Below are positions 1 to 64,000 of a stretch of 64,000 bases of DNA, one piece after another (the first letter of the stretch is position 1; each line of letters begins with the position of its first letter). Both the position numbers and the translations under genes were made by a program. The notes under the pieces are model-generated. The model did no database searches, was not told the DNA's origin, and saw only the letters and a program-made list of their open reading frames with translations. Origin of the DNA: Elusimicrobia bacterium CG_4_9_14_3_um_filter_62_55 (GTDB taxonomy: Bacteria > Elusimicrobiota > Elusimicrobia > UBA1565). Location of the stretch: assembly GCA_002790095.1 (NCBI GenBank), contig PFUL01000054.1, positions 9,510 through 73,509 on the forward strand, written 5' to 3'.

Positions 1-947
1 AAACCGGAGCGACGACAAGCACCGCGGCGAGCGATTTCCCGGGGTCCTGTACGAGGGAAATCGGTTCGCTGACGGAGATCTCTCCCGTGTCGATCGACCG
101 CTGCAAAGTGGAACGGCGCGCCTCGCCGCTCCCGAGGTCCAAGCCGAGCGCCCGCTCGTTTCCAGCCCGCGGTTCGGCGTACAGCACGGGAAAATAAACA
201 TCCCGGGTTCCCGCCTTCCTCAGGGATCCGTCCGGAGCCAACTCCTTCACCGAGAAGCCATCCATGCCCTCCGCGCGAGCGCGACTTTCCAACTCGGCGC
301 GTCCCGCGGCGGGAATCCTCGGGACCCATTCGAGGACTCGCAGGTATCGATGATTTTCGAGAATATATTGAGAGAAAATCGCGAATTCGGAGGGGGAAAC
401 CTCAACGCTCGCCTTAAAGAAGCCGACAAGCTGGTCAAGGACGCGGTCGACGGCTTCCATGCGCGCCGACAACTCAAACGACTCATTTCGCGCCTCCGAC
501 TCGAACGCTCGCGCGCGGCCCGCGCGCTGCGAATTCAAAACCAGGAACCCTACCAGAATCGACGCCGCGGCTCCAAATAGAAGAACCCAAATCGCGCGCG
601 GCTCGAACGGGAGGTCGACGCCCCGCGGAAAAGCATCCTCCCCCACGGCGTCCAAACGGGCCGCCCGCGCGAGCATCTCAACGGTCAGAAGCACGAATAG
701 GGCGCCCCCGAAAAAAACGGGCGTGACGAGCATCGTCGCCAACCGGGAAACCGATCCCATAATAATTCCGAAGCAGAACAGCGCGTAGCCGATGAGGAAC
801 GCGATGAGGAACGCGATCAAGACGCGCCAAAGCCTCCACAACGACGTGGCCGATGCGGCCGGAATCCTGCGGATTGCCTGGAGAAGCGCCGCCGCCATGA
901 CGACGACCGACGCGAGATTGACAAAAAGAAATCCCATGGCGGCTATA
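1..947 (-). CDS. CHASE-domain membrane sensor protein, N-terminal part (C-terminus lies beyond window start)
   Basis: Reverse-strand translation from ATG (rc of cat at 945-947) stays open to position 1. N-terminus MGFLFVNLASVVVMAAALL... has several hydrophobic helices, then a CHASE-like motif block ...DVYFPVLYAEPRAGNERALGLDLGSGEARRSTLQRSIDTGEISVSEPISLVQDPGKSLAAVLVVAPV. Not in the supplied ORF track because no stop occurs inside the window. Confidence 0.55.
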
Positions 948-1051
948 TTTAACCCCTTCCGCAGACCCCCGCGCCACCCCTTGCATAGCCCGCCAGGATC
1001 GAGAACCCCTTTAACCGGTCTCGGTCGCGGGGGAAGTCCGCCGCCGCTATC

Positions 1052-2317
1052 TCAGAGTGAGCAGTCGTAGACGACGACCGGAGCGGATTTCCCCTTCACC
1101 GTGATCTCTTTACGTTCAGCCGAAGAGAATGGCACGCCCGCCTCCCGGTAGACGCCCTCGGAGAGCAGCAGGCGGCCGGGCACGCAGTTGGACTCCAGGC
1201 GCTGGGCGAGATTCACCGCGTCTCCGATGTAGGTGTACTCGCGCCTCTGTGAGGAACCGACGTTCGCGCGCACCGCGCGGCGCGCGCCGTCGATCAAACC
1301 GTGGCGGTTCGCTTGAATCAACGGCACCTTTCGTCCTGAGAGATCTTCCGCCGGAAAGAACCGGATACGGCCGCGCACGAAGTCGCACTGAACCGGAAGC
1401 CGCAGCACCGACGGGCGCGGTCCGTCCTCCGGCCCCATCACCACCGCGAAGCCGTAGCGCTGGATCATCTGCTCAAAGAACTTCCCCGCGTCCTGCGGTC
1501 CGAGAAACTGGCGGTAAAAATCGAAGATCGGGACGCCGTCCACCTCGTACGCGTACTCCCCCTCCGTCCGCGTGAACTCAACGACGGGGCCGACCGCCTC
1601 CCAACCGTGATCGTAGGCGAACGCGATCTTGTTGCCGGCACGCGGGAGATCCCAAACCGCCGCACGGCCGCCTTTTTGCCGGACCCCGTCCGGAAAATAC
1701 TGGTGATTGGTCCAAAAATCCGGGTGACTCATCCCCAAATCATAATCCCCGACGCACAGGCCGCCGAAGAACGGGAGTCCGGGACAGGCCTCGCGCATGC
1801 GGGCGAGCATGCGGTTCTCCTTGCCGTCGATGATCGAACCGAAATAGAAACCCAGCGGGATACGATCGCTGGAGGCGCCGCTCCCCGCATTCAGCTCCAG
1901 CGCTTCGGCGAAGGCGGCTCCGTTCTCTACGCTGCTCTCCCCCAGATCTCGGGACGCGGTCCGCAGCGTGGAACCGTCGAGACGGATCAGCAGCACGATC
2001 ACGCTGTCCTTGGTGACCCCGAGATTCGTCACCTCGGCATAAGAGGAGCCTCCGAGAACGATCCGCAGATCCAGTTCGGCGGAAAGCCCCGCGTGGATCT
2101 CTTTCTGGTCGTGCTTGATGCCGGCGAAGGCGAACGCGAGCGAAGGCTCGGACACGGTCCGCTTCGCCTCTCGCGCCGCCTCGCGCGCCGCGGAGCGCGA
2201 ATCCCGCAGCCGGCTCAACCCGACGCCGACGCGCGTGCTCATGAAACCGCGGCCCGCACTGCGGGCTCGAAGGCGAAGGTCTCCGCGAGGCAGGCCTCGA
2301 TCGCCGGCAAAGCCCAA
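1052..2317 (-). CDS. FIST-domain protein fused to class III adenylate/guanylate cyclase catalytic domain
   Basis: 421-aa ORF. C-terminus YTYIGDAVNLAQRLESNCVPGRLLLSEGVY matches the class III cyclase homology domain. The N-terminal two-thirds resemble FIST N/C sensory domains. Alternative start at internal Met (2242). Lies directly upstream (same strand) of the CHASE sensor. Confidence 0.7.
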   Translation of the reverse strand: MGFAGDRGLPRGDLRLRARSAGRGFMSTRVGVGLSRLRDSRSAAREAAREAKRTVSEPSLAFAFAGIKHDQKEIHAGLSAELDLRIVLGGSSYAEVTNLGVTKDSVIVLLIRLDGSTLRTASRDLGESSVENGAAFAEALELNAGSGASSDRIPLGFYFGSIIDGKENRMLARMREACPGLPFFGGLCVGDYDLGMSHPDFWTNHQYFPDGVRQKGGRAAVWDLPRAGNKIAFAYDHGWEAVGPVVEFTRTEGEYAYEVDGVPIFDFYRQFLGPQDAGKFFEQMIQRYGFAVVMGPEDGPRPSVLRLPVQCDFVRGRIRFFPAEDLSGRKVPLIQANRHGLIDGARRAVRANVGSSQRREYTYIGDAVNLAQRLESNCVPGRLLLSEGVYREAGVPFSSAERKEITVKGKSAPVVVYDCSL

Positions 2318-2326
2318 TTGTCTTGA

Positions 2327-3340
2327 TTGACTAAAAACACTCGATCCCGGATCGTCGCGTCAGCCGTTGCATTTGCGGGCATTCTACCATCCTTGGAACG
2401 GATTGTTTGTTATGATGGGCCCCGGATGAAAGGTCCCGAATTCAAGATCTCGGAACTTGCCGCCGCGGTTTCGTTCGCCCTCACGGTGTTCACCGTTTTT
2501 GCCGCGGCCGTCGCGGCGTTGGCCGGATTCCCGTTTCCCTTTCCGCCCGCGCCGTTATACGCGGCCGCCGCGTGCGGACTCCTCTGCGTCGCATACGGAA
2601 TTTTCGTCGAACCCAAGCGCCTGAGCGAACGCTCGATTCGCATCGCGAGCCCGAAAATCACGACTCCCCTGCGCGTCCTCCACCTGTCGGACCTTCATGT
2701 GACGCGATGGAGGGACTTCGACGCGCGCGTCGCCCGAAAAGTGAAAGACCTAACCCCGGATTTGATCCTTCTGACGGGCGATTATACGGCCTCCCGCTTC
2801 GATCCGGAAGCGCTCACACGCCTGCTTTCGGAACTCGCGAAGACCGCCCCGGTCTACGCCTGCCTCGGCAACAGCGAGGGATCCCGTCCGGTGCATAGCT
2901 GGGTGTCCGTCCCGGGGCTCTCTTGGCTGGTCGAAGGCGGAGCCGACGTGAAACTCCGAGGCTCTCGCCTTCGCCTCGAAGCCGCGCAGCCGGGCGACGG
3001 GGAACGCCTCCTCGCGCTCAAGCCGGAGCCGTCCGTCTTCACGATCGGCCTCTACCACTATCCCGACTTAGCCGCCGTCCTCGCCGCGGTCCCCCTCGAT
3101 CTCGTTCTCAGCGGCCACACCCACGGCGGACAGGTCCGCCTGCCGTGGATCGGGGCGCTGTTTTCAAACGCCAAGCCCGGACGCCGTTTCGCACGGGGGC
3201 TGTTCCGTTCGGGAGACAAGACGGCCTTCGTCAGCCAAGGCATCGGCTGCGAAAGCTACGGACTTCCCCCGATGCGATTTCTCTGTCCTCCCGAAATCGC
3301 CGTTTTCGAACTAGTCCCGGAAAAGCCGTCAGTTGCCTGA
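2327..3340 (+). CDS. membrane-anchored calcineurin-like metallophosphoesterase
   Basis: Motifs LHLSDLH, GDY, GNSE and GHTHGG typical of the metallophosphatase fold. Hydrophobic N-terminal segment. Probable true start at Met 2426 (MKGPEF...), preceded by TGtTATGAT. Confidence 0.75.
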   Translation: MTKNTRSRIVASAVAFAGILPSLERIVCYDGPRMKGPEFKISELAAAVSFALTVFTVFAAAVAALAGFPFPFPPAPLYAAAACGLLCVAYGIFVEPKRLSERSIRIASPKITTPLRVLHLSDLHVTRWRDFDARVARKVKDLTPDLILLTGDYTASRFDPEALTRLLSELAKTAPVYACLGNSEGSRPVHSWVSVPGLSWLVEGGADVKLRGSRLRLEAAQPGDGERLLALKPEPSVFTIGLYHYPDLAAVLAAVPLDLVLSGHTHGGQVRLPWIGALFSNAKPGRRFARGLFRSGDKTAFVSQGIGCESYGLPPMRFLCPPEIAVFELVPEKPSVA

Positions 3341-3393
3341 AAAGTGCCGAATTCGGCCGTAGCTTGACTCTGGCCTCGACACGAAATCGGGTC

Positions 3394-3421
3394 TTGATAA
3401 TTTCCGGAAGTACGTTATAAT
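3394..3421 (+). promoter_or_regulatory. sigma70-like promoter: TTGATA (3394-3399), 16-nt spacer, TATAAT (3416-3421)
   Basis: Near-consensus hexamers in the only AT-rich stretch of this region, about 30 nt upstream of the XRE gene ATG at 3454. A short TTATA/TATAA inverted repeat overlaps the -10. Confidence 0.45.
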
Positions 3422-3453
3422 ATTCGTATAAACATAATTACATTACTATAGAA

Positions 3454-4233
3454 ATGAAAGTCACCGCCCTTAAATCCTACCGCTCGGCCATCGGCCGGGA
3501 ACTCCGCGAACTCCGCGAAGAGCGCCGCTGGAGCCAGTCCGAATTGGCGAAGCGCCTCGGCCTGTCTCAAGGATGGCTCTCCCGCATCGAAAGGGGAGAC
3601 GCCTCCCTGAGCGCCGAACAGCTCCTTTACGCCACGCGCATCTTCAACGCCAGCGTAGACCGCTTCCTGCCCAAACGGCGCGGCCCTTCCGGAGACCAGA
3701 TCCAAAACGCGCTGGCGAGACTCGGCGCGGCGCATCTCCTGGAGCTAGAGGGAGCCTTTCCCACGGAACGGCTCAGCGACGCGCTCAACGTAATCCAAGA
3801 GGTCCTCACCACGCCCGACAATCCCCGCCACGTCTCCGCCCTAACGCCCGTGCTGGTCGAGCAGGCCGCAGAACTCCGGCTGCCGGCCCTTCGCAAGCGC
3901 CTCGCCGAGGCCGGCCTCGAACGCCGCCTCGGCTGGCTCGTCGACAACACGCGCTGGGTCCTCGTACGAGAACTTGAGGAGACCAAGTCGATCCCGCTGC
4001 GGACCCTCAACAAATACCGCCGCGCGCTGAGCCGACTATCGCACGCCGGTTTCGAGCCGTTGGCGCGGACCGAGCCATCCGAGGACATATTCGACTCAAC
4101 GATCGTCAGCGACGCAAGCATCGATGAGGCCCGGAAGGAGCGCTCCGAGATCTCAGCGCGGTGGGGCATCCTGTCTTTTTTGCAGCCGCAGGACTTCCAA
4201 TCCGCGCTGAGGCAGGTCTATGCCCCCGATTGA
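3454..4233 (+). CDS. XRE-family HTH DNA-binding protein with ~190-aa C-terminal domain; putative antitoxin/regulator of downstream nucleotidyltransferase
   Basis: N-terminus GRELRELREERRWSQSELAKRLGLSQGWLSRIERGD is a classic HTH_XRE (HTH_3) helix-turn-helix. 14-nt overlap with the next gene. The C-terminal domain is not recognised (RRALSRLSH could be an Rx6H HEPN-like motif, speculative). Confidence 0.7.
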   Translation: MKVTALKSYRSAIGRELRELREERRWSQSELAKRLGLSQGWLSRIERGDASLSAEQLLYATRIFNASVDRFLPKRRGPSGDQIQNALARLGAAHLLELEGAFPTERLSDALNVIQEVLTTPDNPRHVSALTPVLVEQAAELRLPALRKRLAEAGLERRLGWLVDNTRWVLVRELEETKSIPLRTLNKYRRALSRLSHAGFEPLARTEPSEDIFDSTIVSDASIDEARKERSEISARWGILSFLQPQDFQSALRQVYAPD

Positions 4234-4816
4234 GCGGTTGCTGAAGGAACTCGACGGCATCTGGCCGCTCAAGCGGCCTCAGAAAATCCGTCTCGACATA
4301 ATCGGCTCCGGCGCCTTGATGCTCCAAAGCGACTACACCCGCTCGACCAAGGACGGCGACGTCTTCGAGCTGAAACCGCTTGAAGAGCTCGTACGCAAGA
4401 CTCTCCTAGATCTCGCCGGAAAGAAGTCCCGACTCCAAGCCAAACTGCATATGTACCTGGACATCGTGCCCAACGGCCTGCCGTTGCTCCCGGCGCGGCC
4501 CCTGTTCCACCGGATCGCTCTTTCCAAAAACCTCGAGCACTTCGAACTGCGCGCTCTCGACCCGGTCGACGTCGCGGTCAGCAAACTCCCCCGCTTCAAC
4601 GCCAACGATCGCACCGACGTGCAGTCCATGATCGAGCGCGGCCTGATCTCACATCAACGTTTGATCGCGCGGTTCCGCGACGCGGTCGACCGTTTCGCCA
4701 TGGATGCGCGGGCCGAACTTCTACCGAAGTACATCGAGCGCCTGCACTCCATAGAGCACGCGTTCTTTAATCTCCCGCCGACCCCTTTTGACTTGCCCGA
4801 CTGGATGGATCGATGA
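4220..4816 (+). CDS. minimal nucleotidyltransferase, AbiEii/MenT-like (DUF1814/DUF6036-like) putative toxin
   Basis: IIGSGALMLQSDYTRSTKDGDVF matches the minimal-NTase signature hG[GS]...[DE]h[DE]h and the GGxAL...R.S.D.D pattern of AbiEii/MenT toxins. GAGG Shine-Dalgarno 5 nt upstream. Translationally coupled to the HTH gene. Confidence 0.6.
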   Translation: MPPIERLLKELDGIWPLKRPQKIRLDIIGSGALMLQSDYTRSTKDGDVFELKPLEELVRKTLLDLAGKKSRLQAKLHMYLDIVPNGLPLLPARPLFHRIALSKNLEHFELRALDPVDVAVSKLPRFNANDRTDVQSMIERGLISHQRLIARFRDAVDRFAMDARAELLPKYIERLHSIEHAFFNLPPTPFDLPDWMDR

Positions 4817-4923
4817 AGATAAAGCGCGGGAGAAGCCGCGTTCGGAACTGATGCAAAATCCCGATTTCGGCCGCCTCGGACCGCTTCCCGCCCCTGAAAA
4901 GTTTTTGTAGAATAAGAGTTGTC

Positions 4924-4995
4924 GCCGCGGTAGCTCAGTGGTAGAGCACTGGTCTGAAAAACCAGGTGTCGGTAGTTCGATCCTACCCCGCGGCA
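4924..4995 (+). tRNA. tRNA-Phe (anticodon GAA)
   Basis: Cloverleaf readable: acceptor GCCGCGG/CCGCGGC, D-arm GCTC/GAGC with AGTGGTA loop, anticodon stem CTGGT/ACCAG with loop CTGAAAA (GAA at 4956-4958), T-arm GGTAG-TTCGATC-CTACC, discriminator A. CCA is not encoded (followed by CCC). Confidence 0.9.
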
Positions 4996-5010
4996 CCCCT
5001 TTCCAAAAGA

Positions 5011-5032
5011 CCCTCCCCCCGGAGGGTTTTTT
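5011..5032. terminator. bidirectional rho-independent terminator (CCCTCC-CCCC-GGAGGG + T6)
   Basis: 6-bp GC stem, 4-nt loop, TTTTTT on the plus strand, and a T-rich tract (rc of TTCCAAAAGA) on the minus strand. Sits between tRNA-Phe and the convergent gene ending at 5039. Confidence 0.6.
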
Positions 5033-5038
5033 GCCGTC

Positions 5039-5845
5039 TCAGTACTCGTCGACGCGCTTGAGCCAGCCGCGCAAAAAACGCGCGACCGAGGGGTCATCAC
5101 CGGCCCGCCGCTCCAGCACGAACTTCGCCGAGGATTTGAAGCGGTCCAAACCGTCGAGTCCGCCGTAGCGCTCCATCTCGAGAAGCACCTGAAACAATCC
5201 CCAACCGAAGCCGTTGGGCGTGCGCTCGGTCGCCTTGAGCCCCTCGCCTTTAAAGCCCACATAGTCGAGCATCGCCACCACGCCGCGTTCCGAGGCGGCG
5301 ACCGCGTCGATGCTGCGCTGAATCACTCCGGCGCGAACCGGATCGTGGCGGACGAGGGAATCGAGACTCGCGCTCAAGCGGCGGATCTGGAAATCCGCCT
5401 GCGCCACGAGGACGTCGCGACGGGAGAAAAACGCGCGCAGTTCGGCGAGTTCGGGGGATGCATCCCGGGAGAGAAACATCCGCCGCGTGCACCACGGCGC
5501 GGGGCGGATGCGCCCGGTGCCGTCGGCGCCGAGCGCCGTCGGCAATTCCGACGGGTCGACGCGCCGCTCGGAAATCATCCATTCGATCAACGCCGGGAGA
5601 CTCTCTTCGAAACCCGGCTTCGTTCCGCCGCAGAGTTCGTAGTCCGGATACCACAGGTAGTGGGCCGCCCCGATCGACGCGAAGGTTTCCCCGTCGTTCC
5701 ATTGAGCCAGACCGCGGACGGTTCCCCCTCCTTCGCGCTGCCAGATCAACTTGATGATTTCGAGTTTGCGCGTCTCGGGGAAGTCCGGAATCGGACCTGA
5801 GAGGGCACCGGCCGCCGAGAGCGCCAACGGGAGCAGGGCGCGCAT
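5039..5845 (-). CDS. secreted hypothetical protein (signal peptide)
   Basis: 268-aa ORF starting MRALLPLALSAAGALSG (signal-peptide-like). No recognisable catalytic motif. Confidence 0.55.
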   Translation of the reverse strand: MRALLPLALSAAGALSGPIPDFPETRKLEIIKLIWQREGGGTVRGLAQWNDGETFASIGAAHYLWYPDYELCGGTKPGFEESLPALIEWMISERRVDPSELPTALGADGTGRIRPAPWCTRRMFLSRDASPELAELRAFFSRRDVLVAQADFQIRRLSASLDSLVRHDPVRAGVIQRSIDAVAASERGVVAMLDYVGFKGEGLKATERTPNGFGWGLFQVLLEMERYGGLDGLDRFKSSAKFVLERRAGDDPSVARFLRGWLKRVDEY

Positions 5846-5869
5846 GTCTCAACATGATATCATGCGTCG

Positions 5870-6985
5870 ATGACTTCCGAGCTTGCGAAATCCGTCGGCC
5901 TGCTCGGCTACGGCCGTTTCGGCCGCGCCTTCGCCGAACTGCTGCTCGATGCCGGGTTCGAAGTGTTCGCCTTCGACCCTCACGAGCCCGTTCCCGACTG
6001 GCTCGCGGCCGACGGCCCGGGGACGCTCGCGAAACGCTGCGAGGCGGTGGTGCTCTGCGTCCCGACGGACGGCCTGGAGACCGCGCTCGACGCCCTCGAA
6101 CCGCATCTGAGCGCGCAGCATCTCGTCCTCGACGTTTCCAGCGTCAAACACGCCGCCGTGCGAACCCTCGAAGCCCGGCTCGGGAGCCGCATTCCCTGGT
6201 CGGCGACCCATCCGCTTTTCGGTCCGACCAGCATCGCTCGCGACGAGCGTCCCTTGCGGGTCGTCGTTTGTCCCAACGCCTTCCATCCCGGCGCGGCGGC
6301 CCGCGCCAAGGTGCTCTACGAAGCGGCGGGTTGCTCGGTGATCGAAGAGGACGCCGACGCCCACGATCGAGTCATGGCGCGCACTCACGCGCTCGCCTTT
6401 TACGTGGCGAAGGGCATGCTCGAACTCTCGGGGGACGCTCCCGTGCCGTTCGCTCCTCCCTCGTTTAAGGCGATGGAGCAGACGATCGAAGCCGTGCGCT
6501 CCGACGCGGGGCATTTGTTTTATCCCATCGCGCACGGCAATCCGTACGCCGCCGAAGCCCGCCGCTCTTTGCTCGACGCTCTCGGACGCATTCACAAGGC
6601 GCTGGAAAGCGAGGGAGCCCGCAGGGCGGAAACGCCTCCCGCCGTCACGGCCGCGGACCGATATGCCATTCCCGAACCGGCCATGCCTGCGCCCGCCCTG
6701 GGCGAGACTCGATCTCTGATCGATGAAATCGACGCGGAACTCGTCGCGCTGCTCGCGCGCCGGGAGCGCCTTGCCGAACGCGCGGCACGCGTAAAGGCGG
6801 GGCGAGGACTGGCGGTCCGCGACGAAGCCCGCGAGCGGTCCTTGCTCGCCGACCGCCGCGCGCGCGCGGAGGCCGCCGGTCTCGACCCGGACGACGTCGC
6901 CGTGATTTTCAAGGCGGTGATGCTGTTTTCCAGAAACGCCCAAGATAGGTACTTGAAGTCTCGCGGCGGGCCTGCTACACCATAA
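5870..6985 (+). CDS. tyrA: prephenate dehydrogenase fused to C-terminal chorismate mutase domain
   Basis: N-terminal Rossmann GYGRFGRAFAELL and a TyrA-type core. C-terminal ~90 aa LIDEIDAELVALLARRERLAERAARVKAG...RDEARERSLL is an AroQ-type chorismate mutase helix. Confidence 0.85.
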   Translation: MTSELAKSVGLLGYGRFGRAFAELLLDAGFEVFAFDPHEPVPDWLAADGPGTLAKRCEAVVLCVPTDGLETALDALEPHLSAQHLVLDVSSVKHAAVRTLEARLGSRIPWSATHPLFGPTSIARDERPLRVVVCPNAFHPGAAARAKVLYEAAGCSVIEEDADAHDRVMARTHALAFYVAKGMLELSGDAPVPFAPPSFKAMEQTIEAVRSDAGHLFYPIAHGNPYAAEARRSLLDALGRIHKALESEGARRAETPPAVTAADRYAIPEPAMPAPALGETRSLIDEIDAELVALLARRERLAERAARVKAGRGLAVRDEARERSLLADRRARAEAAGLDPDDVAVIFKAVMLFSRNAQDRYLKSRGGPATP

Positions 6986-6986
6986 G

Positions 6987-7508
6987 ATGACGATGAAAAC
7001 GGGGGCTCTCTTTCTTGCCGGATGGATCGTCTTCTCGGGCGCGGGACGCGCGGGCGCGCAGATGCTCAATATTCCCCTGATGAGCGAAGACGAAGAGGAG
7101 GATCTGCGGACGGCCCAGCAGCGGCTCGAAGAGCTCCAGCGGAAAATCAAACGCAAGGAGATTCCTCCGATTGAATTCGAGTTCAATAAGGCGGTTTTGC
7201 GTCCGTACTCCAAACAGACGCTCGAACTCGTCGCGGACCTGATGTTCGCACACCCTCAGTTAAAGCTGATGGTCTTCGGCCATACCTGCGACGTCGGCTC
7301 CGACCGATACAACCTTTGGCTCTCGCAGAAACGCGCCGAAGCCGTGAAGAACTACCTGATCGAAGTGGGCGTGATGGGCGAATTCATCAAGGCGAAGGGC
7401 TACGGCGAGACCAAGCCCGCCGTCCCCAACGACTCCGAAGAAAATCGCGAACAGAACCGCCGCGTCGAATTCATCCTCACCAAACGCTGGTGGGACTCCG
7501 TCTTCTAG
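6987..7508 (+). CDS. OmpA-family peptidoglycan-binding protein
   Basis: Signal peptide. OmpA_C motifs IEFEFNKAVLRP, GHTCDVGSDRYNLWLSQKRAEAV, GYGETKP, NRRVEF. Confidence 0.8.
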   Translation: MTMKTGALFLAGWIVFSGAGRAGAQMLNIPLMSEDEEEDLRTAQQRLEELQRKIKRKEIPPIEFEFNKAVLRPYSKQTLELVADLMFAHPQLKLMVFGHTCDVGSDRYNLWLSQKRAEAVKNYLIEVGVMGEFIKAKGYGETKPAVPNDSEENREQNRRVEFILTKRWWDSVF

Positions 7509-10244
7509 CTAAAATTTCTCGTATTGGGGCTTCCAGAGGCGGGAGAAGTTCAGTGAGAAGCCGGTGATCGTGCTGTAGCCGCTGATCGGGCGCACCTTCA
7601 GCATGAAATAGTAGAAATCGATGAACGGCGACACGGTCAAATCCTTCCATATCGGAAGGTGCACCTTCAGCACGCTGTTCAACTCCAAGCGCAAATCCTG
7701 GCGCGTATCGGCCGGGGTCCGGATGAAGTAATTCGCGTCGAATTCACCCTGCACGCGGACGGCGCCGATGCTGCGCGAGAGCAGCGCGCGCGTGCGAAAT
7801 CCATACTTATTGATCGGGGTTCTCGGCGTCCAATCCCGCCTCAGGTTGCCCGAAACCTCCAAGGATTGCAGCACGGTCCCGTTGAAAAATTCCACGCCCG
7901 GGTAAATCGAGGCGATGTGCCTGCGACGCTGCAGCGGCAAGCGCTCGATGTCGCCCTCGTACTGCGCTCCCATCGACGGTCCGAACGACCGGGCGATCGG
8001 TTTCCACGGGAAGGTTCCGATCTTCCAAGTCCCGACCGTCAACACCGAGGACCGGTTTCGAGGCGTATTGAGAATTTCCGCCCGCCCGGGCGGGCGCAGC
8101 CGCGAACGGCTGTATTCCGCCTCGAACGCATTGGTCCATTTAAACAGCGAACTACGGTACTCCAGGTCGGTTTTAGAAACACCGCCGATCAGCAGTTCGT
8201 CGAAGCCGTTGACCCGGGCGTTCGAGACACCGGAGAACGCTGGATCGTTGACGACCTTCGTGTTGGAAACGCGCAGGCTCAGGTCCCGGAAATTCAGCGT
8301 CCAGAGTCCCGATGTCGTCACGGGCCGGCCCAGCAGCAGCGGCCGATATCGCCTGGCGTCCCAGCCGGCATCCGCGCGCGCGCGCAGTTCTTCCAGCGCG
8401 ACTTTCTGCAAATCCCCGGCGGGAGTCTCGTGGCGCCGCGGCTTTAAGCCGGGATATTGCCCGTTCGCCGCAAGCAGCCGGTCGGTCGCCGCGACGCGAT
8501 ACACGCCCCTGGGATCGATCGGGACGCCGTGAATCGTATTCCCTTCCCCGACTCCGCCGAGCGCGAGCGGAAGTCCTCCGGGCGGGGATCCGCCGCCCTC
8601 TTGCCGACGCACCTCCGCGACGAGTCCCGCGAGCGCCGACCCGGGCAATTCGAACACCTCCACGCGGTCGCGCAGGGAAAACCACTCACGCACGAGGTCC
8701 TCGCTGAAATCGCCGGTCGTTCTCTCCTGGATGGCGAAGACGGGGACGAACGCCGCTTCCGCGCCGGAACGGTCGGCGATCAGCGAGGCGATGAGATTCC
8801 AAAAATCCCGAGCCTGCAGCCGCGGCGGACCCAAACGACCGCGCTCCGAGTAAAGCCTCCTTGAGGCCGGGAGCACGGGGGCCCTGCTGTCGACGAAAAC
8901 TCCGAATCCCTCCGCCTTGAATTTGACGAATCCGTCGAGGTCCGGCAAGGAGTCGTCGAGAAGCAGGTGCCGTTCGACGGCGTCAACCGCCTCGCCCCGC
9001 CGCGAAAGTGAAATCTCGGTCAGTACCGTCGGAGCGTCGCCGGAGACTAGAAGCGCGGGATCAAAGGGACCCCGCTGTTCGTCGCGCACCGTGTTCGACG
9101 GCAAAGCGGTGCTTGTCTCAAACGGGTGGCTGTTTCCCGCGATCACATCCAGACCCGGAACCTCGCGAAGCAGGCGTCCGTTCTGAGCGGGAGGAAGATT
9201 GGTCAACGCGACGACGAAATCCGCTTCCTGCCGCAGTTGCGGCGCCCAGCGCGTCGCCGCGGCCACCGGATCGGTAAGCCGAAAGCGCTCCGCGTATTTC
9301 GGGGGGAGATACCGCTCCCAGGCCGGGTCGGTCAGTCCCAGGACCGCCACCTTCGCCCCCGAAGCCCGGAAAATCCGGTACGGCGGGAAATAGCTCTTCG
9401 CGGGTTCCGAAGAATAAACCAGATTCGCCGAGAGAACCGGGATCGCGGCGTCCCCCCGCTCCGCGCGGTACGCGTCAAGGTCGTCGATGCGCGACAATTC
9501 GCCCGCCCCGACGGCCGCGGCGTCGACTCCCATCGCCTCGAAGCGCGATCCCGCGGCGGTCCCGGTCGTGACCGTCGCGCCGTACGCGAAAATTTCCCCT
9601 CGGTTCAGCGCCAACAGCGGACCTTCGCCGCGCAAGCGCGCGATCGCCGCCGCGACGCGGCCCTCGCCCCCTTGGGTGCGAAAGAGAAAAAACGCCGTAT
9701 GCGTCCGGCCCTGAAAGGAAAACCGGTAGACGAACGCCAACGACGCGCGCCACTGCGGGTGCCGCACTCGGGCGGGATCGAGCACGCTCAACGTGTGAAG
9801 GATCTCCCCCCCGCCTATCGGTTCCCGCGTGAGCAAGGCGCGAACGCGCCGGAACGGCGGAGCTTTCCGGTTCGGGTACGAAGCGGGATCCCTCGCGAGC
9901 GATTCGAACATGCCTGAAAATTCCTCGGACTCCGGGACAAACGCGACGATCCCGCCCGCCGATTCCAGCACCGTCAACTCCCGAGTCGAGACGCCGGTCG
10001 CGCCATCCCCGTGCAGACGCCGCGGAAGACGGAACAAGAACTCCCCTCCGTTGGAGTCGACGGGAACGTTGTAGACGCGTTCGAGATCGGCCGCGCCGTC
10101 GTAGAGCATCCGCTCGAACGGGTCGACCAGCGGCAATTCGAGGGAATAGTGGGTGCGCTGGAAAACCGCCAGCCTCACCTCTTGGGCCATCCCGGGAAGC
10201 GCCGCAGGGATCAGCAGCGCGGCGAGAAGCAGCCGTCGCGTCAT
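7509..10244 (-). CDS. large secreted protein: 5'-nucleotidase/metallophosphoesterase-like N-terminal region fused to C-terminal outer-membrane beta-barrel-like domain
   Basis: 911 aa with signal peptide MTRRLLLAALLIPAALPGMAQ. AVLGLTDP and DVIAGNSHPFE resemble the UshA/5'-nucleotidase metallophosphatase fold. The C-terminal ~350 aa show alternating amphipathic strands ending ...KPQYEKF (terminal Phe, typical of OM beta-barrels). 4-nt overlap with the upstream thioredoxin-like gene. Confidence 0.65.
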   Translation of the reverse strand: MTRRLLLAALLIPAALPGMAQEVRLAVFQRTHYSLELPLVDPFERMLYDGAADLERVYNVPVDSNGGEFLFRLPRRLHGDGATGVSTRELTVLESAGGIVAFVPESEEFSGMFESLARDPASYPNRKAPPFRRVRALLTREPIGGGEILHTLSVLDPARVRHPQWRASLAFVYRFSFQGRTHTAFFLFRTQGGEGRVAAAIARLRGEGPLLALNRGEIFAYGATVTTGTAAGSRFEAMGVDAAAVGAGELSRIDDLDAYRAERGDAAIPVLSANLVYSSEPAKSYFPPYRIFRASGAKVAVLGLTDPAWERYLPPKYAERFRLTDPVAAATRWAPQLRQEADFVVALTNLPPAQNGRLLREVPGLDVIAGNSHPFETSTALPSNTVRDEQRGPFDPALLVSGDAPTVLTEISLSRRGEAVDAVERHLLLDDSLPDLDGFVKFKAEGFGVFVDSRAPVLPASRRLYSERGRLGPPRLQARDFWNLIASLIADRSGAEAAFVPVFAIQERTTGDFSEDLVREWFSLRDRVEVFELPGSALAGLVAEVRRQEGGGSPPGGLPLALGGVGEGNTIHGVPIDPRGVYRVAATDRLLAANGQYPGLKPRRHETPAGDLQKVALEELRARADAGWDARRYRPLLLGRPVTTSGLWTLNFRDLSLRVSNTKVVNDPAFSGVSNARVNGFDELLIGGVSKTDLEYRSSLFKWTNAFEAEYSRSRLRPPGRAEILNTPRNRSSVLTVGTWKIGTFPWKPIARSFGPSMGAQYEGDIERLPLQRRRHIASIYPGVEFFNGTVLQSLEVSGNLRRDWTPRTPINKYGFRTRALLSRSIGAVRVQGEFDANYFIRTPADTRQDLRLELNSVLKVHLPIWKDLTVSPFIDFYYFMLKVRPISGYSTITGFSLNFSRLWKPQYEKF

Positions 10245-10681
10245 CGTTTCGGCTTGAAGTCGCGTTTAGGACGGGGGCGGGGCAATCCGCGGGAGCGCAT
10301 CACGGATTTCGTGATCAATTCGAGAATGGCCTCCCGCCGCGTCAGACCCGTTTCCTGACCGACCAGCATCTTGCCCCGGAAAACGAGAAGAGAGGACGGC
10401 TTCGCCCCGTACAGCGTCGCCAAATTACCCTGAGATCCCATATCGGCCTGAAAAAAAGAAGGCGTCGTGGGGTCGGTTTCGCGCGCGAACTCTCCGAGCA
10501 GACGCTCTTGAGCGACGCATAGTTCGCAATTGGAGCTGTGGAACTGAAGGACGATCGTCCTGCCGTCCTCCTGCTGCGCTCCGAAGGTCTCCGCATCGAA
10601 GGTATCGAGCATCCGGGCCCGCCGCGTTTGGGAAAACGCGAGCGCGGGAAGCAGAAGCGCCGGTAAAATCAGCCGCAGCAT
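10241..10681 (-). CDS. secreted thioredoxin-fold protein (CxxC)
   Basis: Signal peptide MLRLILPALLLPALAFSQ. CELC redox motif in a thioredoxin-like context. Confidence 0.6.
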   Translation of the reverse strand: MLRLILPALLLPALAFSQTRRARMLDTFDAETFGAQQEDGRTIVLQFHSSNCELCVAQERLLGEFARETDPTTPSFFQADMGSQGNLATLYGAKPSSLLVFRGKMLVGQETGLTRREAILELITKSVMRSRGLPRPRPKRDFKPKR

Positions 10682-10699
10682 CGCCTCGATTGTAGCGGA

Positions 10700-11884
10700 T
10701 TATCGGACGCGGATGCGCTCCGCGTCGATCATCCCTTTTCCCTGCTCTTTATCGGAGAGTCCGGGCATCGGAAGTGCTCCCCGCGCCAGCGCCGCCTTGA
10801 TCGCGTCGAAGCCCTTCGCGCCCTGAGCCGCCGCGAGCGCCGCCAGCCCGGCCACATGCGGGGTCGCCATCGAGGTTCCAGAGTAGCGTCCGTACTTTCC
10901 GCCGGGCAAGGTTGACTTGACGTCCACGCCCGGCGCGATGAAGTCGACTTCCTTTCCCCGACTCGAGAATTTAGCGACCGAGTCATTGGAGTCGCTCGCC
11001 GCGACCGCGATCGTGTTCCCGTAAGCCGCGGGATATCCCACGGAGCCTCCGGAATTCCCCGCCGCCGCGATCACGGCAACGCCTCTCGACTTCGCGTAGG
11101 AAACCGCCAGACGCATAAAGACGGTCCCCATCGGCGAGCCCAGAGACATGTTCGCGACGTCGATATCGTGGTTGCCGACCCAGATCAGTCCCTTGATGAT
11201 CGTGGTGAGACGTCCGCCCCCGTTCTTGTCGAGGACCTTAACCGGGACCAAGGACACCTCGGGCGCGACGCCGACCACGCCGGCGCCGTCGGCAACCGCC
11301 CCGATCGTGCCCGCCACATGCGTGCCATGACCCTGATCGTCGGCCGGGGGTTTGGATTTGTCGAAGGCGTTGTATCCTGCCGCGCAGTTTGCGGCCAGAT
11401 CCGGATGCGAGCAATCAATGCCGGTGTCGATGACGGCGACCCGAACGCCGCGTCCTTTCGTTTTACTCCAGGCTTTCCGGGCGTTGACGCGCGCGATTCC
11501 CCAGGGCATCTCCCCCGCGGTCGCGTTCGTCTGCTGAAACTTCCCGAGAGAGGCGGAGACGGTTTGCAGCGAGGGCAGCGCCGGCGCGGCGGCGTTGACC
11601 AGCCAAATGGTGTAAAAATCCTCTTCGACGAAGAAGATGTCCGGGTCCGACATCATTCGGATCGCGCTCGGCTGAAACGAACCGGCGGGAATCTCGGCGA
11701 CCTCGAGGCCCAAATCCTCGATCGACTCGACGGGGTTCAATCCAAAATGCCGAAGCTTCGCGTCGCGCGCCGGGGCGTCGACTCCCCTGTTGAATCCCAC
11801 GATCATGCGCTTGGGGGGATTCCCCGCGGCCGAGACCGTCCCGAGCGCCGCCGTCAAAATCACTGCCGTCATTAATCGTCGCAT
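10700..11884 (-). CDS. subtilisin-like serine protease (peptidase S8) with N-terminal propeptide
   Basis: Asp/His/Ser triad motifs VAVIDTGI, HGTHVAGTI and GTSMATPHVAG. Signal peptide. Confidence 0.9.
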   Translation of the reverse strand: MRRLMTAVILTAALGTVSAAGNPPKRMIVGFNRGVDAPARDAKLRHFGLNPVESIEDLGLEVAEIPAGSFQPSAIRMMSDPDIFFVEEDFYTIWLVNAAAPALPSLQTVSASLGKFQQTNATAGEMPWGIARVNARKAWSKTKGRGVRVAVIDTGIDCSHPDLAANCAAGYNAFDKSKPPADDQGHGTHVAGTIGAVADGAGVVGVAPEVSLVPVKVLDKNGGGRLTTIIKGLIWVGNHDIDVANMSLGSPMGTVFMRLAVSYAKSRGVAVIAAAGNSGGSVGYPAAYGNTIAVAASDSNDSVAKFSSRGKEVDFIAPGVDVKSTLPGGKYGRYSGTSMATPHVAGLAALAAAQGAKGFDAIKAALARGALPMPGLSDKEQGKGMIDAERIRVR

Positions 11885-12012
11885 CTATCCTCCGGTTGGC
11901 ACAGGCGTGCCCCGAGGGACGCGCCCGATAGTCCCACCTCCGCCGACCCGAAGAGCCTACTAAATTTAGGCCCATTAGGCCCAGATGCCGTTTCCCCCTC
12001 CGGCCGAAATCG

Positions 12013-13014
12013 TCAGCGGGCGCCGACGGCGTAGGGAACGACGACCTTAAGGAGGAAATAATGCTCATAGCCCGGTCCATCGAGCACGTCGCTCGAATAG
12101 CGTTCGAACCAGAGTTCGACCTGCTTCGACGCGAGACCGACGCCGAGGACAAGGTCCAAATTCGCCGCGGCGTATTTCTTCCGGTTCTTGTCGGTGAGGA
12201 AGTCGGCGTCGACCTTGAACCGAAGCCCCCCTCCCGGCGCGGAGATCAGCGCGCGGGCCTCATAGCGAAGGCCGGCCAAACCGGTTTGGTCGGCGCGCGC
12301 CGGGAAGCTCTTGTTGTGCAGGAAGTAGCCGAGTCCGAACTCCCCGCGAAGCGTCGCGCCTTTGGGTTTTTTATTGTTGTACAAGGTCTGCCGCCCGAGC
12401 GGCTGCAGGCCCGCGAGTTCGGCCTCGAAGGTCGCGCCCGCGCGAACGTCCCAGTAGCGGGAGGAGCCGCCGCTGCGGTCGAGGGGCAGATGCTCCTCGC
12501 GGTCGAACTGGATCCGCCAAGGTCCGTTGCGGCTTCCCATCCCGATCAAGTAGCTGCCCTGCGAAGGGAAGAGCGCGCGAGGACGGTCTCGGTCGGTCAC
12601 CAGAAGTCCGTCCACCAAAAATCCCATCCGGTTTCCCCGGAACGCGTCGAGCAAGGAAAGGCGGTACAGTTGAGCCCCCGTCCCGCTAGAATCGGGCCGC
12701 GCGGCGGCGGCGCCGACGCCGCTGGGGATCAGGCGTCCGATTTCGAGCCGCCCGGCCTGAGTCCGCTCGAGCGTCTCCACCGCGGGGAGGTCCTCCCGTC
12801 CGAGAGTCGGACGGTGGAAGACTCCGGCCGACGCCGCTTGAGCGCTCAGGCCGAAACAAAGAAATAGGTGAACGGCCGCCCGGGCTCGTTGCGCGCGCGC
12901 AACGCGGCGAGTTCGTCTCCGGAATCCACGACGATCCAGTTTCGGTTCAGCACGACCCATTGATTTCCGTATTCCGCCGCGAGTTGAAGCAGGTTCAAGG
13001 TTGCCATACGGCAA
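12013..13014 (-). CDS. secreted hypothetical protein (start uncertain)
   Basis: 333-aa ORF. Arg-rich n-region followed by hydrophobic AAVHLFLCFGLSAQAASA looks like a signal peptide. Internal Met at 12960 is an alternative start. No catalytic motif recognised. Confidence 0.45.
   Translation of the reverse strand: MPYGNLEPASTRGGIRKSMGRAEPKLDRRGFRRRTRRVARAQRARAAVHLFLCFGLSAQAASAGVFHRPTLGREDLPAVETLERTQAGRLEIGRLIPSGVGAAAARPDSSGTGAQLYRLSLLDAFRGNRMGFLVDGLLVTDRDRPRALFPSQGSYLIGMGSRNGPWRIQFDREEHLPLDRSGGSSRYWDVRAGATFEAELAGLQPLGRQTLYNNKKPKGATLRGEFGLGYFLHNKSFPARADQTGLAGLRYEARALISAPGGGLRFKVDADFLTDKNRKKYAAANLDLVLGVGLASKQVELWFERYSSDVLDGPGYEHYFLLKVVVPYAVGAR
12846..13007 (-). CDS. small DUF5678-like protein (53 aa), overlaps the 5' end of the previous gene in another frame
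   Basis: MATLNLLQLAAEYGNQWVVLNRNWIVVDSGDELAALRARNEPGRPFTYFFVSA fits the DUF5678 pattern (Y.GkWVa....kvVasGd...a...A...g..P..fFV). The longer 119-aa version of this ORF would overlap the metalloprotease start. Confidence 0.35.
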   Translation of the reverse strand: MATLNLLQLAAEYGNQWVVLNRNWIVVDSGDELAALRARNEPGRPFTYFFVSA

Positions 13015-13161
13015 CGTAGCAATACTACATTAAATCGTTGTTGCGGTTCGGAACCGAACCCGGACGGCCGAAAGTCCCATTTCAGGGTGGGCCGATTGTC
13101 CTCGCCTCCAATCCCCGTTCGACTCAACGGCTCCCCGGATGGGAATGTGTAGGATGCGTCC

Positions 13162-15447
13162 ATGAATAAGGACTCCAAACTCACGAAATTCGTTTCCGTT
13201 TTCATCGCGGCCGCGTTGCTGGCCGCAAATCCCGCCGGAGTCGCCTATGCCGGCTTCACCGCCGTCACCGGAAAGGCCGCCGTCGGGGCCGCGCCGGTCG
13301 CCGCTCCCATCGGCTTGATCCCGGGCCTGGGCAACGCGCCCTCTTTGAGCGTTCCGGCCGCGTCGCTTCAATTGGAGGGGTCTTTGCCTTCTTTGGCGCT
13401 TCCCTCGCTCGCCGCCCCCGCGTCCGCGCTGAACGCGGCCTCGCCGCTTCAGACCGCCGCGGCCGCGACCGGACTTCGCTTCGTGACCGCGACGGAAGGG
13501 TCCGCTCCGCGCGCCGCCGCGCCTTCGGCGCCGGCCGCCGCTCGAATCCTTATTAAGGATACGGTCGCCTCCGAAGCCGCCGTAACGGCCGCTCCCATCC
13601 GCAGGGAAGGAACCCTCCACCGGATCGGGCTGGCGCTCAAACAGCGCTCCTGGGCCCCTCTGTTCGACGGATCCCGCCCCACGATGCGCTCCGGCGCCGG
13701 ATTCGGCATTCAAGCCGCCGAGCCGCAGGACGCGGGCATCGAGCTCGACCCGCAGCCCGCGCAGCCGGAAGAAACCGAAGTTCCGCGCGTCAGCTGGAAA
13801 CGAGTCCGCGTTCCCGGCGCCCGCCCGAGCGGACTCGCCCGGCTTTTCAGCAGCCGCTCGAACCGGGAAATCGTCCTTGGCGGCAACCCGAGAACCGCGG
13901 CCGCCGTCGAGGCCGAAATCCGCGCAATGATCGACGCGAATCCCTCCCGATTCGGCGGGGTCCGTTCCGACGCGCTCGAAACCGTGATTTCCAAGCGGAT
14001 CGTCGGCCGCGCTGGGCTCGCGGACGTCGTCTACGTCGGCTTCCGCCAGAAGCTCAATGGGACCTCCGTCGAAGGGACGTTCTTGAATCTCTCGGTGCGT
14101 CTCGGCGCCGAGGACGCCGCCGTCGTCTCCGAAACGGCGCAGCTTTATCCGCAACTCAATGTAAACACCGAGGGAACGCTCGACGAGACTCAGGCGCTTG
14201 AAAACGCCTTCGACCGCCTGGGACGCCCGACCGGCTCCTACAACGACCTGCAGCCCGTCGGACAGAAGGTGATGCATCTGGGAGGCCGGTGGCGCTACGT
14301 CTCCGTGCACTACTCCGAAAGCAAGGCGCTACTCGCCGCGGTGGATTTGAACAACGGCGAGGCGTTCGCCTGGGACCCGAAGGTGCACGCGGAGTCCAAG
14401 GGGGGACTCACGGGCCGAGGCGTCCCGTTCGACCCGGCCCAAACGGGCACGAACATCGAAGAGATGCCGATGCCCCACGCCCAGATCACGACCTCGGACG
14501 GGCGCATGTTTTACACCGACAAAGACGGCTGGTTCACGCTGGAAGGCGACAAGCCGGTGACGATCACCGCGACGCTCAAAGGCAGATACGCGACCCTTGC
14601 AGATCAGGGCGCCTCGACGCTGAAGGTCACGGCGACCGTAACCCCGGGCGAGCCGATCCGGCTGGTATTCAATCCCGAAGGCTACGACGAGAACACCGTC
14701 GCCCAGGTCAACGCCTACCGGCATGCGAACGTCGTCCACGACTGGCTGGGCGCGAACCAGATCGACAAGGAGATCAACCGTTCGATCGCGATCAAGACGA
14801 ACATCAACCAGGACTGCAACGCGTACTACACGCCGTGGAGCCCGAGCCTCAACTTCTTCAAGTCGAGCTCGCGCTGCATCAACACCGCCTACGACACGGT
14901 CGTCTACCACGAATACGGACACTTCGTCGACGACATGATCGGCGGCATCGTCAACGGCGGTCTTTCCGAAGGCTGGGGAGACGTAATCGCCCTGTACATC
15001 ACCGGTCAACCCGTGCTCGGCGAGGGCTTCCTGAAGGGCCGCACGCCGGACTACATCCGCCACGGTGAGAACAAGTACCAGTACCGCGATCGCGACGAAG
15101 TCCACGCCCAAGGGCAGGCCTGGGGCGGCTTCGCGTGGAAACTGCGCAAGGCGCTCATCGAGAAGCTCGGCGAGAAAGAGGGCAAGGCGGTCGCCGAAGC
15201 CCTCGTCGTTCCGGTTTTCTTCGCGAACGTCCGCAACGTCCCCGCCGCCATCGAGGCCGTCTTGATGCGCGCGGTGGGCGAAGACGGGTCCATAGCGCAC
15301 TTCGAACAGATCCGTGCCGCGGCCGCCGCGCACGGCATCGCCATCAAGCGGCCCGCGGGCGGAGTGGCGGGGTCCTGGGTCCGCCGGACGGGCTTCTGGA
15401 GCTGGATCTCCTCGGTCGCCGGATCGGCGTCGGAACGCCGAATCTAA
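13162..15447 (+). CDS. secreted zinc metalloprotease, fungalysin/thermolysin-like (M36/M4, clan MA) with propeptide
   Basis: HEYGHFVDD (HExxH) followed by GGLSEGWGDV (the third zinc-ligand Glu in an EGWxD context is the fungalysin-type signature). Signal peptide, Ala/Pro-rich linker and FTP/PepSY-like propeptide region. Confidence 0.85.
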   Translation: MNKDSKLTKFVSVFIAAALLAANPAGVAYAGFTAVTGKAAVGAAPVAAPIGLIPGLGNAPSLSVPAASLQLEGSLPSLALPSLAAPASALNAASPLQTAAAATGLRFVTATEGSAPRAAAPSAPAAARILIKDTVASEAAVTAAPIRREGTLHRIGLALKQRSWAPLFDGSRPTMRSGAGFGIQAAEPQDAGIELDPQPAQPEETEVPRVSWKRVRVPGARPSGLARLFSSRSNREIVLGGNPRTAAAVEAEIRAMIDANPSRFGGVRSDALETVISKRIVGRAGLADVVYVGFRQKLNGTSVEGTFLNLSVRLGAEDAAVVSETAQLYPQLNVNTEGTLDETQALENAFDRLGRPTGSYNDLQPVGQKVMHLGGRWRYVSVHYSESKALLAAVDLNNGEAFAWDPKVHAESKGGLTGRGVPFDPAQTGTNIEEMPMPHAQITTSDGRMFYTDKDGWFTLEGDKPVTITATLKGRYATLADQGASTLKVTATVTPGEPIRLVFNPEGYDENTVAQVNAYRHANVVHDWLGANQIDKEINRSIAIKTNINQDCNAYYTPWSPSLNFFKSSSRCINTAYDTVVYHEYGHFVDDMIGGIVNGGLSEGWGDVIALYITGQPVLGEGFLKGRTPDYIRHGENKYQYRDRDEVHAQGQAWGGFAWKLRKALIEKLGEKEGKAVAEALVVPVFFANVRNVPAAIEAVLMRAVGEDGSIAHFEQIRAAAAAHGIAIKRPAGGVAGSWVRRTGFWSWISSVAGSASERRI

Positions 15448-15466
15448 TCGACTGAAAGCGGAAAAA

Positions 15467-15495
15467 CCCCGGGGCGCACGCGCCCCGGGGTTTTT
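15467..15495 (+). terminator. rho-independent terminator (CCCCGGGGCG-CACG-CGCCCCGGGG + T5)
   Basis: 10-bp perfect GC stem, 4-nt loop, TTTTT. 20 nt after the metalloprotease stop. Confidence 0.65.
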
Positions 15496-15572
15496 CCATT
15501 CCGGCTCGATGTGGTAGAATCACTCAGCGACGAAATTAAATCCGTAAAGAATTCCTTCCCCTTCGGAGCCTC

Positions 15573-17255
15573 ATGAACAAGATTTCCTTCGCGCTGAACC
15601 TGCTCGGCGCTCTCGGCGTTTTTCTGTACGGTCTCAAGGTCATGAGCGAGGGTCTCCAAAAACTCGCCGGCACGAAGTTGCGCGAGGTGCTCGCGAAAGC
15701 CACGAGCAACCGCTTCAGCGCGACTCTCTCCGGCTTCCTCGTCACCTGCGCGGTGCAGTCCTCGAGCGCGACGACGGTGATGGTGGTGGGCTTTTGCAGC
15801 GCCGGACTGATGACGCTGTCCCAAAGCCTAGGCGTGATCTTCGGCGCAAACATCGGCACGACGACGACGGCCTGGATCGTCAGCCTGCTCGGCTTCAAGG
15901 TCCACATGGAGAGGATCGCGGTGCCGCTGATCGGCATGGGCTTCTTCTCGCAGTTCATCAAGCGCTGGCGCATGCCCCACCGCATCGGCGAGGTTTTCGT
16001 CGGTTTCGGCCTGCTGTTCCTCGGCCTTGCGCTGCTCAGTGAAACGATCCCGAACGTGAAGGACGCGCCCGAGATGCTGACTATGATCTCGAGATTCTCT
16101 CCCGAGACTCTCTTCGGCTTCGGCTACGCGATCCTGGCCGGGACGATCATGACCGTCGCGGTGCAGTCCTCGAGCGCGGCGATGGCGATCACCCTGACCG
16201 CCGCGGCCAACGGCCTGATCGACTTTCCGACCTGCGCGGCGCTCGCGATCGGCCAGAACATCGGCACGACCACGACCGCCCTGCTCGCGGCGATCGGCGC
16301 GCCGCTGACCGCCCGCCGCGCGGCGCTCGGACATTTCCTATTCAACGTGATCGGGGTGATCCCGGTGATGCTCGTGTTCTCGCAAATTCTCGCCGGAGTA
16401 GACTGGGTGATGCCGGGGGATCCGTACTCGACCGGACAGCAAGCCCATCTCGCGGTCACCACGCATCTGTCGCTGTTTCACACGATGTTCAACGTGTTCA
16501 ACACGATCCTGTTCCTGCCCTTTATCAAGCAATTCGAGAATCTAATCGTGAAGCTGATGCCCGGTTCGGCGAAGGGCCCCCAGGAGCACGATCTGGTCTA
16601 TCTCTCGACGCCGTTCTCGGCGACGCCGGAACTCTCGATCATCGCGGCGCAGAAGGAAGTGGACCGTTTGGCGGGGATATGCCTCAAGATGGTGGGCAAG
16701 ATCCGCCGGGCGCTCGACATCCGCGGCAAGGAGCGCACCGACCTGCTCGACGAGCTGCGTGAGGACGAGAAGACCACCGACATCCTCGAGCACAAGATCA
16801 CCACCTATCTCGCGGAACTGACTCACGGCCACCTCTCTTCGCCGGCCAACCGCCAGGTCATCTCCATGCTCTCGATGGTCAATGATTTAGAGCGCATCGG
16901 CGACCACGGCGAAAAGGTGTCGATCCTGCTCAAACGGGAAGCCGAAGGCTCCTATGACTTCACCAAGGACGCCTGGAAGGAACTGCACCAGATGGTCGAT
17001 GAGGCGGAGGGAGTCCTGAAGGGCATGAAGAAGCAGATTCTCCATCCCGACAAAGACCCTCTCCCCAAGGCCCTCGAGCGCGAAGAAGCGCTCAACGACC
17101 TGCGCAGCAGGTTACGGCAGAACCATTTGGACCGCCTCGCCCACGGCAAATGCTCCGCCATCGCCGGGGTGGTTTTCTCGGATCTTTTAACTTCGTTCGA
17201 GAAGATGGGCGATCACGCCTTCAACGTGGTCGAAGCCTGCGTCGGCGTCAAGTAG
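15573..17255 (+). CDS. Na+/phosphate cotransporter family protein with C-terminal PhoU-like domain
   Basis: Two repeated Na_Pi_cotrans cores (QSSSATTVMVVGF... and QSSSAAMAITLTAA...). C-terminal helical PhoU-like region. Confidence 0.85.
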   Translation: MNKISFALNLLGALGVFLYGLKVMSEGLQKLAGTKLREVLAKATSNRFSATLSGFLVTCAVQSSSATTVMVVGFCSAGLMTLSQSLGVIFGANIGTTTTAWIVSLLGFKVHMERIAVPLIGMGFFSQFIKRWRMPHRIGEVFVGFGLLFLGLALLSETIPNVKDAPEMLTMISRFSPETLFGFGYAILAGTIMTVAVQSSSAAMAITLTAAANGLIDFPTCAALAIGQNIGTTTTALLAAIGAPLTARRAALGHFLFNVIGVIPVMLVFSQILAGVDWVMPGDPYSTGQQAHLAVTTHLSLFHTMFNVFNTILFLPFIKQFENLIVKLMPGSAKGPQEHDLVYLSTPFSATPELSIIAAQKEVDRLAGICLKMVGKIRRALDIRGKERTDLLDELREDEKTTDILEHKITTYLAELTHGHLSSPANRQVISMLSMVNDLERIGDHGEKVSILLKREAEGSYDFTKDAWKELHQMVDEAEGVLKGMKKQILHPDKDPLPKALEREEALNDLRSRLRQNHLDRLAHGKCSAIAGVVFSDLLTSFEKMGDHAFNVVEACVGVK

Positions 17256-17264
17256 AGGACAGGT

Positions 17265-19646
17265 TCACCCCGTCGTCAGCATCCCGGCGCTGACACCGGT
17301 CACCGTCTCCCGAAAAAGTTCGCGCGCGGCCGCGTCATCCTTGCCGGAGGCGAGCAGTTCGATCTGCAGCAGATTCAACGGGTGAATCATCGGCGCGCGC
17401 AAACGGATGCTCTCCCGCAGCCAGTCCCGGTCCTTAAGCAAGCCCCCGCCGGCCGCCTTCGCCAACGCGAGCGCCGACCGGCGCTCGCGATCCAGCTTCT
17501 TTAAGAGGCCGGAAGCCTCCTTCGGCGCCAAGCGCCGCGCGTACTTCTCCCATACCGCAGGGGCGGTTTTTGCCAGAGCGAAACCCAATTGCCTCAGAAA
17601 TCCGCGCAGCAGCGGATCCTCCGTGCGGGCCTTCGCTAAACGCCGCGCGGCGCCGGGCTTCTTCAGTTCCCGCCGCCAGCCGCTCCCGAGCCCGTACCAC
17701 ACCGGAAGCAAAAGCCGGGTCTGGGTCCAGCACAGCACCCAAGGGATCGCGCGCAGGGTCTCCAGTCCGGAAGGCCCGGAACGGCTCCGCTTCGCCGGGC
17801 GAGAGCCGATCGTCAAGGTTCCCAACCGCGTATAGGGCGTCGCGGCCGACACGAGCGCGTAGAGGCCGGGGTCGGCGACTAATTTTTCATACGCGGCGCG
17901 AGCCTCGGCGGCCAACGCCCGCGCGAACGCGCCGACCCGCTTGCGGGAAGGAGGCTTCGCTTGAACCGCGGCGATCTTTTCGACCTGGGATCTCAGGATT
18001 TCTCGCGTCGAGAACAAGCGCTCGACCATCTCGCCTTGAACGGTGATCTTAAGCGTGCCCAGCGCGTCCTTCGGCCAGGTCGCAGCCTGCTCCTCGATGG
18101 TTCCCCCGCCCCGGCCTTCGCTGCCGCCCGCGCCGTGAAAGTAGACGATCGAGACGCCGCGAGCCCGGCTCCAGCGCCCGATCGCCTCCATCGCGTCGCG
18201 GATCGCAAGTCGACTCGGAAAACTTCCCATGCGCTTGGCGGTGTCGGAATAGCCCAGCATCACCTCAAGACGCCGGCCGCGGGCGCGAACAACCCGCCCG
18301 AACGCCCCACGCCGGACGGCGGCATCCAAGATCTTCGGCGCTCGTGGGAGATCGTCGGGCATCTCAAACAACGGCACGGCCGCAACGGCCGGTCCCCCAA
18401 ACACGGTTTCCACCAAAACCGCGGCCTCTTCCAGATCCACGGCGGAACTCGTCATGCTGACGACCATCCCGCGCGCGTACCAGGAAACCTCGCCGCCCCG
18501 CGCCAGCGCTTTCACCGCGCGCAGCATCGCGGCGATCGGCGACGATTTTCCGAACAAACCGCGCTCCTCGCGCAATTCCAGCGGAATCACGAGCCCGGGA
18601 TAAAGGTCCAAAAGATGCTCCAGACGCGTGAACGCCTGATGATCGACGCCGCGAAGGCGTCGGTAGCAAGCCCGAAGCCGGTGCAGCGCCGTCTGAAACC
18701 GGCGGACCCGCGCGCCGTCGCCGGAGAGGACCCGCCTGAGCGCGCGCTTGGCCGCCGAGAACTCCCGCCAACGCGCGTCGAGCACTGGATCGCGGGCCAT
18801 CGCGAGAAAGGAAAATAGATCCCCCTCCAAGCGTTTCGTGATGAACGAAAGGATCCGTTCCCGGGAGGCGCCCAAGGACATGCGCGTTTGCTCGGCCCCG
18901 ACCCCCGGATGCCCGTCCTTGTCGCCGCCCACCCATGACCGAACGCGAACGCGGTGTCCTTCCCGGTACAACGCGAGCATTTCATCGAAAACCTGGTCGC
19001 CGAGCAAAGAATAGATGTAGCGGGCCTCATCGCGCACCGACGGCTTCTCGCCGGGATGGGTCCCCTCGATCCACATTTGCCGAAGCAAGTGGCGCAGCGT
19101 ATTCATACGGGGAGGCTGGCCGAATTCCAGCGCCTCTACCAGAAGCTTTTGCACCCCATGCAGCAGACGCACGTTCGCGGGGGAACGCGCCTCGGTCGGA
19201 TGGGAGGTCAACACGAACACGACGTTCGCTCCGGGGCGCGGGGACGCGGGCCGCAGCGCCGCGGCGCCGGCGTTCCGGCGGCGCGCGCGCAAACGGTGCG
19301 TCCGGTGGGCGTTCTCGCAGGCGTTGACGAGTTCCATGTAGAGGGTGTAGGCGCGGGCGACGCAGGCGCGCCTGGCGGGACTCAGCGCACGCAGCGCGCT
19401 TGCGGCCTCGCGCAAAGAGCGCGCGTCGCCCGCGCGCACGCGCACCATCAGCAGGCGGACGGCCTCGACCGAGGCGAAGACGCGCGGACCTTCCGCGTCG
19501 CGCACGGTATCGCCGAGCACGAGTTGAACCGTCTTCACCAGGGAACGAAGGGAGGGCGACAGACTCGCCACCACAGCAGGGCTACTTTCCGCCGGCCGAC
19601 CTGCGCTTGGAGGCGAGAACCACGCGCCCGCTGCGATCGATGTCAT
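17265..19646 (-). CDS. ppc: phosphoenolpyruvate carboxylase
   Basis: [46 protein letters not shown] and C-terminal ...MLTTG are PEPC signatures. The annotated ATG overlaps mreB by 65 nt. Tandem GTG codons at 19574/19571 give an alignment-consistent start with a 7-nt gap instead. Confidence 0.9.
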
Positions 19647-20640
19647 CGAGGACCTCGAGGTAGCGGCTGGTGCCGACGGCGACGCAGGTCAGAGGATCCT
19701 CGGCGCGCTGCACCGGAAGTTCGGTCTCCTGGCGAATGAGGTCCGGAAGACCACGCAAAAGCGCGCCGCCCCCGGCGACGATGATGCCGCGGTCGACGAG
19801 GTCGGCCGACAACTCAGCCGGAGTCTCTTCGAGCGCGTCCTTGATCATGTCGATGATGATCGTGACGGGCTCTTTGAGGGCTTGGCGGACTTCCTCGGAG
19901 GAAATGATGACGGTCTTGGGGAGTCCGTTGGCCTGATCGCGGCCTTTCACTTCCATCGTCATCTCTTCCTTCAGGGGGAACACCGAACCGATCCGGAGCT
20001 TGATGGTCTCCGAGGTCGCTTCGCCGATGATGATGTTGTGCTTGCGCCGCAGGAACTGCTGAATCGCCTCGTCGAATTCATCGCCGGCGATGCCGATGCA
20101 CTTGGAAACGACCATCCCGCCCAGGGAAATGACGGCGGCCTCGGTGGCGCCGCCGCCGATATCGACGATCATGCTGGCGTTGGGCTCGGAGACCGGGAGT
20201 CCGGCGCCGATCGCGGAGGCCATCGCCTCGTCGATCAAGAACACCTCGCGGGCGCCGGCCTGCTCGGCCGATTCCTGCACCGCCCGGCGTTCGACCTCGG
20301 TGATGCCGGAAGGGACGCTGATGACGATGCGCGGGTGCAGCAGGCTCGAGCGGTGGTGCACCTTGCGGATGAAGTACTTGATCATCTGCTGGGTTACTTC
20401 GAAATCCGCGATGACGCCGTTCTTCAGCGGGCGGACGGTGACGATCGAATCCGGGGTGCGGCCGAGCATCTTCTTGGCTTCGGCGCCGACGGCCAAAACG
20501 CGCTTGCTTTCCTTATCCAACGCGACGACCGAAGGTTCTCGGAGCACGATCCCCTTGTCCTTGACGGACACGAGCGTATTCGCCGTCCCAAGGTCGATGC
20601 CCATGTCGTTGGAGAAGAGGCCGAAAAGAAAATCTAGCAT
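19582..20640 (-). CDS. mreB: rod-shape-determining protein MreB
   Basis: Actin-fold motifs [19 protein letters not shown] and the Hsp70/actin phosphate loops. 352 aa. Confidence 0.9.
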
Positions 20641-20665
20641 GAGGGGTTTCCTTTATTTGAGTGTA

Positions 20666-21412
20666 TTATTCTGCCAAATTCGAGGCTTTGGGTCCATCCC
20701 CTTCCGCGACCCGGGGAAGGGGCTGGGCCCGTTCCAGTCTCGCCCGGTAGACCCTGCGCAGCTTCTTAAGCCGCTCGTCCGCGGGGGCGTTCGGGTGGCG
20801 CTCGTAGGGACTCGGAAGGGCGGCGGCGAGCTCCACCGCCTCGTCCATCGTCAGTTCGGCGGCGGACTTGCCGAAATACTCATGCGCGGCCGCCTCCGCC
20901 CCGAAGATGCCCTCGCCCCACTCGGCGATGTTCAGGTAGATTTCGAGAATCCGCTCCTTTTCCAGGTTCCGTTCGAGATGCCGCGCGATCAGGATTTCCC
21001 GGATCTTGCGCCCGACGGAGCGAGAAGGGGAAAGGAAGAGGTTCCGCGCAACCTGCTGCGAGATCGTACTCGCCCCGCGGGCCATCTTCCCCCGCTCCCA
21101 GTTGTAGCGCATCGCAGCCTTGAAGGCCGCCCAATCGACTCCGCTGTGGGTGTAGAACCGATCATCTTCGGCGATGAGCACCGCGCGGATCAAATAGGGG
21201 GAGATGTCCTTGAGCGCGACCCAGCGCAGGTTCGTCGTCGGCCTTGTCCCGGTGCGCCGCAGGCGGCGAACATAGATCGCCACATAGCGCGTCGTGACCG
21301 GATTGCGGCTGCGCAGCCCGCTCACGTCCGGCAGCCACGCCAAATACAGCGCCGCGGCCGACCCTGAGGCGGCGAGCAATCCCCCGACGAGGAGAAAGGT
21401 CCTGGCGACCAT
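20666..21412 (-). CDS. mtgA: monofunctional biosynthetic peptidoglycan transglycosylase
   Basis: GT51 motifs AVLIAEDDRFYTHSGVDW and GASTISQQVARNLFL. Start chosen at Met 21412 (MVARTFLLVGGLL TM anchor) rather than ORF start 21631. Confidence 0.85.
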   Translation of the reverse strand: MVARTFLLVGGLLAASGSAAALYLAWLPDVSGLRSRNPVTTRYVAIYVRRLRRTGTRPTTNLRWVALKDISPYLIRAVLIAEDDRFYTHSGVDWAAFKAAMRYNWERGKMARGASTISQQVARNLFLSPSRSVGRKIREILIARHLERNLEKERILEIYLNIAEWGEGIFGAEAAAHEYFGKSAAELTMDEAVELAAALPSPYERHPNAPADERLKKLRRVYRARLERAQPLPRVAEGDGPKASNLAE

Positions 21413-21465
21413 CCCTACAGTATACAAACACCTGAAATAGGACCGGTTCCGTAATATTTTCCTTA

Positions 21466-21494
21466 TTGACAGACGAAAGTCTACGGATAAGCTA
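21466..21494 (+). promoter_or_regulatory. candidate promoter: TTGACA (21466-21471), 16-17 nt spacer, TAAGCT/AAGCTA
   Basis: Perfect -35 hexamer in the mtgA-divergent intergenic. The AGGAGA directly abutting the ATG at 21501 (about 1-nt spacing) suggests a leaderless or very short-leader transcript. Confidence 0.3.
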
Positions 21495-21500
21495 AGGAGA

Positions 21501-24500
21501 ATGGACCCCAGTCTCGGCCCGATCACCGGCGACGTCGACTCCATCGACAATCTCGACACCGCGAAGATGACCCTTCGCTGGGCCCTTGAACGCATCAGCG
21601 GCCTCGAGGAAAAGACCGGGAATCTCTCCAAACTTCTAAAGGAAGCGCGAGAATCCTTGGCGGTCCGCGCGCGCTCCTGCGAAGAACAGGAATTGGCGCT
21701 GCGCGGACGCGAAACCTACTACGCGAAACTGGAAAGCCTGCTCCAGTCCTACTGTTCCGAAAGTCTCGACGTCGATAAACTGCTGCGCCGCGAGGTCGAG
21801 GTGGAGCGCCTCGAAACCGAGCTGCACGAACGCCGCCAGACGCTGGAACGTCAATTCGCGGCCCGCTCGGACGCGCTGGAACGGCGGTTCAAGAAATTGG
21901 AAGCCGAAGTCGACGTACAGGATCGACGGCTGACCGAGAACCTGGAATCGACGCTCCAAGAGCGCATGCGCCGGATGGATCAGACCTACCTGTCGCGGGA
22001 ACTCAAAATCCGCGCGGCTGAACAGGCGCTCGACCGCCGCGAAGAGGCGGTGGGCGAGCGCGAGGACGCGATCGAGAAGCGCTACGAAGCGCGCAAGCAT
22101 CACCTTGAAGTCGATTACGCGCGCCGCGCGGCCGAACTCGAAGAGGAAACCCGCCTGCGGCTGGAACGCTGGGACGGGGAGCACCAGGAATCGCTACGCC
22201 GCGAAGAGCACGCCCACGCGGTGGAGAAAGCGAACATCCTCGCGCGTGTGAAGCGTTGGGAAACGCAGACGCACGAGTGTATCGAACAGATCCGACGGCT
22301 CGAAGAAGACAAGGTCGAGACGCGCGCGCGGCTCTACGATTCCCTCTCTCAAATGGACGACCGGCGGGGGGCCCTCGAAGAAGATTTCCAGGCGCGCCAA
22401 GCGCGCCTCGACTCCGAACGCAAAACGCTGTACGCGATCATCGACGGCCACAAGCGCAAGCTCGAGGAATTGGAAAGCTTCCTTACGCAGAGCTTCCACG
22501 AAAAGACCGCCCTCGCGGATCTCGACGCGGAACGAACCCTTCAAAACAAGGACGCGCTCAAGGCCTATCTGGAGAAGCACAAGCGGCGCTTCGAAGAAGG
22601 CATCCGCGAGGAATACGAGGCCCGTTTGTCGGAACTGCGCTCCCAGGTCGACGAGGCGAACCGCCGCTCCGAACGCGTGTTGGAAGGCGTCGAGCGCTCG
22701 CTCGAAGGGCAGAAGGCGCAAATTGAGAACGCTCTGCGCTCGGAGCATCAGCACGCAACGCATAAGATGAAGGAGGACCGCGACAACCTTCGCCGGAAGG
22801 TCGAAGTCCTGCAGAAAGCGCTTCAGGAAGAGAAGGCGCAGCAGGAAGCCCGGCAGCACCAGCTCCACCTTGAGCGAAAGAACCAGGAATCCGAATACGC
22901 CCGGCGGCGCGAGGACTTAGAGGCTGAATTCGCAGAACTGACGGGCAAGCTCAAGCGTCAGCAAGCCGACCAATTGGAGGCGGAGCGCTCGAACCTGCGG
23001 GGCATGGTCGACGCCGAACACGACTCGCGCGGCAAGCAGTTGGAAGAACGCTACGGCCGCATGTTCGCGGACCTGGAGAACAAGCGCCGCGAATTCGAAA
23101 AGCTCGTCGAACAGCGCTCCGCGGAGCTCGACGCGGCCCAGCGCGACAACGAGGCCGCCGCGCAGCAGCTCGCCAACAAGAGCGCCGATTTGTCCAATCA
23201 ATGGTCTCAGCGCCGCCAGAGACTCGAGGCCGAGATGCGGCAGATGACGGAGGCGCTCGACCGTCAGCACCGGGAACAACTCGAAGCGGAGCGCAGTTCC
23301 CTGCGCCAGATGCTCGAAGCCGAATACGGTCAGAAGAAGGCCGAACTCGAGAAGCAGTTCGAGGAGCAGGACGCCGCGCTGCGGGACTTCGCCGCCAAGC
23401 TCAAGGGGGAACTCGACGCACGAGCGCATGCCCTCGACGCCGAACGCCGGAAGGCGGAGCAGGAGATGGCCGCCGACCGGGAGCAGGCCCGGCAGGAACT
23501 CGAGGAACAGACCCGAGTGCGCCTCGCCCAATTCGAAGACCAGCGCGAGCAGCAGGACCGGGCCCTGCTCGAACACGCGGCCCAACTGCGCGCCGAACAC
23601 AACCAACGGGAGCGTGAACTCGACGCCCTCCGCCAGAAACTCGCGCAGGAAGAAGAAACGATTCAAAAGCGATGGGAGACGCGCCGGGCCGACCTCGAGA
23701 ACGAATTTCGCGCGATGACCGACACGCTTGACCGCCAGCACCGGCAGCAAATCGAGGAGGAAAAGATTTCGACCCGCCAGATGCTCGAAGCGGAGTTCAA
23801 GGGCCGGGAAAGCGCGCTGCGCAAGAATCACGAGGAGCAGGACGCCGCGCTTTCCGCGCACGCGGCCCAACTGCGCGCCGAACACCAGAGGCGCGTCACG
23901 GAATTCGAAGCCGATCGGGAGATGTCCCGGCAGCGGATCGAAGAGGAGACGGGCGCGCTGCGAGCCGCGCTCGAAGCGGAGTTTACCCAGCGCGCCGAAG
24001 TGCTGGAAGCGAAGCTGGCCGGTCACTCGGCCGCGCTGCGCCGGCGCGAGGAAGACATCGAACGCGAGCGCGAAGAGCGCGAGGGCGAGTACCAGAAAAG
24101 CCTGAAGGCTCTCGAAAAGCGGCACTACGACCTTCTCAACGATCTCAAACGCCGCTCCGACGAATTGGAGGCCTCGCACGCCGAGCGTGAGCAGGCTCTC
24201 GCCGCGCAATATCGCGAACTCGAGGAGGGTTTCCGCAAGCGCACCGAACGCTTCGAAGGGCTCTATAAAGAGCGTCTGGATCAACTGCGGGCCCGCGAGG
24301 GCGCATTGGCGGAAGAGCAGGCTCAGCGAGACGCGGCGCTCGCCTCTGAAATCGAGATCGAGCGCCGGCGCGTGCGCGAAGAACTGCAGGCTCGCGCACA
24401 AGCACTGCAGGAAGCCGACGCGGCGCGCCGGGCGGAATTCGAGGCGCGCGAACGCGACATGGAACAGGCGGTGCTCAAGAAGATTTCGGGAGTCGACGCC

Positions 24501-24797
24501 GAGGCCGCCTCTTTACTCGACGAATTTGAAAAGCGCCACAAGCAGAGAATCGACGAACTCGAGCACGCCCACAAGAACGAAACTCTCGATCTCAAGCGCC
24601 GGGTTGCCGACTCCGAAACGCGCGAAAAGGAGCTGCGCCAGTGGGAACTCTCGCTCAAGCGCTACAGAGACCAGCTTGACCGCAGTTGGGCCGAGAAGCA
24701 GCGCCGGCTCGATGACGAACGCACGCGCCTGCGCGACGAGATCGCCGCCGCCGCCCAGGAATTGGACATCGACCCGGAACGCGGGGACGAGAGGTAA
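21501..24797 (+). CDS. giant coiled-coil protein (1098 aa) with tandem ~150-aa internal repeats
   Basis: Extreme E/R/Q/A/L composition and heptad character throughout. Three repeat units are recognisable (FAELTGKLKRQQADQLEAERSNLRGMVDAEH..., MRQMTEALDRQHREQLEAERSSLRQMLEAEY..., FRAMTDTLDRQHRQQIEEEKISTRQMLEAEF...). No NTPase motif. Confidence 0.7.
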   Translation: MDPSLGPITGDVDSIDNLDTAKMTLRWALERISGLEEKTGNLSKLLKEARESLAVRARSCEEQELALRGRETYYAKLESLLQSYCSESLDVDKLLRREVEVERLETELHERRQTLERQFAARSDALERRFKKLEAEVDVQDRRLTENLESTLQERMRRMDQTYLSRELKIRAAEQALDRREEAVGEREDAIEKRYEARKHHLEVDYARRAAELEEETRLRLERWDGEHQESLRREEHAHAVEKANILARVKRWETQTHECIEQIRRLEEDKVETRARLYDSLSQMDDRRGALEEDFQARQARLDSERKTLYAIIDGHKRKLEELESFLTQSFHEKTALADLDAERTLQNKDALKAYLEKHKRRFEEGIREEYEARLSELRSQVDEANRRSERVLEGVERSLEGQKAQIENALRSEHQHATHKMKEDRDNLRRKVEVLQKALQEEKAQQEARQHQLHLERKNQESEYARRREDLEAEFAELTGKLKRQQADQLEAERSNLRGMVDAEHDSRGKQLEERYGRMFADLENKRREFEKLVEQRSAELDAAQRDNEAAAQQLANKSADLSNQWSQRRQRLEAEMRQMTEALDRQHREQLEAERSSLRQMLEAEYGQKKAELEKQFEEQDAALRDFAAKLKGELDARAHALDAERRKAEQEMAADREQARQELEEQTRVRLAQFEDQREQQDRALLEHAAQLRAEHNQRERELDALRQKLAQEEETIQKRWETRRADLENEFRAMTDTLDRQHRQQIEEEKISTRQMLEAEFKGRESALRKNHEEQDAALSAHAAQLRAEHQRRVTEFEADREMSRQRIEEETGALRAALEAEFTQRAEVLEAKLAGHSAALRRREEDIEREREEREGEYQKSLKALEKRHYDLLNDLKRRSDELEASHAEREQALAAQYRELEEGFRKRTERFEGLYKERLDQLRAREGALAEEQAQRDAALASEIEIERRRVREELQARAQALQEADAARRAEFEARERDMEQAVLKKISGVDAEAASLLDEFEKRHKQRIDELEHAHKNETLDLKRRVADSETREKELRQWELSLKRYRDQLDRSWAEKQRRLDDERTRLRDEIAAAAQELDIDPERGDER

Positions 24798-24798
24798 C

Positions 24799-26121
24799 AT
24801 GGCCGGGGAAAAACCGCTTTCATCGTTGGTCCGCCGCATCCTCGACGAGTACGACGCCCGCGTCGGCCGCCTCGACGTGGACCTGCCGAAGGCCCCGTTT
24901 CCCGCAGCGCCGCGGACGGCGCCGCCTCCCCGCGCGAGGCCCCCCGAATCCGAACCGACGCCGCCGATGCGCGCTCCGAACGCCCGCGAGGTCCTTCCGC
25001 CGATTTCCCGCGTCGAACCCGGCCTGACGCCGCTCTCCGCGCCTAAGCCGAAGGTCCCCCCCGCCCCCGCGCCCCTTTTCGATCCGGAGCGCACCGCTCC
25101 GCCGCCTGCCGCTTCGCCCGCTCCGTCGTGGAGCGCCGGACTCGCGCAGACCCTTCAGATCGCTTTAGGCGTGTTTCTCGGCATGACGATGGCGAAATTC
25201 GTGCCGGACCGAATCGCACCGGCCCCCGCGGCGCCGGACGCGAATGGAAACATCGCGAAGGCGACGCCGCAACTTCCGGCGCGCCGCGAATCGCCTCCAG
25301 CAGCGGCCGAACCGGCCCGCGCCCCCGCCCCGGAACGGCGGACGCCGCGGCCCGCGCCGCCTGCGCCCAAGGAAGAACCGAAAGCCGTTGCGAAGACCGC
25401 GCGGACTCCCGCGCCGGAACCAAAGCCGGCGCCGATCTCGGAACCGAAGCCCGAACCGGCGGTCGTCTACGAACCCTCGATGCGCATTCCCTTCCCCGCG
25501 CAATGGCCCCGGGGACTGATTGTGCGCGGCTTTGAGATGATGTCGGTGGACCGCCGCAGCGGCAACATCATCGCGATCGACCCGCAGCGGACTCCGCCGC
25601 GGCGCGAAGTCCCCTTTCCTAACTTCTCCGCGGAAAGCCTCGCGCGCGACGCCTCCGGAGTCTGGAGCGTCGACTCGGCGCTTATGAAAATCCATCTTCA
25701 CGATCCGGAAAGCTTCGCGATTCTCGCCTCGTTTGACGCGCCGGGCGGCCGCCCGAGCGCGCTCGCCGCGGACGCGGACGGATTGTGGAGTGCCGATCGC
25801 GGCTCAGGCCGAATCTACCGGCACACCTTCGACGGGAAGAGGCTTTCGGTGACCGGGACCTATGCGATCGCGCAAGGAAATCCCATCGCGCTGCACCGCG
25901 CAGGGGGAGAGCTCTGGGTCTTCGACGGGACGACGCTCAAGGTCGGGCGTTACCGCATCGTCGGAGACGGACTCGCTCCCGCCGGCGCGGCTGATTTAGG
26001 CGCGCTGTTTCCGGACGCGACGAGCATCCGTTCGGCGACACTGGACGGTCGCTACCTTTGGGTCATGACCGAAAATCCGTCCTTTCTGCATCGCCTCGAC
26101 GCGCGGCGCTTGCAGTACTAG
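24799..26121 (+). CDS. proline-rich transmembrane protein with C-terminal beta-propeller-like domain
   Basis: Start MAGEKPLSS is 1 nt after the coiled-coil gene stop. Long Pro/Ala linker, one TM helix (LAQTLQIALGVFLGMTMAKFV), then repeated hWhxD blades (GVWSVD, GLWSAD, ELWVFD, YLWVMT). The 5' part of track ORF 24187..26121 is an out-of-frame read-through artefact. Confidence 0.6.
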   Translation: MAGEKPLSSLVRRILDEYDARVGRLDVDLPKAPFPAAPRTAPPPRARPPESEPTPPMRAPNAREVLPPISRVEPGLTPLSAPKPKVPPAPAPLFDPERTAPPPAASPAPSWSAGLAQTLQIALGVFLGMTMAKFVPDRIAPAPAAPDANGNIAKATPQLPARRESPPAAAEPARAPAPERRTPRPAPPAPKEEPKAVAKTARTPAPEPKPAPISEPKPEPAVVYEPSMRIPFPAQWPRGLIVRGFEMMSVDRRSGNIIAIDPQRTPPRREVPFPNFSAESLARDASGVWSVDSALMKIHLHDPESFAILASFDAPGGRPSALAADADGLWSADRGSGRIYRHTFDGKRLSVTGTYAIAQGNPIALHRAGGELWVFDGTTLKVGRYRIVGDGLAPAGAADLGALFPDATSIRSATLDGRYLWVMTENPSFLHRLDARRLQY

Positions 26122-26205
26122 CCTCCTGGAATTCTCAAAAACCTGTTCCGGCGCATGTTTCGCGCCGGCGAACGGCGCTATCCTGAACCGGACAGGAGAA
26201 AGAAC

Positions 26206-28482
26206 ATGAAAAAGCTTTGGGCCGCCTTCGCCGTCGTCACCCTCGGATCCTTCGCCGTTTTAGGTTGGATCGGCGTCGAGATATACCGGAATAAACCCCC
26301 CATTCCCATCGAGATCGTCGACGCCTCGGGCGCCGCGGTGTTCGAAAAGGACGCGGTTTCGACGGGACAAAACGTATGGCAAAAACTGGGCGGCATGCAG
26401 GTGGGCTCGATTTGGGGACACGGCGCCTACACCGCCCCCGACTGGACCGCCGACTGGCTGCACCGGGAACTCGTTTTCGTGCTCGACGGCTGGGCGAAGG
26501 CCGCCGGCGCGGCTTCCTACGAGGCGCTGCCTCAGCCGGAGCAGGCCGCGCTGCGCGCCCGACTCACCGAGTTATACCGGAACAACTCTTACGACCCGCG
26601 CGACGGCCGCTTGGTCCTGCCCTTGGAGCGCGCCAAGGCGGTGCGCGCGAATGCCGCGCATTTCTCCGATGTCTTCGAAAAAGGCCGCGCCGCCTATGCG
26701 ATTCCGGCGGGAGCCGTCGCGAACCCGGTCGACGCCGACCGCCTCTCGGCGTTTTTCTTCTGGTCGGCCTGGGCCGCGGCGGCGCACCGTCCCGGCACCG
26801 CCCATTCCTATACCAACGATTGGCCACATGAGCCGCTGATCGGGAATGTCCCGACGCCGGCGGCGATCCTGTGGACCGGCGTGAGCGTGTTCCTCCTGCT
26901 GGCGGGCATCGGCGCCATGGTCTGGTTCTACGCGCGGCCCGGCGCGGAAGCGGAGGAACACGCCACCCCGCCGACCGCCGATCCGCTGCTCGGGCTGAAG
27001 CTCAGCGGCTCGCAAAAGGCGACCTTCGCGTATTTCGGCGTAGCCTGCGCGCTGATGCTCGTTCAGGTGTTGGCCGGCATCGTCACGGCGCATTATGGAG
27101 TCGAAGGCGACGGCTTCTACGGCGTTCCGCTGGCCAACTGGCTGCCCTACGTCGTCACCCGCACCTGGCATGTGCAACTCGGGCTGTTCTGGATCGCCAC
27201 GTCCTGGCTGGCCGCGGGGCTGTTTCTCGCGCCGTTGATTCTCGGCCGCGAACCGAAGGGTCAGACCTTCGGCGTTCTCGCGCTGCTCGGCGCCTTGGTC
27301 GTCGTCGTCGTCGGATCGCTCGGCGGGGAATGGATGAGCGTGTTCCACAAGTTCGGCGACTCCTCCTGGTTCCTCTGGGGGCATCAGGGCTACGAATACG
27401 TCGAGTTGGGCCGGGTCTGGCAGATCGGCCTCTTCGCCGGGCTGCTGCTTTGGCTCGGCCTCGTCGCGCGCGGGGTTCTCCCTCCGCTGCTTGAGCGCCG
27501 CCCCGGCGCCTCCAAACTGCTCGGCCTGTTCACCGTCGCCGCCGTCGCGATCGCCGGCTTCTACGGCGCCGGCCTGACCTGGGGACAGCACACGCATATC
27601 AGCGTCGTGGAGTACTGGCGCTGGTGGGTCGTGCATCTCTGGGTCGAGGGCTTCTTCGAGGTGTTCGCGACCGTCGTCATCGCGTTCTTGTTCTCGAAGA
27701 TGGGGTTGATCCGCGACGGGGCCGCCGCCCGCGCGACGCTGGCGGCGTCGGTCCTCTTCCTCTCCGGCGGCATCGTCGGCACCGCGCATCATTTGTACTT
27801 CTCCGGCACGCCGACCTCCGCGCTCGCCTTCGGCTCGGTGTTCAGCGCGCTCGAGGTCGTGCCGCTGACCTTGATGGGCTACGAGGCCTGGCATCACCTG
27901 CGCGTGGAGGGCGCGGCGCCCTGGGTTCGCTCCTACAAGTGGCCGATCCGATTCTTCGTCGCGGTCGCGTTTTGGAACCTGGTCGGCGCGGGGCTCTTCG
28001 GGTTCATGATCAACCCGCCGGCCGCGCTCTACTACATGCAGGGGCTCAACACCACGCCGCTGCACGGGCACGCAGCCCTGTTCGGCGTGTACGGTATGCT
28101 CGGCATCGGCCTGATGCTGTTCTGCCTGCGCGCCGCCGACGCCGGGCGCCCGTGGAAGGACGGGTTGCTGCGCGTGGGCTTCTGGGGCCTCAACGGCGGG
28201 CTGATGGCGATGTGCCTGCTCAGCCTGCTGCCGCAAGGACTGATGCAGACGATCGCGTCGATCGAGCACGGCTACTGGTTCGCGCGCAGCGCGGACTTTC
28301 TGCAGACTCCTTTGATGTCGACCTTGCGCTGGATGCGCGTGCCCGGAGACGTCGTCTTCGCGACCGGCATCGGCGCGGTCGTCCTCTTCGTCGCCGGGCT
28401 GCTCGGCGGCTGGTCCTACGCCCGGCCGACGACGCTCACCCCCCTAAAGAATAAGCGTTCCCCCGAACCGGCGCTGCGCTGA
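26206..28482 (+). CDS. norZ: quinol-dependent nitric oxide reductase (qNor, single-subunit NorZ type)
   Basis: ~760-aa heme-copper oxidase superfamily protein with N-terminal extension and His ligand clusters (HHLYFSG, HGHAALFG). AGGAGA 6 nt upstream of ATG 26206. Confidence 0.85.
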   Translation: MKKLWAAFAVVTLGSFAVLGWIGVEIYRNKPPIPIEIVDASGAAVFEKDAVSTGQNVWQKLGGMQVGSIWGHGAYTAPDWTADWLHRELVFVLDGWAKAAGAASYEALPQPEQAALRARLTELYRNNSYDPRDGRLVLPLERAKAVRANAAHFSDVFEKGRAAYAIPAGAVANPVDADRLSAFFFWSAWAAAAHRPGTAHSYTNDWPHEPLIGNVPTPAAILWTGVSVFLLLAGIGAMVWFYARPGAEAEEHATPPTADPLLGLKLSGSQKATFAYFGVACALMLVQVLAGIVTAHYGVEGDGFYGVPLANWLPYVVTRTWHVQLGLFWIATSWLAAGLFLAPLILGREPKGQTFGVLALLGALVVVVVGSLGGEWMSVFHKFGDSSWFLWGHQGYEYVELGRVWQIGLFAGLLLWLGLVARGVLPPLLERRPGASKLLGLFTVAAVAIAGFYGAGLTWGQHTHISVVEYWRWWVVHLWVEGFFEVFATVVIAFLFSKMGLIRDGAAARATLAASVLFLSGGIVGTAHHLYFSGTPTSALAFGSVFSALEVVPLTLMGYEAWHHLRVEGAAPWVRSYKWPIRFFVAVAFWNLVGAGLFGFMINPPAALYYMQGLNTTPLHGHAALFGVYGMLGIGLMLFCLRAADAGRPWKDGLLRVGFWGLNGGLMAMCLLSLLPQGLMQTIASIEHGYWFARSADFLQTPLMSTLRWMRVPGDVVFATGIGAVVLFVAGLLGGWSYARPTTLTPLKNKRSPEPALR

Positions 28483-28503
28483 CGAACGCATCGCGCTATA
28501 CGA

Positions 28504-28536
28504 AATCCCCTCTCCCGAATGGGAGAGGGGATTTTT
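28504..28536. terminator. rho-independent terminator (AAATCCCCTCTCCC-GAAT-GGGAGAGGGGATTT + T-run)
   Basis: 14-bp stem, 4-nt loop, TTTTT. 22 nt after the norZ stop. A-run on the other strand serves the convergent hemerythrin genes. Confidence 0.65.
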
Positions 28537-28540
28537 GCAA

Positions 28541-29011
28541 TTAGAAAAGCGGCTCGATCCCGACGCGGCGCAGGGCGCGTCGACAGTACGCAAGCGCTTG
28601 GGGACCTTCCGAACACGCCCGAAGCGGAATCACCGGCGCGCATTCCAAGGACGGCTCTCCCTCGCAAAGGGAGTACAGCCCCCCGGGTTCTTCCTCGATT
28701 CGGTTGTGCGGCGCGAGGATCGCGCGGATCGTCGCAAGAATTCCGGGTGTTGGAACGGGGACCAACAGCGCAGTGAGCGCGCCATGATCGGAATGAAGCC
28801 TATCCAGGATTTTTCCGACCGAGGGAGCGGACAGCCGCACCTTCGGCATCAGGTCGTGCTCCTCGACCCACATATGCCGCAACAGGCCGGCCCGAAATTC
28901 GTCGTATAGGGGACCGGGGGCGAGGCCGGCCGCCTCGACGCGAGCGAGGATCGCGTCGAGGCGGCGATGATCGTCTTCCATCGCGCGTGAGACCGGCCCG
29001 GAGTCGTCCAT
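28541..29011 (-). CDS. hemerythrin-like (HHE cation-binding) domain protein
   Basis: H..LD...H..EE pattern (DHRRLDAIL, HMWVEEHDLMP, HSDHGAL). ATGA overlap with the upstream hemerythrin gene. Confidence 0.55.
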   Translation of the reverse strand: MDDSGPVSRAMEDDHRRLDAILARVEAAGLAPGPLYDEFRAGLLRHMWVEEHDLMPKVRLSAPSVGKILDRLHSDHGALTALLVPVPTPGILATIRAILAPHNRIEEEPGGLYSLCEGEPSLECAPVIPLRACSEGPQALAYCRRALRRVGIEPLF

Positions 29012-29499
29012 CAGTGGGCGTGTCCCGCCCCGCCGCAGCAGACCGCGTAGCGTTCTTCGGGGAGGGCGTCCATCGACGCCTTGATCCCGCGGATCGCGTC
29101 GGCGTCTAAGCCCGCGTCGATGGCGGGATAGAGGATCTGCTCTTCCTTCATGTTATGCGCCTTCAGCACGTCGAGCAGCGCCTTCTCATCGAGATCGCTC
29201 TCCGGATCGGCAACGCGCACTTTGTCGTGGATGGCGTCGAGATACTTCTTGATCATCAGATGCTCTTGGCGCATTATTTCGGTCGGCCCGGAGTTCGTCA
29301 TCCCCGTGCGCTCCTCGAACAGCGGGAACAGGATTTCCTCTTCCCAGACGATGTGGCGCGACAGGCCGGTGATGAACGCCTTGAATTTCAGCTTCGCCGC
29401 GGCTGCGTCTTGGCGCTTAAGGCCCTGAAACTCCGTAAAAAGCCCGTCGAGCCGGTCGTGGTCTTCCCCGAAGTACTGCTTGATGCTGGTCATAGTCAT
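29011..29499 (-). CDS. hemerythrin-like domain protein
   Basis: HIVWEEEILFPLFE, EHLMIKKYLDAIH and HNMKEEQILYP are canonical hemerythrin HHE repeats. Confidence 0.75.
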   Translation of the reverse strand: MTMTSIKQYFGEDHDRLDGLFTEFQGLKRQDAAAAKLKFKAFITGLSRHIVWEEEILFPLFEERTGMTNSGPTEIMRQEHLMIKKYLDAIHDKVRVADPESDLDEKALLDVLKAHNMKEEQILYPAIDAGLDADAIRGIKASMDALPEERYAVCCGGAGHAH

Positions 29500-29525
29500 G
29501 CCGTCCTCCCGGCGGGTTGCGCCTT

Positions 29526-29560
29526 GATTATAGGATAGCCTCCCCCGCCTTGGAAAAGTA
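29526..29560 (-). promoter_or_regulatory. candidate promoter for hemerythrin operon: perfect TATAAT -10 on minus strand (29526-29531) with TTCCAA 17 nt upstream
   Basis: rc reads ...TTCCAAggcgggggaggctatccTATAATcaaggcgcaacccgccGGGAGGAcggcATG. -10 perfect, -35 weak. Confidence 0.35.
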
Positions 29561-29589
29561 TGCGCCTGAACAGGATTTTGGAAATCAGC

Positions 29590-30243
29590 TTATGCGGCTT
29601 CGCAGAGGGCCTGCAGCGCGGCGGCATCAAGTACCGAGACCCGCTTCCACCCGGACGCGATCCATTCCTTCTTGCGGAAGTCCACAAGGGTTCGAATGGC
29701 GGTCTCGGTGGTGCAGCCGGCGAGTTCGGCGATTTCCTCGCGGCGGATCGGAATCTCGCCGCCGATCGAATTCGAAAGCGTCAGCAGCACCCGCGCGACG
29801 CGAACCTCCACGGGCTCCCCCGCCAGCGAGCGCAGCGTCTGCGCCTGACGCAGATGGTCGCCGATCGAGGCGTAGACCACCTTCGAGAATTCGGGGAAAT
29901 CCGTCATCAGAGACGCGAACAACGCCGCCGGAATGCGGTACGCCTCGCAGTCCTGCAGCGGGAGAGCGCTGACCGGGTAGGGCTTCTTGTCCATCACCGC
30001 GATCATCCCGAACAATTGCCCGGGGGCGATGATCTCCATCGACGCGGCTTCCATGCGCGGAGAATACTTGACCGCCTTGACCAGGCCCGATTTCAGCACG
30101 AAGACCGCGTTCGCCGGATCGCCCTCTTGGAACACGGGTTCGTTTTTACCGTATCCCTTCGCATGCACCGAGCGAGACAGTCCTTCCAGCGTCTCTTGAG
30201 GGAGGCGCTTGAACGCCGGCAAACGCGCAAGGAAGAAATCCAT
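29590..30243 (-). CDS. Crp/Fnr-family transcriptional regulator (Dnr/NnrR-like candidate)
   Basis: cNMP-binding beta-roll plus C-terminal HTH (EIAELAGCTTETAIRTLVDFRKKEWI). Start at Met 30243 gives a TGATG overlap with the upstream gene stop. Sits between NO-reductase/hemerythrin genes. Confidence 0.8.
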   Translation of the reverse strand: MDFFLARLPAFKRLPQETLEGLSRSVHAKGYGKNEPVFQEGDPANAVFVLKSGLVKAVKYSPRMEAASMEIIAPGQLFGMIAVMDKKPYPVSALPLQDCEAYRIPAALFASLMTDFPEFSKVVYASIGDHLRQAQTLRSLAGEPVEVRVARVLLTLSNSIGGEIPIRREEIAELAGCTTETAIRTLVDFRKKEWIASGWKRVSVLDAAALQALCEAA

Positions 30244-31166
30244 CAAGGCCGCCAGCCTGCGGAGTCCATCGCCGCGCGCGCCTGCTCCAGCATCCATTCG
30301 CCTACGGCCGGATCGGGCAGCAATCCGCGGCCGTCCATCACCAGTTCGAGATCCTTCAACATGTCCGCCTGCGGGCCGAAGCCCGAAAGCCGGTACGGGA
30401 TCGCGAGCACCTTGCGTCCGGCGTCGCGCTCGCGATTAACGAATAAGCGGATCTCCCGCCGCGCCAAAGCCCGCTTCTCGGGCCAGTCGTCGCGCATCGT
30501 CGCGGCCTGGACCGTATGAAAGGGCAAGGCCCGGCGCAGCGCTTCGACCGCCGGCATCATCGACTCCCGCCATGCGGCGTCCGCCGCGTCGTCGCCGACC
30601 CCGTGTCCCAGTAGAAGGACGGACTCGACCGACGGATCCGCGCTCAGTTCGCGCGCGCGTTTAACGAGAATCCGCCCGCCGATCGGGCCGTCGAGCAGTC
30701 CCTCGCGGGTCAGCACGAAGCGGCTTCGCGACTCGACGCGCCACAACGGCATCGCGTCCGGTCCGCGCTCCATCATCCGGCTCATGTCGTGGCCGCTCAT
30801 ATCCCAATGGGCCGGGCGCGGTCCCGCGCCCGGGGCGGTCCCTAGAATCTTCTCGGTCCTGATCAGAAAGCTGTCCCCGCTCAAAAACAGGCGGACCACC
30901 GCGATGCGCCGCACGCCGCGGCGCTCCAAGAGGGAAACCGCCTTCTGCAGCGTGTCCGCGCGCGCCATCCCGAGCGCAAGTTCGGTCGGGAACGCCGCGC
31001 GAAGGGGCTCCAGCGACTCCTCGGCCAATTGATTCCACTCGGGCTCTCCGCCGTGCGCCATCACCAGCACGCCGATGCGGCCTTCCTTCGGGACGCCGGC
31101 GCAGGCGCAAAGGCCGGTCAGCGCCGCGATCATCGCGATCCGCTTCATGGCCGCGGAGTCTAGCAT
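30243..31166 (-). CDS. lipoprotein with two CbiX/SirB-like (class II chelatase fold) half-domains
   Basis: Lipobox-like MIAALTGLCACAG. GVLVMAHGGEPEWN and LLLGHGVGDD resemble CbiX-type HG motifs. Confidence 0.45.
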   Translation of the reverse strand: MLDSAAMKRIAMIAALTGLCACAGVPKEGRIGVLVMAHGGEPEWNQLAEESLEPLRAAFPTELALGMARADTLQKAVSLLERRGVRRIAVVRLFLSGDSFLIRTEKILGTAPGAGPRPAHWDMSGHDMSRMMERGPDAMPLWRVESRSRFVLTREGLLDGPIGGRILVKRARELSADPSVESVLLLGHGVGDDAADAAWRESMMPAVEALRRALPFHTVQAATMRDDWPEKRALARREIRLFVNRERDAGRKVLAIPYRLSGFGPQADMLKDLELVMDGRGLLPDPAVGEWMLEQARAAMDSAGWRP

Positions 31167-31167
31167 T

Positions 31168-31560
31168 TCACGCCCTCCTCTCCCGAAGCCGGTCGAAGAA
31201 GGCGGCGAACCTCAGCGTTTTGCCGCCCTCGGACTCGATCTCACGCGCCAGACCCCCGTCCTCGGTGACGACGACCACGCCCTTGCCGGAACGAATCCGG
31301 TGCCGCGCGGACCCTAAGATCGCGTCGTCGGCATCCCCATCCAACGCGAAGCGCACCCGCACGGGAGCGGACACCGGAAAAACTCGCCGGCGGGGACCGT
31401 CGAAAAAAATCTCGATGCGAACGCTGCCCTCGAGCGGTTCCGCCAGGGCGTTGACGCGTTCGAGAAACGCCTCGTGGCGGGCCTCGTCCATCTCCGGGAA
31501 ACGCGGGTCGTAATCGCGGCGGCGCACCGCGTTGGAACCGTCGACCAAGTACAGCCTCAC
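31168..31560 (-). CDS. NYN-domain (YacP/Rae1-like) predicted ribonuclease
   Basis: MRLYLVDGSNAV...VVVVTEDGGLAREI matches the YacP-like NYN (PIN-like) fold. 4-nt overlap with the upstream helicase. Confidence 0.7.
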   Translation of the reverse strand: MRLYLVDGSNAVRRRDYDPRFPEMDEARHEAFLERVNALAEPLEGSVRIEIFFDGPRRRVFPVSAPVRVRFALDGDADDAILGSARHRIRSGKGVVVVTEDGGLAREIESEGGKTLRFAAFFDRLRERRA

Positions 31561-33608
31561 GCGGCCTTCCTGATCGGCGGATCGGAGAGACGCGGGATCA
31601 CCATCCGAACGCTCCCATCATCAAAGCGCACCTCGTTGACCCACTCGGGCCGCCCGTCCACGGTCTCTTGCAGCTTCGCCGACACGATGCCGGCGCCGAA
31701 CTCCGCGTGTTCCACGACGTCACCGGGCTCGAACGCGACCGAGAGCGCGGACCCGTCCGCGGGAACGGATTCAACCGGAACGGGAACCGGCACTTTCGAG
31801 CCGTCGACTTCGCACGCGGCGTCGAGGATGCGCTTGAGAATAGCAAGCCCCGCGGCGGCGGGAGAGTCCGGGTTTCCCTCATCGGCGGCCTCGACGGCGC
31901 GGCGGAGCGCTTTGCCCGAACCCAAAATCACGACCTTCGTGCGCGCCCGGCTGATCGCGACGTTGAGGCGGTTCGGATTGAAGAGAAAACCCGCCAGCCG
32001 GGCCATGTAGGACAACTGCGAACTCGTCAGAGAAATAACGACCAGTTCCCGTTCCTGCCCCTGAAAGCGTTCGACGGTCGCGACGGATAGCCCTCTTCGC
32101 CGTCCGCAGAGAAAGCGAATTCGATTGCATTGCGTGCGGTAAGGAGAGATTACGCCGATCTCCTCCGCGGAGACCCCCAGACGCGCAGCCTCGGCGACGA
32201 TCGCGGCTGCCCAACGGGCCTCCGGCTCGCACTTGGAACGCTGATCCTCGTGGGGAACGTCCACGAAGATCAGCGGCTCCTCCGGATCGAAAACGGTCTC
32301 AAATCCGGAACCCGGCGCGCGTCCGAGCGAAAGGCGGCGCGCCCCCGCCTCCGCCGTCGGAGAAAGCGCTCCGTCGTAAAAGCAATCGCTGACAACGGCG
32401 CAGAGAGAATCGTTCAGTCGGCGCGTTTCGTCGATCATCGGAGGATCGGCGTAGACCTCGCGCACGAGTTCGATCGCCGAACGGCTCGCGGCCGGGTCCG
32501 AGTCCTCGCCTCCTCCCGACTGAACGACCGGGGGAAGCTGGGCGTCGTCACCGATAAAAACCGTCTTCTCAGCCAACAGCCGCGCCCCGAGAGCGAGCAC
32601 CAGCGGGGCTTGTCCGGCCTCGTCGAAAAGGACCACATCGAAGGCGGGCGATCCGCCGAGCTCGGCCGCGACATTGCGCGCGGCGTAAATCGTCGCCCCT
32701 GCAACGAAGGGCTTCTTGGTTTTCGGAAGCCGGTAGACAGGACGGATGCCGGCCGGCAGCCCCTCGTTGCGGCCCCTCGAACCTCCGAGCTTCAAGAAAC
32801 CGTCCGCGAGAAGCCCCCGCAGACGCGGTTCTTTGTCGAGGAATCGCTTCCCCACGAAGTAGGTTTCCCGCAGCGCGTGATGGATCGCGTTGTGCGCGAC
32901 AGCCGTGACGAGCACGCGCAGACCCTTTTCCACCGCGAAGTGCAGCGCCAGACGCGCCAACAAGTGCGTCTTGCCCGACCCCGGAGGGCCCTGAACCGCG
33001 TACCATCGCGGAGCCCCCGCCGCCCCCGCGAACGCCGCGGCCATGGAGGGCGGAAGTCCCTCGCCGTACACGGACTCCGGAGCGGCCGCGCCTGCTCCGG
33101 GAGCGTCGTCCCCGTCGAGCCATCCGGACAGACCCTCCTCTTCCGCTTCCCTCAGAATCCCCAGCTGGACGTCGAGAAGATCGAAGATGTCCTCGTCGAG
33201 AACCCACGGTTCCGAGCTTTCAAGAATGGATTCGTCCTCGAGCTGTCCGGATAGCCTCAGTTCGTATTTCTTGCCGTCGTAGCGGTCCTCGATGAGTTCG
33301 AGCGTCGCGACGGCCTCGCGCGGATTTCCCCGGCTGAGCCGCAAGCGCGTTCCCGGGCGAAAGCGCGAGTCGTTTCGGCGGCTGTGAAACACGAAAATTC
33401 TTCTTCCTCCCTGGGCTTCGACCCCCGACGAGAAGGCTTGATCGATCGCGAGTCCGGCCTTGACGCGATCTTCGACCGGAGATTCATAGAGGGCTTCTCG
33501 CCCTGAATTCTGGGCGTGGTGTTCCTGCTCCAGGAATCGCCGCAGCGCGGCGATCGAATCGGTGACGGGTTCCCAGCCCTGGCCGTGTGCGAGCGTTTCG
33601 TTTTCCAA
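31557..33608 (-). CDS. Upf1/DNA2-like superfamily I helicase (AAA_11/AAA_12) with ~200-aa N-terminal and ~90-aa C-terminal extensions
   Basis: Walker A GPPGSGKTH, Walker B VLFDEAGQ, motifs VERFQGQERELVVISL and LNVAISRARTKVVILG. Start 7 nt after the rlmI stop. Confidence 0.8.
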   Translation of the reverse strand: MENETLAHGQGWEPVTDSIAALRRFLEQEHHAQNSGREALYESPVEDRVKAGLAIDQAFSSGVEAQGGRRIFVFHSRRNDSRFRPGTRLRLSRGNPREAVATLELIEDRYDGKKYELRLSGQLEDESILESSEPWVLDEDIFDLLDVQLGILREAEEEGLSGWLDGDDAPGAGAAAPESVYGEGLPPSMAAAFAGAAGAPRWYAVQGPPGSGKTHLLARLALHFAVEKGLRVLVTAVAHNAIHHALRETYFVGKRFLDKEPRLRGLLADGFLKLGGSRGRNEGLPAGIRPVYRLPKTKKPFVAGATIYAARNVAAELGGSPAFDVVLFDEAGQAPLVLALGARLLAEKTVFIGDDAQLPPVVQSGGGEDSDPAASRSAIELVREVYADPPMIDETRRLNDSLCAVVSDCFYDGALSPTAEAGARRLSLGRAPGSGFETVFDPEEPLIFVDVPHEDQRSKCEPEARWAAAIVAEAARLGVSAEEIGVISPYRTQCNRIRFLCGRRRGLSVATVERFQGQERELVVISLTSSQLSYMARLAGFLFNPNRLNVAISRARTKVVILGSGKALRRAVEAADEGNPDSPAAAGLAILKRILDAACEVDGSKVPVPVPVESVPADGSALSVAFEPGDVVEHAEFGAGIVSAKLQETVDGRPEWVNEVRFDDGSVRMVIPRLSDPPIRKAA

Positions 33609-33614
33609 CGGGCC

Positions 33615-34829
33615 TCAGCCGATTTCGAGCAGCGCGAAATGTAGGTATTCGGTCTCGGGCATCGTCAGAAGCACGGGGTGGTCCATCGCCTGGCCGCGCA
33701 GTTCCAGCAGGCGAACGGTCTTCTGAGCTTTCGCGGCGGCCTCGCGCAGCATCCCGATAAACGCGCCGCGCGAGACGTGATGAGAACAGGTGCTCGTCGC
33801 CACGATTCCTCCGCGCCGCAAAAGACGAAACGCGTTCGCGTTGAGCTTCACATAGGACCGCATCGCCTTCGTCAGGTGCTTTTTGGAAGGCACGAGACTC
33901 GGCGGATCGACGAAAACGACGTCGGGTTGGAAGTTCCGGCGGGTGTCGGAAAACTCCGCAAGCAGTTTTTCCGCGTCGTCGACCCGGAATTCACATTTCC
34001 CTTCGAGCCCGTTGAGTTTCGCGCTTTCGATCGCGGCGTCGATCGCGCGCTGAGAACTGTCGATTCCGAACACGCGCAGCGCGCCGTGCTTCGCGGCGTT
34101 CAACGCGAACGCCCCGGAGTGACAGTAGAGGTCCAGGATGGTTTTCCCCTTCACGAACGGCCAAATCGCGCGTCGGTTTTCCCGTTGGTCGAAGTAGAAT
34201 CCCGTTTTCTGCGCGCCCTCCGGATCGACCTTGAATTTAAGGCCGTTCTCTTCGATCACCAAATCCTCCGGCAAAGATCCGAACACCGGACCGCTCTTTC
34301 CGGAAAGGCCTTCGAGCGCGCGGGAGGGATGATCGTTCTTCTGATAGATCGCCGTCGGATTCAACAACCCTCTGAGCGCGGCGATCAGCGGCTCGATCAG
34401 ATTTTCCATTCCCGCGGATAAGACCTGGAGCACGAGCACGTCGTTGAAGCGGTCGACGATAAGTCCGGGGAGATCGTCGCTCTCTCCGAAGCAGAGACGA
34501 TAGGCCGTCGTATTTTCGCCGAGAAAACGCGTTCGCCGGTTCAGACACGCCTCGAGCCGGTCCCGCAGGAACGCGGCGTCGACCGGAGCGGGCTCCCGGG
34601 AAAGCAGTCGGAAGGCGATCAGGCTTTTCGGATTGAAAAATCCCATCCCGAGGGTTTTCCCTTTGGAGGAGAACAACACCGCGAGCGCACCCGGCGCCGC
34701 GTCGGTCGGCGCCTCCTGCAGTTCGTTGGAGAACACCCAGCGGTGTCCGGCGAGCAGGCGATCCTCCTCTCCGGACTTGAGCTTCAGCGCAACGAGATCG
34801 GATACGGCGGCTTTGGGTTCATCGGACAT
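33615..34829 (-). CDS. rlmI: 23S rRNA (cytosine1962-C5)-methyltransferase RlmI-type, PUA + class I SAM MTase
   Basis: N-terminal PUA-like, central LDLYCHSGAFAL, DPPS motif and catalytic Cys (TSTCSHHV), as in RlmI/YccW. Confidence 0.8.
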   Translation of the reverse strand: MSDEPKAAVSDLVALKLKSGEEDRLLAGHRWVFSNELQEAPTDAAPGALAVLFSSKGKTLGMGFFNPKSLIAFRLLSREPAPVDAAFLRDRLEACLNRRTRFLGENTTAYRLCFGESDDLPGLIVDRFNDVLVLQVLSAGMENLIEPLIAALRGLLNPTAIYQKNDHPSRALEGLSGKSGPVFGSLPEDLVIEENGLKFKVDPEGAQKTGFYFDQRENRRAIWPFVKGKTILDLYCHSGAFALNAAKHGALRVFGIDSSQRAIDAAIESAKLNGLEGKCEFRVDDAEKLLAEFSDTRRNFQPDVVFVDPPSLVPSKKHLTKAMRSYVKLNANAFRLLRRGGIVATSTCSHHVSRGAFIGMLREAAAKAQKTVRLLELRGQAMDHPVLLTMPETEYLHFALLEIG

Positions 34830-35622
34830 AGACGGGATCTCCCGGTTGGATGCGGTATTGGGCCGCGAAATTCCCGTCGCGGACCGACAACTCGACGAGT
34901 CCGTAGGACCCGACGAGAGCGAGCGGCGTCCCTGGAGGGACCGACGCGTACGTCTTCTTCACAGATCCGAGACGCACGCCCCCGGCCCAAACGGCTTTGC
35001 CCTTGCCGACCTGCGCGGCCTTCAGCGTCGTCACGCAGTTGCCGAAGGCGTCCACATGCAGCACGCCGCGGGCGGGAACCTTTTTGAGACGCCGACGCGG
35101 GCGCGCCTTGGGTCCCAATCGTGAGGGATCGAGCCCCGAAACGAGTGCGGCCGCGACGGGGGCGAAAACGTCCCGACCGTGGAAGGTCCTGCTGATCTCA
35201 GGAAGAAACAGTCGGGTGTTTGTTACGCGACGGAACTCGAGCGGCTTGTCCTCGCCCGCCAGCGCGTCGAGCAGCCCGTTGTCCGGGGCCAGGAACTGTC
35301 GCTTGCGCCCGCGCGCCCACAATACGGAACGGCCCGTGCCGACGCCGGGATCGACGACGGAGACGAACAGAGTCCCCTCGGGGAAGAACCGCGCCGAGGC
35401 CGCCAGAAAAAACGCCGCGGCGCCGACGCGCTGAGGCGGCAGCTCGTGGCACAGATCGACGACCGGAACCCCCGGAGCGCGGGAGAGAAGGACCCCCTTC
35501 ATCATCCCCACGTACGGATCGCGAAGCCCGAAATCCGTAAGTAGGACGACGGGCGCCGGCCTCGACCGCCTTCCAACGGCGTCCGGAGGCGGCACTTCCT
35601 CGCGATAGCGCTCGGTCGTCAC
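34819..35622 (-). CDS. SAM hydroxide adenosyltransferase family protein (DUF62)
   Basis: VVLLTDFGLRDPYVGMMKGV N-terminus and overall DUF62 architecture. Confidence 0.8.
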   Translation of the reverse strand: MTTERYREEVPPPDAVGRRSRPAPVVLLTDFGLRDPYVGMMKGVLLSRAPGVPVVDLCHELPPQRVGAAAFFLAASARFFPEGTLFVSVVDPGVGTGRSVLWARGRKRQFLAPDNGLLDALAGEDKPLEFRRVTNTRLFLPEISRTFHGRDVFAPVAAALVSGLDPSRLGPKARPRRRLKKVPARGVLHVDAFGNCVTTLKAAQVGKGKAVWAGGVRLGSVKKTYASVPPGTPLALVGSYGLVELSVRDGNFAAQYRIQPGDPVYVR

Positions 35623-36932
35623 AGGACTCCGGCCCGCCGCATGATTTGGGGGATCGAGCGGCCGTAATGCGAGAGATCAAATAAGCGTTCGAGTTCGGCC
35701 GCGCTGAGCTTGCGGCGCAGCGCAGGATCCGCGCCCAGCGTCGCCTGGAAGGATTTTCCCGTTTTCCAGGTTTCCATCGCGTTGCGCTGGACGATATCGT
35801 ACGCCTCCATGCGGCCGAGCCCCTTATCGATCAGTTCCAGCAGAACGCGCTGGCTGAACACCAACCCGTGTGAACGCTCCAGGTTTCGCTTCATGTTTTT
35901 CGGGTATACGTTCAGACCTTCGAGAACCCGCGCGAAACGGTGCAGCATGAAGTGAAGCAGGACCGTCGCATCCGGGAGCGTCACCCGCTCAACGGAGGAG
36001 TGGGTGATGTCGCGCTCGTGCCACAACGCGACGTTCTCGAGCATCGGCACGGTGAACCCGCGGATCACGCGGGCCAAGCCGCAGAGATTCTCGCACAGCA
36101 CGGGGTTTCTCTTGTGCGGCATCGCCGAGGAACCCTTCTGTCCGCTGCCGAACGGTTCTTCGGCTTCGAGGACTTCAGTACGCTGCAGATGGCGGATTTC
36201 GGTCGCAAAACGTTCGATCGCGGCCGCTGAAAGCGCGATGGCCTGAAATAAGTCCGCGTGGCGGTCCCGTGGAACGACCTGGGTTGAGACGGGCTCCGCC
36301 TTCAGACCGCAGGCCCGAAGCACCCGCGCTTCGAATGCCGGTGGAAAGTGCGCGCAGGTTCCGACCGCCCCGGAAAGATTGCCGTAAGCGATTTCGCGTC
36401 CGACGCGTTCAAGCCGGGTGATGTTGCGCAGCGCCTCGGCGTGCCAACCCGCCATCTTCAATCCGAACGGAATCGGCTCGGCGTGGACGCCGTGCGTACG
36501 CCCGACCATCCAGGTGTTCTGATGGCGCCGCGCGAGTTTCTTCAGCGCTTTCACGACCGGCTTCCAGGCCGCGATCAAAAGCGTGGTTGCGTCGACCAAC
36601 TGCATCGCGAGCGCCGTATCGAGGACGTCGGATGAGGTCAGCCCGAAATGCAGATACTGGACGACCTTCGGGGCCTTCCCCTTGAGCGCGTCGGAAACGA
36701 CTTGAAGCATCGCGACCACATCGTGGGCGCTCTTCTCCTCCTTCCTGCGAACCTTCTCCGCGAGAGGCCCGCCCTCGATGATCCGCCGCAATTCGGCCAC
36801 TTCACGGCGCGGAATCTTTCGAGACGGCGCGAGGGCCTCAAGCCACGCGAGTTCGACGATGAGCATCCGCTTAATGCGGGCCTCCGGCCCCCAAAGGGCC
36901 GCCATTTCCGGACGCGAGTAGCGCTCGATCAC
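35619..36932 (-). CDS. purB: adenylosuccinate lyase
   Basis: Fumarase/ASL signature GSSAMPHKRNP. N-terminus VIERYSRPEM aligns with the PurB start. GTG start at 36932 with GGGAGG 5 nt upstream. The ORF-track ATG at 36998 would add 22 unaligned residues. Confidence 0.9.
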   Translation of the reverse strand: MIERYSRPEMAALWGPEARIKRMLIVELAWLEALAPSRKIPRREVAELRRIIEGGPLAEKVRRKEEKSAHDVVAMLQVVSDALKGKAPKVVQYLHFGLTSSDVLDTALAMQLVDATTLLIAAWKPVVKALKKLARRHQNTWMVGRTHGVHAEPIPFGLKMAGWHAEALRNITRLERVGREIAYGNLSGAVGTCAHFPPAFEARVLRACGLKAEPVSTQVVPRDRHADLFQAIALSAAAIERFATEIRHLQRTEVLEAEEPFGSGQKGSSAMPHKRNPVLCENLCGLARVIRGFTVPMLENVALWHERDITHSSVERVTLPDATVLLHFMLHRFARVLEGLNVYPKNMKRNLERSHGLVFSQRVLLELIDKGLGRMEAYDIVQRNAMETWKTGKSFQATLGADPALRRKLSAAELERLFDLSHYGRSIPQIMRRAGVL

Positions 36933-37519
36933 GCGCGCCTCCCGATCCCGTTCTCGTAGGGGGTGGACAACGCGACCCGCCTGCGGCAGGCGTCGCACTG
37001 GTCCGGCGGGAAAACCGGGATCGGAAGAGTCACGAGCGCGCGCACCGGCACGCCGAGGGAGAGAGCCCCGGTTGAGCGGTCCACGACCGCGCCGACTCCC
37101 ATCACCTTCGCGCCGTGCTCGGCCGCGGTATGGATCAATTCTCCCGTGCTTCGTCCCGCCATCAGCACGTCCTCGATCACGAGAACCCGCTCGTTGCGCT
37201 GCAGACGAAAATGCGGTCGGAGCCCCATCACACCGCCGAGCCTCTCAAAGAAAATCGAACGGCACTTTCGTGCGTGAGCGACCTGCTGTCCGAGGACCAA
37301 GCCCCCCATCCCGGAAGAAACCACGACGTCGGCCTCACCGGGAAATTGGGCGCTCAGCGATTTCGCAAGCTTCTGCGCCAAGTTCGGAAACTGGAGAACC
37401 CTTTCCGGCTGAACGAATTTCGAGGTGTGCAATCCGGAGGGAAGCCGATAGTGACCTTCGAGAATCGCTCCGTGTTCCTGCAAAATTCCGACGACGTCGA
37501 GTTTAGGGATACGGCTCAT
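36929..37519 (-). CDS. pyrE: orotate phosphoribosyltransferase-like (type I PRTase)
   Basis: PRPP-binding motif VLVIEDVLMAGRS. Size and N-terminus are consistent with PyrE-type PRTases. Confidence 0.7.
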   Translation of the reverse strand: MSRIPKLDVVGILQEHGAILEGHYRLPSGLHTSKFVQPERVLQFPNLAQKLAKSLSAQFPGEADVVVSSGMGGLVLGQQVAHARKCRSIFFERLGGVMGLRPHFRLQRNERVLVIEDVLMAGRSTGELIHTAAEHGAKVMGVGAVVDRSTGALSLGVPVRALVTLPIPVFPPDQCDACRRRVALSTPYENGIGRRA

Positions 37520-39864
37520 GGGGTCCTCCCGCAGGTAAGGTAGTCTTCAATCGACGGCATCGGCGACACGCGCTGTATTCCGGCCGCCAGCGCGTTTTCA
37601 ATATCGTTGTTCTTGATCCGGCGGAGGTTGAAGTTCACCGTGGGACTATTGAGATCATTGACGAGATCGACGTCGATGGACGGACGGCCTTTGTCGTCGG
37701 TCAGTTTCGCGGCCAAATTTTTAGACACTTGAGGGAGCCGAAGCAGCACATGGAGGTCCGTCTTTTCCTTGGGGAAATCGACCTTCCCGTCGGAGTAGGA
37801 AACGAATTGCGAGCTGTCGAAGTGAACAAAATTCACATCGACGAGCCCCCGCTGCGCCTCGAATTCACCGTAGGCCTTCGTAAAGGACATCGATTTCGGA
37901 AGCGCCGTATCCAGAGAGAACCTTCCTATCGCGGCAAGCCGGTGCATTTCGACGTAGGGAATCAGCAGCAGGTCCACCAGTGGGTGCCCTTTGCGCATCT
38001 CGGGAATATTCTGCATCCGGCCCGGACCGAAACTCATCCGGAACCGCCCGTTGATCTTTTCCAATCCCTGCGCGATGTCGCGCAGATTCCAGATCAGTTT
38101 AAAGTTATCGGTGGTGAAGTTGGGGCTATGCGCCTCATGCCAGGCAAGTCGTCCGAACATGTCGGGAAATCTCGGCGGAATCGCGTCCTTGAGCACCGTG
38201 GCCCAACGCCGGTCAGTCGCGTGCGGAAGCCCCTTTTCCTGCCGCCGCAGCACGATCAGGTTCTCGATCGCCGCATAGGCTTCGTCGATGCGCAGCGTGT
38301 CGACTTCCCCATCGACATAAACGGCGCTGGGATGACGAACATTCTTGATGCACCCCTTCAAATCGATTTTGCTCTCGTTCCAGACCAATTTCAGTTTAGG
38401 GACGATCATATTCCCGTTTTTCACCGAAAACGCCAGGTCGATGTCGGACAGCGCATTGCCGTAGGCGATCCAACTCCCGCGCGGAGCGCGGAGTTCCCAG
38501 TCCTTGAAGCCGTCGCGGGAGCGGAAGTCGACGTCCGCGTTCGTCACGCGCTTTCCGTTCCAAAAGACGAGCGAAAAATCACGCAGTTGCAGCGCCGCCC
38601 GCTGAAGGCTGGGTCGGTTCCAGGGCCCCTGAAGGCTCAGCGTTCCCGTGACCTTTCCCTCGGGAGCGTTCTCCTTCCACGGCGCATAGAGTTCTGCAAC
38701 TCGGGAGAGATCCGTCCCTGCGAACCGAAGTGTCGAAAACAGATTTCCGTCGGAGATCCGGTAGCGGCCCCAGGCCCCGATTCTCAGGCCGTCGGTCTGC
38801 ATCGACAAATGGGGGATATGGTAGGCGACGATTTTCGCCGCGGCGGTGGAGGCCTCCGCTTCGTCGCCGAGAGACACGGCCTCCGCCGACGTGACGATCG
38901 GGCGCAGACGAGCCTCCCAAAGACTCGCCGGGAGGTCCACCCATGAGGGCGTCGGCTCATACCGCCCCAGGTCGGCGGCGGTCAGAGGCGGGAGTTCCAG
39001 CTTCAGGTCCACCTCGGGCGCCGTCATGTTCCGCAGTTCCCCCGACGCGCGCATGGTCTTTCCATCGAGAGTGATCGTCAACGATTGAGCCTCGATGGAC
39101 GCCCCTTCCGGATGGAATCCGGCGAGATCGATGCGTCCTTCGAAATCGAAACTCGCCCGAACGGTCTTCTTTACGATCTTGCTCGTATTGACGAAGGACA
39201 TCCTCACGTCAAACGCGTCTTCCAGGTTGAAGTCGTCTGCGGAGAAGGCGAACTCGGAGAACTGCAGATTGAGCTTACGGGGGATGTCGCGCACGCGCAA
39301 ACTTCCGTTCTCCACCGCGATCGTCCGCGCCGCGGAAAGAGGCGGAAGCGCGAAGCGTCCTCCGGTTCTCTCGGAGTGCTGGCGGGTCAGAACCTCCTCG
39401 ATGTTCCAAATGCCGTCTCCCCTGCGGACAAGCTGGATCTCGGGACGGACCAGCCGCACCGCGCTCAACTCGAGGCGGCCGCGCAGCAGCGCCGACGGCT
39501 TGAATTTCACGAGCAGGAATTCGCTCGAAAGAAACTTCTTGCCCGGGAACTCATCGGACTCCGCGACCTCAAGGCCTTCGACCTTGATCCCTTGATGCAG
39601 CAGCAAGGTCACGTGTTTGATGGTCACGGGCCGATGGAAGGTTCCCTCCAACGCCGTAATGATGCGGGCGCGGAGCATCTCGGGCGTGACCCAGAAACGG
39701 ATCGCCCCGAAGAGCGCGAGCGCGATCAACGCGAACGCCAAAACCAGCGCGGCGAGCCCGCGGCCGATCGAAATGACGATGCCGCGCCATAGGGCGATGC
39801 GGCGCCGGGACGCACGCGGGTAGCCCTTTCGGCTCGATTGAGCCGGGGGTTTTTTCTTGTTCAC
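37516..39864 (-). CDS. AsmA-family protein (N-terminal TM anchor, large periplasmic domain)
   Basis: 782 aa. N-terminal TM (LAALVLAFALIALALFGAI) and AsmA/DUF3971-like repetitive beta-rich region. 4-nt overlap with pyrE. Confidence 0.7.
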   Translation of the reverse strand: MNKKKPPAQSSRKGYPRASRRRIALWRGIVISIGRGLAALVLAFALIALALFGAIRFWVTPEMLRARIITALEGTFHRPVTIKHVTLLLHQGIKVEGLEVAESDEFPGKKFLSSEFLLVKFKPSALLRGRLELSAVRLVRPEIQLVRRGDGIWNIEEVLTRQHSERTGGRFALPPLSAARTIAVENGSLRVRDIPRKLNLQFSEFAFSADDFNLEDAFDVRMSFVNTSKIVKKTVRASFDFEGRIDLAGFHPEGASIEAQSLTITLDGKTMRASGELRNMTAPEVDLKLELPPLTAADLGRYEPTPSWVDLPASLWEARLRPIVTSAEAVSLGDEAEASTAAAKIVAYHIPHLSMQTDGLRIGAWGRYRISDGNLFSTLRFAGTDLSRVAELYAPWKENAPEGKVTGTLSLQGPWNRPSLQRAALQLRDFSLVFWNGKRVTNADVDFRSRDGFKDWELRAPRGSWIAYGNALSDIDLAFSVKNGNMIVPKLKLVWNESKIDLKGCIKNVRHPSAVYVDGEVDTLRIDEAYAAIENLIVLRRQEKGLPHATDRRWATVLKDAIPPRFPDMFGRLAWHEAHSPNFTTDNFKLIWNLRDIAQGLEKINGRFRMSFGPGRMQNIPEMRKGHPLVDLLLIPYVEMHRLAAIGRFSLDTALPKSMSFTKAYGEFEAQRGLVDVNFVHFDSSQFVSYSDGKVDFPKEKTDLHVLLRLPQVSKNLAAKLTDDKGRPSIDVDLVNDLNSPTVNFNLRRIKNNDIENALAAGIQRVSPMPSIEDYLTCGRTP

Positions 39865-39917
39865 ACGGGACTATTCTAACCTATTGTCCCCGTACGCGCG
39901 CACGCGTACCTCATAGG

Positions 39918-40505
39918 CTAAACGAAAAATCGAACGACGGCTGCGGAGAGAAGCGGAATCCAAAAATTATCGTCGATCGGGAGCGGGAGCAGTTCGAGGA
40001 CGGTCGCGGCGGCGGCCCCGACGAAGAGCGCCGACGGTGGAAGACCTGCAGCCCATCCGGAAACCCCACAGGCCGCGAAACAGGCGGTCGAGCCCTGGAC
40101 GCTCTTTTTGCCCCCGAACCACGGCCATTTCCAAGTTCCCCACGCGCGTCCGGCCAAGGCGGCGACCCCGTCGCCAAAGGCGAGATACGCGATAGCTGCG
40201 CACACCACCGGCGGACGTTCCCCGAACAACGCGATCGTGCCGAGACATCCGAGGGTGGTCCAGAAGATTCCGCTGATCCGACCGATTTCACTTTCCCGGT
40301 GAATGCCCCCGAACGATTTCATGAGCAGGGCATTCAATTCGGGCCGCCGCAACCGGAAGAATTCAACCGCGCCTTCAATCGGAATCCAAGCGCAAAGCAC
40401 GGCGGCCGAGGGCCAGCGTCCCCAACGGAGATAAATTCCGAGATAGACGAGGCTGAGGCAGTGGAACGTCTTGCGCTTGAATTCCTTATTAAGTTCCGGG
40501 TTCAT
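39918..40505 (-). CDS. polyprenol/dolichol kinase - CDP-alcohol cytidylyltransferase superfamily membrane protein
   Basis: Start taken at internal Met (MNPELNKEFKRKTFHCL...). Motif AYLAFGDGVAALAGRAWG and multiple TM helices. The 154-aa Arg-rich extension of ORF 39918..40967 overlaps the upstream gene and is rejected. Confidence 0.55.
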   Translation of the reverse strand: MNPELNKEFKRKTFHCLSLVYLGIYLRWGRWPSAAVLCAWIPIEGAVEFFRLRRPELNALLMKSFGGIHRESEIGRISGIFWTTLGCLGTIALFGERPPVVCAAIAYLAFGDGVAALAGRAWGTWKWPWFGGKKSVQGSTACFAACGVSGWAAGLPPSALFVGAAAATVLELLPLPIDDNFWIPLLSAAVVRFFV

Positions 40506-41203
40506 CCCGTCACCGCGCGCACGGCGTCCGCGGCTCCGCCGGCCAAGGCGCCCCAGAATCCCCGCGTGACCGCGGCGACCCAGCGCGCGCTGTCCGAGAG
40601 AGAAACGGCCCGGGGGAACAAACACTTCAACGCGACCAGCAGCACGAGGGCGTTGAGCAGCGCGATCAGAGACAACGACAGAGCGACCCCCAAATGGTCG
40701 AGATCGGTCTGATGCGCCGACCCCAGCGCGCGCGCCGTGTGGCAAAAGTGAAAGGCGAGCGCCGCGCCCATCGCGGCGAGAAACGCCTGCTGGGCCTGAG
40801 GCCACGCGACGCTCCAGGAGACGATCCGGTACAAGCCGACGACGAGCAAAGCGTACAACGGAATCCAATACGGCGCGAGCGCGATAAACGCGTTCATGCG
40901 GGAAAGATCGACGTGCCCGCTGTCGGCCTTGATCACGAAGGAAAACACTTTTGCGCCGTGCAGCCACGCGGCCGCCGCGTGCGTGAATTCATGGGCGAAT
41001 ACGTACGCCCTTTCCCCGCGAACGAGTCCAGCGGCGTGAAGCACCGCCACGACGGCGAAACCGCCCGAAAACGACGAGCCTGATGAAGCGAAGGTGAACA
41101 GGGTATGCGCGGCGGCGAGCGTCGCCGCCGCCGCTGTCGGAACGAAAGCCAATCCAAGCGCGGTCAGCGCCGGAGATCGTCTCGTCCCTCGCTTGGAACT
41201 CAC
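40502..41203 (-). CDS. integral membrane HExxH zinc metallopeptidase-like protein
   Basis: HEFTHAAAAWLHG within polytopic membrane context (M50/DUF3267-like). No further assignment possible. Confidence 0.45.
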   Translation of the reverse strand: MSSKRGTRRSPALTALGLAFVPTAAAATLAAAHTLFTFASSGSSFSGGFAVVAVLHAAGLVRGERAYVFAHEFTHAAAAWLHGAKVFSFVIKADSGHVDLSRMNAFIALAPYWIPLYALLVVGLYRIVSWSVAWPQAQQAFLAAMGAALAFHFCHTARALGSAHQTDLDHLGVALSLSLIALLNALVLLVALKCLFPRAVSLSDSARWVAAVTRGFWGALAGGAADAVRAVTG

Positions 41204-41670
41204 TCCAGCATGTACTCTTCGTAAGGGATTTTAGCCGCGTCGAGCTCGGCCTTCCAGAGGGCCTTGGTCGTCTTCATCTTCTCGCGCGACAAGCGCACCC
41301 ACTTGCTTTCCGGCGGGGAGAATAAATCCACCGCGGTCTTGTACCAATGATAGGCGTATTTCAAAGAGCTTTCCGCGACGGATTCATCGCGACGGAATTC
41401 CTCGAGCGCGACGCGCTGCCGGTATTCCGTCTCGTCCATCCGTCCTGCCGCCTTCTCGGCGTCGAGTTCAGCCACGGAGCGTTCGAAAATTTTCTGAAAA
41501 TGCGCCTTCTTCCGGGAGGGATCGACGTTCCAGGATAGATATTTCTCTCCCTCCAGGTAGGCGGTGCGGGCCCGCAGGAGCAGATCCGCGTAAACGGCGG
41601 TGAAAACGAAGAGCGTCCCGAGCGCTGCGAAAGAAAGCCAGCGTTTCCAGGCCGGCATGGGCACTACCAA
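41200..41670 (-). CDS. membrane-anchored hypothetical protein
   Basis: N-terminal TM (WLSFAALGTLFVFTAVYADLLL), charged helical remainder. ATGA-type overlaps on both sides. Confidence 0.5.
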   Translation of the reverse strand: MVVPMPAWKRWLSFAALGTLFVFTAVYADLLLRARTAYLEGEKYLSWNVDPSRKKAHFQKIFERSVAELDAEKAAGRMDETEYRQRVALEEFRRDESVAESSLKYAYHWYKTAVDLFSPPESKWVRLSREKMKTTKALWKAELDAAKIPYEEYMLE

Positions 41671-42122
41671 GAACTGGAGAGACCGCCGCGCGACTGGCCG
41701 AACCCGCCGGGCGCCGGGGGCTTGGTGCCGAGCAGTTTATGCAGCCGTCCGGTGAGGACGGCGGGTTTGATCGGCTTCTCTATGTACTCGCGAACGTTCG
41801 TTTCCTGAAGAATCATATCGATCGTCGCTTGATCGATTTTGCGGCCGGTGATCACGATAATCGGGACGGAGCGGGCGTCCCCCATTTGCAATTCCTTCGC
41901 GACCTCGAATCCGCCCATTCCCGGAAGCATGAAGTCGAGCACGATCGCGTCGGGAGCCGAGGCCTCGACCTTGCGGATGGCCTCTTGGCCGTCCGTCGCC
42001 CGTTCCACGCGAAAGCCGTCCTTCTTGACGACGTGTTCGAGCAAATCGAGGATGCTCTCGTCGTCGTCGACGATCAGGACGAGCTTATCCTTCGGTTCCG
42101 CACTTCCAGGTACCGGTTCCAC
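41664..42122 (-). CDS. stand-alone response regulator receiver (CheY-like)
   Basis: LIVDDDESILD acidic pocket, phospho-acceptor Asp in AIVLDFMLPGMGG, conserved T and K (VITGR...EKPIKP). Confidence 0.8.
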   Translation of the reverse strand: MEPVPGSAEPKDKLVLIVDDDESILDLLEHVVKKDGFRVERATDGQEAIRKVEASAPDAIVLDFMLPGMGGFEVAKELQMGDARSVPIIVITGRKIDQATIDMILQETNVREYIEKPIKPAVLTGRLHKLLGTKPPAPGGFGQSRGGLSSSW

Positions 42123-42165
42123 AGTTCCTTACGGTACAAAATACCGGCGGGACTCTTCAATCAAA

Positions 42166-42396
42166 CTAGAGATTCGTCGTCACGAGGGTTTCCGTGGTCT
42201 GCACTCCGTGAATGGCGCGGATTTCCCGAACGATCAACCCGCTGAGCTTGTCGATCGTGTCGGCCTCGGCCTGAAGCACCGCATCCCAGGAGCCGAACGT
42301 GAGAAAAACGTCGGTGATCCCTTGGATCTGGCGCACCTGGTTCATCGCCTTTTGCTCGAGTCCGGCGATCAGCTTGCATAATACGAACGCTTTCAT
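42166..42396 (-). CDS. stand-alone AsnC/Lrp-type ligand-binding (RAM) domain protein
   Basis: 76 aa. VFLTFGSWDAVLQAEADTIDKLSGLIVREIRAIHGV fits the AsnC_trans_reg C-terminal domain. No HTH present. Confidence 0.55.
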   Translation of the reverse strand: MKAFVLCKLIAGLEQKAMNQVRQIQGITDVFLTFGSWDAVLQAEADTIDKLSGLIVREIRAIHGVQTTETLVTTNL

Positions 42397-42398
42397 GT

Positions 42399-43115
42399 TT
42401 ACCTCCGTTTGTTCCAGCGGTCGACCGCGTACTTAGTTTGTCTCAAACGCTCCGCCGCCGCAAGCGCTTGGGGCGAGATCGGGCGCGGCACGAACAGCAG
42501 TCTCCATTGAAGAGAGATCCCCTCGACGATCGCCTCCCGCAGAACGAGGGGCTCGGCGCCGAAGGCCTCCGGACGCAGCGAACCCTGATAGAGACCGGTC
42601 TCTCCGCGCCTGCGCAGCGCGCCGCCGAGGACCTTGCCTCCGCCGGGCAGCACGAGATCCTTGGGTTCGGGTCCGGAGAAGCATTCGGCCCTGAGACCCG
42701 GCAATTCTTCGAGCGCGCTCGGCGGAGCCCAGAGGCGGGTTTCAAAGCCGCGACTCTTAAGCCCCAAATGCGCGGCGAGATGCAGATTCTTGTAGACCAC
42801 GCCCGGAGAGGTGAGCCGGGACCATGGAAAGACGAACGAAAAAGTCAGATCGACGTCGTGGTAGACGATCCCGCCGCCGGTCGCCCGCCGGACGCGCGCC
42901 GATGCGGCGGGAGCTCCCCGATTCAAGGCCGCGGCCTCGACCTCGTCGTACGCCATCGAGACGCCGAACGTGATCGGCCAATCGCCGCGCGTGCGGCGCC
43001 AACGGAAAAAGCGAAGGATGCAGGTCGCGGGATCGGCGCCGTCGAGAACGGCCTCATCAAGCGCCATCTGCGCGGGCGCGTCGAGATCGGGACTCTCGAG
43101 CAGGACCGCGTTCAC
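42399..43115 (-). CDS. lipoate-protein ligase / octanoyltransferase family protein (BPL_LplA_LipB)
   Basis: Central GGGIVYHDVDLTFSF and KVLGGALRRR motifs of the biotin/lipoate protein ligase fold. Adjacent to gcvH, its likely substrate. Confidence 0.7.
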   Translation of the reverse strand: MNAVLLESPDLDAPAQMALDEAVLDGADPATCILRFFRWRRTRGDWPITFGVSMAYDEVEAAALNRGAPAASARVRRATGGGIVYHDVDLTFSFVFPWSRLTSPGVVYKNLHLAAHLGLKSRGFETRLWAPPSALEELPGLRAECFSGPEPKDLVLPGGGKVLGGALRRRGETGLYQGSLRPEAFGAEPLVLREAIVEGISLQWRLLFVPRPISPQALAAAERLRQTKYAVDRWNKRR

Positions 43116-43131
43116 AACGGGGGCTCCGGGC

Positions 43132-43527
43132 TCAGGAAGCCGGGGCTTCCGACTTAAGGAAAGCCTCGTAGGCCTCGGAGTCCATCAACGCGTCAAGCTC
43201 TCCCGGGTTTCCCGGTTTGACGCGGAAGAACCAGCCGTCGTCGTGAGGAGAAGAATTCACGAGACCGGGATTCTGCAGAACCGCGTCGTTGACGGCGACC
43301 ACTTCACCGGAAACCGGGGCGTAAATATCGAACGCCGCCTTAACCGATTCGACCACAGCGACGGCCTCTCCTTGGGAAATCGTCCGGCCGGCCTTCGGGA
43401 GATCGACGAACACCACATCGGTGATCTCATGCTGAGCGTGGTCCGAGACGCCGACGACGACCTCGTCGCCGTCGAGCGCGGCCCACTCGTGGGATTTCAT
43501 GTAGCGCGATGACTTCGGATCGGGCAT
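43132..43527 (-). CDS. gcvH: glycine cleavage system H protein
   Basis: Lipoyl-lysine context VESVKAAFDIYAPVSGEVVAVN. 131 aa. Confidence 0.9.
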   Translation of the reverse strand: MPDPKSSRYMKSHEWAALDGDEVVVGVSDHAQHEITDVVFVDLPKAGRTISQGEAVAVVESVKAAFDIYAPVSGEVVAVNDAVLQNPGLVNSSPHDDGWFFRVKPGNPGELDALMDSEAYEAFLKSEAPAS

Positions 43528-43539
43528 GGGGGGTTCCTC

Positions 43540-44640
43540 TTAAGTGCGTTTATAAAAAGGGCCTTCAACGACCTCGGCGGCGACCGCGCGCCCGTGCAAA
43601 GTCACGCTCAAGGGCGTCCCCGCCGGGAGTTCGGGACGGTTCAAATAGCCGACGCCGATGCCGGCCTGCAGCGTCGGAGAAAAGGTTGCGCTCGCCAGCG
43701 TACCGATCTTCTCGCCTTCAAAAACGACCTCGGACCCCGAGCGCGGTACACCGCGTTCCAAGAGCTTCAACGGGGTGAGACGACGCCGGATTCCTTCGGT
43801 CTTCTGCTTCTCGAGCGCCGCCTTGCCGATAAACTCGCCCTTCTTGAGCTTGACCACCCATCCGTATCCCGCCTCGTACGGCGTATGTTCTCCGTCGATG
43901 TCGGAACCATAAAGCAGGTAGCCCGCCTCCAATCGGAGGGTATCCCGAGCGCCGAGTCCGCAGGGAAGGAGCCCGAACGACGCGCCGCGCGCCTGAAGCG
44001 TCTGCCAAGCGCGGGTCGCGAGTTCCCGGGCGCAGATCACTTCGAATCCGTCTTCCCCCGTATAGCCGGTGCGCGTGATCCAGGCGCTTCGGCCGAAAAG
44101 TTCGAGCTTCATCGCGCCGAAACGGGGCAAAGCGACGGCATCGGTTGAGAGGGCTTCCATGATCTTCTCAGAGAGGGGACCTTGCAGCGCGATCATGCCA
44201 AGCGCCTCGCTGCGGTCTTCGACGGCGACGTCGAACCCTTCGGCCGCGCGGCGAATCCAGGCCGCGTCGCCTTCACGCGTTGCGGCGTTGACGACGACCA
44301 GGTAGCGGTTTTCCGCAAGCCGCGAGACGATGACGTCGTCGACCACGCCCCCGTTCTCGTTGAGCATGTGCGAATACAAACCGCGGCCGTCCTGGAGCCG
44401 CGAAATGTCGTTGGAATTAACGCGCTGCAGAAGCGCAAGCGCTCCCGGGCCCTCCACGAATACCTGCCCCATGTGGCTGACGTCGAACAGGCCCGCGGCG
44501 CTGCGCACGGCGCGGTGTTCGGTGATAATGCTGGAGAATTGAACCGGAAGCTCCCAGCCGTGAAAGGACACCATACGCCCCCCGAGCTCGGTATGCAGGG
44601 CGTGGAGCGAGGTCCTTTGAAGTGATTCTATGGTGGTCAT
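43540..44640 (-). CDS. gcvT: glycine cleavage system T protein (aminomethyltransferase)
   Basis: TPLHALHTELGGRMV-type N-terminus, GLFDVSHMG, YTGEDGFE. Start at Met 44640 (MTTIESL). Confidence 0.9.
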   Translation of the reverse strand: MTTIESLQRTSLHALHTELGGRMVSFHGWELPVQFSSIITEHRAVRSAAGLFDVSHMGQVFVEGPGALALLQRVNSNDISRLQDGRGLYSHMLNENGGVVDDVIVSRLAENRYLVVVNAATREGDAAWIRRAAEGFDVAVEDRSEALGMIALQGPLSEKIMEALSTDAVALPRFGAMKLELFGRSAWITRTGYTGEDGFEVICARELATRAWQTLQARGASFGLLPCGLGARDTLRLEAGYLLYGSDIDGEHTPYEAGYGWVVKLKKGEFIGKAALEKQKTEGIRRRLTPLKLLERGVPRSGSEVVFEGEKIGTLASATFSPTLQAGIGVGYLNRPELPAGTPLSVTLHGRAVAAEVVEGPFYKRT

Positions 44641-44714
44641 ACGCGTTATAGCGATACCATACAACAAACGACGGTTTCCCGTACATCCTATTGTAATACA
44701 CGGGAGGCATCCTT

Positions 44715-45455
44715 ATGATTAGGACGACGATGCGCTATTGGACCCTTTCCCCGGAAGGAAGCGTCTCGGGCCCGTTCGATCCAAGCCAAATCGCAGGGAT
44801 CGACGGCTTCGGCGCCGAAACCCGCGTCTGCCCCGAACGCTTCTATGGAAGCGGGGATCACGCCTGGCTGCGCGCCGGATTCATCTCGGAATTGCGGGCG
44901 ATGCTGCCGCCGGCCGAGCGCCTGCTCCCCCCCGATCCTTCCCAAGCTGAGGTCCGTCTGCTCGGCTCCCTGGAAGAACGGGTGGCGGAACTTGAAGAAC
45001 TGCTTCTGGACTCTTTGGATCGTTTGCGCGAACGCGGACGCGCAGTGAAGGCGCTCGAAGCCGAAAACCTGGAACGGGGAAAAGACGTCCTGCGGCTTCG
45101 GACCGCTCTGAAAAAAATCTCTCTGCGGGTCGGAGCGCTCGGAAGTCTCGAGGCCAAGCTCCTCAAAATGAGCGCGCTGCTCGATACCCGAGAAGAGATT
45201 ATCGGCGCGGTGCGGCAAACCTTCGAAGCGGGCTTAGAAACCGCCGCACGCACGGCCGCGGAAACGGCGGCGGAAGCCCATCAGGTGATCCGCGAGGCGG
45301 AGCGCATCGCCGAGGCGGCCGTCGCCCACGCGGAGAAGGCCGAGGGAAGGGCGAAGCTTGCTCCGGTTCGTAAGGAGCGGCGAGGGAAGCGGCGGCGGAA
45401 GAGACGAAGAACGGAGAAATCGAGGGAGGATTTGTTCGAACCTCCCGCCGGTTGA
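44715..45455 (+). CDS. DUF4339 (GYF-like) domain protein with coiled-coil and poly-Arg/Lys C-terminus
   Basis: N-terminus RYWTLSPEGSVSGPFDPSQI...HAWLRAGFISEL resembles DUF4339. Central heptad region, C-terminal KERRGKRRRKRRRTEKS. Confidence 0.5.
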   Translation: MIRTTMRYWTLSPEGSVSGPFDPSQIAGIDGFGAETRVCPERFYGSGDHAWLRAGFISELRAMLPPAERLLPPDPSQAEVRLLGSLEERVAELEELLLDSLDRLRERGRAVKALEAENLERGKDVLRLRTALKKISLRVGALGSLEAKLLKMSALLDTREEIIGAVRQTFEAGLETAARTAAETAAEAHQVIREAERIAEAAVAHAEKAEGRAKLAPVRKERRGKRRRKRRRTEKSREDLFEPPAG

Positions 45456-45663
45456 CTCCCCGCTCCATGTTCCTGTAGTTTTAACGACGGCTTGCCCCAA
45501 CGGCGCGGACGCCCCGTGGGGGCGTCCGTCATCGGCGCGCAAGCGCGCCGAGGGGAAATTCGAGAGTTACCCTCGGCGGAAAGGATTGCACGCCCTGAGG
45601 CGCCAGACGACGCGCTCCCGCACATCACGCGCGTGCATGCCGCAACGGAAATTTCAATCGGGA

Positions 45664-45687
45664 GCAACTGTCCCCGGGGACAGTTGC
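45664..45687. repeat. 24-bp perfect palindrome GCAACTGTCCCCGGGGACAGTTGC (copy 1)
   Basis: Read directly. Shares the 20-nt core AACTGTCCCCGGGGACAGTT with the copy at 46903-46926. Lies 130 nt downstream of the HNH gene stop. Confidence 0.75.
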
Positions 45688-45818
45688 CGGCTCGTTCGAG
45701 CATCGCGTGCGAAGCGCGAAATCAGACGCCGTTGATCAGGTAAAACTACGAAACATGGTGGATCCCCGCCCTTGCAGCCAACGACGGAATGCGCCATTGC
45801 CGAGTTTGCGCAGGCCCG

Positions 45819-46868
45819 CTATTGAGGCTCACGCCGCCGCCTGGCGCGATCCCCGAAGCGCCTAATGGCCGCTCCCTGGTTGTGCGCACGACACAACAGC
45901 CGGATGTTCTCGACGGCATCGGAACGGCCGCCTACCGCCCAAGGGACGATGTGATCGAATTCCAATCCGCCGCGGGCCGAGCAGCGCTGTCCCGACTTGG
46001 AAACAAACGAGCAACGGCCATCGTCCCGCTTCCAAACCGCGCTCCGTACGGATTGCGGAACGCGACGCGAGTGATCCGAGAGGCCCGCGCGCGGCTTGCG
46101 GGCAAAAGTTTCCTTGCGCCGATCCGGATCCTTCCGTTCGAGATAGAACTCTGCCGCCGCATCGATAACGTCCTCCAATTTTCCCGCAGGATGTTTGTGG
46201 CGAAGAAGCTCCTTCAGCCGTTGGATTTTCACCCTCAACGGTTCGCCGCCGGTGAAGCCAAAGTGAACCCGCTCCGGCGAGATCGGCCGGATGGAGTCCG
46301 TTTCGATCCGCGTTGGCGAAACCATGATCGGCGGATGCGGCACGCGGGCGTCCGGCTCGCTTGAGCGTTCGTTTTCCGGCGAAGAGTCGGAAGCCGCAGG
46401 CGACTCACCCGGCTGACTCTCAGGGAGCGGAATGCGCTGAATGTGATCTCGCAGATCCGGCCGAGGCGACAGCGACGCGGCCAGATGTTCCAGTTCCCGT
46501 TTTGATTTTCCCTCGGCCTCCGAAAGCATGTCGCCATAATTATCGGCGGTCAGATGCGGCCGAAGGATCACGAGCGCGGTCAGGTGTATCCTTCCGTTCG
46601 CAAGCGCTTCCAGCAGCGCAGGAAATTCAGCCGCGGCCCGGGCCGCTTGGATGCGCTTGTACGCGGAACCCTCGGAATATCCGAGTTTCTTAGTGCAGAA
46701 TTCGAACAGTGATGAGTAACCTTCATCCTCATGAAGCCTGCGTTGGCTGATTTCGATTAGATGCGCGATCGATAAGGCGGCAAAGCCGCGTTCGCATCGA
46801 ACCGCTCTCTCAAGCCCGTCCATCAGATCTGCATCGGTTAATCGGCGGCAGGCCTCGATCAACTTCAT
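45819..46868 (-). CDS. DUF222 + HNH endonuclease (13E12-repeat-type HNH protein)
   Basis: N-terminal DUF222-like helical region. C-terminal HNH: CSFVSKSGQRCSARGGLEFDHIVPWAVGGRSDAVENIRLLCRAHN (Cx2C...H...N, CxxH). Confidence 0.85.
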   Translation of the reverse strand: MKLIEACRRLTDADLMDGLERAVRCERGFAALSIAHLIEISQRRLHEDEGYSSLFEFCTKKLGYSEGSAYKRIQAARAAAEFPALLEALANGRIHLTALVILRPHLTADNYGDMLSEAEGKSKRELEHLAASLSPRPDLRDHIQRIPLPESQPGESPAASDSSPENERSSEPDARVPHPPIMVSPTRIETDSIRPISPERVHFGFTGGEPLRVKIQRLKELLRHKHPAGKLEDVIDAAAEFYLERKDPDRRKETFARKPRAGLSDHSRRVPQSVRSAVWKRDDGRCSFVSKSGQRCSARGGLEFDHIVPWAVGGRSDAVENIRLLCRAHNQGAAIRRFGDRARRRREPQ

Positions 46869-46902
46869 GCCCTCATGTACGAACGAGGATCAAAATAGTT
46901 CC

Positions 46903-46926
46903 CGAACTGTCCCCGGGGACAGTTCG
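46903..46926. repeat. 24-bp perfect palindrome CGAACTGTCCCCGGGGACAGTTCG (copy 2)
   Basis: Read directly. 35 nt upstream of the HNH gene start. Same 20-nt core as copy 1. Confidence 0.75.
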
Positions 46927-47050
46927 ATTGGGAAAAAACAGCGCCGGCCCGGGAGGGCCGCTTCCGTTTCTCTTTTCGTTCGAGCTCGGAGATTTGCGAA
47001 GCAAATCTTCGAGCCACGCGCCCGAAGCGCGTAAATTTCGCCGTTAGCCG

Positions 47051-47383
47051 CTACCGATCGTCGGGCAATTCGGAGGCTACGACCCGCCGCACCGCGCGGC
47101 CGACGGCCACGCGTTGTTCGGTGCGGCGGAAGGAGACTCCGGCGACCGTGTAACCGTCTTCGTCGAGCGAGGGATCGCTTATGAGCGCTTCGACGCCGGA
47201 AAACGGATCGCCGAACACGTCGAAATCGAGCAATAGCAGCCCCCCGACGGGAATGGGCGCCCGAAGAATCAGGCGCGCACCGTCGGGATTCAACGAAAGC
47301 AGACGTCCCCAGGTTTCCGCGCGGGACGGATCATCGGCGAAGCGCACGAGCACCGGCACGAAGCGCGAGGCGTCGACTCTCAC
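47051..47383 (-). CDS. PilZ-like domain protein (tentative)
   Basis: 110 aa. RxxxR-like N-terminus (MRVDASRFVPVLVRF) and a downstream D/GG-containing beta segment resemble PilZ, but the motif match is loose. 4-nt overlap with the upstream gene. Confidence 0.35.
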   Translation of the reverse strand: MRVDASRFVPVLVRFADDPSRAETWGRLLSLNPDGARLILRAPIPVGGLLLLDFDVFGDPFSGVEALISDPSLDEDGYTVAGVSFRRTEQRVAVGRAVRRVVASELPDDR

Positions 47384-48567
47384 GGCGTGAGGATCGCGCG
47401 CAAATGTTCCGGCGGAATCTCGTGAATAAACACGCGGCCGAGGCCCTCGCCGCGGGGAAGTTCCTCGGCGGTGCTCACGAAACGGGAACCGTCGAACGCG
47501 AGTCCGGTGGGCTTCCAGCGTCCGCCGCGGTACGCGTCGAGCGGCAGGCGCATCGTCACCCGATTGGGATTTTTAAAGTCATGGCGCAGCAGTTCCCGGT
47601 TCGTCCAATCGAGCGACCACAAAGCGCGGCCGTCGAAGGTGAGGGCGGTCGGTACGCCGCCCGGATACGGATAGCTTTCGATCACCGACAAACCTTCGTC
47701 CGGAATCCGTTTGTGAATCTTCTTTGTCTTCGTATCGACGGACCACAGATAGAGGCCGTCGTACGCAAGTCCGACGGTCTGCGGCGCGGCATCGCGCGAC
47801 CACGAAAGAACGCTCAGGCGATCATCGAGCAAATGCTTGACGATTCCGCGAGGCGCGGCGGCCGCATACAGCGCGTCGCCCGCGTAGGCGAGCGCCCCGG
47901 GCACCTCTTGAGGGAGATAGCGCGTGCGCAGAACCGCGAAGGTGTTCGGGTCGTGACGGTGAATCGTCTGGGAAAACCAGTCGCTGATCCAGTACCGCTT
48001 TCCGTCATAGGCCAAGCCGGCGGGATGCGCGTACGGCAGCGCGAATTCGGATGGAGGGACAGGGACCTCGGATTCCCGGGCGAGACGCCGGTGTCTCTCG
48101 AGCGCGCCCCAACCTGCGGCCATCGCCACGAGCAGCAGGCCCAGCGCGGCATACGCTCCGACTCCGATCTTCTTCTCGATGGGACGCGAGGCTTCGAACG
48201 CGGTTCCCTTAAAGCGCAGGGCCTTGGAAACGGTCGCGGCCATGTGCTCCGCGGTCCACGGCGGAGCGACGACCTCGTAGGCGCCCGCTTTCAACAGGTC
48301 CAACGCTCGCGCGGCCTTGCGCTCGGTCATCGCGACGATCACGGGAAGCAGCGGAGCCTCCCGTTCGAGTTCGGCAAGAGCCGATTCGGCGACGGTTTCG
48401 GAAGGCGCCTGAGCGACGATCATCAAGCGCGGACGCTGGCGGGAAACAATCTCCATCGCCCCGGAAAGATCCTTCGCCGCCGCGACCAAGTGCCCGAGTT
48501 CCTCGAGCGCAAGCTTCAACGTGAGGCGCTGCTCCTCATCTTTGGCGACGACGGCGAGAACGGCCAT
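47380..48567 (-). CDS. pseudo-receiver domain + TM + beta-propeller (hWhxD repeats) protein
   Basis: N-terminal REC-like fold lacking the phospho-Asp (LMIVAQAPS). TM helix (GVGAYAALGLLLVAMAAGW). Blades RYWISDW, LYLWSVD, ALWSLDW, the same blade motif as in 24799..26121. Confidence 0.6.
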   Translation of the reverse strand: MAVLAVVAKDEEQRLTLKLALEELGHLVAAAKDLSGAMEIVSRQRPRLMIVAQAPSETVAESALAELEREAPLLPVIVAMTERKAARALDLLKAGAYEVVAPPWTAEHMAATVSKALRFKGTAFEASRPIEKKIGVGAYAALGLLLVAMAAGWGALERHRRLARESEVPVPPSEFALPYAHPAGLAYDGKRYWISDWFSQTIHRHDPNTFAVLRTRYLPQEVPGALAYAGDALYAAAAPRGIVKHLLDDRLSVLSWSRDAAPQTVGLAYDGLYLWSVDTKTKKIHKRIPDEGLSVIESYPYPGGVPTALTFDGRALWSLDWTNRELLRHDFKNPNRVTMRLPLDAYRGGRWKPTGLAFDGSRFVSTAEELPRGEGLGRVFIHEIPPEHLRAILTP

Positions 48568-50057
48568 CAGCGCCGCTCCGGACTCGGAATCAGCAGCGTT
48601 TTCCCTTCGATCGGGAGACCTCGCTCAATGCGGTCCGGATTCGCTTCGTAAATCGCTTCCCAGAGAGCCGCATTCCCGTAGTAGGTCTCCGCCAATTTAC
48701 GCAGAGTATCGCCCGGCCGGACACGATGCCGCTTGGGAAAACCCGAACGGGACCGACGCGGGGCGCGCTTCGTCGCCGGAGCGGCGGCCTGCGGCGGCGC
48801 CGACGATTCGACTTCCCCTGCGTCCCCGCCCGCGGGCCTCCCCGAACCCGTCGTTTCGGAATCGATCCCCGCCGGAAGACCCGAACCGGAGGATCCGGGG
48901 GCCGGCGACAAAGGATCGGCCGGTCCGGGATGATCGCGGTCGTAGCGGCGACGCTGGAGTTCGTACTCGAGATCGCGGCTTTGCTGCTGCAGCTCCCGCA
49001 GACGCTCTTCTTCGGCTTGGACCTGACCCTCAAGACTGGTTTTGTCCGCTTCCGCCGCGTCACGGCGGCTGCGCATGTCCCTCGACTCGCGGTCGAGTTC
49101 TCCGATCTCTGAACGCAGTTGCTCCGCGCGGCGGGCGGCCTGCCCGACGAAGCGGCCGTAAAACGCGGGGGCGCCGAATTTCCAGGTCGTGGAAAACTGG
49201 AAACCGCCGCCGTTTCGATTGACGCCGTTGGACGGGATCGTCATGGCGAAATCGAGAATCAGCGGCGAGAAATTGATCCCCGCTCCGATCGCGATCGCGT
49301 CTTCCCCGTTGAGCGAAAGCCCTTTACCCAGTCTCAGCTTCAGCAGGCGCTGGTAGAAATCCGCTTCAAGACCCGGAAACACCTGGGTCAGCCCCGGACG
49401 GATGCGGATATCGGTCGCGAGGTTGACGCGACTCCTCCAACGGTAAGAAGCCCCCACGTTCAACGACGGATTCTGCACCGGGAGACTCGCGGTGAGATCG
49501 GTGACCGAAATCCCGAGCGTCGTATTCCATCCGGGTTCTATCTGCGCGCCGAGATCGAGACCGGGAGCGGCCTTATTCTTCGCCGCCGCGGGATTGACGA
49601 CGACGACCTTGAAATTTCCCCCCAGCCGGACCGGCTTCGGGATGTAGTACTTCTGGAGATTGACGGTATCCGAGAAATGAAACAGCAATTCGCTTTTTTC
49701 TCCGCCGTTGAACCTTCCGGGGTCGAGCCGCTGCTTGATGTCCAGAAACCCCATTCCCACCGTCGCTCCGGGGAGAATCGGGAGCGGCCGCGAGTAGGCG
49801 GCCGTTACCATCGACAACATGCCGACCGGGGAAATCAACCGACCGACGCTCGCGGTCGCCTGGGTGAAAGGAGCGCCTGCCAAGCCCGCCGGATTAAAGA
49901 ACATCCCGTAGAGGTCGCTGGAATCGGCCGTGTACGCGTATCCCATCCCCATCGGACGCGCACCGGGAAGGACGTCATTGAAATTCGCCGCCTCGGCGAA
50001 CGCCGGAGCGAAGGCTAAAGAAAAAGCCAAAGATATTCGAATAAAACCGCTTCGCAC
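48567..50057 (-). CDS. FadL/PorV-like outer-membrane domain + coiled coil + C-terminal LysM protein
   Basis: Signal peptide, then GMGYAYTADSSDLYGMFFNPAGLA (FadL-family hatch-like NPAGLA). Central ERLRELQQQSRDLEYELQ coiled coil. C-terminal LysM (HRVRPGDTLRKLAETYYGNAALWEAIYEANP...GKTLLIP). Confidence 0.6.
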   Translation of the reverse strand: MRSGFIRISLAFSLAFAPAFAEAANFNDVLPGARPMGMGYAYTADSSDLYGMFFNPAGLAGAPFTQATASVGRLISPVGMLSMVTAAYSRPLPILPGATVGMGFLDIKQRLDPGRFNGGEKSELLFHFSDTVNLQKYYIPKPVRLGGNFKVVVVNPAAAKNKAAPGLDLGAQIEPGWNTTLGISVTDLTASLPVQNPSLNVGASYRWRSRVNLATDIRIRPGLTQVFPGLEADFYQRLLKLRLGKGLSLNGEDAIAIGAGINFSPLILDFAMTIPSNGVNRNGGGFQFSTTWKFGAPAFYGRFVGQAARRAEQLRSEIGELDRESRDMRSRRDAAEADKTSLEGQVQAEEERLRELQQQSRDLEYELQRRRYDRDHPGPADPLSPAPGSSGSGLPAGIDSETTGSGRPAGGDAGEVESSAPPQAAAPATKRAPRRSRSGFPKRHRVRPGDTLRKLAETYYGNAALWEAIYEANPDRIERGLPIEGKTLLIPSPERR

Positions 50058-50137
50058 GCCCCGGAATTATAACACAAATGCTCCACGGGACCGCGCTTGA
50101 CAGTCTTCCGGGCTGCGGCCATACTTGGAGCATCGCG

Positions 50138-50971
50138 ATGGGTATTGTTCGACGACCGAAGAGCGCTGCGGGGCAGATTTTCCTGCTGGCCGTTATTTTC
50201 GCCGACATCGGCCTGATGATTTGGGGCTGGCATCTTTACCAAAAGAAGCAGCAGGAAAAACTCGACGCAAGCGGGTTCGATTTAGCGCAAACGCCGGATG
50301 CGGGCCGCAAGCCGTTCGCCGCGATGCCCGACCCGGTGAAGGTCGACGACCTCGAAGCGTCGATGCGCCTGGTCATTAAGGAATCGCGGGATCTCCCCGC
50401 CTTGGGTCAGGGGCGCGGCGGAGCCCCGCCGACGCAGACCGGGGCGAGTGAAGGTTCGAAAACGCATGCGCCGCCCCCTGCGGCACGCCCCCCGTCGAAC
50501 CGGTCGATGCGCTCCGCCTCCGCAGAAGAACGCCGGAAGGTTCGCAAGGCGAAGGGTTTTTACTACAACCTCAAAAACGATCCGCGGTTTAAAAACTCCA
50601 AGGTCCTCCAGGACTGGAAGCAGGAGTTTCTCTCTCACAAGGACCTGCGAGCGATCAACGCCGCGTACCAGAAAGACCGGGACGCGATCAAATTCATGGT
50701 CAAGATGGCGGGCTCCGACAGCTTCCGGGGAATGTTCGGCAAGTATATGCTCAAACAGGAAATGCGCGACTTCGTCCAGGAAATGGCGGGCTCCGCCGTG
50801 GTCGCGGCCGCCGCCGACACCTTCCTCGCCGACTCGAATATGGGGGCGCTCGCCAAGCACCTCGGGTTTGCGAAGGACCGAATGGAAGGGAAGAATCCGG
50901 ATGAAAACGGACCAAGCGCCCTCAAAGGTCTTCGGGAGAACGAAGACTATCGGAACGCGCTCGATCGCTAG
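50138..50971 (+). CDS. membrane-anchored hypothetical protein (paralog A)
   Basis: Start at Met 50138 (MGIVRRPKSAAGQIFLLAVIFADIGLMIWGW TM). C-terminal block WKQEFLSHKDLRAINAAYQKDRDAIKFMVKMAGSDSFRGMF aligns with paralog B. Confidence 0.5.
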   Translation: MGIVRRPKSAAGQIFLLAVIFADIGLMIWGWHLYQKKQQEKLDASGFDLAQTPDAGRKPFAAMPDPVKVDDLEASMRLVIKESRDLPALGQGRGGAPPTQTGASEGSKTHAPPPAARPPSNRSMRSASAEERRKVRKAKGFYYNLKNDPRFKNSKVLQDWKQEFLSHKDLRAINAAYQKDRDAIKFMVKMAGSDSFRGMFGKYMLKQEMRDFVQEMAGSAVVAAAADTFLADSNMGALAKHLGFAKDRMEGKNPDENGPSALKGLRENEDYRNALDR

Positions 50972-50987
50972 AGCGTTTAAACCGCGC

Positions 50988-51128
50988 CTAACTGCCGCCG
51001 CCGTAGTCCTGCGGCGTCGGCATCTGGGCCGGAGCCTCGTCTTTCTTGTCCTTATCCCCATTGTCGCAGGCGGTCATCACCGCGCCGCCGAACAGAAGAA
51101 CGAAGAGAGGCAACACAAGCTTTTTCAT
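50988..51128 (-). CDS. small lipoprotein (46 aa)
   Basis: MKKLVLPLFVLLFGGAVMTAC with lipobox-like MTAC, then a Lys/Asp-rich tail. The longer ORF-track version (to 51500) has an implausible Gly/Pro-rich extension. Confidence 0.35.
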   Translation of the reverse strand: MKKLVLPLFVLLFGGAVMTACDNGDKDKKDEAPAQMPTPQDYGGGS

Positions 51129-51213
51129 CGTTCCCGGAGTGTAAGCTCCAGCCCTCTTTCCGTCAAGGGTCCGATCTTGACGGAATTTTGAGACCCGGTC
51201 ATAATCAGGGGGC

Positions 51214-52203
51214 ATGGATAAGAAAACGGCCGCGGCGGCCGTCCTGACCGTGCTCTTTTTCGGCGGCATGACCGCCGGATCGGTGTTCCTTTTTCTCAAA
51301 CCCAGCGGGGAAAGCGCGGTAAAGGCGCCGACGTCCGGAATGTTCCCCGCCTCCCGGACCGGCTCCGAACCCGCCGCGGCGCCCTCCATCCCTTCCGCCA
51401 AAATTCCCCCGCCTGCCGATTGGGGAGGCCCGGCCGTCGCCCCTCCCCCGGTCCAAGGCGTCGCACCGAGAAAAAGCGGCGGCGGGTCTTTGGGCTTCAT
51501 TAGGAAGGACGAGAGCTTCTTGGCGGAAGAAAGCGCGGAGAAAGATGCGCGGGAAGCGGCGACGAAAGGAGACGCGAAGGCACTGGTCGAGGGTTTGCGT
51601 CAGTCCCGTGACAAGGAAACGGGGAGCCTCTCCGACGACGCGATCCGCGCCGTGATGCAGAAGGTCGTCGACAGCGTCAAAGCGAGGCAACCGCTTTGGT
51701 ACAAACAATTTCTCGGAAATCGCGGACTGAAGGCCATCGCGGACCGCTACGACAAGGACAAGGATTTTGAGAGCTTCGTGAGACTGCTCGCGAAGAACAC
51801 GCAGTTCAAGTCCATGCTCAAGCTCAAAAGTAAGAAACCTGCCCTGCGGGAATTAACCTGGTCTTTGCTCGGAGACGACTCCGTCGGCCCCACGCTGAAG
51901 CGCATCCTCCTCGAAAAGCGGGATAATCCGGCCCTCATCGGACTTCTGAAAAGCTACGGAGCCGGAGCCGGAGTCCCCCCGGACATCCTTGAAGAGGCGG
52001 GCATCGCGACGCAGAAGTCGGCGAGACGAGGCGCGCGGAGCGCTCCGCGTGCAAAGCCCAGGCTGCAAAAGCGCGGTTTCGACGGGTTTCGAAGCGGCGC
52101 GACGGACGACGCGTCGGCCGGCGATTCCAAACCGTCCCAGGCGCTGCCGCCGGGCGTGGATCCGGCGATGCTCGAACACTACAAGAAGTACATGAAGAAG
52201 TAA
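51214..52203 (+). CDS. membrane-anchored hypothetical protein (paralog B)
   Basis: N-terminal TM (AAAAVLTVLFFGGMTAGSVFLFL). YKQFLGNRGLKAIADRYDKDKDFESFVRLLAKNTQFKSMLKL parallels paralog A. Confidence 0.55.
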   Translation: MDKKTAAAAVLTVLFFGGMTAGSVFLFLKPSGESAVKAPTSGMFPASRTGSEPAAAPSIPSAKIPPPADWGGPAVAPPPVQGVAPRKSGGGSLGFIRKDESFLAEESAEKDAREAATKGDAKALVEGLRQSRDKETGSLSDDAIRAVMQKVVDSVKARQPLWYKQFLGNRGLKAIADRYDKDKDFESFVRLLAKNTQFKSMLKLKSKKPALRELTWSLLGDDSVGPTLKRILLEKRDNPALIGLLKSYGAGAGVPPDILEEAGIATQKSARRGARSAPRAKPRLQKRGFDGFRSGATDDASAGDSKPSQALPPGVDPAMLEHYKKYMKK

Positions 52204-52207
52204 GGGG

Positions 52208-53119
52208 CTATTCGCCCAAGACGTCGGCCATGCGCCGCGCGGCGTACGCCGGCATCCACAACAGATGGAGAATCGCGGTGTAGTGACCGCCCGGAACCCA
52301 ACGCTGGACCGAGTCCGGAAAGGCCTCTTTCAGCTTGCGGCCGTTCTCCGGCGGGATCACCCGATCGGAACTCGCGTTGATGAGCATGACGGACTTTCCG
52401 GCGTTCTTCTCGCGATACTCCAGCGGGTCGAGTCCCTCCCAAGCCGTCTTCAGATCCGCGCGCGATATTCCCGCCATTTTCATGAACGCGGCCGTCATCG
52501 TGCTGCGGTGCACCAAATCAATCATGTCGGCGCCCCCCAGAAGGAAGACCGCGCCGGACGGACGGGGATCCACCGAGTAGAGCGACGACCCCACGAGCGC
52601 ACCGAGACTGATCCCGAACACGCCCACCCGGGAACCGTCGAGGAGTTCCGAGCCTTCCAAAACATCCAGGGCGCGCCCGGCATCGGCCCGGGACTGCCGG
52701 AAGTTTTTCCCGAGACGCGACGCGCTGCGCGCAAGGAATACGGCCCCGCTCGGGATCGTAGGATTCGGACGCCGATGGAATTGGTAGGGCATCTCCAGCC
52801 ACAACACCGCCAGTCCGCGCCGCAAAAAGGCGTGAACGAAGCGCATTTCGATCCAGGCGTTGGGCGCCGCCATAATGGGGAGGATGAGCACCGCGGGGGG
52901 ACGCGCCCGGGAGGCGACCCGGTCTCGCGGCACATAGAGATGCCCCCAAACCGTGTCGTTCACCGGAAAGGGACTCCGCTCAGGGGACGGGAACCGAATT
53001 TCGTAGAGGCGATACCGATAGGTTTCCGCTTCGAAACGGATCTCCGTCTCAAAGCCCCTCGCGGCCGACGCCGCGAGGGAAATTAAGAGAATCGCCGGGA
53101 AAAATCGAGGATTTGACAC
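52208..53119 (-). CDS. alpha/beta-hydrolase fold protein (dienelactone hydrolase/peptidase S9-like)
   Basis: Signal peptide. Nucleophile elbow GISLGA (GxSxG). Downstream Asp/His candidates. Confidence 0.7.
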   Translation of the reverse strand: MSNPRFFPAILLISLAASAARGFETEIRFEAETYRYRLYEIRFPSPERSPFPVNDTVWGHLYVPRDRVASRARPPAVLILPIMAAPNAWIEMRFVHAFLRRGLAVLWLEMPYQFHRRPNPTIPSGAVFLARSASRLGKNFRQSRADAGRALDVLEGSELLDGSRVGVFGISLGALVGSSLYSVDPRPSGAVFLLGGADMIDLVHRSTMTAAFMKMAGISRADLKTAWEGLDPLEYREKNAGKSVMLINASSDRVIPPENGRKLKEAFPDSVQRWVPGGHYTAILHLLWMPAYAARRMADVLGE

Positions 53120-53230
53120 TTTTTAAGAAATCTTCTAGAATCCGAAGTATCACGTAATGGGAGTGTAGCAGTTTTCCCGATTGCGTCGGAATTTCAGCCG
53201 TTATTCTTCCGGAGGGGGAAGTACAGCAAC

Positions 53231-53545
53231 ATGGCACATGTGATTAATGAGAAGTGTCTGGGTGAAGTCTACGCGGCCTGCGTCGACGTCTGCCCGGTGG
53301 ACTGCATTCATCCCGGCAAGTACAAAGATGCGAACTTCATGGTCATCGACCCCGAAGTCTGCATCGACTGCGGCGTCTGCCTCCCGGAGTGTCCGATCGG
53401 AGCGATCGTCGGCTCCACCGACGAGGATGAGACCTACGCGGGGATCAACGCCGAGCTCGCGCCGACCTTCAAGGACAACGAAAAGGTCACCCCGCGGCCG
53501 CCGAACGATCCGCCGAAAAAGCCCGGGAACACGCTCGTAAAGTAA
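53231..53545 (+). CDS. fdxA: 7Fe ferredoxin ([3Fe-4S][4Fe-4S], FdxA type)
   Basis: CxxAxxxCP and CxxCxxCxxxCP motifs (CLGEVYAACVDVCPVDC, CIDCGVCLPECP). GGAGGGGGAAG Shine-Dalgarno. AT-richer upstream region. Confidence 0.9.
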   Translation: MAHVINEKCLGEVYAACVDVCPVDCIHPGKYKDANFMVIDPEVCIDCGVCLPECPIGAIVGSTDEDETYAGINAELAPTFKDNEKVTPRPPNDPPKKPGNTLVK

Positions 53546-53570
53546 GAGGTCGGTCTGGGTATATTTCCAA

Positions 53571-53605
53571 GGGCCAGGCACCCCGCGGCGCGCGGTGCCT
53601 GGCCC
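53571..53605 (+). terminator. GC-rich hairpin (GGGCCAGGCACC-N11-GGTGCCTGGCCC), possible terminator of fdxA
   Basis: 12-bp stem read directly. Weak T tract (TCTTAGTT), so intrinsic termination is uncertain. Confidence 0.4.
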
Positions 53606-53632
53606 TCTTAGTTCCGCGGCGATGGACACGTC

Positions 53633-55612
53633 ATGCCTAATTCCAAAAGCACCGGCCGGTCGATTCTTCTTGCGATCGCGTTTCTTCCGCTTGTCCGAGG
53701 GAACGGAGGCGCGGGCGTGACCGTCGTCCACGCCTGGCCGCTGGAATTGAAGGAAGCCCGCATCGAAGGCTTGACCCGCCTTCCCTTCGAGAAGGGACTG
53801 CTGCAAGGGACGGGCTCTATCGAATCGGCGGTCATCGAGGCGGAGTTTCCTTTCGACGACCTGGTCGGATCCTGGAACGCCGACACGCCGAGCGGTTCTT
53901 CCATCGAGATGGAAGCCCAGGTCCGCGTCGAGGGACAGTGGTCCAAATGGTACCGCCTGTCCCGTTGGGAGCCGAAAGCCCCCCGAAGTTTCGAAAAACA
54001 GGCCGACCCCTACGGAGAGGTGTCCGTTGACACGCTCCGCCTGAACAAGAAGGCTCAGGCGTTCCGGTACCGGGTGCGCATGCTCTCGGCGGGAACCCGC
54101 GAGGCGAAGCTGCTGCGCGTCGCCGTGACCTACGCGGAAACAAGTCAACGAGCCGTGAAAAGCGTTCCGTGGGTGGAAGGCCCCTGGGCGCGCGAGATAA
54201 AACTTTCCCCCCGGTCCCAGACCGTCGAGGATCCGGAGATCCGCGGAGACATCTGCTCGCCGACATCGCTCGCGATGATTCTGGAGAACTGGGGCGTCAA
54301 ACGCACCACGGCGAAAATCGCGGAAATCGTTTTGGACCGCAACGCGGAAATCTACGGGAATTGGCCGCTCAACGTCGCCGCGGCCGCGTCGCTGGGCCTC
54401 AGCGGACAGGTCGCCCGGTTGGAATCCCTTCTCGATCTGCAGGAAGAAATCGCCGCCGGCCGCCCGGTCGTCGCCTCGGTCACCTACAAAAAGGGCGATC
54501 TCGATAATTCCCCTATCGAAAAGACGAACGGGCATCTGCTCGTCGTCGCCGGCTTCACCAAGCAAGGCGACGTGATCTGCTACGACCCAGCCGCGAAACC
54601 GGGAGGCGTGCGCCGCGTCTATAAGCGCGCTCAATTCGAAAAGGTTTGGCTTAAGAACAAGCACGGACTCGTTTACATGCTCGGCCCCCGCTTTCCTTCG
54701 GTGGCGCTCGTGGGAGTCGCCACCGCGGACCTTCGCGCGCGTCCCCGCGCCACCGCGGGTCTGCAGCCGATGGACAAAGGGCGGGTTTCCCAACTCCTCT
54801 ACGGAGAGCACGTGAAGGTGCTTGAGGCGCGGGGAGACTGGGTCCGGGTGAAGGCGCTCGAACAGCCCCACCGTGACGGCAAGGAAGATTGGAGCGGTTA
54901 CCCCGGCTGGGTCCGCGCCGACGCGTTGGCCGCTCCGCCGGTCCCGTATCGGCCGACCGCAGTCATCCGCCTCAAGCGCGCCGAACTCCGCTGGAAGGAC
55001 GCGCAGGGTCTCGAGGAAAGCCTGACGCTCCCGATGGGCGCCGCTCTCCGAGCGGAGCCCTCCTCAGGCGGCCGCACGAAGGTCCGCCTGCTGGAAGGAC
55101 GAACTGCGGAAATTGACTCGGCGGCGCTGTGGCGGCTGGAAGTCTCGAGCCCTACGAAGATCGACCGCCGCGACGTCGTCGAAGCGGCAGCCACCTTTCT
55201 CGGCGATTCCTACGTCTGGGGCGGACGCTCAAGCCAGCAGTTGAAGCCGGGCTGGGGCGTCGATTGCTCCGGACTCGTTCATCTCGCCTACCGCTCGGTC
55301 GGGATGACGATTCCACGCGACGCTCACACGCAGTTCGAGAAGGCGAAACCCGTCAAGCGGGTCAACCTTCAGCCGGGCGATTTAATTTTCCTGACCGAAT
55401 CCGCGCGCTCGAAACAGGTCGACCATGTGATGCTCTACACCGGAGGCGACGGCATTTTGGAAAGCCGCGCCGGAGTCGCGAGGACGCTGCGAACGACGTT
55501 TACGGAACGCTTCGGCGCCGCGCTCGACTCGATCGAATCGGGGACGCTCGTGACCGACCTGACCCGACGCAAGCCCGTGCAGCGCCGCATCCATTTCGGG
55601 AGCCTGCTGTGA
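53633..55612 (+). CDS. multidomain cell-wall hydrolase: peptidase C39-like + SH3b-like + C-terminal NlpC/P60
   Basis: Signal peptide. Cys in GDICSPTSLAMILENWG (C39-like). C-terminal NlpC/P60 triad context WGVDCSGLVHLAYRSVG...H (DHVMLYTG). Confidence 0.75.
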   Translation: MPNSKSTGRSILLAIAFLPLVRGNGGAGVTVVHAWPLELKEARIEGLTRLPFEKGLLQGTGSIESAVIEAEFPFDDLVGSWNADTPSGSSIEMEAQVRVEGQWSKWYRLSRWEPKAPRSFEKQADPYGEVSVDTLRLNKKAQAFRYRVRMLSAGTREAKLLRVAVTYAETSQRAVKSVPWVEGPWAREIKLSPRSQTVEDPEIRGDICSPTSLAMILENWGVKRTTAKIAEIVLDRNAEIYGNWPLNVAAAASLGLSGQVARLESLLDLQEEIAAGRPVVASVTYKKGDLDNSPIEKTNGHLLVVAGFTKQGDVICYDPAAKPGGVRRVYKRAQFEKVWLKNKHGLVYMLGPRFPSVALVGVATADLRARPRATAGLQPMDKGRVSQLLYGEHVKVLEARGDWVRVKALEQPHRDGKEDWSGYPGWVRADALAAPPVPYRPTAVIRLKRAELRWKDAQGLEESLTLPMGAALRAEPSSGGRTKVRLLEGRTAEIDSAALWRLEVSSPTKIDRRDVVEAAATFLGDSYVWGGRSSQQLKPGWGVDCSGLVHLAYRSVGMTIPRDAHTQFEKAKPVKRVNLQPGDLIFLTESARSKQVDHVMLYTGGDGILESRAGVARTLRTTFTERFGAALDSIESGTLVTDLTRRKPVQRRIHFGSLL

Positions 55613-56487
55613 GCGGAGAGGACCGGAAGCTCGCTTCGCTCTACGACGTGCTCGAGTTCCTCGACTCCCTGCGGGAATCCAACGAGATCAAGGTCTGGTC
55701 GCGCATGCTGGAAAAGACGGCCGCCGCCCTCGGCGCGGAAGCCGCGGTCTACTTCTACCACGACCCGATATCGCATCAACTCGTCTCGTTTCACGCGATC
55801 GGAGCAGGCTCCCAGGCCCCGGCGAGAGCCCCGGTCGAACCCGGGGAAGGGCTCGCCGGCTGGGTCTCCAAATTCCATGAGCCCGCTCTCGTGGCCGATG
55901 CGGCCGGCGACGGTCGCTTTAAGCTTTCCGTGGATTCCGCGCCCGGCGTCGGAACGCGCACCGTCCTCGCCGCCCCGCTCTTCGTCAATCTCGATTTCGT
56001 CGGGGTCTTCGAATTCATCAACAAGACCGAAGGAATGTTCACGAGCGAAGATTTGCGCTTCGTCAAAACGACGGTGCAGCAGACCTCGCACACGATCCGC
56101 CGCCTGCAGTTGGACTCGATGGTGAACCGGGTCACCACCTACAATTCGTCGATTCTGGACAACCTCAGCGGCGGATTTCTGGCCGTCGACCTCCAGGGCC
56201 GGATTATGATCTGCAACCCGGCCGCCCGGCAGATGCTCTCAATCGCCGGAGAAGCCACCGACCGGCCGGTCGAGCAGGTGCTGCATCGGATCCCCCAACT
56301 CGCGGGCGTGCTGCGCCGCACGCTTTCCACGAAGCAGACCGTGAAGCGCGAGGATATTCATTGGGAACTCGAAGGCCGTCCGCGCGTGCTCGGCTACAGC
56401 ACGCTGCTGATTAAGGACACGCACGGCCAACTCGCCGGCGCGGGCATCACGTTCCAAGACATCACGGCTCACCAAAAATCGGCCTGA
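55609..56487 (+). CDS. GAF + PAS sensor-domain protein without output domain
   Basis: GTG start in a GTGA overlap with the previous stop. GAF-like (GEGLAGWV...) and PAS-like (ILDNLSGGFLAVDLQGRIMICNPAARQML). An alternative later Met start is possible. Confidence 0.6.
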   Translation: MSGEDRKLASLYDVLEFLDSLRESNEIKVWSRMLEKTAAALGAEAAVYFYHDPISHQLVSFHAIGAGSQAPARAPVEPGEGLAGWVSKFHEPALVADAAGDGRFKLSVDSAPGVGTRTVLAAPLFVNLDFVGVFEFINKTEGMFTSEDLRFVKTTVQQTSHTIRRLQLDSMVNRVTTYNSSILDNLSGGFLAVDLQGRIMICNPAARQMLSIAGEATDRPVEQVLHRIPQLAGVLRRTLSTKQTVKREDIHWELEGRPRVLGYSTLLIKDTHGQLAGAGITFQDITAHQKSA

Positions 56488-56509
56488 GTCCTTTGCTATC
56501 ATAGGCCCT

Positions 56510-57733
56510 ATGGACCGCCGGGCCCTGCTCAACGCGTCGCTGGTCTGCGCCCGTTCGCTGCGCGCGAACTTGAAATCCGTCGAAAGCCCCGACGGGAGAC
56601 CCCGGTCTCTGCTCGTCGCCGGAGGCGGGCAATTCCACTCGGTCTGGACGCGCGATTTCTGCTTCGCCGCCGGAGGGCTGCTCGCCGCAGGGGAAACGCA
56701 GGCGGTCCGCGACACGCTCGACGCGCTGCTGGCGCATCAACGGGCGGACGGACTGATCCCGCGCCTGCTCGATTCGTATTCCCCTCTGACCCGTTTCGCC
56801 CGCGCGATGCTGGGATCGCGCATTCCCCTGAAGGCGCCGCTGAAGCCGAATTTCATCTCGGACCATTTCGTCTCTTCGATCGATTCCAACGCGCTGCTGG
56901 TTTGGGCTACCTGTCGATACGCGATCGCCGCCGACCAACCGGCTTGGGCGGGACTCGTTCTGCCCAAACTGGAAAAGGCGATGGCATACTACACCGACCG
57001 TCTCAAAAACGGCTTGGTTCGCCAACCTCCCTTTTCCGACTGGAAGGACACGGTCTCCGCGCGGCGCGGCGCCGTGTTTTTTACCCAGCTCCATCGCTGG
57101 AAGGCGCTGCAGGCCCTTTCGCGTCTGCACCGCCATCTCGGCCGCGTGTCCGAGGCTGCCCGCCGGGAAAGCGAGGCCCGCGCCTTCGCCCGCCTCGTCG
57201 ATCGCGCCTTTTGGGACGAGACGCGCGGATTCTACCGCGACACGCTTGTACGCAACCGCCTGTCCTGCGATTCAAATCTCGCCGCGGTCGCCTGGGGTTT
57301 CGCCTCCGAGGAACGCTCCGCGCGCGTCGTCCGAGCCATCGACCGCGCGGGACTGTGGAGCCCCTGGGGCCCTCGGGCCGGAGAACGCTACCGCGCCTCT
57401 GAGAAGGGCTGGCTGGTACGGCTCGCCGGCGTCGCCGGATATCAGGATGATTTCGTGTGGCTTTGGATCGCCGCGCTGGGCCTGCAGGCGCTGCGCCGCA
57501 CCGGCCGCAAAGCCCTTTTAGAGCGTACGCTGCGGCGGGTCGCGGCGCTTCTCGAGCGGGACGGCGCCGTCTCCGAGGTCTACGATCCGGAAACGGGCGC
57601 CGAGATTAAGACCCGTCTCTATCGTTCGGAAAAGCCGTTCAGCTGGAGCGCGGGCATGCTGCTAGAGACCCTGCGCGAACTTCTTGACAATCCGGCGCTG
57701 GCCGAGGAGGCCTCATGCGATACGCGTTCCTGA
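56510..57733 (+). CDS. six-hairpin (alpha/alpha)6 glycoside hydrolase-like protein (GH63/GH100/amylo-alpha-1,6-glucosidase family)
   Basis: HSVWTRDF motif and overall length and helical repeats typical of (alpha/alpha)6 barrel glycosidases. Confidence 0.55.
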   Translation: MDRRALLNASLVCARSLRANLKSVESPDGRPRSLLVAGGGQFHSVWTRDFCFAAGGLLAAGETQAVRDTLDALLAHQRADGLIPRLLDSYSPLTRFARAMLGSRIPLKAPLKPNFISDHFVSSIDSNALLVWATCRYAIAADQPAWAGLVLPKLEKAMAYYTDRLKNGLVRQPPFSDWKDTVSARRGAVFFTQLHRWKALQALSRLHRHLGRVSEAARRESEARAFARLVDRAFWDETRGFYRDTLVRNRLSCDSNLAAVAWGFASEERSARVVRAIDRAGLWSPWGPRAGERYRASEKGWLVRLAGVAGYQDDFVWLWIAALGLQALRRTGRKALLERTLRRVAALLERDGAVSEVYDPETGAEIKTRLYRSEKPFSWSAGMLLETLRELLDNPALAEEASCDTRS

Positions 57734-58734
57734 TCCTGCTTGCCGCGCCGCTGTTCGCGGAAACGAGCCACATATCCGCGGGCTTCGACGGCGCCGCAAA
57801 GACCCTTCCCCTCGAGTTCTTCAAGCCGAATCCTGCGCTGCCGACGATCGAGGGACGCGAAGTCGAGGTCCCGGAGGATTTGAAGAAAGCCAAGGCCGTC
57901 TGGGGCACCGGGGCTCAGTCGGAGAAACTCGACCGGCTTCAGCCGGCGCCCAAGACCGCGTTTCGATTCGCCGTGCTCGGAGACATCGAAAACGGACGAT
58001 TCCCTTGGCAGCGCATCTTCGCGCCCAAAGGCGCCGCCGCCAAGCAACTCGCCGCGATTCACGCGGCGTCGGCCGATTTCATTCTCCAACTCGGCGATTT
58101 CGTCAGTAAGGGCAACGCCGACAACTACCGCGCCTATGTGAGGTTCCTGAAGGCGCATGTCTCGATCCCGATGTTCCACGTGATCGGCAACCACGACCGT
58201 TCCCGCCCCAACGGAAACGCGGATAAGAGCCTATACAGCGCCGTGTTCGGTGACGGCGACTACATTCGCGACTACAACGGCTGGCGCATCGTCGCGCTCG
58301 ACTCGTCGAACTACGCGCTCACCGACTCCCAACTCGAATGGCTCGACGCCGCGCTCTCCACCGACAAGAAGACGATCGTCGCGACCCACATCGTGCCGAA
58401 CTACTTAAAAGGGAAGCTTCACTCGGTCGGTCCGGATAAAGGGGTTCTGATCCCCGAGGCCTACTTCGAGCCCGGCGCGGCCCGTTTCGGAGAAATCCTC
58501 GCGCGGCGAAAGGTCGCCCGCGTTTATCTCGGCCACATCCACGCCTTCGGAATCGGAGACGTCAACGGCGTGAAGTACGTGCTGACCGCCGGAGGCGGAT
58601 CGCCGCTGTACCCGCTCCCGCCGGGCTATCCGTCGCGGCGCAAGGCGCATTACCTCATCGTCGAGGCGACCGGAGCGGGGTTGTCCGAAACCGTCCACGA
58701 GCTCGACGGGACCTCCTTTCCGATCCCGTGGTAG
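57715..58734 (+). CDS. secreted calcineurin-like metallophosphoesterase
   Basis: Signal peptide. AVLGDIENG, GDFVSKGN, GNHD, ATHIVP and GHIHAF metallophosphatase motifs. 19-nt overlap with the previous gene. Confidence 0.75.
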   Translation: MRYAFLILLAAPLFAETSHISAGFDGAAKTLPLEFFKPNPALPTIEGREVEVPEDLKKAKAVWGTGAQSEKLDRLQPAPKTAFRFAVLGDIENGRFPWQRIFAPKGAAAKQLAAIHAASADFILQLGDFVSKGNADNYRAYVRFLKAHVSIPMFHVIGNHDRSRPNGNADKSLYSAVFGDGDYIRDYNGWRIVALDSSNYALTDSQLEWLDAALSTDKKTIVATHIVPNYLKGKLHSVGPDKGVLIPEAYFEPGAARFGEILARRKVARVYLGHIHAFGIGDVNGVKYVLTAGGGSPLYPLPPGYPSRRKAHYLIVEATGAGLSETVHELDGTSFPIPW

Positions 58735-59762
58735 CCTGGGGCGCTTTCGCGCTCGTCGCCCTGCTGGCGGGTTCGGGCTGCGCTCAGGAACCCCGGACCT
58801 GGGCGGAGTATACCGAATCACTTCCCCCGCTGCAGACGATCCCGCACGAATCGTCGCACACGCTCCGGGTCCTCTACCTCGAAGACCCCCGCCTGCCGAA
58901 ACTCGACGAGAAGCAGAGAGAGACGCTGTACCGGAAGATCGAAATCCTGCTCGCGCAGTGGTATTCCTTCAAAGTCGATCTCGTGGAGGTCGGAGCGGGA
59001 GACCTAAGGGAACGATTCGAGAAGGCGGCTCCTGTTTTCGAAACCCCTTTGGCGAAGGATTTCATAAGCCGCAACGCCATCGACCTCGGGGGGTTCGGCT
59101 CGAAAGACTCGATCCTGAGCACGATCCGAGAGGACCTCGCGCGCCGCGACGAAAAACTGATCCGCCGCTACGTCAAATTGAAGCCCGGAGCGACGAAGGA
59201 CGACGCGGCCGCCGCGGTGTTCGCTGTGTTTGAAGACCGCCTGACCCGCCTGCGCGAGACGCCCGTCGGGGAGGAAGGCAAGGACATCCTGCACTCGGCA
59301 CGCTACGCGGACACGCAATCCTTCTCACATTGGGAGGTTTTTCTCGGGCGATTGGCGGACGCGGATTTCGTGCTGAGCAACTCTGTGATCGCCGGGCCCG
59401 ACTCGGCGATGCCGCTTTACGTCGCCGTGCGCGGCGGCATCACCAACGGCTTCGTGACCAATTCGAAGGAAAACGACTACCGCGCGGTCGGCGTCGTCGG
59501 GGCGCTTCCGTTTCTCTCCGACGCGCCGTTCTTCCTGGAGGAACGCGGCAAGATCCCCCAGCGCGAGAAACTCGACACCCTCGCCACCTTCTGGATGCAC
59601 GAATTGGGCCATTTCTTCCTGCGCATGAAGGAACATTACGGCGAGGGAGGCTGCGTGCACGTCGCCCCGGAAGGCCTGCGCGTCTACGAATGGCACCGCG
59701 CGGTCCGCAAGGCGCAAAACACCTGCCGGTTTCTTCCGGAAGAACGCCTCACTCTGTACTAA
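58728..59762 (+). CDS. lipoprotein with HExxH zinc-metallopeptidase motif
   Basis: Lipobox LLAGSGC. C-terminal WMHELGHFFL (HExxH). 7-nt overlap with the previous gene. Confidence 0.6.
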   Translation: MVAWGAFALVALLAGSGCAQEPRTWAEYTESLPPLQTIPHESSHTLRVLYLEDPRLPKLDEKQRETLYRKIEILLAQWYSFKVDLVEVGAGDLRERFEKAAPVFETPLAKDFISRNAIDLGGFGSKDSILSTIREDLARRDEKLIRRYVKLKPGATKDDAAAAVFAVFEDRLTRLRETPVGEEGKDILHSARYADTQSFSHWEVFLGRLADADFVLSNSVIAGPDSAMPLYVAVRGGITNGFVTNSKENDYRAVGVVGALPFLSDAPFFLEERGKIPQREKLDTLATFWMHELGHFFLRMKEHYGEGGCVHVAPEGLRVYEWHRAVRKAQNTCRFLPEERLTLY

Positions 59763-60000
59763 TACCGGAAGCAGGAGCGAAGATGGTCGTCGACCATCCC
59801 GACCGCCTGCATGTGCGCATAGACGATCGTGCTGCCGACGAAATTGAAACCCTGGACTGCGCCCCTTCCAGGATCAGGAACTCGAAATGCCTTAGGTCGT
59901 CGTGAACGGGAACGCCCCACTCCCTGTCGTGGTACTCCCGGTAGAGATCACCGCCGGTCTCGGACCAGTCGCAGCGTCTTTTACCGTTATAAGCCGTCAT
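59759..60000 (-). pseudogene. tag: DNA-3-methyladenine glycosylase I (tag) remnant with internal deletion/frameshift
   Basis: N-terminal 50 aa (RCDWSETGGDLYREYHDREWGVPVHDDLRHFEFLILEGAQ) match Tag. The frame then breaks. The Tag C-terminus (GFNFVGSTIVYAHMQAVGMVDDHLRSCFRY, cf. GFKFVGTTICYSFMQACGLVNDHVVGCCCY) resumes in another frame and ends at the TAG at 59759-59761. About 100 central residues are missing. Confidence 0.65.
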
Positions 60001-60376
60001 CGAGAACCGCCGGTTCGTTGGGAACGAGGGTCGCGGCATAATGCCCTTCGAGCATCCGACGCGCGCGCCACTCCCCGAGATGCCGTCGGGGCTTAGGGAC
60101 GAGCATCAGATCGCATTCCAGCCCCTCGAAGGCGCGCTTCCAGGTCGATAGGCGGGCATCCTTTTTTCCGGACTCCAGCTCATGCCAATGCTGCTGTCTT
60201 ATCCCCGCCCGGTGCGCCGCTTCCGCCTGGCTCATCCCTATTTTCACCCGGGCCGCCCATAGAAGCTCGCCCGGCGCCGCCGACTTCCAAGTGGGCGGTG
60301 CGGAGCGCGCGAACACCACGAGTCGGTTGAGCACGCGCTTCACACGCAGCGGCAGATTGACCAATTTTCCCATCAC
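59987..60376 (-). CDS. XRE-family HTH transcriptional regulator
   Basis: HTH: MSQAEAAHRAGIRQQHWHELESGKK. 129 aa. Divergent operator-like palindrome upstream. Confidence 0.6.
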   Translation of the reverse strand: MMGKLVNLPLRVKRVLNRLVVFARSAPPTWKSAAPGELLWAARVKIGMSQAEAAHRAGIRQQHWHELESGKKDARLSTWKRAFEGLECDLMLVPKPRRHLGEWRARRMLEGHYAATLVPNEPAVLDDGL

Positions 60377-60465
60377 GAACTCCGAATGCTTCTTTCGCCG
60401 TCTTCCCGCCGGGACGACGGCTCGGCGGGGAGGGGCAACATAAAGGTTTTCTGTCCCCTTGTAAT

Positions 60466-60487
60466 GTTACACATTTTCGTGTGTAAC
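60466..60487. promoter_or_regulatory. inverted repeat GTTACACA-N6-TGTGTAAC (candidate operator)
   Basis: 8-bp perfect arms, 6-nt spacer, in the AT-rich intergenic between the XRE gene and the low-GC membrane-protein gene. Confidence 0.4.
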
Positions 60488-60577
60488 TCTCCAAAGGACC
60501 TGCATTGCGACCTAGCCAGGCACCCTCCTTAGGATGCAACTTCTAATTCTTGCGGCCGATGCAATGCATAAAGTCGT

Positions 60578-60982
60578 TCATTCAGTTCTTCCCACTTGCT
60601 CAATGATTTGATCATGCTTCCGCATCAGAAGAAATGCAACGAGGGCGCTAGAAATCAACGACAGGGGGGCCATTCGGAGGCATCGACCTGCGAAGGATAA
60701 TGTATCCAAATTGAAAATCCGCGGGAACACAATTGATTCCGGGAGTAGTGGGAAAAGGGCAGCCGTATTCAAAATTTGGCCAGAGACATCATCACCGGCT
60801 ACGATGAGCGCGGTAAGCACAGCCAATTTCATTCCCCCGATAATTCCGAAAATCTTCAGAAAAACTGATTTTGAGGAGCGATTCTGAAACACACGGGCAA
60901 CCAAGAAAAGCGCTCCCACTGGAGCGCTAGCGAAAATCGTCCCTACGGAAAGCGTCAACCCCGCCGTGGCACTGCTACCCAT
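60578..60982 (-). CDS. ORFan polytopic membrane protein in low-GC islet
   Basis: 134 aa, about 4 predicted TM helices. Region 60440-61030 is about 48% GC by eye versus about 67% background. No recognisable family. Confidence 0.5.
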   Translation of the reverse strand: MGSSATAGLTLSVGTIFASAPVGALFLVARVFQNRSSKSVFLKIFGIIGGMKLAVLTALIVAGDDVSGQILNTAALFPLLPESIVFPRIFNLDTLSFAGRCLRMAPLSLISSALVAFLLMRKHDQIIEQVGRTE

Positions 60983-61059
60983 GCACTTGCCTCTGCCCGA
61001 TGTTTACGTTCCCAAATTCCTGAAAAGTATAGGCGGCAATTGCGCGGCATTCCAGAAGG

Positions 61060-62193
61060 TTACGCGCCCGCCTTGAAGACATTCCGCTTCGGCGCTTCCC
61101 GGTGCCGCACGGCGCCCAGCAGAGGGCCCACCGCCCAATTCGCGAGCGGGTTCGAATGGCGCACCCAAATCGACGTCGGCTCCGGCAAAGCCCCCAATTT
61201 TGCTTTCGGTTCCAGCGCCGTCCGCCCGAACGAAACCCGGGTACACCCCAACGCGATCGCGTCTTTGACCACGGACTGCAGCAGGGCGAAGTACACCGGC
61301 AATTCGCCGCGCAGGTCGCGCGAAAACCCGATGTAGTATCCGATAGCGGTCTTGGAGTCTTCCTTGAGCGTCGTCACGAAGCCCAGTATCTCTTCCCCTC
61401 GCCGCACGACGGTACAGCGCATGTCCGCGCCGGCGACGGCCGCGACCCGCGGCAAATAGTCCGGCGTCGCGGTCACGGGGCGCAATCCGGCGGCGCGGTG
61501 AACCTCCAGGTAAAGATCGTACAAGCGCTCGGCGTTTCGGCCCCAGGCGCCGAGCGGCTCGACCGAACAGCCGGCTTTCTCCAGACGACCGACCACGCCG
61601 CGCGCGTTCTTGCGGTAATGGGAATGCAGCTCTCCGAGGTAGTCGTCGAAGGATTTCCAGGACGGCTCCAGGGTCAGAACCATGTTCGGCTCGGTTTCAA
61701 CCGGACGGTAGCGGAAGCGTTTAAGCGCGGCGGGACCGGCGTCGGACGCGGGGAGATCCTTGATGGCGACGAAGTCGACCTTTCCCGAAAGCGTGTCGGC
61801 CTTGCGGACCCGGTACAGCACCTCGGCAACGGCGGGCCAAACGGCCGCGGGGTCGACCCCATCGGAGAACGCAACGCCGTGCTGCCCCCACGAGAACAGA
61901 TTGCCGCAGACCAACGCGCGGGCCCGCAGCCGAGCGGGGGCGACGGGGCTTTGGACGATTCGGTCCATCCCAATGTCGACGAGTTGCATCGAGACAGCGG
62001 CGACGGGTCGCCGCCCGTCGTAGACCAGCGCGCAGCGAGCGGTCAGATTGTCGGGCGCGCTTTGTTCCAGCGCGGAAAGATACGGCCTGCTCAGGAAGAA
62101 GCTCTTGCCTGCGGTCAACGCGTCCCAGGAGGCCGGTTCGAGGCAGCCGATCGAGTCGGAGATGGCGAATGAATATCGAGTTTTCCGGGTCAT
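61060..62193 (-). CDS. FemAB/BioF2-like GNAT-fold acyltransferase (Acetyltransf_6-like)
   Basis: 377 aa with duplicated GNAT-like halves. C-terminal ...AIGYYIGFSRDLRGELPVYFALLQSVVKDAIALGCTRVSFG typical of the FemAB-like family. Confidence 0.6.
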   Translation of the reverse strand: MTRKTRYSFAISDSIGCLEPASWDALTAGKSFFLSRPYLSALEQSAPDNLTARCALVYDGRRPVAAVSMQLVDIGMDRIVQSPVAPARLRARALVCGNLFSWGQHGVAFSDGVDPAAVWPAVAEVLYRVRKADTLSGKVDFVAIKDLPASDAGPAALKRFRYRPVETEPNMVLTLEPSWKSFDDYLGELHSHYRKNARGVVGRLEKAGCSVEPLGAWGRNAERLYDLYLEVHRAAGLRPVTATPDYLPRVAAVAGADMRCTVVRRGEEILGFVTTLKEDSKTAIGYYIGFSRDLRGELPVYFALLQSVVKDAIALGCTRVSFGRTALEPKAKLGALPEPTSIWVRHSNPLANWAVGPLLGAVRHREAPKRNVFKAGA

Positions 62194-62212
62194 GCAAAAC
62201 CCGGAGCAATTA

Positions 62213-63169
62213 TTATGCCGCGAGCAACTCGCGCTCCCGCTCGGGGTCCATACCGTTGACGCGCAGCGTCTCGGGCGGGCGCGTCTTGTCCCACTCCCAG
62301 GTGTCCCGGATCGTCTCCTCCAGGGGGCGAAACGTCAGCCCGCGTTCCCGGGCGAGCCCCCCGGCGAAGCGGGTGTCGATGCCCGGGATCCACAACGGCA
62401 GTTCGGTGTAGGGCTCGACCTCGTGGCGCAGCAGGAACGCGTCGTCCTTCCAAACCAAATTGCCGTTTCCGCCGACGACGCCTTGCATCGTTTCCAGCAG
62501 TTTCCCCATCGCCAGCGGCTTGCCGACCGCGTTGTAGCAGCCCGCGTCCATCTCGCCCGCCATGCGCACGACCCATTCGGCGAGGTCGCGAACGTCGATG
62601 AACTGAGTCAGGCGCTGGGGCCCGCCCGGCGCGAGGATGTCGCCGCCGCGCGCCACGCGCGACGGCCAGTAGGTAAAGCGATCCGTCGTATCATAGGGAC
62701 CGACGATCAATCCCGGACGGACGATCGTGGAGCCGATCGGGTAAATCTCATCGACGACTTTCTCACACGCGACCTTCAGCGCGCCGTAAGCCCCGCCGGT
62801 CATCGGCTCCGGCGGTTCCTGCAGGGGCGAGAACACCTCGCCGTCCTCGTCTTCCCTTCCCCCCCAATTCTTGTACACCGACACCGTCGAGATGAAGAGA
62901 TAACTGCCGACCTTGTGCTTCAAGAATTCGGCGGAAGCGCGCACCTCCCCGGGCAGCCTGCCGTTGACGTCGATCGCCGCGTCGAAGACCCGATTTTTCA
63001 ACCGTCCGATCTGGGTCGTCCGGTCGCCGAGCACCCGCTCGCAGTCGGGGAATAAGTCGAGGCCGGTCTGCCCGCGGTGAAACAGCGTGACCTCATGCTT
63101 TCGCTTGAGCGCCGCCTCGACGATGTGCCGCCCGACGAACGCGGTCCCGCCGATCACGAGGAGGCGCAC
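62213..63169 (-). CDS. NAD(P)-binding epimerase/dehydratase-family (atypical SDR) protein
   Basis: Rossmann GGTAFVGRHIV at N-terminus. YxxxK-like context (YGALK). Confidence 0.8.
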   Translation of the reverse strand: MRLLVIGGTAFVGRHIVEAALKRKHEVTLFHRGQTGLDLFPDCERVLGDRTTQIGRLKNRVFDAAIDVNGRLPGEVRASAEFLKHKVGSYLFISTVSVYKNWGGREDEDGEVFSPLQEPPEPMTGGAYGALKVACEKVVDEIYPIGSTIVRPGLIVGPYDTTDRFTYWPSRVARGGDILAPGGPQRLTQFIDVRDLAEWVVRMAGEMDAGCYNAVGKPLAMGKLLETMQGVVGGNGNLVWKDDAFLLRHEVEPYTELPLWIPGIDTRFAGGLARERGLTFRPLEETIRDTWEWDKTRPPETLRVNGMDPERERELLAA

Positions 63170-63819
63170 GAGCGCACCCCCTTTTTAGGGCAAAACGCGG
63201 CCAGCGGACAAAAATCGCAGACCGGAGAACGGGCAAAGCAGGCCCGGCGGCCGTGCCACACCATCGCGTGTCCGAAGAAGATCCAATCGGCGGGGTCGAC
63301 GCAGGCCATGAGATCCCGCTCGACCTGCACCGGGTTCGTTTTTGCGGTCAAGCCGAGACGGTAGGCGACGCGCTTCATGTGCGTGTCGACGACGATGCCT
63401 TCGCTGAGACCGAACGCGGTTCCGAGGATCACGTTGGCGGTTTTACGCGCGACGCCGCGCAGGGTCAGCAGTTCTTTCATCGTTTTCGGCATCTTCGCGT
63501 CGAAGCGTTCCAGCAGCGCGCGGGCGAGTTCCCGGATCGACTTCGCCTTCAAACGGAAAAACCCGGTAGACCGGATCAGGGTCTCGAGTTCCGGCACGGG
63601 GATTTCGGCGAAATCGCGCGCGGTTTTGCAGCGCCGGAACAGCGCCTTCGTCACGACATTGACCCGCTTGTCGGTGCATTGCGCGGAGAGGATCGTCGCG
63701 ACCGCGAGTTGGAGCGGGGATTTGAAATCCAATTCGCAGTGCGCGTCGGGGTAAAGCGCCCGAAGCCCGGCGACGGTCGCCTGGGCGCGCTCTTTTCGAG
63801 CCCCGAGCGGCGAGCCCAT
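63154..63819 (-). CDS. nth: endonuclease III (HhH-GPD DNA glycosylase with [4Fe-4S] cluster loop)
   Basis: HhH-GPD (LRGVARKTANVILGTAFG...VDTHMKRV) and Cx6Cx2Cx5C (CFARSPVCDFCPLAAFC). 16-nt overlap with the downstream gene. Confidence 0.9.
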   Translation of the reverse strand: MGSPLGARKERAQATVAGLRALYPDAHCELDFKSPLQLAVATILSAQCTDKRVNVVTKALFRRCKTARDFAEIPVPELETLIRSTGFFRLKAKSIRELARALLERFDAKMPKTMKELLTLRGVARKTANVILGTAFGLSEGIVVDTHMKRVAYRLGLTAKTNPVQVERDLMACVDPADWIFFGHAMVWHGRRACFARSPVCDFCPLAAFCPKKGVRSCASS

Positions 63820-64000
63820 CTATTCCGCTCGGGAAAGCGGGTAGAAGTAGACTCCCATGAAAACCGCGTTGTCGTAGAATCCCCGAACCCGGTCGCGCAT
63901 GGCGTACACGCCCGGCGGATGCACCGTATAGAGCTGAGGCGTCTCCTCGAACCCGAGCTTCAGAATTTCATGATAGAGGCCGGCGCGCTTTTGCGCGTCA
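63820..64000 (-). CDS. 3' end of an unidentified upstream gene (partial; start beyond window end)
   Basis: Open frame on the minus strand ...GLYHEILKLGFEETPQLYTVHPPGVYAMRDRVRGFYDNAVFMGVYFYPLSRAE, with stop at 63820-63822 abutting the nth ATG (63817-63819). Confidence 0.4.
   Translation of the reverse strand, partial: DAQKRAGLYHEILKLGFEETPQLYTVHPPGVYAMRDRVRGFYDNAVFMGVYFYPLSRAE

Follow-up and report, generated by a model that had tools for sequence, protein, structure and literature searches.

We analysed a low-GC locus of a groundwater Elusimicrobia genome and found that its parts were of known kinds. The locus is real but ordinary, and its parts are not one disruptive insert. In the reading that we hold to be probable, it consists of three independent parts: a native XRE-tag unit, a tag gene killed by a deletion, and a lineage-specific gene for a membrane protein. 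The window, which means the whole stretch of DNA that was analysed, was 64,000 nucleotides long.

Results

Gene order and source of the locus

NCBI lists the products of the orphan ORF and of the XRE gene as hypothetical proteins, in Elusimicrobia MAGs that came from the Crystal Geyser aquifer (CG_4_9_14_3_um_filter_62_55 and CG1_02_63_36). Groundwater Elusimicrobia were described in bioRxiv 10.1101/765248. The genes of the locus lay on the minus strand in the order GNAT/FemAB-like gene, orphan ORF, gap with a palindrome, XRE gene and tag remnant. The GNAT/FemAB-like gene (62193 to 61060) adjoined the edge of the low-GC islet. It was followed by the orphan ORF of 134 aa (60982 to 60578) and by a gap of 201 nt (60377 to 60577), and the palindrome was inside this gap. 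The XRE gene ran from 60376, or from its ATG at 60373, to 59987. The tag remnant ran from 60000 to 59759, stop to stop with a convergent 344-aa gene. No tRNA-linked island was found, since the only tRNA of the 64-kb window was at 4924. An Rfam search of 59500-61500 at a permissive threshold gave no match.

Composition of the low-GC islet

The first-pass annotation had described a GC dip to about 48% in a background of about 67%. The dip was confirmed, with 48.6% GC from 60440 to 61030. The background was overstated, and the mean of the window was 63.6%. The dip also held when GC was computed in 600-nt windows, for which the sd was 3.2%. Across the 64 kb, GC fell below the mean minus 3 sd nowhere but at 60241-61180, where the minimum was 48.8%. 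Two further 200-nt dips, at 3241-3520 and 53061-53300, were short ordinary intergenic gaps.

The islet spanned 60437 to 61059 (about 620 nt, taken as a 623-nt region), with 48.6% GC. Three pieces made it up: the regulatory DNA of XRE at 60437-60577, the orphan ORF, and the 77-nt leader of this ORF. The GC content of the orphan ORF was 49.9%. Its GC3 was 0.51, compared with 0.73-0.87 in the neighbouring genes, and this marked the ORF as foreign or young. The islet is foreign-looking by composition. Deviant composition, which is one mark of a horizontally acquired islet, was thus found both in total GC and in GC3.

The XRE upstream region and its palindrome

A perfect 8-6-8 inverted repeat had been reported at 60466-60487. 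The core, GTTACACA-N6-TGTGTAAC, was exact at this position and was the sole match in the window even at 3 mismatches (0.01 expected). With imperfect arms of 18 nt, the whole palindrome extended from 60456 to 60497. It was located 91 nt downstream of the stop of the orphan ORF and 93-114 nt upstream of the XRE start. The XRE upstream region (60377 to 60577, minus strand) had 52.7% GC. It carried an SD sequence, GGAG, at 60386-60383, and a GC-rich hairpin at 60402-60432 that was no better than shuffles (z = −0.37).

The upstream region of about 200 nt was aligned with that of a 71%-identical paralog of the P0003 type. The alignment began at the start codon, took in the palindrome and reached the ATGCATTGC motif at about 60560, which was about 10-20 nt from the stop of the orphan ORF. 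Within it, the palindrome was CCCTTGTAATGTTACACA in the window and CCCTTGTAAGTTTATCTA in the P0003-type paralog, in which the counterpart was a perfect 20-6-20 palindrome. These results indicated that the palindrome was part of the regulatory region of the XRE gene itself. The AT-rich portion of the islet from 60437 to 60577 therefore belonged to XRE.

Each of the five XRE paralog types had a long palindrome of its own that was AT-rich, had arms of 10-20 nt and preceded the start by 2-145 nt. The sequences were all different. At each of four paralog loci, the AT-rich palindrome just upstream of XRE was the longest in about 10 kb. The recognition-helix residues differed among the paralogs in step with the palindromes. 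This comparative pattern, together with the knowledge of the family, suggested that the palindrome is most likely the operator of XRE itself and not a control site of the orphan ORF. Control of the membrane ORF by XRE had been proposed from the sequence alone. Such control through the palindrome was not borne out, because the palindrome is downstream of the ORF and within the conserved XRE upstream region. In addition, no second copy of the palindrome and no pair of half-sites were found upstream of the ORF. The arms of the paralog palindromes, at up to 20 nt, exceed the needs of a simple HTH dimer, so the long arms may have an additional or different role.

The XRE regulator and its paralogs

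The XRE/Cro-C1 type HTH gene (59987 to 60376, minus strand) had a native-like GC3 of 0.73. Its true start is probably the ATG at 60373, which gives a protein of 128 aa. The small XRE-HTH gene expected beside the palindrome was intact. The Pfam model HTH_3 (PF01381) gave 24.0 bits, above its cut-off of 23, and HTH_31 gave 24.7, under its cut-off of 27. The sequence resembled those of 434 repressor and HipB. The HTH core at residues 31-90 was confidently predicted by AF2 from a 7-sequence alignment (pLDDT block means of 72-92), and the predicted model had the five-helix HTH fold. Foldseek matched the core to HipB, ClgR, DdrO, C-proteins and 434 Cro with a probability of 1.0. The target-normalised TM was 0.7-0.8 for HipB, ClgR, DdrO and 434 Cro. 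HipB, ClgR, DdrO, C-proteins and 434 Cro are palindrome-binding dimers.

The XRE subfamily was characterised by two conserved segments, MGxLxxLPxRxxR at the N-terminus and PRRHLGEWRARR at the C-terminus. Five types of the subfamily were found, all in groundwater Elusimicrobia and several within the genome of the window. A metagenome scan with the XRE alignment gave no types beyond these five. One XRE 'variant' with 94% identity (P0004) was rejected, since its 841-nt contig was chimeric. The five types were followed downstream by the tag remnant (in the window), SRAP and a methyltransferase, P-II, a 149-aa TM protein, or a 107-aa protein. Pfam gave nothing above cut-off for the minor overlapping ORFs and the ORFs of the paralog loci. 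A toxin-antitoxin reading was also considered. The HipB-type antitoxin model TIGR03070 gave XRE 25.6 bits, against a cut-off of 71.65. The reading was ruled out by the scores, the spacing and the partners, which were the tag remnant in the window and SRAP, P-II or unknown genes at the paralogs.

Lower-GC DNA abutted the operator region on its upstream side in three of the five paralog types. In two paralog types other than that of the window (L021 and L022), the lower-GC DNA carried ORFs that were family-less or IS-derived. At L022, it amounted to about 2 kb, with three operator copies. At L021, an insert of about 530 nt lay between the copies of a 120-nt duplication, which comprised the palindrome/operator and the first 14 XRE codons, and the second operator copy preceded the upstream ORF. 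The upstream ORFs at the paralog loci were unrelated to the orphan ORF. This pattern allows recurrent gain of DNA at the palindromic regions.

The tag remnant

The XRE gene had been described as overlapping the 5′ end of a tag gene that had lost about 100 central codons and changed frame. Our results agreed with this description. The XRE stop (59987-59989) and the tag ATG (60000) were arranged with an overlap of 14 nt. The 5′ fragment of the tag pseudogene (59857 to 60000, minus strand) covered TAG residues ~2-45. It corresponded to residues 2-45 of Salmonella TAG (2OFK) and to positions 4-42 of the Pfam Adenine_glyco model, and it continued out of frame to a stop at 59749. The 3′ fragment (59759 to 59854, minus strand) was in a different frame and covered TAG residues ~152-180 together with the native stop. 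It corresponded to 2OFK residues 152-180 and Adenine_glyco positions 147-177. A complete Adenine_glyco domain (PF03352, 177 positions) was thus not found in one frame. The junction was at about 59855. About 106 codons were missing there, which is the entire central core of the fold.

The tag fragments had a native-like GC3 of 0.70-0.81, and the native stop of tag still overlapped that of the convergent 344-aa gene. These results suggested that tag was an old resident that had been hit by one internal deletion. The sequence, with the deletion junction in it, was 100% identical across independent ENA, JGI and Logan assemblies from several samples. This meant that it was not an assembly artefact.

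Integrity and clonality of the locus

We looked for signs that the islet had disrupted the region. The tag lesion was internal. About 580 nt, which included the intact XRE gene, separated it from the edge of the islet, and the 3′ end of tag still abutted its convergent neighbour. At the other edge of the islet, the C-terminus of GNAT was complete and aligned to the end of its homologues. No direct, inverted, target-site or terminal inverted repeats bracketed the islet. No integrase or transposase was present among the called genes within ±4 kb. With GNAT and XRE intact, the tag deletion internal and distant, and the edges unmarked, the evidence did not tie the islet to the lesion in tag. The first-pass idea of an insert that disrupted the local region was thus not supported. 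Its description of the locus as hypervariable also found no support, because more than 24 contigs from many samples were identical across the islet. The contigs differed only by ambiguous Ns outside the islet and by one SNP in the GNAT gene. The locus is clonal in this respect.

A search of the genome contigs with the GNAT protein gave only relatives with 22-36% identity from other phyla. None of the GNAT homologues at 58-65% identity was syntenic with the locus. In terms of acquisition, no donor homologue and no flanking repeats were found, all contigs were identical, and the GNAT relatives were at most 65% identical and non-syntenic. A horizontally acquired insert had been suggested. Its foreign-looking composition was upheld, and the orphan ORF fits recent acquisition or a young gene, but the disruption of the region was not upheld. 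An integron cassette with an attC site was considered separately and rejected. By inspection, the arms GTTACAC/GTGTAAC misfit the cores RYYYAAC...GTTRRRY, and no integrase was found within ±4 kb. It was also ruled out by context, as the palindrome is in the conserved XRE upstream region.

The orphan membrane ORF

The ORF of 134 aa that had been annotated as a ~4-TM protein was present at 60578-60982 on the minus strand. Its product had three strong hydrophobic segments, at residues 9-32, 39-64 and 101-120, and one weak segment. It is a probable membrane protein with 3-4 TM segments. The absence of a recognisable family was also confirmed, with 0 families in Pfam, NCBIfam, PADLOC and PHROG (E ≤ 0.1 in the PADLOC/PHROG/Pfam test). 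A word-indexed search of 5.8 billion clusters returned only the protein itself, as did an exhaustive HMMER scan of 1.84 billion representatives. The tblastn searches against phages and plasmids and a scan of viral contigs were all empty. No match in PHROG, PADLOC or Pfam assigned the ORF to the holins, to phage lysis or to a known defence system.

The statistics of the orphan ORF were coding-like. Its length was mildly unusual, as an ORF of at least 134 codons appeared in 4% of shuffles of the 623-nt region (P = 0.04). The same strand was then shuffled at unchanged composition, and the random ORFs of at least 110 codons in these shuffles served for comparison. Codon-position heterogeneity (chi2 periodicity) gave P = 0.006, and T at codon position 2 was 42% (P = 0.002). 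The GRAVY value of 0.82 (P = 0.0009) and the three TM-length segments (P = 0.001) were also unusual. An SD-like AGAGG was found at 60994-60990, 7 nt ahead of the ATG. These features suggested that the orphan ORF is probably a coding gene for a small membrane protein. Gene callers on long JGI and ENA contigs left the ORF uncalled, and the AF2 model of its product was poor (pLDDT 48.7).

A terminator-like hairpin with a T-tract was located at 60899-60928 on the minus strand, within the ORF and 132-160 nt beyond the GNAT stop. It had an 8-bp stem and −14.9 kcal/mol, with a z of −1.7 that alone was not significant. It may be the terminator of GNAT. No sigma-70-like promoters were found in the region, the promoters of Elusimicrobia being uncharacterised. 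As for its origin, the data are compatible with either foreign acquisition or de novo birth of the ORF.

Discussion

Proposed history and alternatives

Based on the above results, we propose that XRE and tag formed a native two-gene unit. XRE, presumably as a dimer or higher oligomer, would bind the palindrome that lies about 100 nt ahead of the XRE start codon. The bound protein would repress its own transcription in a classical autoregulation of the Cro/C1 type. The tag gene would have been killed by a single internal deletion, of about 320 nt and with a shift of frame, that took the whole helix-hairpin-helix and active-site core and spared the two ends, and XRE would have stayed intact. A lineage-specific gene of 134 codons, predicted to encode a small polytopic membrane protein, would occupy the space between the GNAT/FemAB-like gene and the XRE regulatory region. 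Its source might be an unsampled low-GC donor or local birth in AT-rich spacer DNA. Its transcription would come from its own 77-nt leader or from GNAT read-through, and not from the palindrome.

The 134-codon ORF might instead be no gene. The region would then be a long AT-rich spacer with the GNAT terminator (hairpin 60928-60909) and the XRE promoter/operator, and the frame and its 'TM helices' would be by-products of the T-rich strand. The length of the ORF, at P of only 0.04, agrees with this, and so do the hairpin and T-tract inside it, the missing homologue, the lack of a call on long contigs and the low-confidence AF2 model. However, the values for periodicity, T at position 2, GRAVY and TM segments were all unusual even among long ORFs of the same composition. 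The SD-like AGAGG ahead of the ATG also speaks for a gene, and a spacer of 687 nt would far exceed the other intergenic gaps seen in the window. We consider the spacer reading unlikely. Far less credit is given to the membrane ORF and XRE as one acquired module, in which XRE would control a toxin, immunity, holin or export protein and the insertion would have damaged tag. The two genes are adjacent on the same strand, at two other XRE paralog loci the ORFs directly upstream are low in GC and family-less or IS-derived, and L021 has a second operator copy ahead of its upstream ORF. These ORFs are nevertheless unrelated to the orphan ORF. XRE is native in composition but the ORF is not, the operator comes after the ORF with no second site before it, and the gap of 201 nt is unlike that in coupled toxin-antitoxin or holin cassettes. 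The internal position of the tag deletion away from the islet edge, the lack of a PADLOC or PHROG match for the ORF and the low score of the HipB-type antitoxin model make such a module very improbable.

The palindromic operator regions of the XRE family might also be recurrent landing sites for foreign DNA, with the orphan ORF as the cargo of one event. Lower-GC DNA against the operator region in three of five paralog types is in line with this, as is the L021 insert with its flanking direct repeat. The islet edges of the window, in contrast, have no duplication, target-site repeat or terminal inverted repeat. There is no integrase or transposase within ±4 kb, attC core motifs were absent by inspection, and the sample is five loci only. 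There is only a slim chance that the orphan ORF arrived in this manner. We give similarly little weight to a wider version, in which the ORF is a new membrane gene, de novo or very fast-evolving in one groundwater Elusimicrobia population, at a recurrent hot-spot of insertion and innovation upstream of XRE-family operators. The reading with three independent parts is the one that we prefer.

Significance and comparison with known systems

The main value of the three-part reading is in annotation. It tells apart a tag pseudogene, an ordinary XRE gene that is probably autoregulated, and a probable orphan membrane gene that was skipped by several gene callers. If it is expressed, the orphan would be a clean candidate for studies on how lineage-specific membrane proteins arise in an uncultivated phylum, with no paralog, no homologue in about 15 billion proteins and a boundary that is sharp in composition. 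The XRE paralogs with their co-diverging long palindromes are a small natural series for operator specificity.

The tag remnant was compared with 3-methyladenine DNA glycosylase I (Tag, PF03352). The ~45 residues at its N-terminus and the ~30 at its C-terminus match TAG, and among them are the zinc-site Cys/His positions (RCDW, YHD and DDH..C). It differs in that residues ~46-151, about 60% of the fold of ~180 residues, are missing and its parts are out of frame, which makes it a pseudogene. The islet resembles the low-GC ORFan islets of high-GC bacteria, in that a small hydrophobic ORF restricted to one lineage sits in a short segment of deviant composition between conserved genes. In contrast to those, it has no mobility genes, tRNA, direct repeats or presence/absence polymorphism, and a de novo origin is possible. 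The XRE of the window was compared with the Cro/C1 (XRE) autorepressors, namely 434 Cro/cI, HipB, ClgR, the R-M controller C-proteins and DdrO. It differs from them in its MGxLxxLPxRxxR and PRRHLGEWRARR extensions, which are missing from those structures and have no confident model. No partner gene of the toxin, restriction-modification or IrrE type was identified near it, and the operator arms of its paralogs reach 16-20 nt. In common with these autorepressors, it has the five-helix HTH core with HTH_3 above cut-off, a perfect inverted repeat upstream of its own gene, and a small gene next in the same operon.

Putative operator regions of the XRE paralogs

We compared the regions upstream of the XRE paralogs, and the putative operator palindrome was found in more than one copy at L021 and L022. 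At the L022 locus, three copies (L022 3819-4088) were located in a single 290-nt intergenic region, and this was also the case at L028 and L029. The central copy of the three L022 palindromes was a perfect 20-6-20 repeat. Directly upstream lay approximately 2 kb of DNA at 45-56% GC, which encoded two ORFs of 222 and 230 aa without a family, both with a hydrophobic N-terminus.

At the L021 locus, a 120-nt direct repeat was identified (L021 4233-4352 and 4885-5005), and its copies were 94% identical. Within the repeat unit, the 24-bp palindrome CTTTATAGGCGATCGCCTATAAAG was accompanied by codons 1-14 of an XRE paralog. In the upstream copy, the ATG was changed to AGG. The copies were separated by an insert of approximately 530 nt with lower GC, which carried an IS-type HTH_28 ORF.

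Two other perfect 24-bp palindromes were found in the window (45664-45687 and 46903-46926), spaced 1.2 kb apart with the common core AACTGTCCCCGGGGACAGTT. These look like paired operator sites for a different regulator.

Surroundings of the orphan ORF

A terminator-like hairpin with a T-tract was located within the orphan ORF (60899-60928, minus strand), 132-160 nt beyond the stop of the GNAT/FemAB-like gene. At its N-terminal end (62130-62193, minus strand), the GNAT/FemAB-like ORF lacked approximately 20 residues (..ALAWHKERHRPTGF..) conserved in homologues at 53-65% identity, and further upstream extension was impossible. A 344-aa protein encoded at 58728-59762 (plus strand) resembled lipoproteins at its N-terminus and carried a HELGH motif of the metalloprotease type, with no family in Pfam or NCBIfam. 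Other sharp, short GC dips (~45%) in the window, at 3241-3520 and 53061-53300, matched intergenic gaps.

In L026, an 841-nt contig, an efflux-MFP-like N-terminus was fused to the C-terminal 86 residues of the window XRE protein. This fusion is most likely a chimeric assembly.

Possible links to DNA repair

An endonuclease III-type (HhH-GPD) gene was observed at 63154-63819 (minus strand), on the same strand as the dead tag gene and at a distance of 3 kb. The two may form a loose DNA-repair neighbourhood.

Two XRE paralogs were followed downstream by genes for DNA-lesion enzymes, namely the tag remnant in the window and SRAP/YedK at L018. The remaining three downstream partners (L021, L022 and L023) had no relation to DNA repair or no assigned family. 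Because the tag remnant and SRAP/YedK occupied this position, there are hints that some members of the XRE family regulate DNA-damage genes.
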